This document shows, in pieces, positions 1-64,000 of a stretch of DNA of 64,000 nucleotides. Made by a program: the position numbers and the translations under genes. The DNA comes from Opitutales bacterium (GTDB lineage: Bacteria; Verrucomicrobiota; Verrucomicrobiia; Opitutales; PNEW01). Location of the stretch: positions 992,001 through 1,056,000 of the forward strand of contig CBDANS010000007.1 in NCBI GenBank assembly GCA_965197745.1, in the 5' to 3' direction. The notes under the pieces are model-generated. The model was not told the origin of the DNA and ran no database searches. It saw nothing but the letters and a program-made list of their open reading frames with translations. Each line of letters starts with the position of its first letter. The first letter of the stretch is position 1.

Positions 1-19
1 AGGATAATATTGAGCACTG

Positions 20-1114
20 GTGAATAAAATTTGGAACATCAAGCTGTTTCGTGTATTTGGCATTCAACTGGAATTACACCTTACTTTTCTTCTTCTTATC
101 CTCTATGTGGCCTATGAAGGGGGATCGGATGGCGGTTTAATTGGGGGAATCTGGAGCACTTTAATTATCATTCTCGTTTTTACCTGTGTGGTCTTGCATG
201 AACTAGGACACTGTCTGGCTGCACAGCACTACGGCGTGCGAATCCACCGTATCCTGCTTCTTCCCATCGGAGGAATGGCGCAATTTGGAAGTATTCCACG
301 ACAGCCGTTCAAAGAACTGGTCATCGCGCTCGCCGGCCCATTGGTCAATTTCATTATTGTCGGGTTGCTTTATTTAGTATCGGGATCTCCGGCGCGGCTT
401 TTGGATGGTGAAATTAATTACACCCTGTATGATCTCATGTCCCTCCTCTTTCTATTCAATCTGATCATGGGCTGTTTTAACCTTCTCCCCGTTTTTCCCA
501 TGGATGGGGGGCGAGTCCTGCGGGCTTTGCTGGCGATCAAATTCAGTTACCTCAAAGCGACAAAACTGGCCGTTTATGTTGCTAAACCTCTTGCTATAGT
601 TGGCATTATTTTAGGGATTTTTTATTTAAACAACTGGATCTTGGCCGCGGTGTTTGCCTTTATCTTTCTTGGCGGTGAAATTGAATACCGGATGGTTCGA
701 TTACGTGAATCTTTTCGTGGTTTCAGTGTTCGCGACCTCACTACCCGTCATTTTAATAGCCTCGATGTAAGGTGCCACATCGTCGACGCGATCAACATCA
801 TGCGTGAATCCCCGGGGCAGGATATTATTCTCATTGATGAAAGCGGTGTTCGTGGCATTGTTACACCCGATGCGGTAAGGAAGCAGGCACGCAAGAATCG
901 ATTTGATGAACCGCTTTACGAACATTGTATTCTCAACCCTGCCATGCTTCAGGCAGACTGGCCACTGGATCAGTTTTCAGAATTGATTTATCAGGCACAA
1001 CAAAACATCTTTCCCGTCCTCGATCGCGATGTTCTTATTGGGGTGGTCGACCGACGCAATCTCCAGGAAGCCGTCGTCTGGAAGAGAATTCGATTCGCGA
1101 GTAGGAATAACTGA
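20..1114 (+). CDS. Site-2 (M50 family) membrane zinc metalloprotease with C-terminal CBS-domain pair
   Basis: HELGH and NLLPVFPMDGGR motifs in a hydrophobic N-half; CBS-like C-terminal region; GTG start. Confidence 0.9.
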   Translation: MNKIWNIKLFRVFGIQLELHLTFLLLILYVAYEGGSDGGLIGGIWSTLIIILVFTCVVLHELGHCLAAQHYGVRIHRILLLPIGGMAQFGSIPRQPFKELVIALAGPLVNFIIVGLLYLVSGSPARLLDGEINYTLYDLMSLLFLFNLIMGCFNLLPVFPMDGGRVLRALLAIKFSYLKATKLAVYVAKPLAIVGIILGIFYLNNWILAAVFAFIFLGGEIEYRMVRLRESFRGFSVRDLTTRHFNSLDVRCHIVDAINIMRESPGQDIILIDESGVRGIVTPDAVRKQARKNRFDEPLYEHCILNPAMLQADWPLDQFSELIYQAQQNIFPVLDRDVLIGVVDRRNLQEAVVWKRIRFASRNN

Positions 1115-1294
1115 GAGCGTCAGAAATTGAAGGTCGAAAGGAAAAATAAATTAAGGTGTTAAGAAAAAAGTCAAAGGACGAATGTCAAAAGACGAAGGGT
1201 AGGGTTTTTAAAGATTAAAATCTTCGCTTAAATCTTGTTCTTCCTTTTGACATTATGACATTATGACTTTTTGACCTATAACGAATCTTTCACG

Positions 1295-2533
1295 ATGCTT
1301 AATGATCGCATAGTAATTACAGGAATTGGATTAACCGCGCCAAACGGCAATAATCTTGCTGAATTTCGAAAGAACCTGATTGAGGGCATTGCCCGTATTC
1401 AGAAGCTCGACATGCGATACATCGGGCCTGTAGCGGCGGGTGTGTGCGATTATGATTCCAGTAAGTACCAAAACCGCAAAGAGATACGAAATGGAACCCG
1501 GGCTGGCAGTATCGCTATCTACTGTGCCCGTGATGCCTTGGCTGATTGCGCCATAGAATGGGAGAAAGTAGATCGATCACGGGTGGGGATATATCTCGGG
1601 ATTACCGAACACGGGAACGTGGAGACCGAAAATGAGGTATATAATATTTCACAGTACGATTACGATACGCGGTTTTGGACGCATCACCATAATCCCCGGA
1701 CGGTGGCCAACAATCCCGCGGGTGAGGTATCAATGAATCTGAATATTACGGGGCCTCATTACACCATCGGGGCTGCCTGTGCCGCGGGCAATGCAGGGTT
1801 GATTCAGGGCTTACAGATGTTACGTCTGGGTGAGGTTGATTTTGCTTTCGCCGGAGGGGTAAGTGAAAGTATCCACACTTTCGGAATATTCGCCGGGTTT
1901 AAAAGCCAGGGCGCTCTCGCCCAACACGATGATCCCAACAAAGCGAGTCGACCTTTCGATATTGACCGCAATGGAATTGTTGTGAGTGAGGGGGGGTGCG
2001 TTTATACTTTAGAGCGTCTGGATGATGCTGAGAAACGGGGCGCAAAGATTATCGCAGAAATTGTTGGCTACGCCCTTAATTCGGATGCCAAAGACGCGGT
2101 GCTCCCGGACCCGGGCCAGCAGAGTATTTGCATCCGGGCATCAGTGAATAGAGCGAATCTGGCTCCATCAGAGATCGATATCGTTAGCACGCATGCAACC
2201 GCTACTCCCCAGGGTGATATTCATGAGTGTGAGGCGTTGCGGGATGTTTTTAAAGATTGTCCCAATACTTATATAAATAATACCAAAAGTTTCATTGGCC
2301 ATGCGATGGGAGCGGCTGGAGCATTGGAACTGGCAGGAAATATACCGGCCTTTGAAGACGGCATCGTTCATCCTTCAATAAACATCGATCACCTGGATGA
2401 GCAGTGCGCTTTGCCCAACTTAGTGATCAACGAACCGAAAAAACTCCCGGAAGTAAATACGATCCTTAACAATTCTTTTGGGATGCTGGGGATTAACTCT
2501 TCACTCGTCATTAAAAGATTTACAGAAGGCTAA
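1295..2533 (+). CDS. fabF: Beta-ketoacyl-ACP synthase II-like (FabF family)
   Basis: RIVITGIG N-terminus, AACAAG catalytic Cys, HAT and GHAMGAAG His residues, NSFG near the C-terminus; ATG at 1295 preferred over TTG at 1271. Confidence 0.9.
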   Translation: MLNDRIVITGIGLTAPNGNNLAEFRKNLIEGIARIQKLDMRYIGPVAAGVCDYDSSKYQNRKEIRNGTRAGSIAIYCARDALADCAIEWEKVDRSRVGIYLGITEHGNVETENEVYNISQYDYDTRFWTHHHNPRTVANNPAGEVSMNLNITGPHYTIGAACAAGNAGLIQGLQMLRLGEVDFAFAGGVSESIHTFGIFAGFKSQGALAQHDDPNKASRPFDIDRNGIVVSEGGCVYTLERLDDAEKRGAKIIAEIVGYALNSDAKDAVLPDPGQQSICIRASVNRANLAPSEIDIVSTHATATPQGDIHECEALRDVFKDCPNTYINNTKSFIGHAMGAAGALELAGNIPAFEDGIVHPSINIDHLDEQCALPNLVINEPKKLPEVNTILNNSFGMLGINSSLVIKRFTEG

Positions 2534-2557
2534 AAATTTTCTAAAAAGGCCTCATAT

Positions 2558-2815
2558 ATGACAAAAGAAGAGTGTAAGCAATTAGTCCTTGAGATCATTG
2601 CGGATATCGCTCCAGATGAAGATCTTAGCGTTGTCAGACCGGATCTGGCACTCCGTGATCAACTGGAACTCGACTCCATGGATTTTCTTGATATTGTGAT
2701 GGAACTTCGCAAGAAGCACGGAATCGAAGTGCCGGAAGAAGAATATCCTCAATTGGAATCTCTGGACAGCAGCGCAGAATACTTAACACCTAAGTTTAAT
2801 GCCGTTGAAGCCTAA
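2558..2815 (+). CDS. Acyl carrier protein (specialised, cluster-associated)
   Basis: 85 aa acidic protein with LDSMD phosphopantetheine serine motif, directly after fabF. Confidence 0.9.
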   Translation: MTKEECKQLVLEIIADIAPDEDLSVVRPDLALRDQLELDSMDFLDIVMELRKKHGIEVPEEEYPQLESLDSSAEYLTPKFNAVEA

Positions 2816-2838
2816 GCTCGCACTAGCGCACAGGCCAT

Positions 2839-4272
2839 TTGGACTTATCACCTCACGATCATTTTGACACGGTAATTATTGGCGCCGGCATGTCGGGGCT
2901 GGCCGCTGGAATTCGTCTGGCCCACTTCGGAAGAAATGTGGTCATTCTTGAGCGCCATAATGTAACGGGCGGATTGAATAGTTTTTACAGTTTTGACGGA
3001 AGAAAGTTCGACGTCGGTTTACATGCTGTAACCAATTATGTGCGACCGGGAATAAAGGGGACCCCCCTCGTAAAATTATTCAGACAATTAAGAATTGATC
3101 GAAAGGAATTTGATCTCAGTGAACAGAAAGGATCGAAAGTAGCATTTCCCGGTGTAGATCTGCGTTTCACCAACGATTTTGAGGTCTTTGAATCCGAGGT
3201 GGCCCGCGCTTTTCCCAAACAGATCGATAATTTCCAATCATTTCTCAAGCTTATCCGCGAGTATAATGAGCTCGACCTGGAAAAACCGGAGCAGTCAGCA
3301 AGGAAGGTCACAGCCCAATATATTACCGATCCGGTTCTCGAAGACATGATTTACTGCCCCGTAATGTATTATGGGAGTTCCCGGGAAAATGACATGGATT
3401 TTGGTCAGTTTGTGATCATGTTTAAATCGCTATTTTTCGAGGGCTTTGCCCGGCCCTACGACGGCGTGCGAAAAATTATACGAACACTTAATACCAAGTA
3501 CCGTTCACTGGGAGGTCTTCGTAAGATGAAGTGCGGTGTTAAGAAGATTATATGCCGTAATGGTCGCGCTAAGGAGTTAATTTTAGATAATGGAGTGAAT
3601 ATTACCGCTGATCATATTCTTTCATCAATCGGGCTGGTAGAGACGATGCGTTTATGTGATGACCAGGAAGAGGATACCCAGGAAATAAACATTGGGAGTT
3701 TGTCCTTTGTTGAAACGATTAATATATTAGACAGGCAGCCACGGCAGGTGGGATGGGATGATACCATCATCTTTTTTAACGACTGGGATCGATTCGACTA
3801 CGCTCGGCCGGATGAACTCGTTGATCCTCGCAGCGGTGTTATCTGTTTTCCCAATAATTACCACTATGCTGAGGGGAAAGAACTCGGTGAAGGTGTATTT
3901 CGAGTTACCGCACTTGCAAATTATCAGCGATGGACCTCGCTACCCGAAGAAGAGTATCAGGAACAGAAAAAGCTTTGGCATCCCAGGTTGGCTGATAAAG
4001 CTTTGAGTTTTCTCAATCCGTTAAAAAAACAGACATTGGAGGATATGACGGTGTATGTGGATATGTTCACACCGCGCACAGTTAAGAAATATACCGGTCA
4101 TCTGGGTGGCGCGGTTTACGGTGCAGCGCATAAAAGCAGAAATGGCATTACCCATTTGGAAAATTTATATCTATGTGGAACCGACCAGGGATTTCTCGGA
4201 ATTATCGGAGCCATGCTCAGTGGGATATCCATGGCTAATTACCATATTCTCAAAAAAGAAGCATCGAGATGA
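2839..4272 (+). CDS. FAD-dependent oxidoreductase, phytoene desaturase (CrtI)-like superfamily
   Basis: GAGMSG Rossmann motif, FDVG, TPRT...YTG...GAVYG, NLYLCG..QGFLGI.GAM.SG C-terminal pattern. Confidence 0.85.
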   Translation: MDLSPHDHFDTVIIGAGMSGLAAGIRLAHFGRNVVILERHNVTGGLNSFYSFDGRKFDVGLHAVTNYVRPGIKGTPLVKLFRQLRIDRKEFDLSEQKGSKVAFPGVDLRFTNDFEVFESEVARAFPKQIDNFQSFLKLIREYNELDLEKPEQSARKVTAQYITDPVLEDMIYCPVMYYGSSRENDMDFGQFVIMFKSLFFEGFARPYDGVRKIIRTLNTKYRSLGGLRKMKCGVKKIICRNGRAKELILDNGVNITADHILSSIGLVETMRLCDDQEEDTQEINIGSLSFVETINILDRQPRQVGWDDTIIFFNDWDRFDYARPDELVDPRSGVICFPNNYHYAEGKELGEGVFRVTALANYQRWTSLPEEEYQEQKKLWHPRLADKALSFLNPLKKQTLEDMTVYVDMFTPRTVKKYTGHLGGAVYGAAHKSRNGITHLENLYLCGTDQGFLGIIGAMLSGISMANYHILKKEASR

Positions 4273-4291
4273 AAAAAATAAAATATTTTTT

Positions 4292-4390
4292 CGTGTTAAG
4301 ATTTAGGTTTTAGGTGTTATGTAAAGAGTCGAAGTTGAGATTAATTCAATTTAGCTCTTCGCCTAACACTTAAAACATAAAACCTAACAC
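4292..4390. repeat. Inverted pair of heptamer tandem repeats (GTTTTAG/GTGTTAA then CTAAAAC/TTAACAC)
   Basis: Same arrangement at 13722-13866, 28746-28810 and 31376-31492. Confidence 0.75.
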
Positions 4391-4407
4391 ATTGCGTAAG
4401 CAATCAA

Positions 4408-4515
4408 ATGCCCGACGAAGATACAAAGATTAAGAAACCCTGGCCAATGTCATGGGTTATTATCTCCATCCTCGTTTATATTCTCCTGCAAACCTTATAT
4501 ATTATTTTCTCGTAA
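4408..4515 (+). CDS. Putative small single-pass membrane protein (35 aa), not in the ORF track
   Basis: Translated by eye: MPDEDTKIKKPWPMSWVIISILVYILLQTLYIIFS*, a charged N-terminus followed by one hydrophobic helix. Confidence 0.45.
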   Translation: MPDEDTKIKKPWPMSWVIISILVYILLQTLYIIFS

Positions 4516-4649
4516 ACTGTTTGGGAAGGAAGGATTGGATGACTGGAAAATTGGATTACGATAATTCATCCTACATCTAAAAATAGCTTAGCGATTATAA
4601 CTGATTGTCGCTGCTACTTTACATAACTGGGAAATTATTCTAATTTACC

Positions 4650-4952
4650 ATGATGGAAATCATGTCTCAGGCAGCGAAGACAACCCCAATCAAACTTTCA
4701 GAGACGAAAATAGAATTGGATAAGATCTGGAATGTGGTCGTTTTAAACGATCCGGTGAATTTAATGTCCTATGTAGTCATAGTATTTAAAAAAGTGTTCG
4801 GTTTTAATCATGAAAAAGCCCGCAAGCATATGCTGGAAGTTCATGAAAACGGACGATCCCTTCTTTGGAGCGGCCCGAAGGAAAAAGCCGAAGCTTATAC
4901 TCACACTTTACAGAAATGGCAATTAACCGCAATTTTGGAACAGAATGGTTAA
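4650..4952 (+). CDS. clpS: ATP-dependent Clp protease adaptor ClpS
   Basis: VVVLNDPVNLMSYV...MLEVHENG pattern of ClpS. Confidence 0.88.
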   Translation: MMEIMSQAAKTTPIKLSETKIELDKIWNVVVLNDPVNLMSYVVIVFKKVFGFNHEKARKHMLEVHENGRSLLWSGPKEKAEAYTHTLQKWQLTAILEQNG

Positions 4953-5406
4953 TTTAAGTCTGATTATTGATCATCATCTCATCGTCTCAATGCTTGAGAT
5001 GGTTAAAGCGGCCACAGATTCACTGAGTGGGCATCTCGCCGTGGAACCGCAGATGCCAGACGATGATGATGAATTGAAGGTGGCTTGGCAGGATGATTTA
5101 AGAGAAGCTCTGCATGACGATATCGATTATCTATTAACTGTTTTACGCGATGAACAGTTCGGTAATGGTAATATGGTTATGGAAGAAGGGGTAGCTGAGT
5201 CCATTTTGCGAGCATGTTCAGCGATACGGTTAAAACTTCGAGAATCAGCCCTCATAAAAATTACGGACCATCAGTTAGAAAATGCGGAAGTAGATATCCT
5301 ATCCCTTCCTTTGGAAATGCAGCACTGTTATGCCTGTTATTTATTTCTCGCCAGCCTCCAATCACTGATTCTAAAGGAATTAGATCCTTCCTGTGAGGAT
5401 TTTTGA
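4945..5406 (+). CDS. Acidic hypothetical protein (DUF2017-like), coupled to clpS
   Basis: Overlaps the clpS stop; the ...IRL.L...Y.FLA.LQ..IL pattern and this context are typical of DUF2017 proteins. Confidence 0.6.
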   Translation: MVNLSLIIDHHLIVSMLEMVKAATDSLSGHLAVEPQMPDDDDELKVAWQDDLREALHDDIDYLLTVLRDEQFGNGNMVMEEGVAESILRACSAIRLKLRESALIKITDHQLENAEVDILSLPLEMQHCYACYLFLASLQSLILKELDPSCEDF

Positions 5407-5419
5407 AACTGAGCGGTCG

Positions 5420-6025
5420 GTGGAAGAAGTGAACAGTGAACAGTGGAAGGATGGATGGATGGGTGAGAATGATGTCAGATTTAATCTTCGTTTTCGCTTG
5501 CCACGGCGTAGTCCCGCAATCGCGGGGCGAAGACGGGTCTGCCTACTCGTCTTCATCCTTGATTAAGAATAGCCATCAGCCGTCGTCCCGCGGTGACGGG
5601 ACTATGGCCGACAGGCAAAATTCACAAAATAGGAATTTGAGTATAATATTTTATTCTAATTATCTACCTATTGCATAATCGTACTACTAAGCGGACGCGA
5701 CGAAGCGCGTCCCTCCAGAAAAATAAAAATGGAGGGCCACGCTCCGTCGTGGCCGCCTGGAAGTTTGAACGAAAATCTCAGATCTATCCTCCGCCAAATA
5801 ATATGAGATAATCGGTATATCTCTTTGTCTTCGTCTGCCTCTGTCTCTTCATCCTAGATTAAGATATCCAACACCCGTCGCTCCGCAACTGTTTGGCTAT
5901 GGCTGACAGGCATTGCGCGTCCCTCCCTTTTTATTCTCTTGTTTTAAATATAATAACAACGGCCACGCGTTGCCGTGGCCTAAAATTTATTATTTAAATG
6001 ACGCAGACGAAAACGAAGACAATGC
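5420..6025. repeat. Mosaic intergenic repeat island
   Basis: GAACAGT repeats, family A (5497-5536), family B (5577-5615, 5872-5910), family C inverted pair (5691-5756) and GACGAA repeats. Confidence 0.85.
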
Positions 6026-6048
6026 CTTAGTTTAAAAAGGATTGAGCG

Positions 6049-6077
6049 TTGACGGGGGTGACCGATGTGTATTTATT
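6049..6077 (+). promoter_or_regulatory. Probable sigma70 promoter of the 6S RNA
   Basis: TTGACG at 6049-6054 and an AT-rich TGTGTATTTATT -10 region just upstream of the predicted RNA 5' end. Confidence 0.5.
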
Positions 6078-6083
6078 AAGCAC

Positions 6084-6268
6084 AACCCTGCTGTGTACGA
6101 AGAATTAAATAAACACTCTTATCCAATTAAGATTCTCCTTAAACGGGAGCTCGACCTGAGGGAGTAGCTGTCAAGCCGTAAACCGGAAGACAAAAGCTGC
6201 CTCAAGAGCACCCACCTGAACATAAACAGGTATCAGAGTTTTTTAATCGCTTCGGCACAAGTGGGGCT
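6084..6268 (+). ncRNA. ssrS: 6S RNA
   Basis: About 185 nt; 5' AACCCTGCTGTGTACGAAG..ATTAAA pairs with 3' TTTAATCGCTTCGGCACAAGTGGGG; internal GGGAGC, CACCCACCTG and GGCACAA.TGGG blocks resemble Bacillus-type 6S RNA; followed by a T-tract. Confidence 0.8.
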
Positions 6269-6369
6269 CTTTTTTTGGGGGAGTCGAAAGTCTAAGGTCT
6301 AAGGTCGAAAGCGGGGTATTGGATGAAAAGGAAGACCTTTGACTTTCGACCTTCGACTCTTCCCTTACA

Positions 6370-7209
6370 TCAATACCCGAACAACTGGATTTTCCATTTT
6401 TTTGCTTGGGCGAGGACGCGGTCTTTTTCGAGGATGATCGTGGCTTCGGCTTGAAGGGCGGCGATATCGATATTTGCTTCACGCATTACCTCCAGGGTTT
6501 TAATTCCGAAGACGGGGACATCAAAACGAAAGTCCTGATTTGATTTTACGGATTTAATAAAAATAAGGGGATGTGTCTCAAAGTTACCTGCGCGTTTCAA
6601 CATAGCATCAGTACCTTCAAATGCTTCCACCGCTATCACTGTGCCCTTGCGAACAACCACACTTTGCCCGATGTCTAACCGAGCGACTTCTTTGGCAATT
6701 TTTATTCCGTGCTCAATGTATTCCTTTTTGACTCTGAGTTTGCCGCCGGTCATAAGGCCTGATTGTGCAAGATCGTGATCGAGAAAGGCGCGCGCATCCA
6801 GCATCTGCACGCCAATATTACCTATATCATTGCAAATGGCTCCGAATATGGTTTCCGCGTTCCGTTCAGTGAGAGAAGAGAGTAATTTTATAGCTTTAAT
6901 ATCCGGGTGCAATCCGTGAAAAAGACGACGTGGTGTTATCTGTCCAACCATCATGGCATAGCCCGCGCGAAATTTATTTATATGTTTCAGCATCTTCCCC
7001 AATTGGCCCACCTTGATTACTTCGACCTCCTGAGGAGGAAAAGAATCAATGACCTCAGGCATTGTCTCTCCCTCGAATGCTATAAGGCGTAAGGGAATAT
7101 TTTTTTCTCGAGCAGCGGCGATTGTTCGCTGAGGGTATGTGTCCTTACCAGCGATAAGAGCAAGAGAACGGGAAGGGTCAAAATCTTCTGGAAGAAACTT
7201 GGAGAGCAC
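6370..7209 (-). CDS. lpxI: UDP-2,3-diacylglucosamine diphosphatase LpxI (DUF1009)
   Basis: LALIAG, LDIGQSVVV, AVEAFEGTDAML and QDFRFDVPVFG motifs. Confidence 0.92.
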   Translation of the reverse strand: MLSKFLPEDFDPSRSLALIAGKDTYPQRTIAAAREKNIPLRLIAFEGETMPEVIDSFPPQEVEVIKVGQLGKMLKHINKFRAGYAMMVGQITPRRLFHGLHPDIKAIKLLSSLTERNAETIFGAICNDIGNIGVQMLDARAFLDHDLAQSGLMTGGKLRVKKEYIEHGIKIAKEVARLDIGQSVVVRKGTVIAVEAFEGTDAMLKRAGNFETHPLIFIKSVKSNQDFRFDVPVFGIKTLEVMREANIDIAALQAEATIILEKDRVLAQAKKWKIQLFGY

Positions 7210-7226
7210 GAATAGAAAAAAGGGTT

Positions 7227-9824
7227 TTAATTAGCGACAATGTTAAGAATTTTTCCGGGAACAAAGACAACTTTTCTCAAGTTTTTCCCCTCGAGATGAG
7301 AAGCCACTTTCGGATCTGTTTTAGCGATGGTTAAAACATGCTCTTCATTGGCGTCAACGGGGACCATTGCTTCCCCCCGCATTTTCCCATTTACCTGGAA
7401 GATAATTTTCACCTCCTCGGTCACCAGTTTCGTTTCATTATATTCAGGCCAGGGCGCTGCTGTAACCGAAGGGGTACCGCCCAGTCGCTCCCATAGCTCT
7501 TCGGCTAAATGAGGGGCAAAGGGTGCCAGCAGTTGAGTAAATATTTTAACTGTGGATAAACTGGCGGTCTCACATTTTTGTAAATGGTTAGAAAAAATCA
7601 TCAATTGCGAGATCGCGGTATTGAAATGCAGACCCCCTATATCTTCAGTAACTTTTTTTATAGTCTGATGGAGAAGCAGCTCGGTCTCGGAACCGTCAGT
7701 TGTATCCTCCTTAATCTTATTTTGTAAATTACCGGAGCGATCTATGAGTTCACGCCACACCCGCCGCAAAAATCGCTGGACACCTTCGATCCCATGCGTG
7801 CTCCAGGGTTTCATTGCTTCCAAGGGCCCCATGAACATTTCATAAAGCCGTAAGGAGTCCGCTCCGAGTTTATCAATGACCACATTGGGGTTAATTACAT
7901 TGCCTCGGCTTTTGCTCATTTTATTTCCATCTTCTCCAAGGATCATTCCCTGGTGAAATAAACGAGGGAAAGGTTCCGGTTCTTTAACTACACCAATTTC
8001 ATAGAGAAATTGATGCCAGAACCGAGCGTATAGCAGATGCAATACAGCATGTTCAGCGCCCCCTATGTAATAGTCAGGTGATTTCCAGTAATCATCGATT
8101 TTCGGGTCGATGAGTTTCTTATCATTGTTCGGGTCGCAATAACGCAAGTAATACCAGCATGATCCAGCCCATTGCGGCATGGTGTTGGTTTCACGCGATG
8201 CCGGCACCCAGTAATCTCCCGCGGGTTTTTCATGGGCAGTCGAAGTCGTCTCACCGGTTTCCAGATTGAACCATACTTCGACCCATTCTCTCCTGTTTGC
8301 CAATGGGCTTTCGCCCGTATCCGATGGATGAAATGACTCCACATCCGGCAAAAGGAGCGGAAGTTGCGAATCGGGAATGGGGAGCGCGAATCGTGGTATG
8401 CCATCAACTTCATAACTGACGGGATCTTCTGGTATGAATGCTGATACAGCGCTCCTGGTCAAACTGACAGCCGTTTCATAATCTTCCTTTTCAACCCACA
8501 CGATAGGGATAGGTTCGCCCCAGTAACGCTGACGTGAAAATAACCAATCGCGCAATTTATAATTAATGGCTGCTTTTCCACAGTTAGATTTTTCCAGATC
8601 TTTAATGATCTTCCCTTTCCCCATCAACGAATCCAATCCTGAATAATCACCGGAATTAATCATCTTACCGTCGCCCATGTAGGGCAGGATATCATGCTTG
8701 TCATTTCCGGTCTCATCCTCCTGTTCAATTACCTGTACGATAGGCAGTTTGAATTGCTGAGCGAATTCGTAATCGCGTTCATCATGTGCGGGAACCGCCA
8801 TAATCGCACCCGTGCCGTAACTCATTAAAACATAGTCAGCGATCCATATGGGCAGCTTTTCATTATTAACAGGGTTGATGGCATAACTTCCGGTAAAGAC
8901 ACCGGTTTTTTCTTTAGAAAGATCGGTACGGTCCAAATCGCTTTTTTTCGCAGCCGCTTTAATATATGCCAGGACCGGTTCACTGAATTCAGGCATTGTC
9001 AAATTACCAACCAGGGGGTGTTCGGGTGATAACACCATATAGGTAGCGCCAAATAGCGTGTCCGGTCGGGTCGTAAAAATTTGCAATTTTTCATTGGAAT
9101 TAGCATTGAGGTCAAAGACAACCTCAGCCCCCTCTGACCGGCCGATCCAGGCAATTTGCTGACGCTTGGTTGAATCAGGCCAGTCGACATTATTTAATCC
9201 CTCGAGAAGTTTTTCGGCATAAGCAGTGATACGAAGCACGATTTGTCGGAAATTGCGACGTTCGCACGGATGACCCCCCCTCTCTGAACGACCGTCGATT
9301 ACCTCTTCGTTGGCAAGAACGGCTTGCAAATTCGGGCACCACCATATGGGGCGCTCGTCACTGTAGGCCAAGCCGTGTTTGAACAGATGAAGAAATATCC
9401 ATTGAGTCCACTTATAATAGCCAGGGTCGGTAGTGTTTATTTCACGATCCCAGTCGATGGCAAACCCGATTCGATTTATTTGCTGACGAAAGTTTTCGAT
9501 ATTCAACCGCGTCGTTTCACGGGGGTGGGTACCCGAAGAAATCGCGTATTGTTCAGCAGGCAGCCCAAAAGCATCCCAGCCCATAGGATGGAGGACGTTG
9601 TATCCCGACGCTTTTTTGTAGCGGGCAACGATATCAGTAGCGATCCAACCTTCCGGGTGTCCAATGTGCAATCCTTCACCTGAAGGGTAGGGGAACATAT
9701 CGAAAATATAATACTTCGGTTTGTCTGAAAAATCTTCAGCTCGGAATGTTTTATTTCTGAACCAATAATTTTGCCAGTGAGCGTCGATCTTTTTGAAATC
9801 GTAATCTGTGCATTGAGTTGCCAT
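7227..9824 (-). CDS. leuS: Leucine--tRNA ligase
   Basis: MFPYPSG.GLHIGH and KMSKS class I motifs, TTRPDT editing domain. Confidence 0.98.
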
Positions 9825-9992
9825 GGGAATAAGTCAAAAAGTCAAAAAGTTCAAAAGGAAATGCGAATTCACAATTATGCGTAATTGCGTTTATGTGATG
9901 ATGCGAAGTAATTGATGTTAATACCGCATACCCTCTTATCCGCATACACGCCTATCCTTTTACCGACCATTCATTTCAATCGTTAGTTATTA

Positions 9993-11759
9993 TTGGTTTA
10001 TTTTTTATTATTTTCTTTTCCTCAATTAGTGAATGATTATCTTAAGGAAATGAATTGGCAATGGATTAAAATGAGATTTTTACCTCAATGGGGTGTAAGG
10101 ATTGTCACGGCATTAAGCGCCATACTTTTAGGATTCGATCTGACAGCGGCTGATGCAGACGAGCTCAAACCCGTGCTAATCGGTTATGCCAAAGCAGGGC
10201 CGTTCAAGGAAACGGTGCAAAAGATTACCGAAGTAGTGCGAAAAATCCAACCATCACCTCAAGTGGATTCTTTCCCCTATATGATAGGCGGAATGTTGGG
10301 AGATCCCACCTTGGACAGTATTTCAGCAACTGAGAATATTACAGTTTTCTTATACAACACTCCTGATATGAATTCCGCTTCTTTCCTTATTCTGGCAAAG
10401 TTGACAGAAGAAAGTCCAATCCGCGCGACATTACCCATGCAGGGGTTTACGATACAAGACCATGAAGGGTGGTCGATGATATCACGTGATCCAAAGATGT
10501 GGGATCTGGTTGAGAACGTGGATTCTCTTATTAAGATCGCGGAAAGAAAACGGAACTCAGACGTGGAGTTCGGGTTATGGTTGAACCGTCTTAAGGACGC
10601 AAGTGATACGTTTAAAAACGAAATCATTGATGACCTGGAGAAGGACGGGCGTTTTAGTGATGAAGCAGACAAAGCAACGATTGCCGGATTCTTAGACATA
10701 ATATTTGGTGAATTGACGAGTCTCGACAGTGTGCTCCTGGGATTAAATTTCACACCGGAAGACTTTGTATTTCAATCAGTCCTGAAAGCAAATAGTGAAG
10801 CTCCTCTGGGAAAACTATTCTCTCAAGAGCCGTCCGCAATAGTTAGAGCCGGTGACTATATTGCGGAATACAGTATGCTGACATACATGCTGAGCATCGA
10901 TCCGATGATATCTGGTGAATACCTCAATTATATAATGGATGCGGTGATTGATGTAAGCGAGAATGAATGGAAGCCACTAATGATGAGAATAAAGGCTATT
11001 TATAACCGATTTATGCAGAAAATTGATGGGACCGTTGCGGGAAGTATGAATATTAGCAATACCTCGGTTGTCATGAGACAAATAGGTGGAGCTGATTTCA
11101 GCAGTGATGAATTCGCCGAACTCATTGCCGTTTCCATAAAATTCATGGAAGACTTCGCCAGTAAATTGACGCTGGAAGGTGAAACCGCGTACATTCCTCT
11201 TTACGAATTTAAAGCTGATGCTTTCGCTGTTAAAGGAGTTCCGGTTCATACTTTGAAATCGCGTTTTAATTTTACGGGGAATCCCGATCCTCAAGATGAA
11301 ACTGATAATCCCACTAATGATAGAGAACAGGGGGATAGCGCTTTCTTTGCGAGCCAGACATACCATTACGCGGTTTGTAATGGTTATTATCTCAGTTCTT
11401 CTGATACCCAAGGCGTCAGCGATTTGATCACCCGGGTTAAATCCAATCATCCGGTGAGCAGTAATCTTAACACAATTATCATGCCAAAACCGGGTATATG
11501 CGGACAATTTCGCTTTGACCTTAAAAGGAGTCTCATGATTACGGCAGATCTCCTTGAAAATACTTCACCCGAAACCGCAATTAGCCTTCGTGAAAAAATT
11601 GAATCCTCAACGCTCGAACCGGTTACGAGTGAGCTGGGGATCGGGGATGCTAAATTAATATTTCGATTTACAGCGCCATGGGAAAGTATGGCAACCTGGG
11701 CTTCTCTGATGAAAATTGTTGACGAGGAAGCCAGTCAACAGAATGTACCGTCTTATTAA
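9993..11759 (+). CDS. Exported hypothetical protein (true start probably ATG 10050 or 10071)
   Basis: Long ORF with signal-peptide-like RIVTALSAILLGFDLTAADA; no motif recognised. Confidence 0.7.
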   Translation: MVYFLLFSFPQLVNDYLKEMNWQWIKMRFLPQWGVRIVTALSAILLGFDLTAADADELKPVLIGYAKAGPFKETVQKITEVVRKIQPSPQVDSFPYMIGGMLGDPTLDSISATENITVFLYNTPDMNSASFLILAKLTEESPIRATLPMQGFTIQDHEGWSMISRDPKMWDLVENVDSLIKIAERKRNSDVEFGLWLNRLKDASDTFKNEIIDDLEKDGRFSDEADKATIAGFLDIIFGELTSLDSVLLGLNFTPEDFVFQSVLKANSEAPLGKLFSQEPSAIVRAGDYIAEYSMLTYMLSIDPMISGEYLNYIMDAVIDVSENEWKPLMMRIKAIYNRFMQKIDGTVAGSMNISNTSVVMRQIGGADFSSDEFAELIAVSIKFMEDFASKLTLEGETAYIPLYEFKADAFAVKGVPVHTLKSRFNFTGNPDPQDETDNPTNDREQGDSAFFASQTYHYAVCNGYYLSSSDTQGVSDLITRVKSNHPVSSNLNTIIMPKPGICGQFRFDLKRSLMITADLLENTSPETAISLREKIESSTLEPVTSELGIGDAKLIFRFTAPWESMATWASLMKIVDEEASQQNVPSY

Positions 11760-11876
11760 GTTCGATATTGAAAAATTGCGGACGGTAGCTATAATTAAAG
11801 ATGGACAAAATCGTAATACCGTAAGTAGATATTTGAGTTTTACTACTTACCCGGGTTCATTTCATTTGTTCATGTT

Positions 11877-12440
11877 ATGAGATATTTAGGCGACAAGGAG
11901 ATCAGCTTATCAGGCTCGTTGCTGGTTGCTCACCCGGGCTTGATCGATAAGTGCTTTAAGAAATCAGTCGTTCTTGTGTCGCTCCATAATAACGAGGATG
12001 GAGCCTTTGGAGTGGTTATAAATCGTCCCTTAGGTAAAAGCCTGGGTGAATACAAAAAGGATTTTGCTACGGGCTCGCTTGCCGACATACCGCTTTATGA
12101 GGGAGGACCGGTGCACAAGGATCAAATGATTCTTATCGCTTGGAAAATGGGCAACGAAAGCAATGATTTTAAAATTTATTTTGGAATTAATCCTGAAAAA
12201 GCTGAAGAGTTGCGTGAAGAAGATCCTGACCTCGTGCTGCGCGGGTTTCTCGGTTACGCCGGATGGAGCAGCGGTCAGATCGAGAATGAAGTTAAGGAAA
12301 ATGCATGGATCGTGAGCCCTATTGAAGGGGGTATTCTTTTGAAAGAAGACGGTCCCATGCTTTGGGAAAATATTCTTATAAGAATTAGCCCTGAACTGAA
12401 GATCCTCACAGATATGCCTGACGACCTGTCGGCGAATTAG
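11877..12440 (+). CDS. YqgE/AlgH family protein (UPF0301)
   Basis: LLVAHP, GAFGVVINRP, GGPV and GYAGWS.GQ.E.E motifs. Confidence 0.92.
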   Translation: MRYLGDKEISLSGSLLVAHPGLIDKCFKKSVVLVSLHNNEDGAFGVVINRPLGKSLGEYKKDFATGSLADIPLYEGGPVHKDQMILIAWKMGNESNDFKIYFGINPEKAEELREEDPDLVLRGFLGYAGWSSGQIENEVKENAWIVSPIEGGILLKEDGPMLWENILIRISPELKILTDMPDDLSAN

Positions 12441-12499
12441 GTTTGAGTATATTTTTTTATCCAGTAATTAGCTGCGTGTTGTAATTTCATGCACCTAAA

Positions 12500-13155
12500 C
12501 GGATGCGATCCCTGTCTCGTCGTCTTCGTCTGCGTCTTGGTATTCGTCCGTTTTTTTTAATAATTATCATTTCTATAAATAAATGACTTGTTTATAAAAA
12601 ACAGGCTTTTTCTCTAAATAATCATTGACGTAGATGAAGACGATGAGTCAGACGAAGAGATATACTGAATATCTCATATTAATTGCAGAGGGAAAATCTG
12701 AGATTATAGCGCAAATTTCCAAGCGGCCACGACGGAGCGTAGCCCTCCAGATAGAGGACGAAGTGGAGGGCTACGCGTTGTCGTGGCCGTTGTTGAAATA
12801 TCTAATACAAGAGTATAAAATGGTGGGACGCGCGTCGTCGCGGCCGTTTTGCAGCACGATTACGCAATAGGTGGATAATTAGAGGAAAATGCAGTAATCC
12901 TCGTCTTGGTCTTCGTCCCCCAGATGGATTTAGAAAATTATTGCTCCAAATGTTAGGTGGAGCGGGCTGTCCCCAGCACGCTTCTTCAATTACCAATAAA
13001 TAAAACGCGCTAGGTACACGATTCGACTCAGCTCGTCGCAGGACGCGTTCCACCTTATTTTTAAATATGATAACTTGGGAGACGAAGACGAGGAGGCAGA
13101 CCAGTCTTCGCCCCGCGATTGCGGGACTACGCCGTGGCAAGCGCAGACGAAGATT
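12500..13155. repeat. Mosaic intergenic repeat island
   Basis: Family C copies (12723-12847), family D (12956-13054), family A reversed (13102-13141) and GACGAA repeats. Confidence 0.85.
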
Positions 13156-13296
13156 ATTACATTTTAAAATACCCACCCTACCTCTTCGTGGACTCTCTAA
13201 GCCTATAGCCCTATAATTCAGCATTGCGTCCTTATTGAATTATAATTGACACATGATAAAGAATGGGATTTTTTATCGATCTTATTTATTTCTGCA

Positions 13297-13422
13297 ATGA
13301 AGGTAGTATCGTCACTTAAGACACTGAAGAGTAGACATCCGGACTGCAAGGTGGTGCGCCGGCGCGGACGGATCTATGTTATTTGTAAATCAAATCCCCG
13401 TTTCAAAGCGAGACAAGGGTAG
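13297..13422 (+). CDS. rpmJ: 50S ribosomal protein L36, type B, not in the ORF track
   Basis: Translated by eye: [41 protein letters not shown]. Confidence 0.95.
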
Positions 13423-13440
13423 CATAAGTAAAATCCAGCA

Positions 13441-13698
13441 GTGAAAAAAAGTATCCATCCAGAATTACATCCCGTCTGCTTTGTTGATGTTTCGAGCGGT
13501 AAAAAATTTCTTACCCAATCAACAATTAAGTCTAAAAAGACAGAAGTCATTGATGGAGTAGAATACCATGTATTTATGAGGGAAGTGACATCTGATTCTC
13601 ATCCCGCATTTACGGGAGAAAAACGTTTTGTCGACACTGCGGGTCGTGTAGAAAAGTTTAAGACAAAATTTCGTCGCAGCGCTGATCAGAAGAAATAA
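13441..13698 (+). CDS. rpmE: 50S ribosomal protein L31, type B
   Basis: MKK.IHP, SHPAFTG and DTAGRVEKF motifs; lacks the CxC/CxxC zinc pairs. Confidence 0.95.
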   Translation: MKKSIHPELHPVCFVDVSSGKKFLTQSTIKSKKTEVIDGVEYHVFMREVTSDSHPAFTGEKRFVDTAGRVEKFKTKFRRSADQKK

Positions 13699-13877
13699 GA
13701 AAAATCGCGGAGCAATTTTCTGTTTTAAGTTTTAGGTGTGAGGTTTTAAGCGAAGAGCTTAAAGAGAAGATATTGGCATTAGCCCTGACAGATAGGGCAT
13801 TTCGACTTTTCAGATTTGACGCAATCTCTTTACCTAAAACTTAACACCTAACACTTAAAACTTAAGCCATAGATGGC

Positions 13878-15095
13878 TTAAAAGGTATGAACAAATAAGC
13901 CGGACCGTAGTTTTGGTTCAAACCAGGTGCTTTTTGGAGGCATTATTCTATCAGCATCAGCAATGGCCATGAGCTGATTGACGGTTACCGGATGGAGAGA
14001 AAATGCGACGGTCGATTCATCATCATCGACTTTTCTTTCGAGTTCCCCGGTTCCCCGAATGCCGCCCACAAAATCAACTCGCGGGTTTGTGCGATGATCA
14101 TCAATAGCGAGTAATGGTTCCAGAATCATATCCTGTAGAATACTCACATCGAGGCTGGAAACAGGATCATCCGAAAGCGCTGAATCAAAAACTATGCGGT
14201 ACCAAGTTCCATTCAGGTAGATGCAGACCTTTCCCGACTCCCCGGGCATTGAATCAACATTATCCTCAACGGAATAAATTGCTTTGATGCGCTCTAGAAA
14301 CTCTGAACTGCTCATTCCATTTAAATCCAGTACCACCCGGTTGTAGGAAAGTATATTCATTTGGGACGCGGGGAAAAGCACACAGAGAAACCAGTTATAT
14401 TCCTCATCTCCCTTGTGATTTGGATTATTTTCACGCAACATGCGTCCCACACGCGCCGCACTGGCACTGCGATGATGTCCATCTGCTACATAAAAATGGG
14501 GCACTGTTTTAAAGGCATTATAAATAGTATCATTTTCAAGTATTCGCCAGACGGTGTGACGTACTCCATCTTCGGTCTTAATATCATAAAGGGGGATTTC
14601 CGATACTAATTCCTCGACGTGATCATGAATCTCCCCGCTGTCACGATAAGTGAGAAATACCGGCCCGGCATTGGCGCGAAGGGTAGCGGTTAACCGCGTG
14701 CGATCATCTTCTTTTTGAGGTCGGGTATTTTCATGTTTCTTGATCAAATTATTTTCGTAATCGTCAATATGGCACAAGGCCGTTATTCCACGCTGTCGAT
14801 GTTCTCCCATTTCCTGTTGGTAAAGGTAGAAACAGGGTTCCGGTTCACGTAATAGATAGCCATCTTTCTGAAATCGTTGAAAATTTATCAATGCTTGTTC
14901 ATATACTTCGTCGGCGTAGGGATCAGTGTTTTCCGGAAGATCGACCTCGGCACGCACGACATGCAGCATACTCAGGGGATTATTGACGGTTAAGGATCGC
15001 GCTTCTTCCACCGTCACCACGTCATAAGGTAAGGAGGCAACTTTTTCGACAACATTTATGGCAGGGCAAAGACCCTGAAATGCACGTATGCGCAT
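13878..15095 (-). CDS. DUF1015 family protein
   Basis: SLPYDVV, IKKHE.T, YVADGHHR and MPPKSTWFEPKLRSGL motifs. Confidence 0.9.
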   Translation of the reverse strand: MRIRAFQGLCPAINVVEKVASLPYDVVTVEEARSLTVNNPLSMLHVVRAEVDLPENTDPYADEVYEQALINFQRFQKDGYLLREPEPCFYLYQQEMGEHRQRGITALCHIDDYENNLIKKHENTRPQKEDDRTRLTATLRANAGPVFLTYRDSGEIHDHVEELVSEIPLYDIKTEDGVRHTVWRILENDTIYNAFKTVPHFYVADGHHRSASAARVGRMLRENNPNHKGDEEYNWFLCVLFPASQMNILSYNRVVLDLNGMSSSEFLERIKAIYSVEDNVDSMPGESGKVCIYLNGTWYRIVFDSALSDDPVSSLDVSILQDMILEPLLAIDDHRTNPRVDFVGGIRGTGELERKVDDDESTVAFSLHPVTVNQLMAIADADRIMPPKSTWFEPKLRSGLFVHTF

Positions 15096-15236
15096 GGTTC
15101 GGCGAACGCATCATATCTGGCCGATGATAGCAAGTAATATACACAAATTTCACAGCGTTGCGCGGTTTTGCTTTAAAGGGTAAATCATTAACTTTTTTTT
15201 CTTGCTCTTGCCTAACTGTGTTGCTTGATCGTTTAA

Positions 15237-15737
15237 ATGCCATACGGTAATGGAGGCGTTTGGAAATACGGGGGTAGTTTATTTATCACATTATTATTCG
15301 TCTGGTTGCTCTGGTCCGGCCATTATACATTATTACTTCTCTCATTCGGACTTTTCTCATGCCTAGCGGTGGTCGCTATCGCCATAAAGATGAAGGTAGC
15401 CGATCCGGAAGGGCACCCGGTCCACCTTTTAGGAGGAGCTATTGTTTACATACCCTGGTTGCTATTGGAAATTACGAAGGCGAACATTGATGTTACGCGT
15501 ATTATTTTAAATCCTAAACTCCCGATCAATCCGACGGTGATAAATGTAAATACCTCTCAAAAGAGTGCATTGGGGCAAGTGATCTATGCCAATTCTATTA
15601 CCCTGACGCCTGGAACCGTATCCGTTGATATCTCGAATAATGTCATCACGGTACATGCCCTCAGCGATAAGAGCGCGAATGATCTACAGACGGGCGTGAT
15701 GGACCGGCGAGTGACAAAGATGGAGGGAGAGAGCTGA
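15237..15737 (+). CDS. mrpE: Mrp/Mnh Na+/H+ antiporter subunit E
   Basis: ANSITLTPGT motif; first gene of a translationally coupled operon. Confidence 0.92.
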   Translation: MPYGNGGVWKYGGSLFITLLFVWLLWSGHYTLLLLSFGLFSCLAVVAIAIKMKVADPEGHPVHLLGGAIVYIPWLLLEITKANIDVTRIILNPKLPINPTVINVNTSQKSALGQVIYANSITLTPGTVSVDISNNVITVHALSDKSANDLQTGVMDRRVTKMEGES

Positions 15738-16024
15738 TGTTAGTCATGGCCATGATTGCCATCCTCGTGACAATGGTCTTAGCGCTATTGCGCGCTTTTT
15801 TTGGACCGACTGTCTATGACCGGATTTTAGCGGTAAACATGTTTGGAACCAAAACGGTTCTCCTCATTTCGGTAATCGGGTTTCTTCGTGGGAGGCCTGA
15901 CTTTCTTGATCTTGCATTAATTTATGTCCTCATAAATTTCATCGGGACCCTGGCGATTCTCAAATTTGTAGAACACGGAAATTTCGCCACCGCTGGTGGT
16001 GACAATGAAAGTGCTGAAGTGTAA
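15737..16024 (+). CDS. mrpF: Mrp antiporter subunit F
   Basis: GPTVYDRILA motif. Confidence 0.92.
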   Translation: MLVMAMIAILVTMVLALLRAFFGPTVYDRILAVNMFGTKTVLLISVIGFLRGRPDFLDLALIYVLINFIGTLAILKFVEHGNFATAGGDNESAEV

Positions 16025-16344
16025 TGACCCTGTTTATTGAAATTATCAACTGGGCTTTTCTTCTTCTCGGGGCGTTTTTTTGCGTGGTAGGAGGGGTGGG
16101 GCTTTTACGACTACCGGATTTTTACAGCCGGATGCACGGCAGCGGCATAACGGATACACTGGGGGCCGGGCTGATCCTTATCGGTTTAATGGTCCAATCG
16201 GGGATAAACCTGGTGACCGTAAAGCTCATAATAATCGTCATCTTTCTTTTATTATCCAGTCCAACCGCGACGCATGCCATTGCCAAGGCGGCTTATGGTT
16301 CGGGAATAAAACCCTGGGTTAAAGACAAGGACCCCCAGCCATGA
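16024..16344 (+). CDS. mrpG: Mrp antiporter subunit G
   Basis: GLLRLPDFYSRMH and TLG motifs. Confidence 0.92.
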   Translation: MTLFIEIINWAFLLLGAFFCVVGGVGLLRLPDFYSRMHGSGITDTLGAGLILIGLMVQSGINLVTVKLIIIVIFLLLSSPTATHAIAKAAYGSGIKPWVKDKDPQP

Positions 16345-16883
16345 TTCAGATTTTCGACATATTATTATTAACCTTTATGGTAACCATAGCGGTTACTGTT
16401 GTCCGTCTGCACAATCTCTTAGCCGCCGTAGTGCTCACTGGTATATACAGTCTTCTCTCGGCTTCCATCTTTGTCATTCTTGATGCTGTTGATGTCGCTT
16501 TCACAGAAGCCGCGGTCGGAGCGGGTATCGCAACTATCCTCATGCTCGGAACCCTGGCGCTGACGACGACTGAAGAAAAGGTATCGAAAAACAAGTCAAT
16601 CATTCCACTTCTGGTAGTGCTTATTACAGGGGCCATGCTCATCTACGCCACCTTCGACATGCCTTTATATGGAGATCCAAAAGCACCTATTCATCAGCAT
16701 GTGGCGCCACGTTATATTGTAGAATCGCCCTTTGAAATCGGCGTTCCCAACATGGTGACTTCGGTTCTCGCGAGTTACCGGGGATATGATACCTTAGGCG
16801 AGGTGACCGTTATTTTTACAGCGGGCATCGGGGTGATGCTTTTACTCGGCAGTTCCGGAAAAGGTAATGACAAGGAGGATTGA
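16341..16883 (+). CDS. Mrp subunit B-related protein (DUF4040 / MrpA C-terminal-like)
   Basis: DVAFTEAAVG and NMVTSVLASYRGYDTLGE motifs. Confidence 0.85.
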   Translation: MIQIFDILLLTFMVTIAVTVVRLHNLLAAVVLTGIYSLLSASIFVILDAVDVAFTEAAVGAGIATILMLGTLALTTTEEKVSKNKSIIPLLVVLITGAMLIYATFDMPLYGDPKAPIHQHVAPRYIVESPFEIGVPNMVTSVLASYRGYDTLGEVTVIFTAGIGVMLLLGSSGKGNDKED

Positions 16884-16886
16884 GCA

Positions 16887-17306
16887 ATGAAAGATCAAAT
16901 CATCCTTCGCGTTATGGCCAAAGTATTTATCCCATTTATTTTACTTTTTGCCCTTTATGTCCAATTTCACGGGGATTACGGTCCCGGGGGAGGTTTCCAG
17001 GCAGGGGTAATATTTGCGGCAGCTTTCATTCTTTATACTATTATTTTTGGTCTCGAAACGGCTGAAAAAACAGCGAAACCAGCCATCGTTCGCGTATTAG
17101 TACCGGGCGGGGTTCTGCTCTATGCCGGTACTGGAATTATGGGGCTTTTACTGGGTGGCAATTTCCTCGAATACGGTGTCTTGCAGCACGATCCTGTGCA
17201 TGGTCAGTACCTGGGCATCCTCGTGATTGAATTGGGGGTAGGGATTACGGTGGCATCAGTTATGATAACTATATTTTTCTCATTCGCGGGAAGAGGACGA
17301 CAATAA
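16887..17306 (+). CDS. mrpB: Mrp antiporter subunit B
   Basis: HG..GPGGGFQAG motif. Confidence 0.9.
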   Translation: MKDQIILRVMAKVFIPFILLFALYVQFHGDYGPGGGFQAGVIFAAAFILYTIIFGLETAEKTAKPAIVRVLVPGGVLLYAGTGIMGLLLGGNFLEYGVLQHDPVHGQYLGILVIELGVGITVASVMITIFFSFAGRGRQ

Positions 17307-17659
17307 TGCGCTTCATTGGCCTATATAATTACTGGATTGTCATTTTTCTGATGATGGCAGGGTTTTATATTGTTATTTCCTCAGGCAACCTGATTAAGAA
17401 GATCATTGGCCTTAATATTTTTCAGGTTTCCGTATTCCTGCTTTATATCAGCATGGGAAAGATAATTGGAGGGACCGCTCCAATCGTGGTAGAGGGGGCC
17501 TCCCTCTATTCTAATCCTTTGCCTCATGTTCTTATCCTTACCGCAATCGTCGTCGGGGTTGCAACAACTGCGCTTGGCCTGGCATTAGTAGTGCGGATTA
17601 AAGAAGCCTATGGAACGATCGAAGATGATGAAATTCACGAACAGGATGAAGCACTGTGA
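17306..17659 (+). CDS. mrpC: Mrp antiporter subunit C
   Basis: NLIKKIIGL and PLPHVLILTAIVVG motifs. Confidence 0.92.
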   Translation: MRFIGLYNYWIVIFLMMAGFYIVISSGNLIKKIIGLNIFQVSVFLLYISMGKIIGGTAPIVVEGASLYSNPLPHVLILTAIVVGVATTALGLALVVRIKEAYGTIEDDEIHEQDEAL

Positions 17660-19134
17660 TCGAGCATCTACCCATCCTGCAAATTGTCATACCGCTCACC
17701 GCGGCTCCCCTCTGTGTCATCCTGCGCCAGAAAACAGTGGTATGGGTATTTGCTTTCATCGTCAGTCTCGTATCGCTTGCAGTATCGATTTCACTTTTAT
17801 TGAGTGTCCTTGAGCAGGGCACCCTCAGTTACGCATTGGGCGGCTGGATTGCTCCCTGGGGAATTGAAATTCGAATCGACGTCGTTAATGCCTATGTCCT
17901 TTTACTTGTAGCGGTCATTGGTGCGGTCGTGCTTCTTTACGCGCGCTCGAGTGTGGCTGATGAGATCCCCCCGGAGCAACACCACCTGTTTTACACCGCC
18001 ACCCTTCTATGCTTGACCGGGCTCTTCGGGATTACCCTTACCGGAGATGCGTTCAATCTGTTCGTCTTCCTGGAAATTTCATCCCTCTCTTCCTATACTT
18101 TGATCAGTCTGGGAAATGACCGGCGCGCATTAACGGCGGCCTATCAGTATTTAGTGTTGGGAACGATTGGCGCTACTTTCATCCTTATTGGAATCGGGCT
18201 TCTCTATATGGTGACGGGAACGCTGAACATGGCTGATCTCGCGATCCGACTGGAAGATATTAATAATTCGCGCACCGTTATAGCGGCACTTGCCTTCTTC
18301 AGTGTTGGCGTGAGTTTAAAGCTGGCGCTTTTCCCCCTGCATATGTGGCTTCCCAATGCATACGCCCATGCGCCATCCGTGGTGACTGCATTTCTCGCAG
18401 CTACCGCTACCAAAGTATCAATATACATCCTTCTCAGGTTTGTTTTTTCTATTTTCGGAAAAGAATTTTCATTCGAAACAATGAGGTTAGACGCGGTTTT
18501 AATGCCCCTGTCTCTTATCGGTATTGTTGTCGCATCGACGGTTGCCGTCTTTCAAAACAATATTAAACGGATGCTTGCTTATTCCAGCGTAGCGCAAGTC
18601 GGTTACATGATTCTTGGCATCAGTTTTAATTCGTTGAACGGTCTCACGGGTGGGATCGTGCATCTATTTAATCATGCCCTTATGAAAGGTGCGTTGTTTC
18701 TCGTTATGGGCGGTATCGCACTGCGCCTTGGATCGGTCAATCTCGATGCTATGCGCGGATTGGGCCGGCGTATGCCTGTAACGATGGCAGCTTTTACCAT
18801 TGGTGGGCTCAGTCTGATCGGGGTTCCCTTAACGGTTGGATTTATCAGCAAATGGTATCTCGTTCTCGCAGCTATAGAGCAGGGAATGTGGCCCATCGCG
18901 GTTATAGTCCTTTTTGGATCCTTACTTGCCGTGATCTATATCTGGCGCGTTGTCGAAGCAGCTTATTTTCAGAAACCGGTTGGGAATGCTGATGAAATTA
19001 AAGAAGTGCCACCTGCCATGCAGTTTTCGATTTGGATACTGATCAGTGCGACACTCATTTTTGGAATCTATACTTCATTAACCGCGGGTGTCGCCGAGCG
19101 GGCGGCCATGATGTTATTGGGAAATACACCGTGA
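17656..19134 (+). CDS. mrpD: Mrp antiporter subunit D
   Basis: FNLFVFLE, KLALFPLH.WLP and KRMLAYSS motifs. Confidence 0.9.
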   Translation: MIEHLPILQIVIPLTAAPLCVILRQKTVVWVFAFIVSLVSLAVSISLLLSVLEQGTLSYALGGWIAPWGIEIRIDVVNAYVLLLVAVIGAVVLLYARSSVADEIPPEQHHLFYTATLLCLTGLFGITLTGDAFNLFVFLEISSLSSYTLISLGNDRRALTAAYQYLVLGTIGATFILIGIGLLYMVTGTLNMADLAIRLEDINNSRTVIAALAFFSVGVSLKLALFPLHMWLPNAYAHAPSVVTAFLAATATKVSIYILLRFVFSIFGKEFSFETMRLDAVLMPLSLIGIVVASTVAVFQNNIKRMLAYSSVAQVGYMILGISFNSLNGLTGGIVHLFNHALMKGALFLVMGGIALRLGSVNLDAMRGLGRRMPVTMAAFTIGGLSLIGVPLTVGFISKWYLVLAAIEQGMWPIAVIVLFGSLLAVIYIWRVVEAAYFQKPVGNADEIKEVPPAMQFSIWILISATLIFGIYTSLTAGVAERAAMMLLGNTP

Positions 19135-20594
19135 GTGCATCAATTATTGTTTTTGCCGTCGTTTTTATCCCATTGATCGGGGCCCCTGTTATTGTCCTGC
19201 TCGGGCAACGCCCCAATCTTCGTGAAGCCGCAACTTTAGTGACCGGCGTGATCGTATTTTCCCTTGTTCTCACCCTGGTTCCTGGAGTAGTGGACGGGGG
19301 AAGACCGAGGTCAGAATTATTAGCTATTTTGCCTGGTTTATCCCTGGCCTTTGAAGTCGAACCCCTCGGTATGATCTTTGCCCTTGTTGCATCAGGGCTG
19401 TGGATAGTGACCTCTATTTACTCTATCGGCTATATGCGCGGGCATCATGAAGAAAACCAGACGCGCTTTTATTTTTATTTCGCGGTGGCCATCACGGCAG
19501 CCCTGGGGGTGGCTTTTTCAGCTAATTTACTTACTTTATTCATATTCTATGAAATGTTGACTTTATCAACTTATCCCCTCGTTACCCATCATGGTACAGA
19601 GAAAGCGATGCACGGGGGCCGTGTTTATTTTGGGATATTGATCAGCACTTCCATTATGTTCCTCCTCCTTGCTATAGTGTGGACATGGAACCTTACAGGG
19701 ACTCTCGATTTTACAACGGGTGGAATCCTGGCCGGCAAAGCGAGCAACGGGGTCCTTGGAGTATTACTTGCTCTTTATGCATTTGGGACGGGTAAGGCGG
19801 CTCTTATGCCCTTTCATCGATGGCTTCCGGCAGCCATGGTAGCGCCAACACCGGTGAGCGCTTTATTACATGCCGTTGCGGTGGTTAAGGCAGGCGTATT
19901 TACGGTGATGAAAATCATCGTTTATATCTTTGGTCTCGATTTGTTAGGCAGCGCGAATCTTAGCGTCTGGTTGGTTTATGTTACCTCTGCTACTATCCTC
20001 ATCGCATCGCTCATCGCTCTAACCAAAGACAATCTCAAGGCGCGACTTGCTTATTCCACTGTCAGTCAACTGTCCTATATTGTCCTCGGAGCTGCTTTGG
20101 CTAACAGTTATGGGGTAATTGGTGGCAGTATGCATATCGCGACGCACGCTTTTGGAAAAATAACTTTGTTTTTTTGTGCGGGAGCGATTCTCGTGGCGTC
20201 CCATAAGACTGAAATCAGTGATATGAAAGGGATCGGTCGCCAAATGCCTTTTACGATGTTTGCTTTTTTAATTGGTTCCTTGAGCATAATCGGATTACCC
20301 CCCTTTGCGGGAACATGGAGTAAGTGGTACCTTGTTCTCGGCGCTCTGGATGCGAATCATATATTGGTAGTCGTGGTGCTCATCATCAGCTCACTGCTGA
20401 ATATAGCATACCTGATACCCATCGTCGTAAATGCATTCATCGTCCCTGAAGGAGAAAACGGAGATAAGCATGAGATTAGAGAGGCACCGGTAGCTTGTAT
20501 CATACCCATGCTCCTAACTGCTGCCGGTTGTTTAATAATATTCATATATTCCGAGCCCCTCTTAGAGCTGACGCTCAAAATTATAAGATTATAA
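19131..20594 (+). CDS. Mrp subunit D/A-type antiporter subunit (second copy)
   Basis: PFHRWLPAAMVAPTPVSALLHA and LAYST motifs; GTG at 19131 overlaps the upstream TGA (GTGA). Confidence 0.88.
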   Translation: MSASIIVFAVVFIPLIGAPVIVLLGQRPNLREAATLVTGVIVFSLVLTLVPGVVDGGRPRSELLAILPGLSLAFEVEPLGMIFALVASGLWIVTSIYSIGYMRGHHEENQTRFYFYFAVAITAALGVAFSANLLTLFIFYEMLTLSTYPLVTHHGTEKAMHGGRVYFGILISTSIMFLLLAIVWTWNLTGTLDFTTGGILAGKASNGVLGVLLALYAFGTGKAALMPFHRWLPAAMVAPTPVSALLHAVAVVKAGVFTVMKIIVYIFGLDLLGSANLSVWLVYVTSATILIASLIALTKDNLKARLAYSTVSQLSYIVLGAALANSYGVIGGSMHIATHAFGKITLFFCAGAILVASHKTEISDMKGIGRQMPFTMFAFLIGSLSIIGLPPFAGTWSKWYLVLGALDANHILVVVVLIISSLLNIAYLIPIVVNAFIVPEGENGDKHEIREAPVACIIPMLLTAAGCLIIFIYSEPLLELTLKIIRL

Positions 20595-20595
20595 A

Positions 20596-20904
20596 ATGGA
20601 AACGCCCCCTGATAGTCTTTCACAACCTGAGAGCAATAGCACGGATACGAAGAATAAGCATATCTTTGACAATTCTCGAAACGTCAAACGATTGATTAGA
20701 GGTTTTTTCATAGTCTGCTTTTTCTTATTCATCCTGGACTTTATAATCCATCGCCACCTGAGTTTCGAGGAAGACAGTTTTCCGGTTGAGGGATGGTACG
20801 GTTTTTATTCTGTCTACGGTTTTGTCGCTTGTGTCCTTCTTGTCTTAGCGGCCAAGCTGATGCGCAAAGTATTAATGCGAAAGGAAGATTATTATGAGCA
20901 TTAA
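20596..20904 (+). CDS. Small two-TM membrane protein inside the Mrp operon
   Basis: Coupled to both neighbours; GFYSVYGF.ACV and R.EDYYE pattern. Confidence 0.75.
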   Translation: METPPDSLSQPESNSTDTKNKHIFDNSRNVKRLIRGFFIVCFFLFILDFIIHRHLSFEEDSFPVEGWYGFYSVYGFVACVLLVLAAKLMRKVLMRKEDYYEH

Positions 20905-22582
20905 TCTTCATCCCGCTTTTTTCTTACTGCTCGGTGGCTTATTCTTACCCTTGTTCAGGGGGAGAGTACGGCAAGCACTCCTTATCATCTTACCCATCCT
21001 CGGATTTTTAAATTTGTTGAGTCATGAAGATGGCAGTTTCTGGAGTTTATACTTTGCAGGATATGATCTCCAGGTCTTGCGAGTCGATAAGTTGAGTCTG
21101 CTCTTCGGTTATCTCTTTCACCTCGCGGCATTGCTCGCGGCAATCTACTCATTGCATGTCAAGGACAGTCTCCAGCACATGACCGGCTTAATGTATGCGG
21201 GTAGTGCGGTAGGAGCCGTCTTCGCAGGAGATTTAATCACATTGTTCATCTTCTGGGAAATGCTTGCTATAACTTCAGTATTTCAAATCTGGGCGCGACG
21301 TTCTTCGCGCGCGGTAAGCTCAGGTATTCGTTATTTACTGATTCATGTCACATCCGGTCTGTTATTGCTGGCTGGAGCCGCATACCAGTATCAGAAGACG
21401 GGTTCACTTGTATTCGATCATATGGAGCTCTCAGGTATGGCTTCCTACCTCATATTTTTTGCTTTCGGAATTAAATGCGCCTTCCCCCTATTGCATTCCT
21501 GGCTTGTCGATGGCTACCCGGAGGCGACACCGACCGGTACGGTGTTCCTCGCTTCATTCACGACAAAAACAGCAGTTTATGCACTGGCTCGAGGATTTGA
21601 GGGAACAGAGCAGCTGATATGGATTGGTGCTATAATGACTATGTTTCCGATTTTTTACGCGGTAATCGAAAATGATCTGCGCCGTGTTTTGGGTTACAGC
21701 ATGATCAATCAGATTGGATTTATGGTAGCAGGAATAGGGCTCGGCGCAGGAATGGGGGTCAATGGTGCGGTTGCTCATGCCTTTAATGATGTTATTTTCA
21801 AAGGTTTGCTCTTTATGTCGATGGGCGCAGTTCTCTTTCGCACCGGGAAAATCAATGGTTCTGAACTTGGCGGTCTTTATAAATCGATGCCTTTCACAAC
21901 AGGGTTTTGTGTTGTTGGGGCATCATCCATTTCGGCATTCCCTCTTTTCAGCGGGTTTGTCAGTAAATCGATGGTTATGCAGGCTGCCGCAGATCAGGGT
22001 CACCTCGTCATCTGGTTGATGCTATTATTCGCTTCGGCGGGGGTATTTCATCATGCGGGTATAAAGATTCCCTTTTTTGCCTTTTTCTCCCATGACTCGG
22101 GCATCCGCTGTAAAGAGGCACCTGCCAACATGCTCACCGCGATGTGGTTGGGAGCATTCCTCTGTATCTTTATCGGCTGTTATCCTCAACCCTTATACAA
22201 TTTGTTGCCTTACCCCGTTGAATACATGCCCTATACTGCGACCCATGTGCTGTTACAATTGCAACTGTTGTTTTTCTCCGCTTTGGCATTCGTTTTTTTA
22301 AAATTATCGGGTATTTATCCACCCGAACTCAGGTCGGTAAATATAGATATTGACCTGATTTATCGCCGTCTTTTACCACGAGGCGTGGGCGCTGTTATCG
22401 CTATATGTGAACCTATAAGAAGAAATATTTTAAATACCTACCAGGGATATATAAAATGGTTTATTGCGTTTACCCATCGCCATCACGGACCTGAAGGAAT
22501 ATTCGCTCGCACCTGGTTGACCGGCAGTATCGTTCTGATGATAACCATCTTTCTCGCGGCATATCTTATTTATTACTTTTGA
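20894..22582 (+). CDS. Mrp subunit D-type antiporter subunit (third copy)
   Basis: FIFWE, PLLHSWL.D.YPEA and ENDLRRVL.YS motifs. Confidence 0.88.
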   Translation: MSINLHPAFFLLLGGLFLPLFRGRVRQALLIILPILGFLNLLSHEDGSFWSLYFAGYDLQVLRVDKLSLLFGYLFHLAALLAAIYSLHVKDSLQHMTGLMYAGSAVGAVFAGDLITLFIFWEMLAITSVFQIWARRSSRAVSSGIRYLLIHVTSGLLLLAGAAYQYQKTGSLVFDHMELSGMASYLIFFAFGIKCAFPLLHSWLVDGYPEATPTGTVFLASFTTKTAVYALARGFEGTEQLIWIGAIMTMFPIFYAVIENDLRRVLGYSMINQIGFMVAGIGLGAGMGVNGAVAHAFNDVIFKGLLFMSMGAVLFRTGKINGSELGGLYKSMPFTTGFCVVGASSISAFPLFSGFVSKSMVMQAAADQGHLVIWLMLLFASAGVFHHAGIKIPFFAFFSHDSGIRCKEAPANMLTAMWLGAFLCIFIGCYPQPLYNLLPYPVEYMPYTATHVLLQLQLLFFSALAFVFLKLSGIYPPELRSVNIDIDLIYRRLLPRGVGAVIAICEPIRRNILNTYQGYIKWFIAFTHRHHGPEGIFARTWLTGSIVLMITIFLAAYLIYYF

Positions 22583-22893
22583 AGTAGACGGGAAAGTGAT
22601 TAAAGAAGAGACAGAAGTTATTCACCTACGCATCTTTAATTCCAGTATTACCTGGAGGGACGCACTCCATTGCGTCCGGGAATAAAAGTATACCCGACAG
22701 CGGTTTCCGTGGGCAGACTCCGTCATTTTCCACTCCAGGGGAATGCCGGTAACGTATTGACATTTGCCTGGATCGCCGCGGCTGACAAGCAGCCTCGCGA
22801 TGACAGGGAATAAATCCAATCTATCACTTAAAACTTAAGAGAGAAAACCCGAAGATTTTCCAGCTTTCGACCATTAACCTTCGACTCCCAACT

Positions 22894-23619
22894 CTACCCC
22901 CACTGGGTCTCTATCCAAGTGACAACTTTTTCCACCATCAAGGAAGCATTTTCATCGGCAAAAACATGATTGGAACCCTCGAGCTTAACAAACTCTTTCG
23001 GTTCGTTGGCTTTTGCAAAAATGTCCAATGAGTCTTGAACCGGAACGACATCATCTTCGGTGCCATGAACTAATAACCAGGGCACCTTTATCCGGGAAGC
23101 CAGCTCGACGACGCTGTCGGTCTTTGCCATATCGTCCATATAAATTTGTGAAAGAGGGCATTGGGGCTCTTCCCACATGAAACCGTTGTCAGGCGTGACA
23201 TCGCCAAACTCCCGATCAGCGAATCCTTTCGTATCAACCATGCCTGCAAGGGAAATTAAATATTTAATTCTCTCATCGGTGCTCGCTCGAATCACCCCCA
23301 CGGCGCCACCCATGCTATGACCCACGTAACACAGGGTGTAATTGTTTAAATGATCGAGGACGCAACCCAGATCTGAAACTTCCTTGCTGATCGTTGAGTC
23401 GGTAAATTTCCCCTCAGAATATCCATTTCCGGAAAATGAAAAGCGTAAGGCTGAAATGCCGGCTTGTGCGAGACCTTGTCCAAGGGCGACGACAAAGGGC
23501 CGGTCTTTATTTCCGGTTACGCCATGCCCGATAACAACGATATGACCCGGATATTTATCACCCTGTTGAAAACTGTAATCCAGCTTTTCATTCTGTTCGT
23601 TTTTAATCTCTCCAAACAT
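22894..23619 (-). CDS. Alpha/beta hydrolase
   Basis: GHSMG nucleophile elbow, HGTEDDVVP and NH catalytic motifs. Confidence 0.9.
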   Translation of the reverse strand: MFGEIKNEQNEKLDYSFQQGDKYPGHIVVIGHGVTGNKDRPFVVALGQGLAQAGISALRFSFSGNGYSEGKFTDSTISKEVSDLGCVLDHLNNYTLCYVGHSMGGAVGVIRASTDERIKYLISLAGMVDTKGFADREFGDVTPDNGFMWEEPQCPLSQIYMDDMAKTDSVVELASRIKVPWLLVHGTEDDVVPVQDSLDIFAKANEPKEFVKLEGSNHVFADENASLMVEKVVTWIETQWG

Positions 23620-23621
23620 TT

Positions 23622-24509
23622 TTACGAATTAAGATTTTTCCAATTTTTGAGGGCACGTTTCCAGGATTTATCGAGTTCCCTGTGACATACTTTTGCCTGT
23701 TCCCAACTGTTGGGGAAATTACTGAGATTGTAACCGCTGATACTGGAACCAACCTCCGGAACAACCCATAACTGGCCATCGGGTTGAGGTCCCTCCAGCC
23801 ACATGGCAAACATATCATCGGTGAATTTTATCCAATCTTTAAATTCAGGAGTCAACCTACTCCGGTTATCGAATACCGGCACCTGGCAATGATGGCCGTT
23901 AAAGGGTCGACAGTGAAAAAGACTGGAGCGCTGTAGAAGCTTGGGATGATCGAGGAGTCGAGAGGAGTATTCATTCGGTCGCAAATGCTTGATAATTGCT
24001 GGATGGGAGTGATCCCAGGTAATGGGCATAAGTTTTCCCGTTGCCTTTTTGTAACCACTGGCGATCGCATATAATTTTTCCGGTGTCTCCGTGCAGGTAT
24101 CACGGTGAATTTCAATGTGAGCTCCCATGCCCAGGCGATTGGACTCCTTGATCATCCTTACGGCGAGCTTTGTGGCGGTTTTGATCGGTGTATCATGATC
24201 ACCTAACTGCACATTTACATAATGAGCCCCTGTTGACTGTAGTTTTTTTAATTTACTATGAAATTCAGTGGGGTTCAAAGCGTCGGTGGCACCAAATAAT
24301 TTGAGATCATATTTTTTCACTAACTTTTTTATCTCACCACTCGGTCGCCACATCACACCGTCAAACCCTGCTTCTTTTACTAACTTTATTTTATGTTCGA
24401 GAGACCACTCGTTCTTTTTCGATGGGAGTTCGACCATGGACCATAAGGTTGCGCAATGGACAATTATAGGATCGGGTTTTTTACGTTTCTTTGCTTTTGA
24501 TGCTACCAT
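23622..24509 (-). CDS. Xylose-isomerase-like TIM-barrel protein
   Basis: EAGFDG, EIHRDT, WDHSH and PE metal-ligand-like motifs. Confidence 0.7.
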   Translation of the reverse strand: MVASKAKKRKKPDPIIVHCATLWSMVELPSKKNEWSLEHKIKLVKEAGFDGVMWRPSGEIKKLVKKYDLKLFGATDALNPTEFHSKLKKLQSTGAHYVNVQLGDHDTPIKTATKLAVRMIKESNRLGMGAHIEIHRDTCTETPEKLYAIASGYKKATGKLMPITWDHSHPAIIKHLRPNEYSSRLLDHPKLLQRSSLFHCRPFNGHHCQVPVFDNRSRLTPEFKDWIKFTDDMFAMWLEGPQPDGQLWVVPEVGSSISGYNLSNFPNSWEQAKVCHRELDKSWKRALKNWKNLNS

Positions 24510-24538
24510 TATATTACCTTATTTATTGAAGGATTAGC

Positions 24539-25456
24539 TTATTTACGCGCGGTCTTTTTCTTCTTCTTCTTTCCAAAGTGTCTTCCCTTGAAGGTAAGTT
24601 CAGCTACACCGGATTTATCCAGTTCGCCCAAACCTTCTTTTACCATCAGCTTATATTGGGAAAGAGTGGCATCATTAAGGGGAAGTTTGATCTTTTGCTC
24701 CCGGGCGAGGGAGACGGCTATTCCGGTATCTTTGGCTGCATGCTCGCAAGAGAAGTAACACTCGTGATCACGGTTTTGCATATCTTCACCATCCGTTTCG
24801 AGAACGCGGGAGTTCGCTCCTGTTTGAGAAAAGACCTCTTGAAGCAATGAGAGATCATGTTTTAAAGCGGCCCCCAGGCCCAGGCCTTCAGCGAGGGCGG
24901 CGGTATTGATATTCATGACCATATTGACCAGGGCTTTAACTTCTGCGGCTTTCCCCGGGCCGCCTATATAGCGCATGCTGCTGCTCATTTTTGTCAGCAT
25001 AGCTTTTACCCGTTGATATGTTTCTTTTCTCCCCCCCACCATTAAGTAAAGGGTCCCCTGGCGCGCTTGAGGGATGCTGGAGGCCATACAGGCTTCCAGA
25101 CTGGCAGCATTAGATCGTCTGGCCGCACGATCGATTTCGACATGAATCTTGGGCGTCAGGGTTGCGCAATTGATAAAAATTTTCCCCCGTGCTTTGGTCA
25201 GCAAATTGTCCTTTTTATTAAAGTAGATCTTTCTCATAGCGGCGTCATTGGTGACAACCGTAATAATGACATCTGATGCCGCAGTCACTTCAGCGAGTTT
25301 ATTTATGTGTTGACTGCCCAATTCCTGTGCAAGCGCTTCGGCTGTTTTTCTATTCACATCATAAACAGCGCTGATTTTATAACCGCACTCTTTCAGTCGA
25401 CGAGCCATGTTTGCTCCCATACGTCCAACCCCTACGAATCCTATTTTTTTTGCCAT
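24539..25456 (-). CDS. NAD(P)-dependent beta-hydroxyacid dehydrogenase (3-HIBADH/6PGDH family)
   Basis: IGFVGVGRMGANMA and KALVN motifs. Confidence 0.9.
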   Translation of the reverse strand: MAKKIGFVGVGRMGANMARRLKECGYKISAVYDVNRKTAEALAQELGSQHINKLAEVTAASDVIITVVTNDAAMRKIYFNKKDNLLTKARGKIFINCATLTPKIHVEIDRAARRSNAASLEACMASSIPQARQGTLYLMVGGRKETYQRVKAMLTKMSSSMRYIGGPGKAAEVKALVNMVMNINTAALAEGLGLGAALKHDLSLLQEVFSQTGANSRVLETDGEDMQNRDHECYFSCEHAAKDTGIAVSLAREQKIKLPLNDATLSQYKLMVKEGLGELDKSGVAELTFKGRHFGKKKKKKTARK

Positions 25457-25493
25457 AATATTTACATGTTAAGGTTTTTGAATGATAGTTATT

Positions 25494-26330
25494 TCACTTA
25501 AATTCAGGAAAAAAGGGATTGTGGGCTTTTTCTTCACCCACCGTAGATAGTGGACCATGTCCCGGGCATATCACGGTATCATCAGGTAAAGTAAGGATTT
25601 TTCCACGATTGTTTTCAAGAGCAATCTGGTAAAGGGAGGGCGCTCCACCAATCGACCCGGCAAACATTGAATCACCGGTTATAGCGATGGTGGTTTTCAA
25701 TCCGGTAATGACATAGGTTGTCCCACCGGGGGAATGACCATGGGTCAAGTATGCGCGGATATGCAGGTTCCCGACTGTAGTGTTCCATCCCTCATCAATA
25801 GATTCTGCGTTCCTCATTGATTCACGCTTATTAATATAGACGGGGGGCTGGCCCGTTTCCTTTTTCAATCGCTTAAGGTCAGCGATATGGTCTCCATGGG
25901 AGTGGGTGAGCAATATCATTTTAAGAGCAAGATCGAGATCCTGTATTTTACTGATAAGAGCGGTAGCGTCAGCGCCCGTATCAAAGACGACCGCTTCCCT
26001 CGTCTCTGTATCCCAGACGAGATAAGCATTAACCGTCATTTCACTGTAACCGGCAATGGGGTAGGGTGTGTTAAAGCTCTCCAGGCCCTCGACAGCCACG
26101 GCTTGAGGATACCACGAATTTTGTCCCGCAGCGACCAGCGTATCGGCATCAAGATTGAGATGGGGAGCTAATTGACGTACCGCATGCTCATCAAAACGCC
26201 CCGACTTTACGGAGTCGAGCGTTTTACTACTCAGACCACTTTTCTCACACAGCTCACTGTTCCCTAAGTTCAGTCCTGCCTGAGATTTTCCGAGTATATC
26301 CTCATACAAATCTTCAATAGGAATGCGCAT
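25494..26330 (-). CDS. Metallo-beta-lactamase-fold hydrolase with N-terminal HTH-like extension
   Basis: THSHGDH, GHSPGG, TGD and PGHG motifs; ATG at 26330 preferred. Confidence 0.88.
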   Translation of the reverse strand: MRIPIEDLYEDILGKSQAGLNLGNSELCEKSGLSSKTLDSVKSGRFDEHAVRQLAPHLNLDADTLVAAGQNSWYPQAVAVEGLESFNTPYPIAGYSEMTVNAYLVWDTETREAVVFDTGADATALISKIQDLDLALKMILLTHSHGDHIADLKRLKKETGQPPVYINKRESMRNAESIDEGWNTTVGNLHIRAYLTHGHSPGGTTYVITGLKTTIAITGDSMFAGSIGGAPSLYQIALENNRGKILTLPDDTVICPGHGPLSTVGEEKAHNPFFPEFK

Positions 26331-26512
26331 TATAAGCCTGGGTGATGACAAGAATAATCTAAGAATCGTTACTTTTTACACTATGGCCTCTTTGACAAGT
26401 AAATTCAATTTCCTCGCTTAAATAAAAAAAATGACTTGAAATACTGACTTATTGATTCGATTAATCTCGAATTGTTCTACGGAATCTATTCTTTACCCCT
26501 TTAAATTTATTA

Positions 26513-28714
26513 ATGATTGAAAATGCTTATTTCTGGATAGCGCCTCTGGCCGCTCTCATTTCCCTTGCCTTTGCCGGATATTTTTACCGACAGATGAAAG
26601 GTGAAAGTGCAGGTAATGAAACAATGATTAAGTTTGCCTCGCATGTTACAGCCGGGGCCCATGCTTATCTCAAACAGCAATATAAAATCGTTGCTATTAC
26701 CTTTATTGCGCTGGCTGTCATTTTCCTCTTTCTCGCGTTTGGATTAGAGGTGCTGAATGCCTGGGCGCCGTTAGCTTTTATTACGGGGGGATTTTTGTCC
26801 GGCTTAGCCGGTTTTTTTGGCATGAAGACCGCAACCGCGGCGGCGAGTCGAACATCGGAAGCAGCGCGCAATTCTCTCGACCACGGCTTGCGAGTGGCGT
26901 TTCGCAGTGGAGCGGTTATGGGCTTATCGGTAGTAGGCCTTGGCTTGTTGGGGGTGACACTCTGGTTTATTTTTCTTCTTTTTATATATCCATCAAGCGA
27001 GGAAAACGCTGGGAACAACCTTCTTCTAATCACTTCTATTATGCTTACCTATGGAATGGGGGCATCACTTCAGGCTCTGTTCGCGCGTGTTGGGGGTGGC
27101 ATCTATACCAAAGCTGCAGATGTGGGCGCGGATTTAGTGGGAAAAGTTGAGGCCGGTATTCCCGAGGACGACCCGAGGAATCCTGCCGTTATCGCTGACA
27201 ATGTAGGAGACTTTGTGGGTGATGTGGCCGGTATGGGAGCAGATTTGTTTGAATCTTATTGCGGTTCCATAATTGCAACCGCGGCACTCGGCGCGGCTGC
27301 CTTTATGGGGGATCCCGATATGCAGCTGAAAGCAACAATAGCTCCCATGATCATCGCCGGTTCAGGTGCTTTGCTTTCGGTCCTTGGGGTGTTTTTTGTG
27401 CGTGTGAAATCTGGGGCAGGTCAAAAAGAGTTATTACACGCGCTTGATCGGGGTATCAATATCAGCGCCGTACTGGTTGTGATTTTATCTTTTATAATTG
27501 TTAAAGCGCTGGGACTGGAAAACTATCTGGGCGTATGGGGAGCTATTGTCACGGGACTCATTACAGGGTTCTTTATTGGAAAAGCAACCGAGTATTACAC
27601 TTCTTACGGATATAAACCCACCCAGGTAATTGCGGAGAGTGGGACAACAGGTCCTGCCACCGTTATAATTTCCGGTATTGGTACCGGAATGATCTCTACT
27701 GCTATACCGGTAATAGCCATCGCCATAGGCATTACCCTGGCTTTCAGCTTCGCTTCAGGGCTCGATTTTTCTAATATTTCGATGGGGCTTTATGGCATAG
27801 GTTTTGCCGCGGTTGGCATGTTATCGACCTTAGGCATTACTCTTGCTACCGATGCCTATGGTCCCATCGCCGACAATGCTGGCGGAAACGCGGAGATGAG
27901 TGGGCTCGAACCGATAGTTCGTGAGCGCACGGACGCCCTGGATGCTCTCGGTAACACTACAGCGGCGATTGGTAAAGGGTTCGCCATCGGTTCTGCCGCT
28001 TTGACCGCGCTCGCTTTAGTGGCTTCCTACATGGAGCAACTCGAAGCGGTAGTGAATAATAATGCAGAGAGATTTTTAGATTTTAAGGAAAAAACGCATA
28101 TTTCAATTCAAGAAGCTTCATTTGTCGATTATGTTACCTATTTCGGTATCAATCTGATGAATCCTATTGTGCTCGTCGGCATTTTCATGGGATCGCTCAT
28201 GGCTTTTTTATTTTGTGGATTAACGATGATGGCAGTGGGACGAGCCGCGTCGAGTATGGTTGATGAAGTGCGCCGCCAATTTAAAGACTTTCCAGGAATT
28301 CTTGAAGGGACAGAGGTGCCCGACTATGAGCGTTGTGTTGCCATATCCACGCGTGGAGCACAGCGCGAAATGTTATTACCTTCGATTCTCGCGGTGGGTG
28401 TGCCTATCGTCATGGGTTTAATCTTTGGGCCAGCAGGTGTTATCGGTCTGCTCACAGGAGGCCTGGGTGCGGGTTTTGTTCTCGCTATATTCATGGCCAA
28501 TTCCGGCGGTGCCTGGGACAATGCTAAAAAGTATATAGAAGAAGGTAAACTGGGTGGCAGAGGTTCTGACGTTCACAAGGCGACGGTTATTGGTGACACC
28601 GTGGGAGACCCCTTTAAAGATACCTCAGGTCCCAGCCTTAACATCCTCATTAAACTGATGAGTATGGTCTCCATCGTCATGGCCGGCGTCACCGTTATGC
28701 ATCACATACTATGA
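26513..28714 (+). CDS. hppA: Membrane-integral ion-translocating pyrophosphatase, K+-dependent type (probably Na+-PPase)
   Basis: [18 protein letters not shown] and [10 protein letters not shown] motifs; GNTTAA has Ala rather than Lys, the K+-dependence signature. Confidence 0.95.
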
Positions 28715-28826
28715 TATGCATTATGATATGCGGTTAGCATATCATGTTTTAAGTATTAGGTTTTAAGTGTTAGGTAAATATACTTAACACCTAAAACATA
28801 ACACTGAAAATCATTCGATTTTCACC

Positions 28827-29717
28827 CTACGCCGACGCGGCGGGGTAGCCCCCCCTTTTTTCTACGAGGTTATACCCATCTGACTGTTCTTCGGCGTGAT
28901 AGGACGAGCGGACGAGCGGGCCGGATTCGACAACCCCGAATCCAATAGAGAGGCCGAATTCCTTCCATTCTTCAAATTCTTCCGGAGTTACCCAGCGATC
29001 GATTTCAGCGTGCTGAGGTGAGGGCTGCAGGTATTGTCCGATCGTGATGATTTCAACGCCAACCTCGCGCAGCGCGCGCAGCGTGTCGGCAATTTCATTT
29101 TTAAATTCACCAATTCCGAGCATCATACCGGACTTAGTGACAAATCCTCGTTTCCGGGCATGTTTCAGGACCCAGAGAGTCTGCTTCCAGTTGGCCGTTT
29201 TACGGATTGGACGCTGCAGTCTTTTAACCGTTTCTATATTGTGATTGAGAATATCCGGTTTTGCATCAAGCACCGTATTCAAGTCATTCACTCTTCCGCG
29301 AAAATCCGGGATGAGAACTTCTATCGCGGTCTGAGAATTACGATGACGGATGGCACGAATGGTAGCGGCCCAAACGCTGGCTCCTCCATCTTTCATATCA
29401 TCACGGGCGACGGATGTGACGACGCAATGTTTCAGCCCCATTTTTGCTACAGCTTCTGCAACGCGCGCGGGTTCGCCCAAGTCGAATTCGATTGGTTTAC
29501 CCGATTGAACGGCGCAAAAAGTGCAAGACCTTGTGCAGACATTACCAAGAATCATAATTGTTGCTGTTCCTCGCGACCAGCACTCACCCATATTAGGACA
29601 ATGGGCGCTCTGACATACGGTATTCAGATCGTTAGATTCGACGATATTATTCAATCGATGAAAGGTGGGGCTGTTTGGCAGTTTCGCGCGCAGCCAACTT
29701 GGTTTTCGCTTTATCAT
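28827..29717 (-). CDS. lipA: Lipoyl synthase
   Basis: CX4CX5C plus CX3CX2C and RSSY motifs. Confidence 0.97.
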   Translation of the reverse strand: MIKRKPSWLRAKLPNSPTFHRLNNIVESNDLNTVCQSAHCPNMGECWSRGTATIMILGNVCTRSCTFCAVQSGKPIEFDLGEPARVAEAVAKMGLKHCVVTSVARDDMKDGGASVWAATIRAIRHRNSQTAIEVLIPDFRGRVNDLNTVLDAKPDILNHNIETVKRLQRPIRKTANWKQTLWVLKHARKRGFVTKSGMMLGIGEFKNEIADTLRALREVGVEIITIGQYLQPSPQHAEIDRWVTPEEFEEWKEFGLSIGFGVVESGPLVRSSYHAEEQSDGYNLVEKRGGYPAASA

Positions 29718-29720
29718 AAG

Positions 29721-30392
29721 CTAGGAAATTCTAAATATTTTCCAGAACTCAACAGTTACTATGCTTTTAAGTTCATCGAGATCAACCTCAATTCCCTTTT
29801 CCGTTTTAACGGATGTGACCGTAGCATCGGTGATACCGCAGGGGACGATGCCATCAAATGGGTCCAGGCTGTTGTTAACATTGATGGCAAAACCATGGTA
29901 TGTCACCCAACTTTTAACGGCAACGCCTATAGCCGCAATTTTACGATTATTCAGCCAAATACCCGTTTTCCCTTTATTGCGCATTGCCTCCAATCCCATG
30001 CAGCCGAGAGCATTGATCACTACTTGCTCCAGATCGCGCAAGTAGCGGTGGAGGTCTTTTACTCTCTCGTTGAGGCTGATTATGGGATAACCGACAATTT
30101 GTCCCGGGCCATGATAGGTTATGTCCCCGCCTCGATTTGATTTCTCTACACCAATGCCCTTTTGGGTGAGAGTATTTTTATCCCAAATTAAATGGCTTGC
30201 TGCACCGATCCGCGCACCAATCGTAAATACTGGGTAATGTTCGGTAAATACCAGGGTGTCTTGCGATTTACCATTAATTCGATTTTCAACCCACTCAAGT
30301 TGTCGGGAATAAGCATCGGCATAATGCGTGACGCCCCAGTCTTCATAAGCATGAGTTAACGCTACTGATGAATGGGATGTATTTTTTTCCAC
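29721..30392 (-). CDS. lipB: Octanoyltransferase LipB
   Basis: RGGDITYHGPGQ, KIAAIG, HGFAIN and IVPCG motifs. Confidence 0.96.
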   Translation of the reverse strand: MEKNTSHSSVALTHAYEDWGVTHYADAYSRQLEWVENRINGKSQDTLVFTEHYPVFTIGARIGAASHLIWDKNTLTQKGIGVEKSNRGGDITYHGPGQIVGYPIISLNERVKDLHRYLRDLEQVVINALGCMGLEAMRNKGKTGIWLNNRKIAAIGVAVKSWVTYHGFAINVNNSLDPFDGIVPCGITDATVTSVKTEKGIEVDLDELKSIVTVEFWKIFRIS

Positions 30393-30430
30393 GAAAATAA
30401 ATCTAGCTTATACACAAGATGACCGCAAAC

Positions 30431-30937
30431 TCATTTCATCACTATCGGGTCGGGGAGATTAATATAAAATCCAACGATCATAATAAAGGATATGGCAAAT
30501 TTTGCAACAAACGCGGCAATACCTCCGACGATGGTGCCTATTCCTGCCTTGCCCGCTTGTTGAATGCCTCGATTTCGAATAAATTCCACCAAGATAACCC
30601 CTGCGATCGGCCCGATGATCAGTCCAGGTATGTTGAATAAAACAGCACCGGCCAGACCTCCAAGCACCGCTCCTACGCCACCCTGCCAACTGGCACCGAA
30701 TCTTTTTGCGCCCCAAAAGCCACACAAAAAATCCAGAACTTGAGCCAATAAGGTAAGGATGGTTGCCACCGCAAAAAAGGTCCATGAGACCGAGTCATCA
30801 CCCAGAACCGCTTTATGAATAAAAATACCCGCCCAAACCAGAAATGGACCGGGAATTACGGGCATGAAGGTGCTGAAGAGGCCCGTAATAAAAAAAATAC
30901 TCGTGACCACAAGCATCGTTAATGATAAGCTGATCAT
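30431..30937 (-). CDS. DUF456 (YqgC-like) membrane protein
   Basis: PVIPG, GAKRFGAS and GLIIGP.G motifs. Confidence 0.85.
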   Translation of the reverse strand: MISLSLTMLVVTSIFFITGLFSTFMPVIPGPFLVWAGIFIHKAVLGDDSVSWTFFAVATILTLLAQVLDFLCGFWGAKRFGASWQGGVGAVLGGLAGAVLFNIPGLIIGPIAGVILVEFIRNRGIQQAGKAGIGTIVGGIAAFVAKFAISFIMIVGFYINLPDPIVMK

Positions 30938-31020
30938 TATTTAAAGCTTAAAGTCTATGGGATTTAATCCCTAATCCCTTTAGGTAACGATTAATATAAA
31001 AAGTATGCAACGGTATTAAA

Positions 31021-31368
31021 ATGATCGGGCTCAACGAATCATTTCAATCCACATCTGAAACACCTCTTTTTAAAGAAGGTGAGATAATTCACCATAAACG
31101 TTATGACTATCGTGGGGTCATTGTCGGATTAGACTTATATTGTGAAGCCGAAAATGACTGGTATCAATCGAATCAGACTCAACCCGAACGCAACCAACCC
31201 TGGTATCATGTGCTGGTAGACGGGGGTGATCATACCACTTACGTGGCCCAATCCAATCTCGAAACAGATACCAGTGGCGAACCTGTTGATCATCCCCTAA
31301 TCGAACATTTTTTCCGTGGTTTTGAAAAAGGGAGTTATATACGCAATAATAAACCGTGGCCGGGGTGA
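31021..31368 (+). CDS. hspQ: HspQ/YccV-like protein
   Basis: YRGVIVG.D, QPWYHVLVD and TYVAQSNL motifs. Confidence 0.85.
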   Translation: MIGLNESFQSTSETPLFKEGEIIHHKRYDYRGVIVGLDLYCEAENDWYQSNQTQPERNQPWYHVLVDGGDHTTYVAQSNLETDTSGEPVDHPLIEHFFRGFEKGSYIRNNKPWPG

Positions 31369-31549
31369 TTTCCAGTGTTATGTTTTAGGTGTTAAGTTTT
31401 AGGTAAAGAGTCGAAAGTGGAATGTATAAAGTCATAGGTGCGAAATACACAATTAAGCTTTTCCCTTAAAACCTTAAACTTATCACTTAAAACAAAATAT
31501 TTTTGACCTTATGAAATGGAACCTGTTTATTAATTACAAGGAATAGAAA

Positions 31550-32092
31550 ATGAAAAAAGGCTTAGAAGACTTTACTGAATTTATTATCAAGGAGGGGGCG
31601 GATAAAATTCCCCATACGAAAAGAACCTACCTTGAGCATGCGGTATGTGTTTACAAAGATTTGATAAGTTGGGGCTGTGATGATGATGTATGCAATGCCG
31701 GCTTTTTTCATTCGATCTATGGGACGCAGGGTTTTAATGATTATACCTTTCCTCTCGAGCGACGTAACGAGGTATCTGAGCTCATCGGCGAGCGCGCGGA
31801 ACGATTGGCTTTTCTCAATTGTTTCGTTGAGCGATCAACCTTTGATCCGATTCTTGTAAAAGGTGAAGGCCCTTACATCATAACGAACAGAGAAACGAAT
31901 GAGGAGATAGAAATCTCAGCTGAAGATTTCAGAGACCTTATAACCATCCATCTCTGTGATTATTGCGAACAGATGCCGAGAATGAAGCGTTGGGACTATC
32001 GTCGTGAAGGTTATCGGATGATGGCGGAACGTCTCGGCGGAGTGCCCAAAACGAATTTCGACCGTGTCATTGCCATGGACTCGCGGGCGTGA
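31550..32092 (+). CDS. HD-like domain protein (DUF6817-like)
   Basis: H...YLEH, AGFFHSIYGT and LIGERAERL pattern. Confidence 0.65.
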   Translation: MKKGLEDFTEFIIKEGADKIPHTKRTYLEHAVCVYKDLISWGCDDDVCNAGFFHSIYGTQGFNDYTFPLERRNEVSELIGERAERLAFLNCFVERSTFDPILVKGEGPYIITNRETNEEIEISAEDFRDLITIHLCDYCEQMPRMKRWDYRREGYRMMAERLGGVPKTNFDRVIAMDSRA

Positions 32093-32099
32093 TTGAATG

Positions 32100-32491
32100 A
32101 AATCTTCGTCTTCGCTTGCCACGGCGTAGTCTCGCGATCACGAGACGAAGACGGGTCTGCCTCTTCGTCCCTATTGTCATTGCGAGGAGTGAAGCGACGA
32201 AGTAATCCAGGGGGATGTCTGTTGCGTGATCATAGTCCCTTATTATAAGGTTTCACTCAGTAGTACGATTGCTGATCTACATTATACTAAAAGTCATTCA
32301 TATTTCTCAGTAGCTACGATCTGTCTTTACCCCTGTTGTCGCATTGTCTTTGTATAAATATTACTTATTTAATATTTAAATTTAAGATAGGAACCCTTTT
32401 TGGAAAGATCTGCGAGGAGACTGGTGCCCATATGCACAATGACTATTTGCCTGGATTGCCGCGGTCAGCTGATAGCCTCCCTCGCAATGAC
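32100..32491. repeat. Repeat island: family A (32115-32154) plus family E halves (32176-32210, 32451-32491)
   Basis: Direct sequence match to copies at 5497, 52489 and 54755-54856. Confidence 0.8.
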
Positions 32492-32521
32492 AATAAGGAG
32501 GAAGGGGTAACCCCCATATGC

Positions 32522-33271
32522 TCAATAAGTAGCTCTACCGCCGGAGAGGTCGAAGATCGCGGCGGTGTTGTAACTGGCTTCTTTTGAGACAATAAATGCG
32601 GCCATCGAAGCAACTTCCTCCAGTGTGCCACAACGTTTCATGGGTATGCGGGCCATCATGTATTTTGCCTGTTCCTGATCCATGTTTTCGATCATGGATG
32701 TCCAGATTAATGCCGGCGCCAGCCCGTTAATGGTTATCCCGGTATCGGTGTATTCTTTTCCCACCGCCTTGACCAGGCCAATGACACCCGCTTTTGAAGT
32801 CGAGTATGCACACATGCCGGCGTTACCTTCTTTACCCGCAATGGATGCGACGAGTAAGATTCGACCGTAGTTACGCTTTTTCATTTCAACGAGCGCGTAT
32901 TTAGTCATGAGGAAAGAGCCCCGTAAATTTACATCGAGGGTGGCATCGAATTCTGAAGTATCCACTTCGGTAATATTGATTCCATTAGGGCCGATAATGC
33001 CGGCACAGTTGACCATAATGTCCAGCTGACCATATTTAACGGCAACATTATTAATTCCCTCCACTACTGAATTCTCATCCGTCACATCGACAAGATATGA
33101 GTCGATCTCCAGGTTTTTCTCATTGAGTTCCCGCACTGCCAAATTCACTGCGGTTTCGTTTCGATCAAAGACAACGACGGCAGCGCCTTCTTCAGACAGG
33201 CGCTGAGCAATACTTTTTCCCAAACCTCCGGCTCCTCCTGTGACTATGGCTATCTGCTCGTCAAACCGCAT
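32522..33271 (-). CDS. Short-chain dehydrogenase/reductase
   Basis: TGGAGGLG, NCAG and YSTSK motifs. Confidence 0.93.
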   Translation of the reverse strand: MRFDEQIAIVTGGAGGLGKSIAQRLSEEGAAVVVFDRNETAVNLAVRELNEKNLEIDSYLVDVTDENSVVEGINNVAVKYGQLDIMVNCAGIIGPNGINITEVDTSEFDATLDVNLRGSFLMTKYALVEMKKRNYGRILLVASIAGKEGNAGMCAYSTSKAGVIGLVKAVGKEYTDTGITINGLAPALIWTSMIENMDQEQAKYMMARIPMKRCGTLEEVASMAAFIVSKEASYNTAAIFDLSGGRATY

Positions 33272-33317
33272 CTATTTAATGGGATATTTCTATCGAGAAA
33301 GTTTATCAGGGTATGGA

Positions 33318-36038
33318 TCAAGTCTCTTGCTCAATTTCTATACGCACTTCACTTAACTTGGGTGAACCACAGCCGTATAATGATATAAATTCTACCCGGT
33401 ATTGCATCCATTGAGAAGAAGAAGGAAATCCAGGAATTTCTGCTCCTGTCGTCTCATAGTATGACCCATTACCCTCGGGGCCTTGCCAATCAACCTGTTC
33501 AAGTTCCTGAGTGTCATTTCCAAAGCGCAGTTGAAATTTTAATGAGGTAGTTGGCACAATTTCGGCATTCCAATGAATGCGTATGGGTCTTTGCTTATTC
33601 AGCTCTACAGGTGGCCCGATGTAATATTCGTAAGGTTCTCGATTATAGGCATTGCCGTGGTCGCGAGTGGATGTTTCATGAGGTCCCATCCCGGGGAAGC
33701 GGGTTACACGATCGGTAGAAAATCCATCCGAGCCGTTCCAATAGATTATGGAATCGACTTGATGCCCGAGATTATTGCGGTGACAGGTAATGACGAGATC
33801 ATTATAACCGTTGCGGTTAATATCGATCATGAGCGCGGCGGTTGGCGACTCGGCGGGCAGATTCAAAGGATTCTCGAGGTCGATAGTCTTTCCGTTACCC
33901 CAGAATACTTGTGCCGGTAGTTCACGGGTTACCATTGATGAATAAGCAGGCACATATAAATCCAGGTTACCATCATTGTTCAGATCCGCTAAGGCCACAC
34001 AGTGCGCACTGTAGCCCGCCGCCATCTGCTGGGAATTTTCAAGGCTGTAACCATCCGGGCCACCATATAAAATGCAGAGCGTTTCAGGCCGGCGTATATA
34101 ATGTCCCATCATGGCGACAACAATGTCCAGGTAACCGTCCTTATTTATATCTCCCACGTTTAACATGACCCCGCGAGGAGCGGGCAGTTCAATGTCCCAG
34201 GTGCGGTCCGGGGAATAGCCATCGGGACCTCCGAGGTAGATCTTAAGCAATTCATGTTTATCGACGACGATGATATCGAGATAACCGTCATGGTTGACAT
34301 CCGCAAGTCGTGCTGTGCCGTAACAATAGGTGGGAAAGTTTTCTGATCGTTCAGTTGAAAACCCATCCTTTGAACCATAAAAGATCGTTGACGAAGCAGC
34401 CATAGTCTCTGGCCTGTCGTCGTAAGTTAAAGCCATGACGAGTAAGTCGAGATAGCCGTCTCGGTTGAGGTCGGCAACATGCACCTCAAGATTTCCAGTA
34501 AAAACGGTGTTTAAGTCATAATAATTATCAGCTCTCGGTCCATCCGGACCACCGGGAAATACGCGCAAGCCAAATCTGCTGGTGAAAACCAGTTCCGAGT
34601 AACCGTCAAGATCGAGGTCGGCCATGATATACGCATAACCACCACCTACCGGTAAATCTAATCGGCGGTCTACTGAATAATCTGCATTCTCATTGCCGAA
34701 ATAAACATAAGCGGGAAATTCGTCGTAAAATTGAGATGGCCCCCCCATCGTGCTATTGAAAATAACCTCAGGGCGTCCGTCTCCATCAAGGTCGCCCGCG
34801 GTGCACCCCATGGCTCCTGCTGTAGGTAACTTGCTGATTCGCTCGGGTGAAAACCCTTCCGGGCCATTCCAGAAGATCACCGATTCAGTCTCATAAGTCA
34901 CACGATTATCATATTTGCTGACTATCAGGTCAGGGTGGCCGTTGCCGTCCAGGTCTTCAGCATTGACCCAGGTGGCATAAGGCATGGGGAGTTTTGTCTG
35001 CACCGTATGCAAGTCATCGGTTTTTCGGATTTGCACCCCTTCTTCCGTTACAAGAATTAACTCAATTTTACCATCCCCGTCGACATCGGCGACCGTCATA
35101 TTCAAGGCTCCCTGACAGAACATCGTCGTGAACCCTTGCTCCTCAATCGTCGTATAATTTTCCGGGTCAAACACACCCCCCTTATTCCAGAAAATCCTTA
35201 CTTCATCCCCCCCGCAGAAAATAACTTCGTTAAAGCCGTCTTCATTCAGATCAGCGAGAAATACGCGCAGGGCAAAATGTGTGGGAAGAAGAAAGGGGTT
35301 TTCCGTGTCAAACCCCTGATCCGAACCCCAGTAAATATATGAATCAGTGTCATGAATATATTGATCGCGATAGTTGGCGACGACGAGATCAAGCTTCCCA
35401 TTACCGTTGAGATCGGCACACGCTACTGATACCGCAGCCATGCCGCTTAATCCGTAATGGGTGGTAGCGTTTTCAAACTCCCGAGGATTTGTTTGACGGA
35501 AAACCTGAATATCCCTCAGTTCACCGGCATTATGATGGTCGACCCAGGCTGATGGAAAGATCAGGTCGAGACGCCCTTCGCCCTGCAAGTCAACGGCGGC
35601 AACATCGTAGGCACCAACAGTCGAAAATTCCACGCGTTCTCCGGTCAGGCCCTGTGGGCCACCCCAGTAAACATAGGATGGCAACTCCGAGGTAACACCG
35701 TTTTCACCATTGGCAACAATCAAGTCGAGGTATCCGTCGCCATCAACATCGACTGCACGACTCATCCAGCCGCTATCATTGGGAAGAACCTGTTGCGGCC
35801 AGTCTTTCCCTTCTCCTTTACCGATTTTATAGATGGTGGTGGGACCACGCTCAATATAGCCATGAGAATTGGGCAGGACGATATCGACGAAACCGTTATT
35901 ATTAACATCCGTCCGGTGAATCCGTTCGATGATGCCATTTGCATTCACATAAAGGTTGCTGCCCCCGTCATCAAAACGGCCCTGGGAAAATAGATCGAAG
36001 CCCTTATGCACCCATACATTATTCTCAGGATCAGCCAT
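33318..36038 (-). CDS. FG-GAP/VCBS repeat beta-propeller protein
   Basis: More than ten D[LV]NxDGxxD[LI] repeats across 906 aa; no evident signal peptide. Confidence 0.85.
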   Translation of the reverse strand: MADPENNVWVHKGFDLFSQGRFDDGGSNLYVNANGIIERIHRTDVNNNGFVDIVLPNSHGYIERGPTTIYKIGKGEGKDWPQQVLPNDSGWMSRAVDVDGDGYLDLIVANGENGVTSELPSYVYWGGPQGLTGERVEFSTVGAYDVAAVDLQGEGRLDLIFPSAWVDHHNAGELRDIQVFRQTNPREFENATTHYGLSGMAAVSVACADLNGNGKLDLVVANYRDQYIHDTDSYIYWGSDQGFDTENPFLLPTHFALRVFLADLNEDGFNEVIFCGGDEVRIFWNKGGVFDPENYTTIEEQGFTTMFCQGALNMTVADVDGDGKIELILVTEEGVQIRKTDDLHTVQTKLPMPYATWVNAEDLDGNGHPDLIVSKYDNRVTYETESVIFWNGPEGFSPERISKLPTAGAMGCTAGDLDGDGRPEVIFNSTMGGPSQFYDEFPAYVYFGNENADYSVDRRLDLPVGGGYAYIMADLDLDGYSELVFTSRFGLRVFPGGPDGPRADNYYDLNTVFTGNLEVHVADLNRDGYLDLLVMALTYDDRPETMAASSTIFYGSKDGFSTERSENFPTYCYGTARLADVNHDGYLDIIVVDKHELLKIYLGGPDGYSPDRTWDIELPAPRGVMLNVGDINKDGYLDIVVAMMGHYIRRPETLCILYGGPDGYSLENSQQMAAGYSAHCVALADLNNDGNLDLYVPAYSSMVTRELPAQVFWGNGKTIDLENPLNLPAESPTAALMIDINRNGYNDLVITCHRNNLGHQVDSIIYWNGSDGFSTDRVTRFPGMGPHETSTRDHGNAYNREPYEYYIGPPVELNKQRPIRIHWNAEIVPTTSLKFQLRFGNDTQELEQVDWQGPEGNGSYYETTGAEIPGFPSSSQWMQYRVEFISLYGCGSPKLSEVRIEIEQET

Positions 36039-36147
36039 GGATCAGATCATGATTTGGATATTGAATAAGGCGAGAAGAAATGACGGGCGTCCCATCGGAT
36101 GGGAATTATTCATTGACTCGCTCTGCTTTATTTTAAATTAGAAGACA

Positions 36148-37692
36148 ATGGCTGGAAATAGTGATTACGATGCACTCATCATTGGTGGTGGTCACAATGG
36201 ATTAGTCTGTGCCGGGTATCTGGCGAAGGCAGGAATGAAGGTGCTTGTGGTCGAACGACGATCGATGATTGGCGGGGCGGCTATCACTGAAGAATTGTTT
36301 CCCGGGTACCGTGTGTCCTCCTGTTCCTATATCTGCCACTTGCTTCAGCCCAAAGTGATTGAGGACTTTGAACTTCATCGTCATGGATTTGAAGTCTATC
36401 ATCTCAATCCCAAACGATTTTGTCCTTATCCGGATGGTCGCAGCTTGCTCTTGTGGGATTCAGACGAAGAATCGCAAAAACACATTGCCAGATTTTCTCA
36501 ACATGATGCCGACGCTTACCCTCAGTGGCTATCTTTCTGGAGGCGAGCCGCGGGGTTAATCTATCCTTATTTTCTCAAACCGCCTCCCGGTCTTGATGAA
36601 CTGAGAGCCAATGTTCAGGGGACCGATGATGAGCCATTTCTCGAACGATTACTCACCGTCAGTATGAAAGAGCTTGTCTGTGAATATTTTGAAGATGAAT
36701 CCATTAGAGGGTCATTTATTTCGACACAGGATGTCGGCGATCCGGCGGCAACGGGCAGTGCGTGGTGTTATAATTTTTTCATGTGCAGCCTGTTCAGTCA
36801 TCCTGAACACATGGGGGTGGTAAAAGGGGGAATGGGAAGTATAACACAGGCATTGGCATCCTCGGTAGAGTCGGAGGGGGTAACCATAATTACAGATGCG
36901 GTGGTGGAACATATTTTAATTAAAGAAAATACGGCAATCGGTATTCACCTGAATGATGGGACGGAAATTAGAAGCGAGATTGTGGTATCCAATGCGGATC
37001 CAAAGAGAACGCTCCTGACTTTAATCGATCATAAGCAACTCCCGGATGATTATTTTCAAAATGCCAAACAATTGAAGACTAATGTGAGTTATTTGAAATT
37101 TCATGCTGCGCTTAACAGGCTGCCTGACTTTTCACGCTATTTTTACGGTGAATTTGACCCCCGCTATTTAGCGATGACTAAAATTTCTCCCTCTATTAAA
37201 TATTTAGAAGAGAGTTGGAATGATGCGTGTAGCGGCAGGCCGGCAAGGGCGCCGGTCATGGAAGTGCAAATACCCTCTGTTTATGATCCGACGATGGCCC
37301 CCGCTGGACATCATGTCCTGTCGATATGGATGCTTTACGCACCTGTTCGTCTGGCGGAAGGAAGCTGGGATGAGCGCCGCCAGGAAGTTGGAGAAGACAT
37401 CATTAAGATTTTAGCTCAATATGCTCCGGATATAAATGACTGTCTGATAGATTGGTCGCTTTTTACGCCATGGGATCTTGAGCAACGTGTTGGATTAACC
37501 GACGGAAATATCCGACATCTGGATATCGTTCCCGATCAATTTCTAGATAAGCGCCCACTCCAGGGATGGGCAGGGTATAAAACACCGCTCCGTAATCTTT
37601 ATCTTTGTGGAGGAGGCACTCATCCGGGAGGTGAAGTCACCGGCGCACCGGGACATAACGCCGCGCATGTGATTTTAAAAGCGCATGCTTGA
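36148..37692 (+). CDS. FAD-dependent oxidoreductase, phytoene desaturase/PYROXD2-like
   Basis: GGGHNGL, GGMG.IT and LYLCGGGTHPGGEVTGAPGHNAA motifs. Confidence 0.9.
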   Translation: MAGNSDYDALIIGGGHNGLVCAGYLAKAGMKVLVVERRSMIGGAAITEELFPGYRVSSCSYICHLLQPKVIEDFELHRHGFEVYHLNPKRFCPYPDGRSLLLWDSDEESQKHIARFSQHDADAYPQWLSFWRRAAGLIYPYFLKPPPGLDELRANVQGTDDEPFLERLLTVSMKELVCEYFEDESIRGSFISTQDVGDPAATGSAWCYNFFMCSLFSHPEHMGVVKGGMGSITQALASSVESEGVTIITDAVVEHILIKENTAIGIHLNDGTEIRSEIVVSNADPKRTLLTLIDHKQLPDDYFQNAKQLKTNVSYLKFHAALNRLPDFSRYFYGEFDPRYLAMTKISPSIKYLEESWNDACSGRPARAPVMEVQIPSVYDPTMAPAGHHVLSIWMLYAPVRLAEGSWDERRQEVGEDIIKILAQYAPDINDCLIDWSLFTPWDLEQRVGLTDGNIRHLDIVPDQFLDKRPLQGWAGYKTPLRNLYLCGGGTHPGGEVTGAPGHNAAHVILKAHA

Positions 37693-37694
37693 TT

Positions 37695-38070
37695 AGTCAA
37701 AATGTCAAAATGTCAAAAAGTCAAAAGGTCAAAAGGGTGCTATTCCTCTTTTGTCAGGACGTATGATTGCAAGTTGTACTTAGTCTCGCAATGACAATGG
37801 CGTTATCTGATCGCTACTGCAGGGAAGGACAAATAATAATTTAATTATTTCTCCCAAGCGGCCACGACGGAGCGTGGCCCTCCATTTCATTATGACAATT
37901 TACTGTGTAACGCGTTGATTGTATGACTTAGTCACGCAATCGATGTACGACTGTTGCCCCTTTGCTTATTATGCGCTATGCATGTAATATTGGGTGTTAA
38001 GTGTTAGCTTTTAGGTAGTTATTGATTTCTATCTGGAGGGCCACGCTCCGTCGTGGCCGCAGTGGCCGTT
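37695..38070. repeat. Repeat island: GTCAAAA(T/A) tandem run and a family C inverted pair
   Basis: GTCAAAATGTCAAAATGTCAAAAAGTCAAAAGGTCAAAAG; GGAGGGCCACGCTCCGTCGTGGCCGC at about 37858 (reverse) and 38035. Confidence 0.8.
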
Positions 38071-38225
38071 TGGATTAAGAAGTTATAATTATTTAAAGGA
38101 CAAAGATGAAGACTAAGATATCATGCACAATTCTTAATATAATCCGATCGGAAATAGATACTTCGTTTAATTTAAAAATTGCGTTTGATAAATTCCGGGT
38201 GTTCCCCATGCTTTTTGCGATTATT

Positions 38226-39689
38226 ATGAGTGAACAGAGCCAGGAAGACACCCACGACCTTTATGCTGTCCGTTTGAAGAAGCTGCAATCAATGCGGGAA
38301 GAAGGCTATGACCCTTTTCTCGAAAATTGTGAACAGACACACACATCAGCCCAAGCGCAGGTAGTATATACGGATGACGAAGACAACAGCCCGGTGGTAA
38401 AAGTAGCGGGCCGGATGACAGTATTTCGACTCATGGGAAAAGCTGCCTTTGTCAAAATTCTCGATCGTGATGGTCTCATTCAGCTCTATTTTAAGCGCGA
38501 TGAGGTAGGGGAGGACGCTTACCGAGAATTCAAGAAGCTTGATCTCGGTGACATTATCGGAGCGGAGGGTCCCTTATTTAAAACGAAGACGGGAGAAATT
38601 ACAGTCCGCGTGCAAAGCTATAAACTGGTTTGCAAAGCCTTACGCCCTTTGCCCGAAAAGTGGCATGGTTTGACCGACAATGAACAGGTTTACCGGCAGC
38701 GCTATCTCGATCTCATAGTCAACCCGGAATCACGCGAGCGTTTCGTCAAGCGCAGCAAGATCGTCTCCTGTATTCGACGCTATCTTGATGACCGGGGATT
38801 TCTCGAAGTGGAAACACCGGTTCTACAGGTCGAGGCAGGAGGAGCGGCGGCTCGCCCTTTTACTACTCACTTCAATGCTTTGGATTGTGACTTTTATCTT
38901 CGCATTGCCTTGGAGCTGCATCTCAAACGCTTGCTCGTAGGAGGATTTGACCGTGTTTATGAATTAGGGCGTTGTTTTCGCAATGAAGGGTTATCCCGGC
39001 GCCATAACCCCGAATTTACGATCCTGGAAGTTTACCAGGCTTACACCGATTACCGGGGAATGATGGGTCTTATCCATGATATGCTCCTCACTATCTGTGG
39101 GGAGGTGTTAAATGCGACACAATTTGAACGACCCGATGGTCAGATTATAGATTTAAACGGAAATTGGCGCGAGGCTTCCTATAAAGATTTGATCAGGGAA
39201 TATACCCATGATCCGGAATGGTTTAACCGCAGCAAAGAGGAAATGCTCGCAAAGTGTAAGGACCTCGAAATTGAAGTAAATCCCCAGCTCGAAAATTTTG
39301 AAATTACCAATAATGTTTTCGAGAAAGTTGTAGAACCCACGCTTATTCAACCGACATTTGTTACACATTTACCAAGAGAGCTTGTTCCCCTGGCCAAGCT
39401 TACTCGTGGTGATGAAAGCACGATCGATGTTTTTGAATTATGCCTTAACGGGCAGGAAATAGTTCCCGCCTACTCGGAACAAAATGATCCTTTAATGCAG
39501 CGCGATATGTTTGCCTCCCAAGCTGGGGAAGAAATTCAAAAGATCGACGAAGATTTTATCACCGCTTTAGAACACGGTATGCCACCCGCCGGAGGGATGG
39601 GGGTTGGCATCGATCGGCTGCTTATCCTTCTCTCTGGCGCGCCGAGCATTCGCGACACCATCCTTTTCCCTTCGATGAGGCCGATTTAA
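38226..39689 (+). CDS. lysS: Lysine--tRNA ligase (class II)
   Basis: YRQRYLDL, GGAAARPF, FRNEG...HNPEF and GMGVGIDRL motifs; ATG at 38226 preferred. Confidence 0.97.
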   Translation: MSEQSQEDTHDLYAVRLKKLQSMREEGYDPFLENCEQTHTSAQAQVVYTDDEDNSPVVKVAGRMTVFRLMGKAAFVKILDRDGLIQLYFKRDEVGEDAYREFKKLDLGDIIGAEGPLFKTKTGEITVRVQSYKLVCKALRPLPEKWHGLTDNEQVYRQRYLDLIVNPESRERFVKRSKIVSCIRRYLDDRGFLEVETPVLQVEAGGAAARPFTTHFNALDCDFYLRIALELHLKRLLVGGFDRVYELGRCFRNEGLSRRHNPEFTILEVYQAYTDYRGMMGLIHDMLLTICGEVLNATQFERPDGQIIDLNGNWREASYKDLIREYTHDPEWFNRSKEEMLAKCKDLEIEVNPQLENFEITNNVFEKVVEPTLIQPTFVTHLPRELVPLAKLTRGDESTIDVFELCLNGQEIVPAYSEQNDPLMQRDMFASQAGEEIQKIDEDFITALEHGMPPAGGMGVGIDRLLILLSGAPSIRDTILFPSMRPI

Positions 39690-39783
39690 ATATTCAGGCT
39701 GATTATATGCCGCGAGGGATCATTATTTAATTAGCCTTTTCTATAATAACTATGCGGCCAATCGAATAAAGCCGGTTACAACA

Positions 39784-41016
39784 ATGCCCTGGTACCTTTA
39801 TCTAGCCCTCAAACAGCTGTTCCCTTCGGGAAGGCGGGTGTCCTTCTTTTTTCTTATTGCCGTCTGTGGAGTCATGCTTGGGGTTATGCTCCTGGTAATT
39901 GTGCAAAGTGTGATGGGTGGGTTTGGACAAATATACCGGGAAAAAATTGTCGAGACTAACGGGCACATTCGCATCGAATCCGGGGAGGTCATGTATGATC
40001 ATGAAAACCTCCTGGATATTCTCTCAGGGAGGCCCGAAGTGGCGGCCGCTTTGCCCTACGCGCATGGAGTCGTGATGCTTCAACATGATAGCCGTCCAGC
40101 ATTTCCTGCGGTACGAGGAATCGATATGGAACGCGAAGGTGAAAGTGTCATACCCATTGAAGATTACCTTATCCTGGGCGGACTCAGTGATCTTGATGAT
40201 GACGCGGTATTTTTAAGCAGAAGCCTCGCATCCTCTATCGGTGCAACCCTGGATTCAACGGTTGAGGTCTATACACCTCTAATTATTGATAAGCTGAACC
40301 AGGAGGAGTTAATTCTCCCTCGAGAGCTGAAAGTAGCCGGAATATACGAAACGGGATGGCATGAGTTTGATAGCAATACGATGCTCACGACTTTACGTCT
40401 CATGCAGGAACTCTATAATTTGGAGGGGGGTGTCCATGGTGTGGCCGTTCGTCTAAAACCCGGTTACGACGAAGAAAAAGTTGCCGCGCTATTAAGAGAA
40501 AAAATTTCCCCTCCTAATCGACCCATGACATGGCTGGATATGTATGAAGATCTTCTCTGGATATTGAAGCTGGAAAAGAATATGCAATTTTTCCTTCTCC
40601 TCTTTATCGTAATCGTTGCGGCATTCGCGATTTCCAATGCTCAATTGCATACGGTGGTCAGAAAAACACGTGAAATTGGTCTTCTCGGCGCCCTTGGGGG
40701 GCAACCACGTCAACTCATTACCTGCTATTGTTTTCAAGGATTCTTCATCGGTGTGTTTGGCACCCTGTTGGGTGTCATCGTTGGACTTGTCGCCCTCCAT
40801 TTTCGCAATGATATTATTCATGGGTTTGCCAGGTTGACGAAAAGCGAGGATGTCCTCGTCAGGTTTTATCAATTTGCTGAAATTCCGGTTCATTACACAG
40901 GAAATGATTTTATCGCCATATGCGTAAGTGTTCTTTTCCTGACTACCCTGGCCGGAATGATTCCCGCCTGGTACGCGGCACGCATGAAACCCGCCGAAGC
41001 ATTGCGCAATGAATGA
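39784..41016 (+). CDS. Lipoprotein-releasing ABC transporter permease LolC/E
   Basis: SVMGGF, KTREIGLL.ALG and PA..A....PAEALR motifs; lies upstream of lolD. Confidence 0.88.
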   Translation: MPWYLYLALKQLFPSGRRVSFFFLIAVCGVMLGVMLLVIVQSVMGGFGQIYREKIVETNGHIRIESGEVMYDHENLLDILSGRPEVAAALPYAHGVVMLQHDSRPAFPAVRGIDMEREGESVIPIEDYLILGGLSDLDDDAVFLSRSLASSIGATLDSTVEVYTPLIIDKLNQEELILPRELKVAGIYETGWHEFDSNTMLTTLRLMQELYNLEGGVHGVAVRLKPGYDEEKVAALLREKISPPNRPMTWLDMYEDLLWILKLEKNMQFFLLLFIVIVAAFAISNAQLHTVVRKTREIGLLGALGGQPRQLITCYCFQGFFIGVFGTLLGVIVGLVALHFRNDIIHGFARLTKSEDVLVRFYQFAEIPVHYTGNDFIAICVSVLFLTTLAGMIPAWYAARMKPAEALRNE

Positions 41017-41701
41017 TACTCAGATGATTTTAAAAGTTGATACTCTGACGAAATCTTTTCGCAGTGGCAGTAGAACAATTGAAGTATTGCGGGGAATTGA
41101 TTTGAGTCTGCAAAAGGGTGAGAGTGTAAGCATCCGTGGAGAGTCCGGCAGTGGTAAAACGACATTACTCAATTTAATTGCCAACCTGGAATCTCCCGAT
41201 GAGGGAGCGGTATATTGGGGTGAGACTTCTATGTTTAAGCTGTCCGCTTCATCTCAAGCCAGGCAGCGAGCGGTCTACCTGGGTATGGTTTTTCAAGCTT
41301 ATTATCTTATTCCCGAGCTCAATGCTGTGGAAAATGTATTAATGGCAGCTCGTATTCTTGGCCCTCCGGGTCGAAAAGAAAAATCGCGCGCCCTCGAATT
41401 ACTTGAGCGTGTTGGTCTGAATGAGAGACTGTATAGTGATACCCTGAAACTATCGGGAGGGGAACGCCAGCGTGTGGCTGTAGCGCGTGCGCTGATGAAC
41501 AGGCCGTCACTTATTCTCGCCGACGAGCCCACGGGAAACCTGGACGAAAATACCGGTGAAGGAATTATTAATATACTCCTGGAAATATGCCGTGAAGAAA
41601 ATGCCAGTCTTGTTCTCGTCACGCATAACCCGGAATACGCAATGCGAACGCAACGACAGCTCCTACTCCATTTGGGTAAACTGCATCAAAATGGGGACTG
41701 A
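41009..41701 (+). CDS. lolD: Lipoprotein-releasing ABC transporter ATPase
   Basis: GESGSGKT, LSGGERQR and LADEPTGNLD motifs. Confidence 0.88.
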   Translation: MNDTQMILKVDTLTKSFRSGSRTIEVLRGIDLSLQKGESVSIRGESGSGKTTLLNLIANLESPDEGAVYWGETSMFKLSASSQARQRAVYLGMVFQAYYLIPELNAVENVLMAARILGPPGRKEKSRALELLERVGLNERLYSDTLKLSGGERQRVAVARALMNRPSLILADEPTGNLDENTGEGIINILLEICREENASLVLVTHNPEYAMRTQRQLLLHLGKLHQNGD

Positions 41702-41724
41702 TACGGAGTGTGATGCCATTAAAA

Positions 41725-42362
41725 GAATAGCTTCGTCTTCGCTTGCCTCTTGTTCTTCGTCTAGGATCAAGATAGCCACAAAAGGCACATAAAGCACAAG
41801 AGATACAAAAGACACACGATGGAAGAATGGAAGGGTGGATGATTGGATGGACGAAGTAATTATCATAAATCAACAAAGCTTCGTCTCTACATGCCACGGC
41901 GTAGTCTTGTAGTCGCGGGACGAAGAATTCACGCGTTGTCGTGAACGTCATAAAATATTTAAAACAAGGGATTAAAATGGAGGGATGCGCGTTGTCGCGT
42001 CCGCTTTGCAGCACGATTATGCAATAGGTCGATAATTAGAGGACTAATGCAGTAATCTTCGTCTTCGCTTGCCACGGCGTAGTCCCGCCACCGCGGGGCG
42101 AAGACGGGTCTGCCTCTTGGTCTTCGTCCTTTAATTTGCACTATATTTTGTCTCTCCCAGCGGCCACGACAACGCGTGGCCCTCCAATTTATTTTTCTGG
42201 AGGGACGCACTCCGTTGCGTCCGCTTAGGAGTATGATCATGGAAATTTAATAGAATAAAAGTAAGCCTCAAAACACTTTCTTTTTTTGTGAATTTTGTGC
42301 CTTTTGTGGCTACATTAATCAAGGACGCAGACGCAGACGCAGACGAAGACCAAGACGAAGAT
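41725..42362. repeat. Mosaic intergenic repeat island between lolD and the Gfo oxidoreductase
   Basis: GCCACAAAAGGCAC repeats in both orientations, family A (41890-41926 degenerate, 42068-42107), family C copies and a GACGCA/GACGAA run. Confidence 0.85.
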
Positions 42363-42437
42363 TTATATATAATCTGAATAACCTTTATGTAATTGACGGC
42401 TTGTCAGGAGGTAGCATGTCGGTCTTTAATATCGAAG

Positions 42438-43385
42438 ATGGGTAACTCAAAAAAAATTAAATGTGGGGTTGTCGGTGTAGGCTACCTTGGCCAGCACCAT
42501 GCTCGAATTTACAATGAGTTGCCCGACTGTGAATTTTTGGGAGTCTATGATATTGATAAGGATCGCGCCCGAAAAATTGAAAAAAAATTTAAATGCGAAA
42601 ACTTCACCTCATTGGAGAAACTGGGAGATTCCTGTGATGCGGTAAGTGTGGTCGTCCCTACCGACAGCCATTGTTCCGTCGCCTTAGCATTATTGCAATC
42701 GGACTGTCATCTCCTCATTGAAAAACCGCTTTGCTCAGGTATAGATGAAGCAGAAAAAATACTTACTGCCGCGAAGAGAGCCAATACGGTTGTGCAGGTT
42801 GGTCATGTCGAGCATTTTAATCCCGTTATGACATTTCTCGAAAACGCGGTGAATGATCCAAAATATATAACCGCGGACCGTCTCGCCCCCTTTAATAAGC
42901 GTGGCACCGAAGTCGGAGTCGTCCTTGATCTAATGATTCATGATATCAGCATCATTCTTGAACTGGTGAAATCACCGGTAAAAAAAGTGGATAGTATTGG
43001 GGTTAGCGTATTATCAACAAGTGAAGATATTGCCAATGCCCGGATTACCTTTGAAAATGGTTGTGTTGCAAATATCAACACGAGCCGGGTCAGCCGGAAA
43101 AAAGTACGGGAGATACGGGTGTTTCAACCCAATGCCTACCTCTCGCTTGATTTTATGAATCAAAAAGGACACTTATTGCGCAAGGAGGGGCTGCGACTGG
43201 AAAAGGAGAAGATACCCATAGCTAAAGGCGAGCCCCTGATGTTGGAACTGGATGATTTTATAAATTGTGTGGCGAGCTACAAGGAACCGAAAGTTGGCGC
43301 CATTCTCGGAAAATCCGCTCTCGAAATTGCGATTTTGATAACCGAGCAAATACATAAGATGGATGTCATTGGCGAATCAAAGTAA
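42438..43385 (+). CDS. Gfo/Idh/MocA oxidoreductase (GnnA-like by context)
   Basis: GVGYLG.HH, EKP, GHVEHFNP and DLMIHD motifs; directly upstream of lpxB; ATG at 42438 preferred. Confidence 0.88.
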   Translation: MGNSKKIKCGVVGVGYLGQHHARIYNELPDCEFLGVYDIDKDRARKIEKKFKCENFTSLEKLGDSCDAVSVVVPTDSHCSVALALLQSDCHLLIEKPLCSGIDEAEKILTAAKRANTVVQVGHVEHFNPVMTFLENAVNDPKYITADRLAPFNKRGTEVGVVLDLMIHDISIILELVKSPVKKVDSIGVSVLSTSEDIANARITFENGCVANINTSRVSRKKVREIRVFQPNAYLSLDFMNQKGHLLRKEGLRLEKEKIPIAKGEPLMLELDDFINCVASYKEPKVGAILGKSALEIAILITEQIHKMDVIGESK

Positions 43386-43408
43386 ATGCCCGTAAAGCGA
43401 TCGCTAAT

Positions 43409-44605
43409 ATGACCGAAAAGCCCGCATATCCATTAGGATTGCCACCGCCTGAGGTTGAAAAACCGGACCTTTTAGTAATTGCCGGCGAGCATTCCGGTGA
43501 CCAGCACGCCTCCCTTATGGTAGCTGAGCTCAAAGATCAAAATCCCGATGTAAATATTGTCGCATTGGGCGGTGCCGGGCTTGAGCAGGCAGGCGCTCAA
43601 TTACTATTTAACTTAACCCATTATTCTGTAGTGGGTTTTCTAGAAGTTGTGAAAAGCTATGCTTTTTTCAAGGAGCTGTTTGAGGCTCTGATTAAATGGA
43701 TAAAAAAATATAAACCGCGTCATATCTGTTTGGTCGATTACCCGGGATTTAATTTAAGGTTGGCCGAACGGTTATTTCGGGAAAAAGTAAGTCGAAAAAG
43801 CGGAGGAGATGTGGGGGTCCACTATTATATCAGCCCTCAAATATGGGCTTGGAAGTCCGAGCGGCGTTTCAAAATGGCGCGCTTTCTCGATGGGTTGGGC
43901 CTTATCTTTCCGTTTGAGTTAGATATCTATAAGGACACGCGTTTACCCGTTCGTTTTGTCGGTCATCCTTTTGTCTCACCTGACTATCAGCTTCCGGTTG
44001 CGTATGAGGCTGACGCTCCCGTCTTATTACTCCCTGGCAGCAGACGTATTGCCGTCTCACATATTCTTCCGCCGATGGTGGATGCTTTTGCGCTCTTGTT
44101 GGAACACCGGCCTCATGAACGTGCGATTATCATTTATCCAAGCGATGAAATACGAAGTGTAATTGAAGGTATTATTTCAAAGAAGGGTAAGGCAGCCAGC
44201 CATATAGACCTCCGAATGATTGGTCACAATGTGAAAGGCAAAGCGGCATTGACGAGTTCCGGTACGATATCACTGGCCTGTGGACTCGCGGGTATTCCCG
44301 GGGCTATTGTTTATCGAGCGCATACACTCACCTATTGGTTTGCCCGGTTTCTTATTCGCGTTCCATATCTCGGTATTGCCAATCTCCTCCTGGAAAGACC
44401 GTTCTATAAAGAGTATATTCAAGGTCGTGTCACACCCAATCGTTTGGTCAGGGACCTGGAGGAAGCGATTGGTTCAGAAGAAAGAATCAGCGCCGCGCAA
44501 ATTGCCGCTCAACAGTTGCAAGAAATTTTAAGCAGCAAGAGCAGTGAATCAGCCGCTACCTGGATATCAGAACAGATGATAGGCGATCAGGATGTGGTTC
44601 CCTGA
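43409..44605 (+). CDS. lpxB: Lipid-A-disaccharide synthase
   Basis: AGEHSGD, DYPGFN, PQIWAW, PFE, FVGHP, LPGSR and SGT motifs. Confidence 0.95.
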   Translation: MTEKPAYPLGLPPPEVEKPDLLVIAGEHSGDQHASLMVAELKDQNPDVNIVALGGAGLEQAGAQLLFNLTHYSVVGFLEVVKSYAFFKELFEALIKWIKKYKPRHICLVDYPGFNLRLAERLFREKVSRKSGGDVGVHYYISPQIWAWKSERRFKMARFLDGLGLIFPFELDIYKDTRLPVRFVGHPFVSPDYQLPVAYEADAPVLLLPGSRRIAVSHILPPMVDAFALLLEHRPHERAIIIYPSDEIRSVIEGIISKKGKAASHIDLRMIGHNVKGKAALTSSGTISLACGLAGIPGAIVYRAHTLTYWFARFLIRVPYLGIANLLLERPFYKEYIQGRVTPNRLVRDLEEAIGSEERISAAQIAAQQLQEILSSKSSESAATWISEQMIGDQDVVP

Positions 44606-45630
44606 TGGTTAAAGCCGAGCCATAAGGATTTTGATTTTTCATGGAGATATTGACGGCATCGGTCAATCTCAGCGGTGCGTGACTTAATATTTTCGTTAGC
44701 AATTTCTGATAAATCATCGAGGTTATAGAGAAAAACATTGGGGATATTCGCGACACGGATATCGATATCGCGCGGCATTGCCAGATCTATGAGAAACATT
44801 GGCCGATCGGGTCGCTCTCTTATCGCAGATTCAATAGTCGAAAATGAAATAATGGGCTCAGTTGATGCCGTCGAACATATGATTATATCGAAGGAGGTAA
44901 GTGTTTCGGGGTATTCTTCAAACAATATTGCCTGCCCTCCGATAGCGTTTGCAAGCGCTACAGCGTTATCGTGGGTACGGCTGGAAATAGCGATGGATCG
45001 GGCGCCACGGCTTTTAAGCGCTTTTAGTGTTTTTTCGCCTACTTCACCGGTGCCAATGACAAGGATCCGGCTAAGATTGAGATCGCCGAAAATGCGAAGG
45101 GCAAGATCAACCGCGACGTTGCCAATGCTTATCTGGCCTCGCCCTATGGCCGAGTTGCTCCGCACCCATTTAGCGGCCTGAAAGCTTTTTTGAAATAACC
45201 GGTGGAGAACCGGACCCACCGTTGATTTTTCCACCGCGGACTGATAAGAGCTTTTTACCTGACCGGTGATCTCCGTCTCGCCTACAATTTGTGAGTCGAT
45301 TCCTGATGATACTTCAAATAGATGATTGACCACATCGTGATTTACTTTCCAGAAGCTGTATTTCTTAAAGAGCTCGCGGTCGAAGTCATGAAATTTGCAA
45401 AAGTAGTGCTCAAGAGCATTTTTGATTTCATCATCATGAGAGACAGCATAAAGTTCTATTCGGTTACAGGTATTCAGAACCAGGCACTCCTTAAGAGTCT
45501 CGATTTCATTTAAACCTGAATAGAGGGAGGCCATCTTCTCTTCTCCGACGGTTATTTTTTCCCGGATTTCCAAGGGAGCAGAACGGTGGGTGCTGCCCAG
45601 TAGGAATAAGTTATCTCGAGTTTGGTTCAT
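44587..45630 (-). CDS. hemA: Glutamyl-tRNA reductase (short C-terminus)
   Basis: TCNRIE, GIDSQIVGETEI.GQ and DLAMPRD motifs; ATG at 45630 avoids overlap with the upstream gene. Confidence 0.95.
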   Translation of the reverse strand: MNQTRDNLFLLGSTHRSAPLEIREKITVGEEKMASLYSGLNEIETLKECLVLNTCNRIELYAVSHDDEIKNALEHYFCKFHDFDRELFKKYSFWKVNHDVVNHLFEVSSGIDSQIVGETEITGQVKSSYQSAVEKSTVGPVLHRLFQKSFQAAKWVRSNSAIGRGQISIGNVAVDLALRIFGDLNLSRILVIGTGEVGEKTLKALKSRGARSIAISSRTHDNAVALANAIGGQAILFEEYPETLTSFDIIICSTASTEPIISFSTIESAIRERPDRPMFLIDLAMPRDIDIRVANIPNVFLYNLDDLSEIANENIKSRTAEIDRCRQYLHEKSKSLWLGFNHQGTTS

Positions 45631-45637
45631 GATCTCG

Positions 45638-46486
45638 TCAGGGTACTTGAACAGATGATTGTTTCTCATCGAATGCCCTGCTTGATTCAATGGGCCACAG
45701 TGATAACAGTGCGGCGGTAAAGAGGACAAGGCAGGTCCAGGCAAAATTATTACTGAGTAAACGGTTGAGTTTTCTCAGGACCAAAACGATGAGGTATGCC
45801 AACCAGACAGCCAGGGTGATAATTAATTTTGGGTTTTGAATTTGCCCGACTTCTCCGACCCAATTGACGATACCTACGATGAGAGCAAAAGTGAGGACGA
45901 CAACGCCGGTGAATAAGAGTCGATTATTCATGTGGTCTAATTGCAGGATAGAGGGTAAATAAATAAACATACCCTTAAATCGTTTGTGTTTAAGACCGTA
46001 ATTCTGGACAAGATACATCATTGACGTTAGGGTGAGTGTGGCGAAGACACCATAGCTGAAAATAGCCATTGAGGCATGCGTTTCAATCCAGGGATTGTTA
46101 CCGAAGGCACTGGTGTCGTACGGGTAGTCCCATTTTTTAACGAGCAATGAGATTATTCCCAGTGTTGATGCCAGGCCCGCACTGAAAAACCCGAGCAAGC
46201 TCATGCGGAAAGCCGGTCCAATAACCAGATAGATAAGAATGATCGTCCAGGATATAAATTGAATTATTTCGAAAGGATTCCCCAGCGGACAGCTACCTGT
46301 TTCCAAACCACGTTGGTAAAGCCCCAAATTTTGGAAAATAAATCCGGTTACAATAAGCGTGAGGAGGATTATGTGGGAATAACGTTTAGACCTCGCGAGG
46401 GCAATAAGTCCGAAAATAAAGGCAAGACTAAAAGAAAGATTGGCAGTCCAGATCAGGAGTCGTTCATCTGTAGCGAGAAAGTTCAT
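45638..46486 (-). CDS. Cytochrome c assembly (CcsA/HemX-like) membrane protein
   Basis: Multi-TM protein with CPLGN..E, W.ETH and PK...L..WL.Y motifs; between hemH and hemA. Confidence 0.8.
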   Translation of the reverse strand: MNFLATDERLLIWTANLSFSLAFIFGLIALARSKRYSHIILLTLIVTGFIFQNLGLYQRGLETGSCPLGNPFEIIQFISWTIILIYLVIGPAFRMSLLGFFSAGLASTLGIISLLVKKWDYPYDTSAFGNNPWIETHASMAIFSYGVFATLTLTSMMYLVQNYGLKHKRFKGMFIYLPSILQLDHMNNRLLFTGVVVLTFALIVGIVNWVGEVGQIQNPKLIITLAVWLAYLIVLVLRKLNRLLSNNFAWTCLVLFTAALLSLWPIESSRAFDEKQSSVQVP

Positions 46487-46529
46487 TTCAATATTTTGGC
46501 TGGAGCGATAAATTAATGAAAGTTATAAA

Positions 46530-47549
46530 TCAATTATCATCCCGGTCCCATTGGTTAATTTTATCCGCTAAATATTGAATAAAAGCCGGATGGTTGTTCA
46601 GGCAGGGGATGAGTTCCAGATTCCCGCCACCTGATTCTTTAAATAGTTTTTTTCCATCGATAGCAATTTCCTCAAGTGTTTCCAGACAGTCGGACACGAA
46701 AGCCGGGCACATGACCAGAACATTTTTCAAACCCATTTGACCCAATTTTTTTATCATTTCGTCGGTAAAGGGCTGCAGCCAGGGTTCACGCCCCAAGCGG
46801 GATTGAAACGAGAGACAGTACTTATGCGATTGCAGGTTCAAACCTTTAACAAACAACTCCACGGTTTTAAAACATTGGTGACGATAACAGGTAGCATGAA
46901 CCGAATTATCAACTTTGCAACAATCCGGTTCCATTAAGCAGTGACGGTGTGATAAATCCGCCTTTCTTATATGCCTCTCAGGCAATCCATGGAAACTGAA
47001 AATGACTTTGTCATAGTCCTTTTGCAGGTAGGGTAGAGCATTCTCGATAAGGGCATTGATATAATCGGGGTCATTGTAGAATGGTGATAGCAGGGTAGTA
47101 TGCATTTCAGGTTTATGGCGCGCGATTTCCTCCTTTACTCTAACGGCGACGGTTTCATAGCTGGACATGGCGTACTGGGGATAGAGAGGCATGATGAAAA
47201 TATTAACAATGCCTTGATCTACCAGGTCAGCTATAACATCCTTGATTGCGGGTTTTCCATATCGCATCGCTGATACCACGGGGATGTTAACTTTTTCCGC
47301 CACATTATTTTTTTGCTCCCGGCTGATAATGAGAAGAGGGGAACCTTCCGGTTGCCATATCCTACGATAGGCTGCCGCGGTTTTTGGGGGTCGAAAGGGA
47401 AGTATAAATAAATTTACTATCAAGCCGCGAAGCGGTGAATCAATTACCCTGGGGTCTGTGAGAAACTCTCTTAAGTAGCGTCTAACGTCTCCGACATCTG
47501 TTGAATCGGGAGATCCTAAATTCAGCAATAAGGCTGCTTTTTTTGACAT
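46530..47549 (-). CDS. hemH: Ferrochelatase
   Basis: LLNLGSP, FSFHGLP, FQSRLG...WL.P and FVSDCLETLEE motifs. Confidence 0.96.
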   Translation of the reverse strand: MSKKAALLLNLGSPDSTDVGDVRRYLREFLTDPRVIDSPLRGLIVNLFILPFRPPKTAAAYRRIWQPEGSPLLIISREQKNNVAEKVNIPVVSAMRYGKPAIKDVIADLVDQGIVNIFIMPLYPQYAMSSYETVAVRVKEEIARHKPEMHTTLLSPFYNDPDYINALIENALPYLQKDYDKVIFSFHGLPERHIRKADLSHRHCLMEPDCCKVDNSVHATCYRHQCFKTVELFVKGLNLQSHKYCLSFQSRLGREPWLQPFTDEMIKKLGQMGLKNVLVMCPAFVSDCLETLEEIAIDGKKLFKESGGGNLELIPCLNNHPAFIQYLADKINQWDRDDN

Positions 47550-47711
47550 GAACTGAACTGATTATCGCGATCTCTTCAAGATTAACACGCGGATCGCGTC
47601 ACAATATAAATGAGAGGTCACTGTAATGCGCAGAAATGTGTCATCACGCAGCCCCTGAAGTCAAGTACGGCTTATCTCAATAAATGAAAAGGAATAAAAG
47701 TTAGTTGGCAC

Positions 47712-47735
47712 TTATGACCCACGAGTGGGTCATAA
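47712..47735. promoter_or_regulatory. Perfect 11-bp-arm palindrome, operator-like
   Basis: TTATGACCCAC-GA-GTGGGTCATAA in the divergent hemH/S8 intergenic region. Confidence 0.4.
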
Positions 47736-47904
47736 TAAATTGATCCCATACCCTATTAAACCATAAGCAAAATGGGGGGAGAAAGAAGAACTCGTTTTAT
47801 AGCAGGCTTTGATATACACTACTCTTCAATTATAAACATAATTCGCTGACACGTGAGTGAGATGGAAATTCAGGTTATGACCTGCCCGTAAAGTTAATTT
47901 ATAT

Positions 47905-50900
47905 ATGCAACGTTTATTCTATCATTGGGGTGCGTTCATTGTATTGACGTTTATTGGATTAGGATCAATAGCGAGTCTATGGTTTCTGAGCCAGGAAAAG
48001 AGCGAAGCGGTCACTGAAAAAAATACTGCTGCCAAGAGCCCGGTGTCAGCAGTTGATCAGGGAGCCATCAATAGTCAGGGGATTGACGGTATTGCCGATC
48101 AAAGTAATTCCGATAATCGAGCAGCCTTTATAAGACCTCAGCGGTCAACTGTGGATAATATTTCAGAATCCTGGCCTGACGCCGAGCACCTGCTGGAGGA
48201 AGTGTCAAAACCGGATGAGAACGGACATTATCGACGCATCACCATACTTCAACCTAGAGATTTGCCCTACAAAGTACGTATCGAAAAAAAAATTGGCATC
48301 GACCCGGTGACAGGTGAAGAAAAGATACTAAGCGAAAATGAAATGGTGGCTGATCAGGTTATCATTAAGTTAAAGCCGGGCCAATCAGAGGGAGCAATAG
48401 CGGACGTGATCTCAGATCTTGGAGGGGTGCTTCACCACCCCTTTCAGGATTGCGATTTTATGATAGTAAAGCTGCGTGATCTCAAAATCGAAGCAGTCCC
48501 CAATGCTCTAGAGGTTCTATTAAGCCATAGGGAAACACTTGAATATGTTGAACCCGACTACATTGTTCGCGGGGCTGTATTGCCTGATGACCCACGATTT
48601 GTCGACGGCTCTCAATGGGGATTAAATAACATCGGTCAGAAAGGAGGTGTTGATGACGCTGATATTGATGCCCCGGAAGGTTGGGAGATTAAACATGATG
48701 CCAGCGATGTAATCGTTGCGGTTATTGATTCAGGCACTCGTTACACACATGAAGATCTGGCCGAGAATATGTGGGTAAATACGGGGGAAATTCCGAATGA
48801 TGGTATTGATAACGACGGTAACGGGGTGAAAGACGATGTTTTCGGTTTGAACAGTATAGAAGACACCGGTGACCCCAATGATGACAATGGCCACGGCACA
48901 CTCGTTGCAGGAATTATCGGGGCCATTGGTGACAATGGGATCGGGGTTACCGGTATTGCCTGGAGGACTCAATTAATGGCATTAAAATTTCTTAGCGAGG
49001 ATGGTAATGGGGTAGTATCCGATGCGGTTGAATGTATTCATTATGGCCGCAGGCATGGCGCACAGATTATGAACGCCAGTTGGTCGGGCGGCGGTTTCTC
49101 CCTTACACTGCTTAACGCCATAGAAAACACACGCAATTCCGGTATATTATTTGTCACGGCTGCTGGAAATTTTTCCAGTGATAATGACATCGTCCCCCTA
49201 TTCCCGGCTAATTACTTCCTTGATAATATTGTCAGTGTAGCGAGCACGACACGCGCTGATAATATTTCAGGTTTTTCAAATTTCGGAGAAAGTACCGTTG
49301 ACATTGCTGCGCCGGGATCTGCGATACTGACTACCTTTAACCGGAGTAATTCCGACTATGTTACGCGTAGCGGAACTTCCATGGCTACACCCTACGTAAG
49401 CGGTGTTCTTGCGCTTTTGAAATCAAATTATCCCGATGAAGACTACAGGACTCTGATCAACCGACTCCTCGCTGGAGGTGATAAAATCAATGAGACCGAA
49501 AATAAAGTTCGATCGAGTGCCCGGCTCAACCTTGCCACTTCACTTAACCTCGATCCTATACCGGAGCTCCCCGAATTTACCGAACCTTTAAGAACTCAGG
49601 TAGCAGGAGAAAATGGAAGTGTGGTTTTCAGGGTGGAGGTAAAAGGGGATCCCCCATTTATATACAGTTGGTCTAAGGACGGTCAGACTATTCCCGGGGC
49701 CACACAAAATTTCCTCATTGTCGATAATATCGATGTAAGCAAAGAAGGGATCTACAAAGTAAAAGTCTCCAATCCCTTTGGAAAAAACAGCAGTAGCGCG
49801 AATCTTTTTGTAGCTACCGTAAGGCCGGAATTGGCCTTAGCGCTGGATGCGCGGGAACATACCTGGCATAGCGTGGGCTTTGCCCTTTGGCTGAGTCAGC
49901 CCGATGTCACTCGTGATGGAATTGATGCGGACGCAAGCGGATTAATCTCGGACAATCTTATCACCCAATTTCAGACGACCATTAATGGACCCGGCACCGC
50001 CTCATTTTGGTGGCGATCTTCTTCAGAGGTACTCTATGATTTTCTTCGTTTTGCCATCGATGGTGAGCAGCAAATATCTATTTCAGGAATCAATGATTGG
50101 AGCCAGGAAGTCATTTCTTTAACCGAGGGTGAACATGTATTAGCCTGGAGCTACACCAAGGATGGAAGCTTATCCATTGGAGATGACCGAGGTTATGTTG
50201 ATAATTTTGTTTTCAGCCCTGAAGATTCCATAGCGCCGGTCATCGTTTCAATAACCGAGAACAAAGTAATACCACCCGGCTCAAATGTCGGTTTTAAAGT
50301 CGTGGCGACGGGAACCCCTTCCCTCCGGTATCAATGGGAAAAAGATGGAGTACGCTTAGCAGGGGAGACGCAGACGCAGTTAAATCTTACTGAGGTTTCA
50401 TTTTCTGATTCTGGTATTTATCGAGTGGAAGTTTCTACCCCATCAGCTTCAATCTTGAGTGATGCATTTAACCTTACCATTCAAGATTCGGACAATGCCC
50501 TGTCACTGGCATTGGATAATGAAACAACACCCTGGAGTAGTGGTGGCAGCAATCAATGGTTTAACCAGTCTACCGTTGCCCTTGATGGGGTCGACGCTTT
50601 GCAGAGTGGCAACATTTCTGATAGTGAGACTTCATTTTTTAATACTGCCGTAACCGGGCCTGGAGTAGCCTCATTTTATTGGAAAGTATCTTCCGAAGCG
50701 GGTAATGACGTCCTGAGCTTTTTTATTGATGACACGCTTCAAGAATCAATTTCTGGAAATATTGATTGGAAGCAGGTTAATTTCGCTGTTCCTGCCGGAG
50801 CACAAATTCTGCGATGGGAATATGAGAAAAATGATAGCATTTCGGAAGGCACCGATGCGGGATGGGTAGACCAGTTTCAATTCCAATCAACAGATCCCGA

Positions 50901-52387
50901 ATTACCGGTTATCATTCGACAACCGATCAATACTCTGTCCACAGAAGGTGATAGTGTGCGATTTACGGTTAATGCATCCGGGCAGCAGCCTTTAAATTAT
51001 AAGTGGCGCAAGGATGGATTCGATCTACCCGGAGAAACAGGTGAAGAACTGAACCTTATTTCGGTAAATTCATCTGACGCAGGTATTTTTTCCGTTCAAA
51101 TAGCTAACGATTTTGGAAGGGTCATAAGTGATCAGGTATCACTCGTTGTGTTTAAAAGTGGAGATCCCTTAGGGCAAGCGCTTGAGCTCTTTAATCCTTC
51201 TCTAAGCACGTGAGGGAACAATGACTGGTTCCCCCAGGCGATCATTAATCGGGATGGTGAAGATGCCCTCCAAAGCGGACCAATAGAAGATGGCCAGTTC
51301 TCTGAGTTCAGCTTAAATTTAGAGGGACCGCGCACCTTGTCATTCTGGTGGAGAGTATCATCTGAAGAGGGACGCGATTTTCTCCGCTTATATTTTAATA
51401 ACGATCTAAGAGCCGAGATTTCGGGGCTGATGGATTGGCAGCAACGCCATATACCCATTCCAGCCGGTTTGCATGAACTACGCTGGGTGTATGAGAAAGA
51501 TTTCAGTGGATCGAAAGGATTAGATACGGCATGGGTGGATACTCTTTCTTTTGCCCCGGTTTCTGAGACATTTAATCCCGCCCTCGATACATTGGGACTG
51601 GTTTGGAATACAGATGGTGATGCCTCCTGGTTTCAGCAGGAAATAATAACTTTCGACGGAGAAGATGCTTTGCAGAGTGGAAATATATCCGATGGCGAAG
51701 AGACATGGGCAGAGACTACCGTTTTGGGTCCCGGGACCCTTGCTTTCTGGTGGCGCGTAGAGTCAGAGCCGGAAAATGATACGCTTGGCTTTTACTTTGA
51801 TGATGAACTGATTGAAGAAATTTCAGGAAACAGCGGGTGGCAGCGTAAAAGTTACAGTTTTGGAAAAGGCGCTCATAACCTGCGCTGGCGCTATGCTAAA
51901 AACGCATCAATTAGCAAGGGGTTGGACGGCGGTTGGCTGGACCAGGTAGTCTATGTCGGTGCGGTCAGACCATTTGATGCCTGGCGCGCGGAGCATTTTA
52001 CGGCATCCGAACTAAATGATGATATGATCAGCGGTAATTTTGCAGACGCAGATAATGATGGAGTGGCAAATATCCTGGAGTATGCAGTAGGTCAGAATCC
52101 GCGTCTGTCTGACAGGTTTGGACTGCCAACCGTTGCGGCCATAGATGTCAATGGTTTGAACTATTTAACCCTGACCTATCAACGCAACAAGTTGGCAACT
52201 GATATAATTTATAGCATAGAAGTCTCGAGTGATCTCATAGAATGGGATTCATCATCAACTGCGACCCGTCGAAGTCGGTGTGACAAATCTCGATAATCAG
52301 TCAGAGCTGGTCGTTGTGCGTGACACCGTATCAATTGATTCAGTCTCAAAGCGCTTTATGCGACTGCGGGCGAAAGCGCTTGATTGA
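47905..52387 (+). pseudogene. Large exported S8 subtilase with Ig-like and repeated beta-sandwich domains; in-frame TGA at 51211-51213 and +1 frameshift near 52265
   Basis: IDSG, HGT and SGTSMATP triad. The frame continues past the TGA into the 51337 ORF with the same repeat unit. The shifted 3' frame reads ...ELVVVRDTVSIDSVSKRFMRLRAKALD*. Confidence 0.8.
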
Positions 52388-52391
52388 TGGT

Positions 52392-52597
52392 TGAAGAAGT
52401 GAACAGTGAATAGTGAACAGTGAACAGTGGAAGAATGGAAGGATGGATGATTGGATGGGAATGATATCATTAATAATCTTCGTCTTCGCTTGCCACGGCG
52501 TAGTCCCGCAATCGCGGGGCGAAGACGGGTCTGCCTTGCTCACGTGAGCACGCTAATCGGATCGTCTTCGTCGCTTTATTTATTTACAATAATATTA
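52392..52597. repeat. Repeat island: GAACAGT/GGATGGAT runs plus family A (52489-52528)
   Basis: Near copy of 5423-5545. Confidence 0.8.
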
Positions 52598-52658
52598 CGT
52601 GTTTATCCCCTTGACATACTTAAAAATATGTGGTATTGTTTATTTAGAAAGGTAAAAA

Positions 52659-53512
52659 ATGACAACGTTTTATAAATTCCAAAAGCAATTCCCAGACGAT
52701 AACGCGTGCTTGCATCAAATTATGATTTCTCGCTATGGGGGAACACGATTTGATTGCCCTAAATGTGAACATCCCAGCAAGTTTCACCGCATGAAGGAAC
52801 AAAGAAACTATGTTTGCCAAAGGTGCGGACATCATTTGTATCCATGTGTCGGCACTCCGTTTGAACGCTCTCGCACATCTTTGCATAAATGGTTTTATGC
52901 TATGTATCTGTTTGCCACATCCCGCCACGGGGTTGCCGCTAAGGAACTTCAACGGCAACTTGGCGTAACTTACAAAACAGCATGGCGTATGGCGCACGAA
53001 ATCCGCAAATATATGGCTGAGGTGGATGGGGAAAGTCCTTTGAGAGGTATTATAGAAACTGATGAGACTTATATTGGAGGAAAAAGCTCTGGAGGAAAAA
53101 GAGGACGAGGTGCCCTAACAAGACAGTAGTTTTCGGCATGTTGGAACGCGATGGGGAAGTAATGACCAAGGTTGTCCCTAATGTCAGAAAGCGAACTCTT
53201 CAACCAATTATGAAAGAAAATGTTGAACCTAAAAGCACTGTTCATACCGACGAACTTCGATCTTATTCTGGACTGGCCAAAGATGGTTATATCCACAAGA
53301 CTGTCGATCATGGATCGGGTGAATATGTAAAAGGTAATTGCCATGTCAACGGGATTGAGGGATTCTGGGCTCGTTTGAAGCTTTCGATTTGCGGGACGCA
53401 TGTTCATGTTTCTGGGAAGCACCTTTTGAAGTATGTAAAGGAGTTTGAGTATCGTTACAACCGCCGGAAGGCTCCCGCTTCGATTTTCGCTGATCTGGTG
53501 GCCTGCCTCTAA
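52659..53512 (+). pseudogene. IS1595-family transposase, frameshifted near 53114
   Basis: N-terminal CPKC..CQRC zinc ribbon, LGVTYKTAW HTH, ETDETY, HTDE, NGIEGFW and EF.YRYN motifs. Adding one C in GCCCTAAC restores GRGAPNKTVVFGML across the two ORFs. Confidence 0.88.
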
Positions 53513-53550
53513 CGATCATCGCTTCTAGCAGAGCATTGAATCTGTTCATA

Positions 53551-54192
53551 TTATCCATCTTCTTGATTAGAGGTCGGCGGAGCATCCTGCCATTGTATCT
53601 CCGGAATGCCACCTTCTGCAGGATATTTAAGCAAAACCTTCTTTTGCCCGGTTAGAATGTAGGGCAACTTTTGTCCCTCTCGACCATATGATATCTTGAA
53701 CTTAATTAACCCTTCAATCATTTGTCCCAGCGGAAGTGATTCTAGTTTAATAAAATGGTCATCAAACCATGCATTAGAACGTGGGGGGATCGTGACCCTA
53801 TCTAGCTCGTATTTTTTCTTTGGCGGATAACATTCTCCTATCTGGGTTGAAACTTCTTGAATTTTTGAAACAATTGGAAACGATGCAAAATTGCGGACTT
53901 CTATACCTATACCTAGCTCTTTGATAACTTGTCCATTATCTGGTTTTTTAGCAATAACTCTAACTCCTGCAAATGAGAGCTTGTATTCTGGCGTAATTCG
54001 ATCTTTCCACTCACTAAATCGCAAGAGTCCAGTAACGGTCAGTGTAAACAGTGCCACCATACCAATGTAGAGGTAAAACAAGGGAATACCACTTAACCAT
54101 CCAATCACAGCACCGATCCCTGTAACCACTGTTGGGGTAATCAAACTGCGAACGATTTCCAGCAACGTTTCTTTTGCAAGAAATTTCCACAT
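53551..54192 (-). CDS. Passenger hypothetical protein with N-terminal membrane segments
   Basis: 213-aa ORF lying wholly between the transposase stop and the right TIR. Confidence 0.75.
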   Translation of the reverse strand: MWKFLAKETLLEIVRSLITPTVVTGIGAVIGWLSGIPLFYLYIGMVALFTLTVTGLLRFSEWKDRITPEYKLSFAGVRVIAKKPDNGQVIKELGIGIEVRNFASFPIVSKIQEVSTQIGECYPPKKKYELDRVTIPPRSNAWFDDHFIKLESLPLGQMIEGLIKFKISYGREGQKLPYILTGQKKVLLKYPAEGGIPEIQWQDAPPTSNQEDG

Positions 54193-54248
54193 AAGATTAT
54201 GTTAGATTTTATTACTAAGTATGTCAAGGGTATAAACACCTAATATTA

Positions 54249-54980
54249 AGGTGGAACGCGCTGTCCCTAGCGCGTTCGATTATGTTGTAATAAAAGAAGC
54301 GTGCTAGGGACAGCCCGCTCCACCATGGGATGCAAGATTTATGATGTAATATTGATTAATCTTCAGGACGAGGACGAAGATGACCCTAATCAACTATACC
54401 ATAAGGCTCCAGCATGTCGACCATAGCCTCGGCCACGACGAAGCGTGGCCCTCCAGAAATTGTATAAGAGAAAGGGCCAATATGGAACATGCGAGTCCAA
54501 ATGAAATGGAGGGCCACGCTCCGTCGTGGCCGTAACCATCATTTATAATGTGAATAATAAATGATACACATGTTAAAACGGACGCAACGGAGTGCGTCCC
54601 TCCAGAAAAAAAATGGAGGGCCACGCGTTGTCGTGGCCGCTGTGTAGAATGAGCTATAATTCTATATATAATTAAAGTACTAAAACCCTGCCCAGACGAA
54701 GCTTACTGTTTATCAAGATACAAGAATACATCGTTATCATCTTCGTCCCTCTTTTCATTGCGAGGAGTGAAGCGACGAAGCAATCCAGGCGGTTAAGGTT
54801 ACGCTACAGACATTCCCCTGGATCGCCGCAGTCAGCTGCGACTTCTTCGCGATGACAAAAATGGATTGAATCACAGCAAGGGGTGAAGCTCGACATGTCC
54901 AAAATTGCCTATCACCTCAACAGCGCGTTCCACCATGAGTTTTAAGTAATTGAAGAGGCAGACGAAGACGAAGATGATCC
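54249..54980. repeat. Mosaic repeat island: family D (54250-54324), two family C pairs and family E (54755-54856)
   Basis: Direct matches to other copies in the window. Confidence 0.85.
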
Positions 54981-54991
54981 TAATTATTTAT

Positions 54992-56728
54992 TTATTTTCG
55001 CTTCGGGGCTACATGCTCCTTATACAAGTGGGGGCCGGAAGTAATGTTCCATCTCGTGTTGTAAAATACTCCAAGGTCAACATCGGTCAATATAGGGTAG
55101 GGTTCTTTTCTGCTTTCATCTAATACTAGTGATATGATATTTCTCCCTTGATGGAATAAAGTAAGATCGTCAATTTGCATCTGCCAGAATGCCTGGGCTG
55201 GAGGTGTTATGGCGGATTCTGCAATTATCGAAACCGAGCTTTCGACCTTAGGATCACGAATTTCAGTGAGATGAACACTTGCCGGGCCATAAAATAATTG
55301 TTGTCCGTTAACTTTGACCGTTATTTTTTGATCGGGATCAAGTTCACGAAATCCCAGTCTTAAACCCGTATACCGCAAATCGAATACTGTTGATCTGTCT
55401 TTAAAATCTTCTCCGATCAACAGACTGAAATCATAGGTATTATTACCCTTTAATTCTACTGAGAGTTGCCTGTCATATATTTCAGGTTCTTCTCTATCCT
55501 GATAGTACCCATGGGTAATACGATAAACCTTAGACTGACGATTGAGACTGGCAGGGCTGTAAAAGTAGGGGAGTAACCGGGGATCTCCCGTTCCCATATT
55601 AAAGGTATACATGCCCTCAACACCCAGGGCCCAATAGTTGGATGCCGCTGCGCGCATCAATTCCGGTGTAATTCTATTCGTTGGTTTTGTTGCGTAAGTG
55701 TCGGAAGAGGGATTTTCGCTGAATGGATACGCCCAACCCATTGTTTGATTAAGGCTGGGGTATACGACACTGCCTGCGTTGTGTGCGAGGGTTATGATAG
55801 CTTCTATCTGCATATCAAAGGTGGTTCCCATCCTCGGGGCGGGAATGAGAACATCAACCAGCTGTTTCTCCATCCAACTTCGAATATCCAGGCCGATCCA
55901 ATCGCATCGCTTTAATGAAGACGCGATGCGGGCCATGAGATAGTATTTCTTTCCATTTTTCTCTCCCACGCTATTGAGACGACGGCGCGCTTTTTCAACC
56001 AGGTCGGTAATAAGGTGACTTTTTTCAAAGCCTTCATTGTAAGGGAAGTAATAAAAGGAGCGTGTAAAATCCAACTCTACACCGTCCATTAAGTCCTGGT
56101 AACGATCGATAACTTCATAAATAACTTCCAGACGATGCTGGCGGACTTCTTCGTGACTGTAATCAAGCAGGTTAGCATAGTTCGGATTGCTTTTTAATGG
56201 AGACTCCCCATTCGCTCCTATCCTGAGATGGGGATTTTGCATCCAGAACTTGCCCGTCGTCGGGTTATTAGGGGGATCAATGTTAACAAAATGGCCGTCA
56301 TTCATACGATAACTGGGAAAGAAATAAAGACCAAGCTCCCTGGCGCGTTCACCGGCTACGCGCGGACCATCAAAACCCGCTTTGACCAATGCTTTTCCTG
56401 ATCGCACCCTGAAGTTGAAAAATGGATGGCTGTCCATTGAGGTTTCTCTCCATCCCCAATGCACACCGACCTTTGAAGGATACTGTAAAAGGTCGGAGGT
56501 TGAGCACACACAATAGGCAAGGGTCCTCAACGGTTTACCCGCGGCGGTATCGATATGATATTCAATTCTACGGGCTGCTGTATTCGGATCTAGGCTGCTA
56601 AATGTGATCCCTCCATCAATATTAAAGATTACCCCGAAGTCCGGGAGTGCATTTTGTGTTTCAGCCGTGGACAGGTTGAGTGGGAGAGTAATTAAAAAGA
56701 CAATGATACATTTATTCAGTACATTCAT
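54992..56728 (-). CDS. Exported glycoside-hydrolase-like TIM-barrel protein (GHL10-like)
   Basis: Signal peptide; YRMNDGH, LDYSHEEVR and DGVELDF.R motifs. Confidence 0.65.
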   Translation of the reverse strand: MNVLNKCIIVFLITLPLNLSTAETQNALPDFGVIFNIDGGITFSSLDPNTAARRIEYHIDTAAGKPLRTLAYCVCSTSDLLQYPSKVGVHWGWRETSMDSHPFFNFRVRSGKALVKAGFDGPRVAGERARELGLYFFPSYRMNDGHFVNIDPPNNPTTGKFWMQNPHLRIGANGESPLKSNPNYANLLDYSHEEVRQHRLEVIYEVIDRYQDLMDGVELDFTRSFYYFPYNEGFEKSHLITDLVEKARRRLNSVGEKNGKKYYLMARIASSLKRCDWIGLDIRSWMEKQLVDVLIPAPRMGTTFDMQIEAIITLAHNAGSVVYPSLNQTMGWAYPFSENPSSDTYATKPTNRITPELMRAAASNYWALGVEGMYTFNMGTGDPRLLPYFYSPASLNRQSKVYRITHGYYQDREEPEIYDRQLSVELKGNNTYDFSLLIGEDFKDRSTVFDLRYTGLRLGFRELDPDQKITVKVNGQQLFYGPASVHLTEIRDPKVESSVSIIAESAITPPAQAFWQMQIDDLTLFHQGRNIISLVLDESRKEPYPILTDVDLGVFYNTRWNITSGPHLYKEHVAPKRK

Positions 56729-56759
56729 TGGGATCGTTGAGTATTATGGAAATTGGTAA

Positions 56760-57290
56760 AGCTTCGTCATCGTCTGCCTCTTCGTCAACGTCCCTTTAAT
56801 TATTTACAATAATATTGAGGTGGAACGCGCTGCTTGTCCGACATAGTCCCGCCACCGCGGGACGACGGCTGGTCCCTAGCGCGTTTGATTATGTTGTAAT
56901 AGAAGAAGCGTGCTAGGGAACAGCCGTCGCTGTATATTGCTAGGCTATGGCCGTCAGGCAGCCCGCTCCACCTTGGGATGCAGGACATATGATTCAAATT
57001 AGTTAAATGATTCTGGACGCAGACGAAGATTATTATCCATTAACATACCCATTGCTTACGCAGAGGACTAATTATGTGTAGCCCCCTCCCCGGGGTTTCG
57101 TCGTTAAGATAATCATATTTCCAAACGGACGCGACGGAGCGTGGCCCTCCAAAAAAGATTAAATGGAGGGCCACGCTCCGTCGTGGCCGCAAAGAAGCAG
57201 GAAAAAACGAAAAATTATTTTGAAATATTGAATCAGTATTATTTATAAAATCATTCATTTACAGAATAAGAAGACGAAGAGGCAGAACCG
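56760..57290. repeat. Mosaic repeat island: family D with two nested family B inserts, and a family C pair (57125-57190)
   Basis: Aligns with the uninterrupted family D copy at 54250-54324. Confidence 0.85.
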
Positions 57291-57659
57291 ACTATGGACG
57301 GGACTTAGAAATGCCTTATAAGTTGTTTATTAATAATAAATTACACTTAAATAGTGATATTAAAACAATTTATGTTTTCCTTTGATTTCCTGGCATTGCC
57401 TCAAAATGTTTGGCAGGAATGGGCAGGAATCATACTTTTTTTGGGAGGTTCAGCCAGGAACCGGGCAAGAAATTTCAAGCGAATTTAATAATGTCGATTA
57501 AGTTGCACCATGTCATGAAAAACAATAAATTTATACGCCCTGTAGTGGCACCTCCAAATTTCCCGGTGAAGCCGATTCAGTCAGACTCAGATTTAAACCT
57601 CTACAATATGTAATGCTATAATAGCATTTTGATGTGAATTGAACCTGCCCTTATGTAAC

Positions 57660-59010
57660 TGGAGTGACCCCCAAAAATGGTATCATTAACAGAGAGAGGT
57701 TATCGGGATAAACAGATAACCTCAATGAAAAGAAAAAGATATACAACAGAACAGATCATAGCAATACTGCGGCAGCCCGATACGGGCAAAACCGTGCAGG
57801 AAGTCTGCCACGGCAACAACCTAAGTGAACAGACCTTCTATCGCTGGGGCAAAAAGTATGGCAACTTGGAGCTGGCTGATGCGAAGCGATTTAAAGAGCT
57901 GGAAAAGGAGAATACGGAGCTGAAGAAGATGCTCGCTGATCAAATGCTCAAGCTTCGGGTGTTGGAGGAAACGCTCTCAAAAAAATGGTGAGCCCAAAGC
58001 AGAAGAAGCGAGCAGTAAAAGATGCGGCTGAGAAGGGGCTGTGCTCGTTTTAGAGGGCTTGTGCTTATCTCAGCCTCAGTTGGTCAACGTACAGCTACCG
58101 ACCCAAGCAGGCCAGTAAGAAGGCTCAGCAATTGGCCGAGCGGATTTTGACCTTGTCCTGGGAACATCCCCGTTACGGTTACCGGCGCATTCGTGCCTTG
58201 CTGGTGAAAGAAGGTTGGGCGGCAAGCAGGAAATTTGTACAGGCAGTGCGACGTTCTTCGGGCTTACAGGTAAAGCCACCAAAAAAGCGTAGACACCGTC
58301 AGGGGATCTCTACTGGGCTCCCTACTAAAGCAACCGGTCGCAATCACGTCTGGTCCTGGGACTTTGTCCATGATCGTACAGACAATGGCGGTATGCTAAA
58401 GATGATGACCTTGATCGATGTACCGAGGAGCTGAAAGCGACGACACTCAAGCGAAGCGAAGACATATACGCGTAAATGTTTACGCATCCGGGTAGCTCGA
58501 CAGCTCACCTCAACCGATGTTCTCTCGGTACTCAGCGAAACCATCGATGAAGAGGGAGTTCCTAGCTATATCCGCAGTGACAACGGCAGTGTTCCGAGGA
58601 GCGAAGCGACGACATGCGAAGCCATTCATTGCTCATCAGGTGCAGCAGTGGTTGTCCGACAAAAAGATCAAGGCGATATATATCGATCCGGGCAGTCCCT
58701 GGCAAAACGGTTTCATCGAGTCGTTTCACAACCGCTTACGCGATGAGTGTTTGAACCGTGAAGTGTTGCTCAGCGTGGCTGAAGCACAAGTTGTAATAGA
58801 ACAATGGCGTCAGACCTATAACAATGAACATCCCCACAGTCGATTAGGCTTTAAAAGCCCACAAGAGTTTGTCACATTCCTTTCCGCTCTTGGCCGCGTT
58901 CGGGCTACGCCCTCACTGCGCCAAGATCTCTCATATACATCAATCCTAAAACCATTAATACCCGGTAACTCTCTCACATAATAATTGGTACGAAAAACGG
59001 GGTCCAATCA
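57660..59010 (+). mobile_element. IS3-family (IS407-like) insertion sequence, orfB disrupted by two short inserts
   Basis: TG...CA ends with imperfect TIRs (TGGAGTGACCCCC / GGGGTCCAATCA); orfA MKRKRYTTEQII; A7-TGGTGA frameshift site; orfB HPRYGYRRI, WSWDF, SDNG, PWQNG.IESF motifs. Confidence 0.92.
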
Positions 59011-59114
59011 TAAGTGCTTAATAATTAATATAAAGTATTAATATATAAGTGGTTCCAGTGGGAGAGTTGAACTCCTATCCAAAGGCACTATACTTGGATT
59101 TTGTCTAGAGTTAG

Positions 59115-59211
59115 CTACCAATTTTATACCAATATCTACCAATTTGGTAGAATTGGTTGACTTTTTTTGGATTAACTACCAATTTGGTAGATATTGGTAT
59201 AAAATTGGCAG
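59115..59211. promoter_or_regulatory. 36-bp inverted repeat bracketing a TTGACT -35 element upstream of the Fic gene
   Basis: Arms 59115-59150 and 59176-59211 match as reverse complements at 34 of 36 positions; each contains CTACCAATTTGGTAG. Confidence 0.6.
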
Positions 59212-59239
59212 TTATAACACCATACACTTGAAGGACATA

Positions 59240-60583
59240 ATGAGAATCCCACAATCACCAAAGCCTTTTTTGGACATTATTAGTAAAATTAGTAAATCTG
59301 GTCTTGATAAATTTAGGAAAATTCTCTCAGAAGAATCAGAACCTTTAACTGCTGAAGAATACATTCACTGGGATGATCTTCGCAGACGTATCCCCCCCAA
59401 AAACTTGCCTCACGAAGAATGGTGGGCGGCCATAAAATTCAAAAGAATGTCTACTTTAAAAGAAATTCCTTTAAAAGACAAAAAAGGTAACGATTTTCTT
59501 TTTACTACACCTGAAATGGTTAATGAGCAGTTGCATAACATCGATATGTATTCTGGTGGAATGGTTGCAATGGGAGAGCCTATAACGAACCCACAAACTC
59601 GTGATAAATATCTCGTCAACTCACTTATTCAGGAGGCAATTACATCCAGTCAACTTGAAGGCGCGGCAACTACGCGAGAAGTGGCTAAAGAAATGATTCG
59701 GAGCGGTAGATCACCAAGGGATAAAAGTGAACAAATGATATTTAATAATTATTTTACAATGCAACGAATCATTGAACTAAAAAATCAACCATTAAGTTTG
59801 GAACTTATATTTAATCTACATAAATTAGTAACAGATAAAACACTAGATGATCCTACAGCAGCAGGACGATTTCGTAATACTGATGAAAACATATATCTTG
59901 AAGATTCATATGGTGAAACTGTCCATATTCCTCCCGCGGCAGACGAGCTTATTGATAGAATCAATTTGATGTGTAAATTTGCGAATGAAAAGGGGGGGAA
60001 GTATTTCATACATCCTGTAGTTCGTGCGATTATATTACACTTTTGGCTAGCATATGATCATCCGTTTATTGATGGAAATGGGAGAACAGCGAGAGCATTA
60101 TTTTACTGGGCTATGCTTAATAAGGAATATTGGCTATTTGAATACATTTCGATTTCGCAAATTCTGATAAAAGCTCCAATTAAATATGCGCGGTCATTTC
60201 TCCTTACCGAAACTGATGAAAACGATACAACATATTTTATAATATACCAAATAGAGGTAATAAAAAGAGCCATTAAACTTTTAAAATCTTATATTAAAAA
60301 TAAAACTAAGGAAATTAGCGAAACTGAAATATTGTTAAAAGATATAGAATCACTTAATCACCGGCAATATTCAATTATAAGCCATGCTTTACGTCATCCA
60401 CGTCACAGATATACTATATCTAGTCATCGAAAAAGTCATAATGTTGCTTATGATACAGCAAGGCATGATCTTTTGAAGTTATCTAATTTAGGGTTTCTTA
60501 ATCAGAAAAAAATGGGTAAGAAAATATTATTTGATGTTAAAGATAATTTATTAGACGTCATCAGAGATACGTCATCAGAGTGA
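59240..60583 (+). CDS. Fic-domain AMPylase with internal inhibitory motif and C-terminal wHTH-like region
   Basis: HPFIDGNGRTAR Fic motif; SSQLEG inhibitory motif; ATG at 59240 preceded by AAGGA; AT-rich. Confidence 0.92.
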   Translation: MRIPQSPKPFLDIISKISKSGLDKFRKILSEESEPLTAEEYIHWDDLRRRIPPKNLPHEEWWAAIKFKRMSTLKEIPLKDKKGNDFLFTTPEMVNEQLHNIDMYSGGMVAMGEPITNPQTRDKYLVNSLIQEAITSSQLEGAATTREVAKEMIRSGRSPRDKSEQMIFNNYFTMQRIIELKNQPLSLELIFNLHKLVTDKTLDDPTAAGRFRNTDENIYLEDSYGETVHIPPAADELIDRINLMCKFANEKGGKYFIHPVVRAIILHFWLAYDHPFIDGNGRTARALFYWAMLNKEYWLFEYISISQILIKAPIKYARSFLLTETDENDTTYFIIYQIEVIKRAIKLLKSYIKNKTKEISETEILLKDIESLNHRQYSIISHALRHPRHRYTISSHRKSHNVAYDTARHDLLKLSNLGFLNQKKMGKKILFDVKDNLLDVIRDTSSE

Positions 60584-61927
60584 TCGGACCCCGTTATTCG
60601 TACCAGTTTAAGTGAGAAAGTTACCGGGTGTTAATGATTTTAGGATTGATGTGTTGGAGAGGTCTTGGCGAAGTGAGGGCGTAGCCCGAACGCGGCCAAG
60701 ATCTGAAAGGAATCAGACAAACTCTAGTGAGCTTCTAAAGCCTAAAGGACTGTGGAGATGTTCATAGTTATAAGTCTGACGCCATTGTTCGATTACTACT
60801 TGCGCTTCAGTCACGCTAAGCAACACTTCACGATTTAAATATCCATCGCGTATGCAGTTATGAAGCGACTCGATGAAACTGTTTGTTATTCTCGATCTAG
60901 TTCGTTGAAGTGTCGCTTAGCTCTGTAGCCAGGGACTGCCCGGATCGAAATATATCACCTTGATGTTTTGTCGGTCAACCACTGTTGCACTTGATGAGCG
61001 ATGAATGGCTTCGCATGTCGTCGCTTCGCTCCTCGGAACACTGCCGTTGTCACTATGGATATAGCTGAGAGTTCACTCTCTTTCAATGGCCTCGCTATTG
61101 AACAGAGAGAACATCGTTTGAGGTGGGCTGTCTAGCTACCCGGAGACGCAAACATCTACGTGTGTATTCATCGATTAGAGTCATCATCTTTAATGGACTG
61201 CCATTATCAGTTCGATCATGGACAAAGTCCCAGGACCAGACGTGATTGCGATCATTTGCTTTAGTGAGACACTCTGTTGAGACTCCTTGACGATGTCTAC
61301 GTTTTTCGGTGGCTTAACCTGCAGACCCTCTGAACGTCGCACCGTATGAACAAACTTCCTGCTTGTTGTCCAGCCTTCCTTTACGAGCAAGGCACGGATA
61401 CGCCGGTAACCGTAGCGGGGATGTTCCCAGGACAAGGGTACAATCCACTCGGCCAACCGCTGAGCTTCCTGCTGCCCTGCTTGGGCTGGTATCTGTAAGT
61501 TAAACAAGCTGAAGCTGAGATAAGCACAAGCCCTCTAAAACGAGCACAGTCCTTTCTCAGCCGCATCTTTTACTACTCGCTCCTTCTGCTTTGGGCTCAC
61601 CCCTTTTTTGACCGCGTTTCTTCCATTACCTGACTCTTGAGCATTTGATCAGCAAGCAACTTCTTCAGCGCGGTGTTTTCTTTTCCCAACTCCTTAAATC
61701 GCTTCGCATCGGCCAGTTCTAAATTGCCATACTTTTTACCCCAGCGATAGAAAGTCAGTTCACTTACGTTGTTGCTACGGCAGATTTCCTGAACCTTTTT
61801 ACCGGTAACGGCTTGCCGCAGTATTGCGATGATCTGTTCTGTTGTGTATCTTTTTCTTTTCATTAAGCTTATCCGTTTATCCCCATAACCTCTCTCTGTT
61901 AATGATTCGATTTTTTGGGTCACTCCA
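60581..61927 (-). mobile_element. IS3-family (IS407-like) insertion sequence, degenerate and inverted relative to the 57660 copy
   Basis: Ends TGATCGGACCCCG (60581) and GGGTCACTCCA (61927); orfA MKRKRYTTEQII; fragmented orfB with two short inserts. Confidence 0.9.
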
Positions 61928-61929
61928 CC

Positions 61930-62401
61930 TACATGCACACCTTTTCCAACTGAGCAGTCGAGAATTGGAGGCTGAGAGGAGAGATTGCCAAGGCCGTCCG
62001 GCAATTGTGCTACCGGATGCGGGGCTATGATCGGAAAGCAGAGAAGTATGGGGTTATATTCGTATTCAGGACACCACTTGGGAGGGAATCTCCTTTACTT
62101 TCGCTACCGAAGGGCTGACAAACCTGGATGATTATGTGCTGAAAGCCTGCCTGGAAATCGCTGAGCCGCTGCTTGCGCGGTTTTTGCAGAAGGGACATAG
62201 AATTCGTGGTATCGGGCTACATACGATTGAAATGGATGCGACCAACCAGCTTGAACTCTTTTTTCGCGAAGACGAAAAGTTAGCGCGGATGTACTTCGCG
62301 GTGGACAAATCAACAACCGCTTTGGCCTCGACACCATCATGCAGGCTTCCATGAAGTACGCCGTTAAGGGAAAAACTCATTTTCTGGAACGGAATGTTTA
62401 A
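61930..62401 (+). pseudogene. C-terminal remnant of a Y-family DNA polymerase (DinB/UmuC-like)
   Basis: Across frameshifts and one stop it reads MHTF..., LCYRMR, IRGIGL, NQLELF (clamp-binding-like) and AVDKINNRFG; truncated at the IS end. Confidence 0.6.
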
Positions 62402-62696
62402 AGCAATGATCGTTCTTTTTTACTTCGATTGATTATTGAACTGATCGAAAATGTGGCATGATGGTTTTATTTCGCCAGATCGATGCTCTTGTCAGTATTA
62501 CCCTATTTCTTCAGCTTGTCGTTATCTCTCCCACTGGTTTGTAAGAAACGGGTTCTCACGTTAAAAAGCAGCAACATAAAAAAGAGAGGGAGTTTAAGTA
62601 TTTTTTGGTATTTAATAGGCATGAATAATTTCAACTATAGCGCTCGTCTGTAATTTGATAATGGTTAGGTTGGAACTCTAACCTAACCGACAAGTA

Positions 62697-64000
62697 ATGC
62701 TTCGAAAGCTCATATTTTTTGCGGTGACTGCTATAATGTTAAGCAGTTTCCAATTTCTTTACGCACATAATGTGTCTTTTCCTTTACCCAGTGATAAGAT
62801 CAATGAATACCCTTTTAACATGGTGGGAAAAGTTTCCTCGAGAGATTTCGTTGGTTCTGGCACAGCAATATCACAAAAGGTTGTTCTCTCCGCAGCACAT
62901 GTTTTTTTTGATATTGAGAATCTAGATTGGCATCCAAGCCCTTTTAGGTGGAACTTACGCCATTCTCCATCCGATCGAATTTTTGATATAAGTGCGCGAT
63001 CTTACAATCATTTTAGCGACTTTGCTTTAGCCACACGCCGTTTTCAACCTGATGATCCGGCTTTCAACTCATATGAACAATTTAATCGCGATGTCATTAC
63101 TCTTATATTTTATGAAGATGTAGCTAATGGAGGCCATGCAGGACGGGGTAGCAACCGAATCACCGATAACTCTGATAAAATGATCGTCGGATATCCTAAC
63201 CTGAACTACCCCGATTATGATCAGAGAAGAGACACAATGCATTCGACTAGTCTTGATGGGAGTCCTGCCAAATATGAACTGATAGACTACTATGACCGAC
63301 AGGGTTCTATAAGTCGACTTTATGAAACTTACGATTTGTCTACAGGTCCAGGTAATAGTGGGGGTCCGGTATACGGGTTAATTAGATTTGCGAATGGTAC
63401 TGTTGATTGGGGTGTAGTGGGTATAACTGTTGGTGGCCGTACAGGCGAGTCTTCCGTGGCGGTAGGTATTGACCAAGCTATTTCTGATTTAATCAAAGAG
63501 GCGGAATCCACTTTTGATACTATCTCATCCGACGACCATGGATATACTCGCAGCACAGCGACCACGGTAGAACTTAATCGCTCTATTGCGGGCAACTTAG
63601 ATACAGTTGGTGATATTGATTATTTTCGTTTTGTAATAAAGAGCGATGGAACGATAAATGCATATACAACAGGTGATACCGATACCCTTGGAACATTACA
63701 GAATAATTCAGGAAACGTTATTACGACAAAAGACGGTAGTGGTTCAGGGGAGAATTTTTTAATTACACGGGTACTCAATCCGGGAACATATTACATCGCC
63801 GTCAGCAATTTCTCTTTTGAAAAAACAGGTAGATATTCTTTTCGCGTTGATTTTACTGAGACCATTAAATTACCAGACTTAGCGGTTGATTTTATTAGCG
63901 TAGACAGAAGGTCAGTAGTAGCAGGTGAATCGGTTCGTGTTGGTTTCAATAGAAGTAACACGGGGGATAAAAATTCTGGTATATTCGCTCATGGGATCTA
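62697..64000 (+). CDS. Exported trypsin-like (S1) serine protease with PPC and CARDB-like domains; runs off the window end, not in the ORF track
   Basis: Translated by eye: signal peptide MLRKLIFFAVTAIMLSS.., GSGTAIS..VVLSAAHV, GNSGGPV, DDHG...GDIDYFRF...PGTYYIAV and LPDL.V motifs; open to 64000. Confidence 0.88.
   Translation, partial: MLRKLIFFAVTAIMLSSFQFLYAHNVSFPLPSDKINEYPFNMVGKVSSRDFVGSGTAISQKVVLSAAHVFFDIENLDWHPSPFRWNLRHSPSDRIFDISARSYNHFSDFALATRRFQPDDPAFNSYEQFNRDVITLIFYEDVANGGHAGRGSNRITDNSDKMIVGYPNLNYPDYDQRRDTMHSTSLDGSPAKYELIDYYDRQGSISRLYETYDLSTGPGNSGGPVYGLIRFANGTVDWGVVGITVGGRTGESSVAVGIDQAISDLIKEAESTFDTISSDDHGYTRSTATTVELNRSIAGNLDTVGDIDYFRFVIKSDGTINAYTTGDTDTLGTLQNNSGNVITTKDGSGSGENFLITRVLNPGTYYIAVSNFSFEKTGRYSFRVDFTETIKLPDLAVDFISVDRRSVVAGESVRVGFNRSNTGDKNSGIFAHGI

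Follow-up and report, generated by a model that had tools for sequence, protein, structure and literature searches.

Introduction

The small dispersed repeats SDR1-8 of Nostocaceae, reportedly described by Elhai et al. in 2008 in Genome Res 18:1484, appear to be the closest published analogue of the short inserts treated here, the likeness being one of behaviour only. The relevant passage of PMC5861425 gives HIP1 as the preferred insertion sequence of SDR5 and records no SDR outside Nostocaceae, and a citing passage in PMC3116915 also covers the SDRs. As far as such passages describe them, they resemble our inserts in being mobile-looking non-coding repeats of tens of bases, nested in repeated or mobile DNA and having a preferred short insertion sequence. 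They differ in that the host here belongs to Opitutales, in another phylum, that the sequences are apparently unrelated, as judged from description and not by sequence comparison, and that the modules found here are two-part elements of 23-45 nt, which lose 1-2 target bases and lie within codons of transposase genes and at T-loop-like sites.

Short insertions inside protein-coding genes are known also as Rickettsia palindromic elements, which are of about 100-150 bp and stay in frame, and as the 'byp' elements of Magnusiomyces mitochondria, which the ribosome skips via matched take-off and landing codons, whereas neither an in-frame nor a codon-matching rule holds for the inserts here. REPs are intergenic imperfect palindromes with a conserved head, and RAYT, of the Y1 HUH type, is a single-copy domesticated enzyme. 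As outlined in a part of PMC3116915, REP/REPIN-RAYT systems share with our inserts the presence of short, non-coding, multi-copy elements that are thought to be moved in trans and make no target duplication; the inserts here, in contrast, are non-palindromic and located inside genes. Ssn GIY-YIG nucleases, according to the pertinent part of PMC11893778, cut single-stranded DNA beside hairpin repeats flanking their own genes. The likeness of this NTS/SRM-Ssn system to our case (as far as that part of PMC11893778 describes it) is the repeat-gene-repeat architecture around small GIY-YIG genes, together with inserts that share the repeat-loop core; the micro-inserts, however, are not palindromes, and SRMs are presented there as extragenic repeats subject to cleavage rather than as elements inserted into genes. 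With the degenerate SRM pattern as published, there were 16 matches genome-wide, none of which fell, on either strand, on the four inserts of the window with their 15-nt flanks, or on the hairpin repeats.

Two IS3-family copies and their inserts

The window, i.e., the whole stretch of 64,000 nucleotides analysed, contains two inverted copies of an IS3-family element that are broken by short inserts (Table 1). By reading the window and aligning the two copies, we could reproduce the three inserts of the original prediction, the complete identity of insert 2 in both copies, and the absence of target duplication at all three.

Table 1. Positions of the IS3-family copies, their inserts and neighbouring features in the window
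Feature	Position	Strand	Remarks
Left IS3-family copy (IS-A)	57660..59010	+	orfA intact; orfB broken by TAG, insert 1 and insert 2; Pfam HTH_Tnp_1 57725-57988, rve_3 58625-58978
A7 run, end of orfA	57979..57985	+	orfB continues in -1 frame
In-frame TAG in orfB (CSF*RAC)	58051..58053	+	other lineages: TTG CGG (CSLRRAC)
Insert 1, site 1, IDEYTR motif	58421..58463	+	43 nt; in-frame TGA; left copy only
Insert 2 of left copy, site 2, DNGSEF motif	58592..58623	+	32 nt; net +31, frame shifted
Fic-domain gene between the inverted IS copies	59240..60583	+	PF02661, E 3.7e-17; context, not part of the element
Right IS3-family copy	60585..61934	-	old, decayed, unique lineage
Insert 3, site 3, PWQNG motif	60885..60927	-	43 nt; in-frame TAA; right copy only
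Insert 2 of right copy	61007..61038	-	32 nt; 32/32 identical to left copy and to the commonest form in the genome

The host element is assigned to the IS3 family because an intact copy of the sister element IS-B carries HTH_Tnp_1 (E 5e-20), HTH_21, rve (E 2.5e-22) and rve_3. In this copy, as in the left copy of the window, orfB lies in the -1 frame via an A-rich run; we take the A7 run to be the -1 frameshift site expected of an IS3-family element, presuming a working shift site from knowledge of the family. The boundaries of the copies read TGGAGTGACC... and ...GGTCCAATCA, the IS3 family being recognised by terminal inverted repeats with TG...CA ends and a 3-4 bp target duplication. The left copy belongs to a clade of about 16 copies with about 99% identity; in the flanks around insert 2, the right copy reaches no more than 83-91% identity with any other. 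Insert 3 of the right copy is decayed, with 7 differences in 43 positions (counted by hand) from the site-3 consensus, which is open and adds 14 codons in frame.

The empty allele of insert 1 is GATG-A-ATA, the right copy reading GATG-A-ATAC there, and the empty counterpart of insert 3 in the left copy is TGGC-A-AAAC. The replacement of one A by each insert is equally well described as an element that ends with ...CA and takes the place of the dinucleotide AA or AG; at site 2, empty alleles read G-AG-TT. The GAATTC presumed earlier for this site is borne out by empty copies, which read GAG TTT, GAG TTC or GAA TTC.

Anatomy and distribution of the insert family

The inserts share the core CCGAGGAGC(N0-3)AAGCGACGAC. 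When the 4.45-Mb genome was searched for further copies, insert 1 was found 25 times exactly and 31 times with up to three mismatches, and insert 2 was found 51 and 73 times, respectively; because they recur genome-wide and a reversed control pattern gave no match, these occurrences are not attributable to chance. A module is about 23-45 nt long and consists of a conserved 5' part, in which T(A/T)CCGAG precedes GAGC(N)AAGCGAC(GAC)A and which holds a GCGAAGC-type mini-hairpin motif, and of a variable 3' part, which often has a second GCGAAGC and ends in C(A); composite or nested structures occur. The 5' boundary T(A/T)CCGAG is constant throughout the genome's IS3 and hairpin-repeat sites, and is found likewise at a site in another genus (genome G114), and the two bases preceding CCGAG are more variable in metagenome matches. 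Folding with standard DNA parameters gave no gain over shuffled sequence (z of +1.1 to +1.5 for inserts 1 and 2, which thus folded less well than most shuffles, and about 0 for insert 3). GCGAAGC is a published mini-hairpin motif (a passage in PMC13037366), and the label 'hairpin' for the inserts refers to this motif only.

Within the genome, members of the family are located in IS3 transposase genes at fixed sites, four on the sense strand and one on the antisense strand, and at one further site in terminal hairpin repeats around small GIY-YIG nuclease genes; these are only about six primary sites, each with its own variant. A 25-nt subfamily, TACCGAGCG(T)AAGCGACATCT(A/T)CCA, is shared by the antisense strand of IS-B, where it follows an A8 run, and the hairpin repeats that surround GIY-YIG genes. 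The core was present in 13 of the 151 Opitutales genomes sampled and in at least 122 metagenome stretches, and 39 of 125 metagenome matches had the T-loop-like context GTTC(R)^A..

The proposal of a non-coding element fits the finding that the inserts hold stops or shift the frame, that not all of their net lengths keep the frame (+42, +31, +42 and +35 at sites 1-4, and +35 in G114), and that inserts are retained in RNA-library contigs. Targeting by sequence, also proposed, agrees with the form S^A(A/G) of all sites, mostly followed by T, as well as with the T-loop-like sites and with the distant filled IS3 described below.

Several known classes were rejected. MITEs of DDE transposons do not fit because terminal inverted repeats and target-site duplication are absent at all sites; together with the loss of 1-2 target bases, this upholds the earlier suggestion of a mechanism other than DDE transposition. 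For IS200/IS605-type elements (PATEs), a fixed upstream tetra- or pentanucleotide is missing, the four preceding bases differing by site (GATG, AGTG or TCCG, TGGC, GATG, TTAC, CGGC). REP/REPIN-RAYT systems were set aside on the folding result, the location of the inserts inside ORFs, and the single Y1_Tnp match of the genome (C6:163380), which is unlinked to the inserts.

Filled and empty sites

The original prediction was based on three insert sites, all of which are real, but near-full-length IS-A copies carry four. Counted over 37 such copies, site 1 (IDEYTR) is filled in 30, site 2 (DNGSEF) in 34, site 3 (PWQNG) in 11, and site 4 (LRDEC), with an insert of 35-37 nt, in 9; the combined states are 1100 (25 copies), 1111 (5), 0110 (3), 0011 (3) and 0101 (1). 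In IS-B, insert 2 is present in 35 of 40 copies, and among the five empty copies four read GAG TTT and one reads TAG TTC. Two of these five are fully intact, and they are the only fully intact IS copies found, in line with the claim that the inserts inactivate the IS. Contigs of sequencing run X1 likewise contain empty alleles, G-A-ATAT at site 1 and G-AG-TTC at site 2. A new insertion event was not among the direct observations. The filled IS-B copy C6:569271 and the intact empty copy C7:406740 differ only in the insert region, in a T>C just downstream and in one distant base, and this near-identity indicates that the insert is recent.

Proposed movement of modules and its alternatives

We consider it moderately probable that the inserts are tiny non-autonomous, non-coding insertion modules moved by a trans-acting enzyme. 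The modules would enter S^A(A/G) sites of DNA without target duplication and with loss of 1-2 target bases, and would knock out IS3-family transposase genes by landing in conserved E or Q codons. Filled IS copies go on multiplying, presumably with transposase that the few intact copies supply in trans, and the identical inserts become perfect-identity islands at which diverged IS families recombine. We infer that the enzyme has moved them actively and that the same sites have been re-entered repeatedly.

It is rather unlikely that a few ancient insertions, one per site, have spread only by IS transposition and by homologous recombination or gene conversion among the approximately 80 IS copies, the micro-elements being no longer mobile and perhaps never having been so as a family. 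In this genome, sites and variants correspond one to one, which would accord with such a history. For site 2, a single change suffices on the IS-A tree, which also accords with it. In addition, the IS copies are recombinant mosaics: the left copy is 98.8% identical to C7:1673280 before insert 1 and 88% between inserts 1 and 2, and after insert 2 it is 98-99% identical to the 90% clade. There are 17 significant breakpoints, nine of them away from inserts. Inter-family chimeras have their junctions precisely at inserts 2 and 3, and chimeric IS elements at insert islands were found in at least two genomes. Because of this mosaicism, homologous exchange could have moved inserts between lineages, and the identical insert 2 at the same site of the two window copies, the headline argument of the original prediction, stands as an identity but is no proof of two insertion events.

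Conversion tracts, however, would have to be extremely short, since the mismatches between the right and left copies nearest to insert 2 lie 19 nt upstream and 7 nt downstream, and the nearest lineage markers of IS-B2, 13 nt upstream and 12 nt downstream, are unconverted. Where IS-A and IS-B carry an identical insert, their flanks share only about 71% identity. The diversity of insert 2 is about one tenth of that of its flanks (0.028 versus 0.24 and 0.33 in the adjacent 30 nt), as estimated from 37 representatives of the lineages among 99 loci with insert 2 in three genomes. Furthermore, the choice of target is independent of flanking homology: a distant DNGPEF-type IS3 in G114 (locus L049) has the same codon filled by a different variant, the same subfamily is found in unrelated targets, and genome G040 has a site-3-like variant in a different sequence context, where no transposase reading frame is apparent in the flanks. 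The evidence from outside the window is stronger than the identity of insert 2 within it.

A still less probable explanation regards the inserts as repair scars, in which nuclease breaks at S^A(A/G) were filled with short pieces copied or captured from the abundant hairpin repeats with the GAGGAGCGAAGCGACGA core, with no dedicated transposition. The loss of 1-2 target bases with no duplication, the identity of the module core with the loop of the genome's hairpin repeats, and the variable 3' parts and composite or nested structures would all be compatible with scars, but the constant 5' boundary is hard to obtain from random filler, even though this boundary is more variable in metagenomes. 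Identical full-length variants in lineages with saturated synonymous divergence also speak against scars; between IS-A lineages sharing identical inserts 1 and 2, dS is 0.46-0.90 and dN/dS is 0.08-0.16.

Very improbable, and already disfavoured, is the view that the inserts are tolerated recoding or regulatory cassettes in working transposase genes, handled by RNA removal, ribosome hop or frameshift: it would account for the multiplication of filled copies (bursts of about 16 IS-A and about 16 IS-B1 near-identical ones), for the strong conservation of inserts and for dN/dS of 0.1-0.2 between lineages with common inserts, and at insert 2 take-off from a CCG codon that precedes AGG, with landing on the CCA directly before TTC, is conceivable, but the net lengths fit no common frame rule, the CCG-to-CCA pairing does not hold for inserts 3 and 4, which have ACA and TCA, or for insert 1, where 25 of the 30 filled copies have ACA, exact removal of an insert leaves the gene short by one or two bases, the burst IS-A clade additionally carries a plain TAG, and intact insert-free copies could provide transposase in trans. 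RNA-library contigs, which as contigs only are weak evidence, run across inserts 1 and 2 without a gap, and the sole 'empty' RNA contig has different flanks and is thus derived from another copy. An intron or translational bypass was rejected on the same contigs and on the lack of a common frame or codon rule.

Candidate enzyme

For the enzyme that would move the modules, our tentative best guess is a small Ssn-like GIY-YIG single-strand nuclease, because such genes in this genome are bounded by hairpin repeats that carry the module core and the same inserts. To our knowledge, Ssn proteins are known only to cut, with no joining activity. The hairpin repeats have the form GTCATTGC-GAGGAG(Y)GAAGCGACGA-AGCAATCC, the loop being the module core; the GTCATTGCGAGGAG... 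repeats form inverted hairpins that flank a small single-domain GIY-YIG gene, and the micro-inserts share only the loop core and sit inside the repeats. Three small GIY-YIG genes of genome G000 have a module in the upstream terminal hairpin, and one has the empty form GCGGC-AA-TCCAG.

In line with the original prediction that no responsible enzyme is encoded in the window, it contains no GIY-YIG or Y1-transposase match. Of the co-occurring enzymes that this prediction proposed to look for, small GIY-YIG genes do occur near module-bearing hairpins, and the Y1 match is unlinked. A 97-aa GIY-YIG protein has a homologue of 79-99% identity in each of the three high-copy genomes; a homologue (E<=1e-10) is absent from 10 of 13 module-bearing genomes and present in five module-free ones. 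Small GIY-YIG ORFs were found in 7 of 10 module-positive versus 3 of 5 module-negative genomes. The link of this enzyme to the modules is therefore weak.

In a more specific reading, which we regard as doubtful, modules of 20-45 nt would be widespread and would form a class of bacterial mobile DNAs smaller than any other known. A small hairpin-directed GIY-YIG (Ssn-type) nuclease would either cut and paste them or copy them, in single-stranded form, at S^AA(T)(C/T)C; the targets would include T-loop sequences of tRNAs, loops of other hairpin repeats and, within the DNGSEF motif of IS3, the GAA-TTC (Glu-Phe) codons.

Biological meaning

Taken part by part, the interpretation of the original prediction is supported, with the mechanism at the level of inference. 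If the modules truly move, they would be among the smallest mobile DNAs known, and their route, judged from junctions with no duplication and 1-2 bases lost, would be neither DDE, HUH nor recombinase-like. If the single-stranded DNA reading with a GIY-YIG nuclease were true, this would be a new transposition chemistry, serving as a natural IS silencer and recombination joint. In many metagenomes, the core is present in fragments resembling tRNA T-loops and in other hairpin loops, and the spread of tiny repeats such as SDRs thereby becomes directly testable, since target and element are defined and the candidate nucleases are few. In annotation, the inserts account for many 'frameshifted' transposase pseudogenes in Opitutales. 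By silencing IS elements at catalytic codons, the modules would shape the number of active IS copies per genome, and they would plant identical islands of 30-45 nt in diverged IS families.

Micro-inserts in the IS3 copies of the window

Two inverted copies of an IS3-family element, IS-A, lie in the window on either side of a Fic-domain gene, and Pfam assigns HTH_Tnp_1 to orfA and rve_3 to the tail of orfB; an A7 run is also present, which we take to be the place of the -1 frame shift in IS3 elements. When indels are left out of the alignment, the two copies are about 89% identical. The original prediction was that both transposases are disrupted by micro-inserts, insert 1 in the left copy only, insert 2 in both and insert 3 in the right copy only; reading of the window sequence and alignment of both copies gave exactly the same positions and sequences for all three. 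The pair of inverted copies around the lone Fic-domain gene resembles a composite transposon, and matching target duplications were not found at its outer ends.

Coordinates of the features discussed (window positions, or genome:contig:positions)
Feature	Position	Strand	Remark
Left IS-A copy	57660-59010	+	IS3 family, inverted relative to right copy
Right IS-A copy	60585-61934	-	IS3 family, inverted relative to left copy
Fic-domain gene	59240-60583		between both IS-A copies
IS pair with Fic-domain gene	57660-61934		resembles composite transposon
A7 run	57979-57985		read in window sequence
Hairpin-repeat head	32176-32189	+	empty state
Hairpin-repeat head	54754-54767	+	empty state
IS-B copy	G000:C7:406740-408025		fully intact, no insert 2
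IS-B copy	G000:C7:1352654-1353939		fully intact, no insert 2
IS-B copy	G000:C6:188114-189431		CTC-TTTG-AAG
IS-B copy	G000:C7:1901266-1902552		CTC-TTTG-AAG
Chimeric IS	G000:C7:1673280-1674707		IS-A with IS-B-like part
L064	G000:C7:1065042-1066385		integrase gene and truncated IS-B
L046	G000:C7:1846203-1846346		GIY-YIG gene and tRNA-Met

The insert family in the genome

In the genome holding the window (G000; 4.45 Mb, 7 contigs), insert 1 has 25 exact occurrences and insert 2 has 51 (73 with at most 3 mismatches), more than chance would give, and the insert 3 of the right copy occurs once. Alignment of the 37 near-full-length IS-A copies of this genome gave four insert sites in the transposase gene. 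The site-3 consensus is open and adds 14 codons; the insert 3 of the right copy is a decayed form, with 7/43 differences from this consensus by our own count. A sister IS3 family of 1318 bp, IS-B, carries insert 2 in 35 of 40 aligned copies, insert 1 in two divergent copies and insert 3 in one, and six copies have a 23–25-nt relative on the opposite strand, just past the A8 slippery run. Genome self-comparison gave 520 indel intervals (18–70 nt, repeated DNA), 112 of which were assigned to the insert family by our own motif rule. Over 57000-62500, Rfam at E<=10 gave no match on the inserts.

The short subfamily of these 23–25-nt relatives, consisting of TACCGAG, a small hairpin and ACATCTTCCA, is found also within the 3' arm of the GTCATTGCGAGGAG... 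hairpin repeats of this genome, which flank small GIY-YIG genes and gene-less derivatives of them. Two heads of this repeat are present in the window, both reading ...GACGAAG(C/T)AATCCAGG, that is, a micro-insert site in the empty state.

Insert sites, occupancy in IS-A and empty alleles
Site	Motif	Length	Filled IS-A copies	Empty allele
1	IDEYTR	43 nt	30/37	GATG-AA-TAT
2	DNGSEF	32 nt	34/37	AGTG-AA/AG-TTC and TCCG-AG-TTT
3	PWQNG	43 nt	11/37	TGGC-AA-AAC
4	LRDEC	35-37 nt	9/37	GATG-AG-TGT
Antisense				TTAC-AG-TTTT
Hairpin repeat				GCGGC-AA-TCCAG

Junctions and age of the inserts

Comparison of filled and empty alleles supported the predicted loss of target bases with no target duplication, the entry point being S^A(A/G) at every site. 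The filled form can be written in two ways, either with one A lost or with an element ending ...CA in place of the dinucleotide. As read from sequence, such junctions speak against insertion by DDE, HUH or recombinase enzymes. The idea that the variable 3' part acts as a guide or address by pairing with the target was dropped, as no complementarity was visible by eye. An integrase scar was also considered and dropped. At L064, just beyond the window, a gene for a tyrosine integrase of 428 aa directly adjoins a truncated IS-B copy; their junction, about 20 nt from micro-insert site 3 on its downstream side, carries no module.

IS-A lineages sharing identical inserts 1 and 2 are separated by dS of 0.46–0.90, with dN/dS of 0.08–0.16. 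Diversity is 0.028 in insert 2 versus 0.24 and 0.33 in the 30 nt on either side, in an ungapped comparison of 37 lineage representatives of the 99 insert-2 loci in three genomes. Only three differences separate a filled IS-B copy at C6:569271-570587 from an intact empty one at C7:406740-408025: the insert, a T>C substitution just 3' of it, and one distant base. The right copy of the window is a unique decayed lineage whose flanks reach at most 83–91% identity with any other copy; despite the decayed insert 3 and the diverged flanks, insert 2 there is 32/32 identical, which at a flank rate of about 12% has a chance of about 0.02. The view of the inserts as old neutral passengers is excluded. 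In a dead copy no constraint would operate, and recent arrival is therefore the better reading.

Effect on the transposase

Insert 1 supplies an in-frame TGA, insert 2 adds a net 31 nt to the transposase gene, and the insert 3 of the right copy contains TAA. None of the 37 IS-A copies is free of inserts. Among IS-B copies, two without insert 2 are fully intact; in 27 of the 40 aligned copies CTC-GAG-AAG of orfA has become CTC-TTTG-AAG, a one-base gain by which the N-terminal HTH and orfB come to share a reading frame, and two further copies without insert 2 that have this gain possess a single long transposase ORF for which no frameshift is needed. We read the inserts as knock-outs of the transposase, and we infer that bursts of filled IS copies were mobilised in trans.

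Removal of the inserts by splicing or bypass was considered with contigs of two metatranscriptome runs, which run ungapped across insert 1 and insert 2, and no RNA-library contig had a joint removing an insert from its own copy, with the reservation that a rare spliced form could escape contigs and that RNA libraries can hold DNA. The flanks of the single "empty" RNA contig are different (TTTATC), which assigns it to another copy; the empty alleles G-A-ATAT and G-AG-TTC are present in contigs of run X1, whose run type was not recorded. Ribosomal hopping with take-off and landing sequences fails at three of the four sites, and a frameshift or hop at all sites finds no common frame or codon rule.

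Search for a responsible enzyme

By standard folding the inserts are not palindromes, and their sole hairpin feature is the GCGAAGC motif, present twice in insert 2 and described as a mini-hairpin motif in PMC13037366. According to PMC11893778, Ssn enzymes, which are GIY-YIG single-strand DNA nucleases, cleave single-stranded DNA beside hairpin repeats bordering their own genes. Eight GIY-YIG matches were found in the genome, six within open frames of at most 130 aa. Hairpin repeats with a loop equal to the module core lie on both sides of four of these genes, among them one with a TAA and one that is clearly broken; the upstream repeat has the module in three cases and the empty form in one.

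Small Ssn-like GIY-YIG genes are the best lead for the mover of the inserts, and the link is weak for three reasons. Homologues of a 97-aa GIY-YIG protein encoded at C7:1545599-1545889 of G000 occur in 8 of 151 sampled Opitutales genomes, including all three with high module copy numbers and none of the ten with low copy numbers; the suggested co-occurrence failed to discriminate, small GIY-YIG ORFs being equally common in module-negative and module-positive genomes; and the published Ssn-related motif (SRM) pattern fits neither the inserts nor the genome's hairpin repeats.

At locus L046, a small GIY-YIG gene has on one side a partial copy of a tRNA-Met 5' half, ending within the anticodon loop, at a TCCCGCAACTGCGGGA hairpin, and on the other side an entire tRNA-Met(CAT), forming a nuclease-plus-tRNA cassette.

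Occurrence in other genomes and metagenomes

The core CCGAGGAGC(N0-3)AAGCGACGAC was found in 13 of the 151 Opitutales genomes (100 matches in G000, 57 in G002, 14 in G001 and 1–3 in each of ten others), and the reversed control pattern gave 0 matches in the same genomes. A DNGPEF-type IS3 of G114 has a different variant at the same codon, in flanks sharing little DNA with IS-A, and G040 has a site-3-like variant in another sequence context with no apparent transposase frame in the flanks. Such cases count as evidence that targets are chosen independently of flank homology. In G035 (L058, contig C150), tandem units of about 105 nt each hold one module copy, which is preceded by ...GATTCGAACCGAAGGTTCG.

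A metagenome scan for the core gave at least 125 matches in at least 122 stretches. Among the 125 matches listed, 39 have a T-loop-like context, GTTC(R)NN followed by CCGAGG, 31 occupy the loop of a single conserved hairpin, 21 belong to the Opitutales two-unit type and 34 are in other contexts. The T-loop-like matches raised the idea of tRNA introns, and 25 of the 39 listed continue into a tRNA-3'-end-like ...CCA. With the insert deleted, ARAGORN regained a tRNA at just 7 loci among the matches listed, several of these calls being neighbouring genes; most of the T-loop matches listed therefore appear to be pieces of tRNA 3' ends and not functional genes with an interruption. Rfam found only neighbouring or partial tRNAs at 20 metagenome loci. 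About 31 of the matches listed (e.g., L068, L083, L119 and L136) share a structured-looking arrangement, ...AACCTGCGAGGCG..GGCGCGATTCT-module-AGAATCGTGACATAGCCGAGTCAGGTTGAAGCAGTTGTTAG, past which the sequences diverge, a pattern resembling the terminus of a mobile element or of a guide-RNA scaffold; Rfam on two of these loci gave no match.

Relatives of the inserts and recombination among IS copies

The observation of the inserts is confirmed as a whole, and their interpretation as a sequence-targeted non-coding micro-element is supported, its mechanism being unproven. A full-text search, which is no proof of absence, found no published description of this family; in print, the SDR families of Nostocaceae come closest, with a likeness in behaviour, and we place the inserts among dispersed mobile repeats of very small size.

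Mosaic structure is evident in the IS copies. Up to insert 1, the left copy shares 98.8% identity with the copy at C7:1673280, a value that falls to 88% from insert 1 to insert 2, and after insert 2 it is 98–99% identical to the "90% clade". The C7:1673280 copy is IS-B-like (93.75%) over the 80-nt stretch from insert 2 to insert 3 and IS-A in the remainder. Three loci of the related genome G001 are IS-B upstream and IS-A downstream of insert 2, and one is reversed (L014, L016, L021 and L038). These chimeras unite segments of two IS3 families with an identity of only about 70%, with joints exactly at the micro-inserts; each of the four inter-family junctions seen falls on insert 2 or 3 or no more than about 10 columns away. 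Within IS-A, a maximum chi-square scan returned 17 significant breakpoints, of which 8 are no further than 40 columns from site 2 or 3 and the other 9 lie in other parts; this enrichment is only suggestive, and the pairs are not independent.

Because of this mosaic structure, the sharing of an identical insert by two copies is not, taken alone, evidence of two insertions; this argument of the original prediction is weakened, and stronger evidence from outside the window takes its place. For the same reason the mapping of insert presence on an IS phylogeny, which gave a minimum of 3, 1, 3 and 5 changes at sites 1–4, is unreliable. Most simply read, the inserts, being the longest perfect matches between the diverged IS families, act as crossover points, and crossover at these positions is a real consequence of the inserts.
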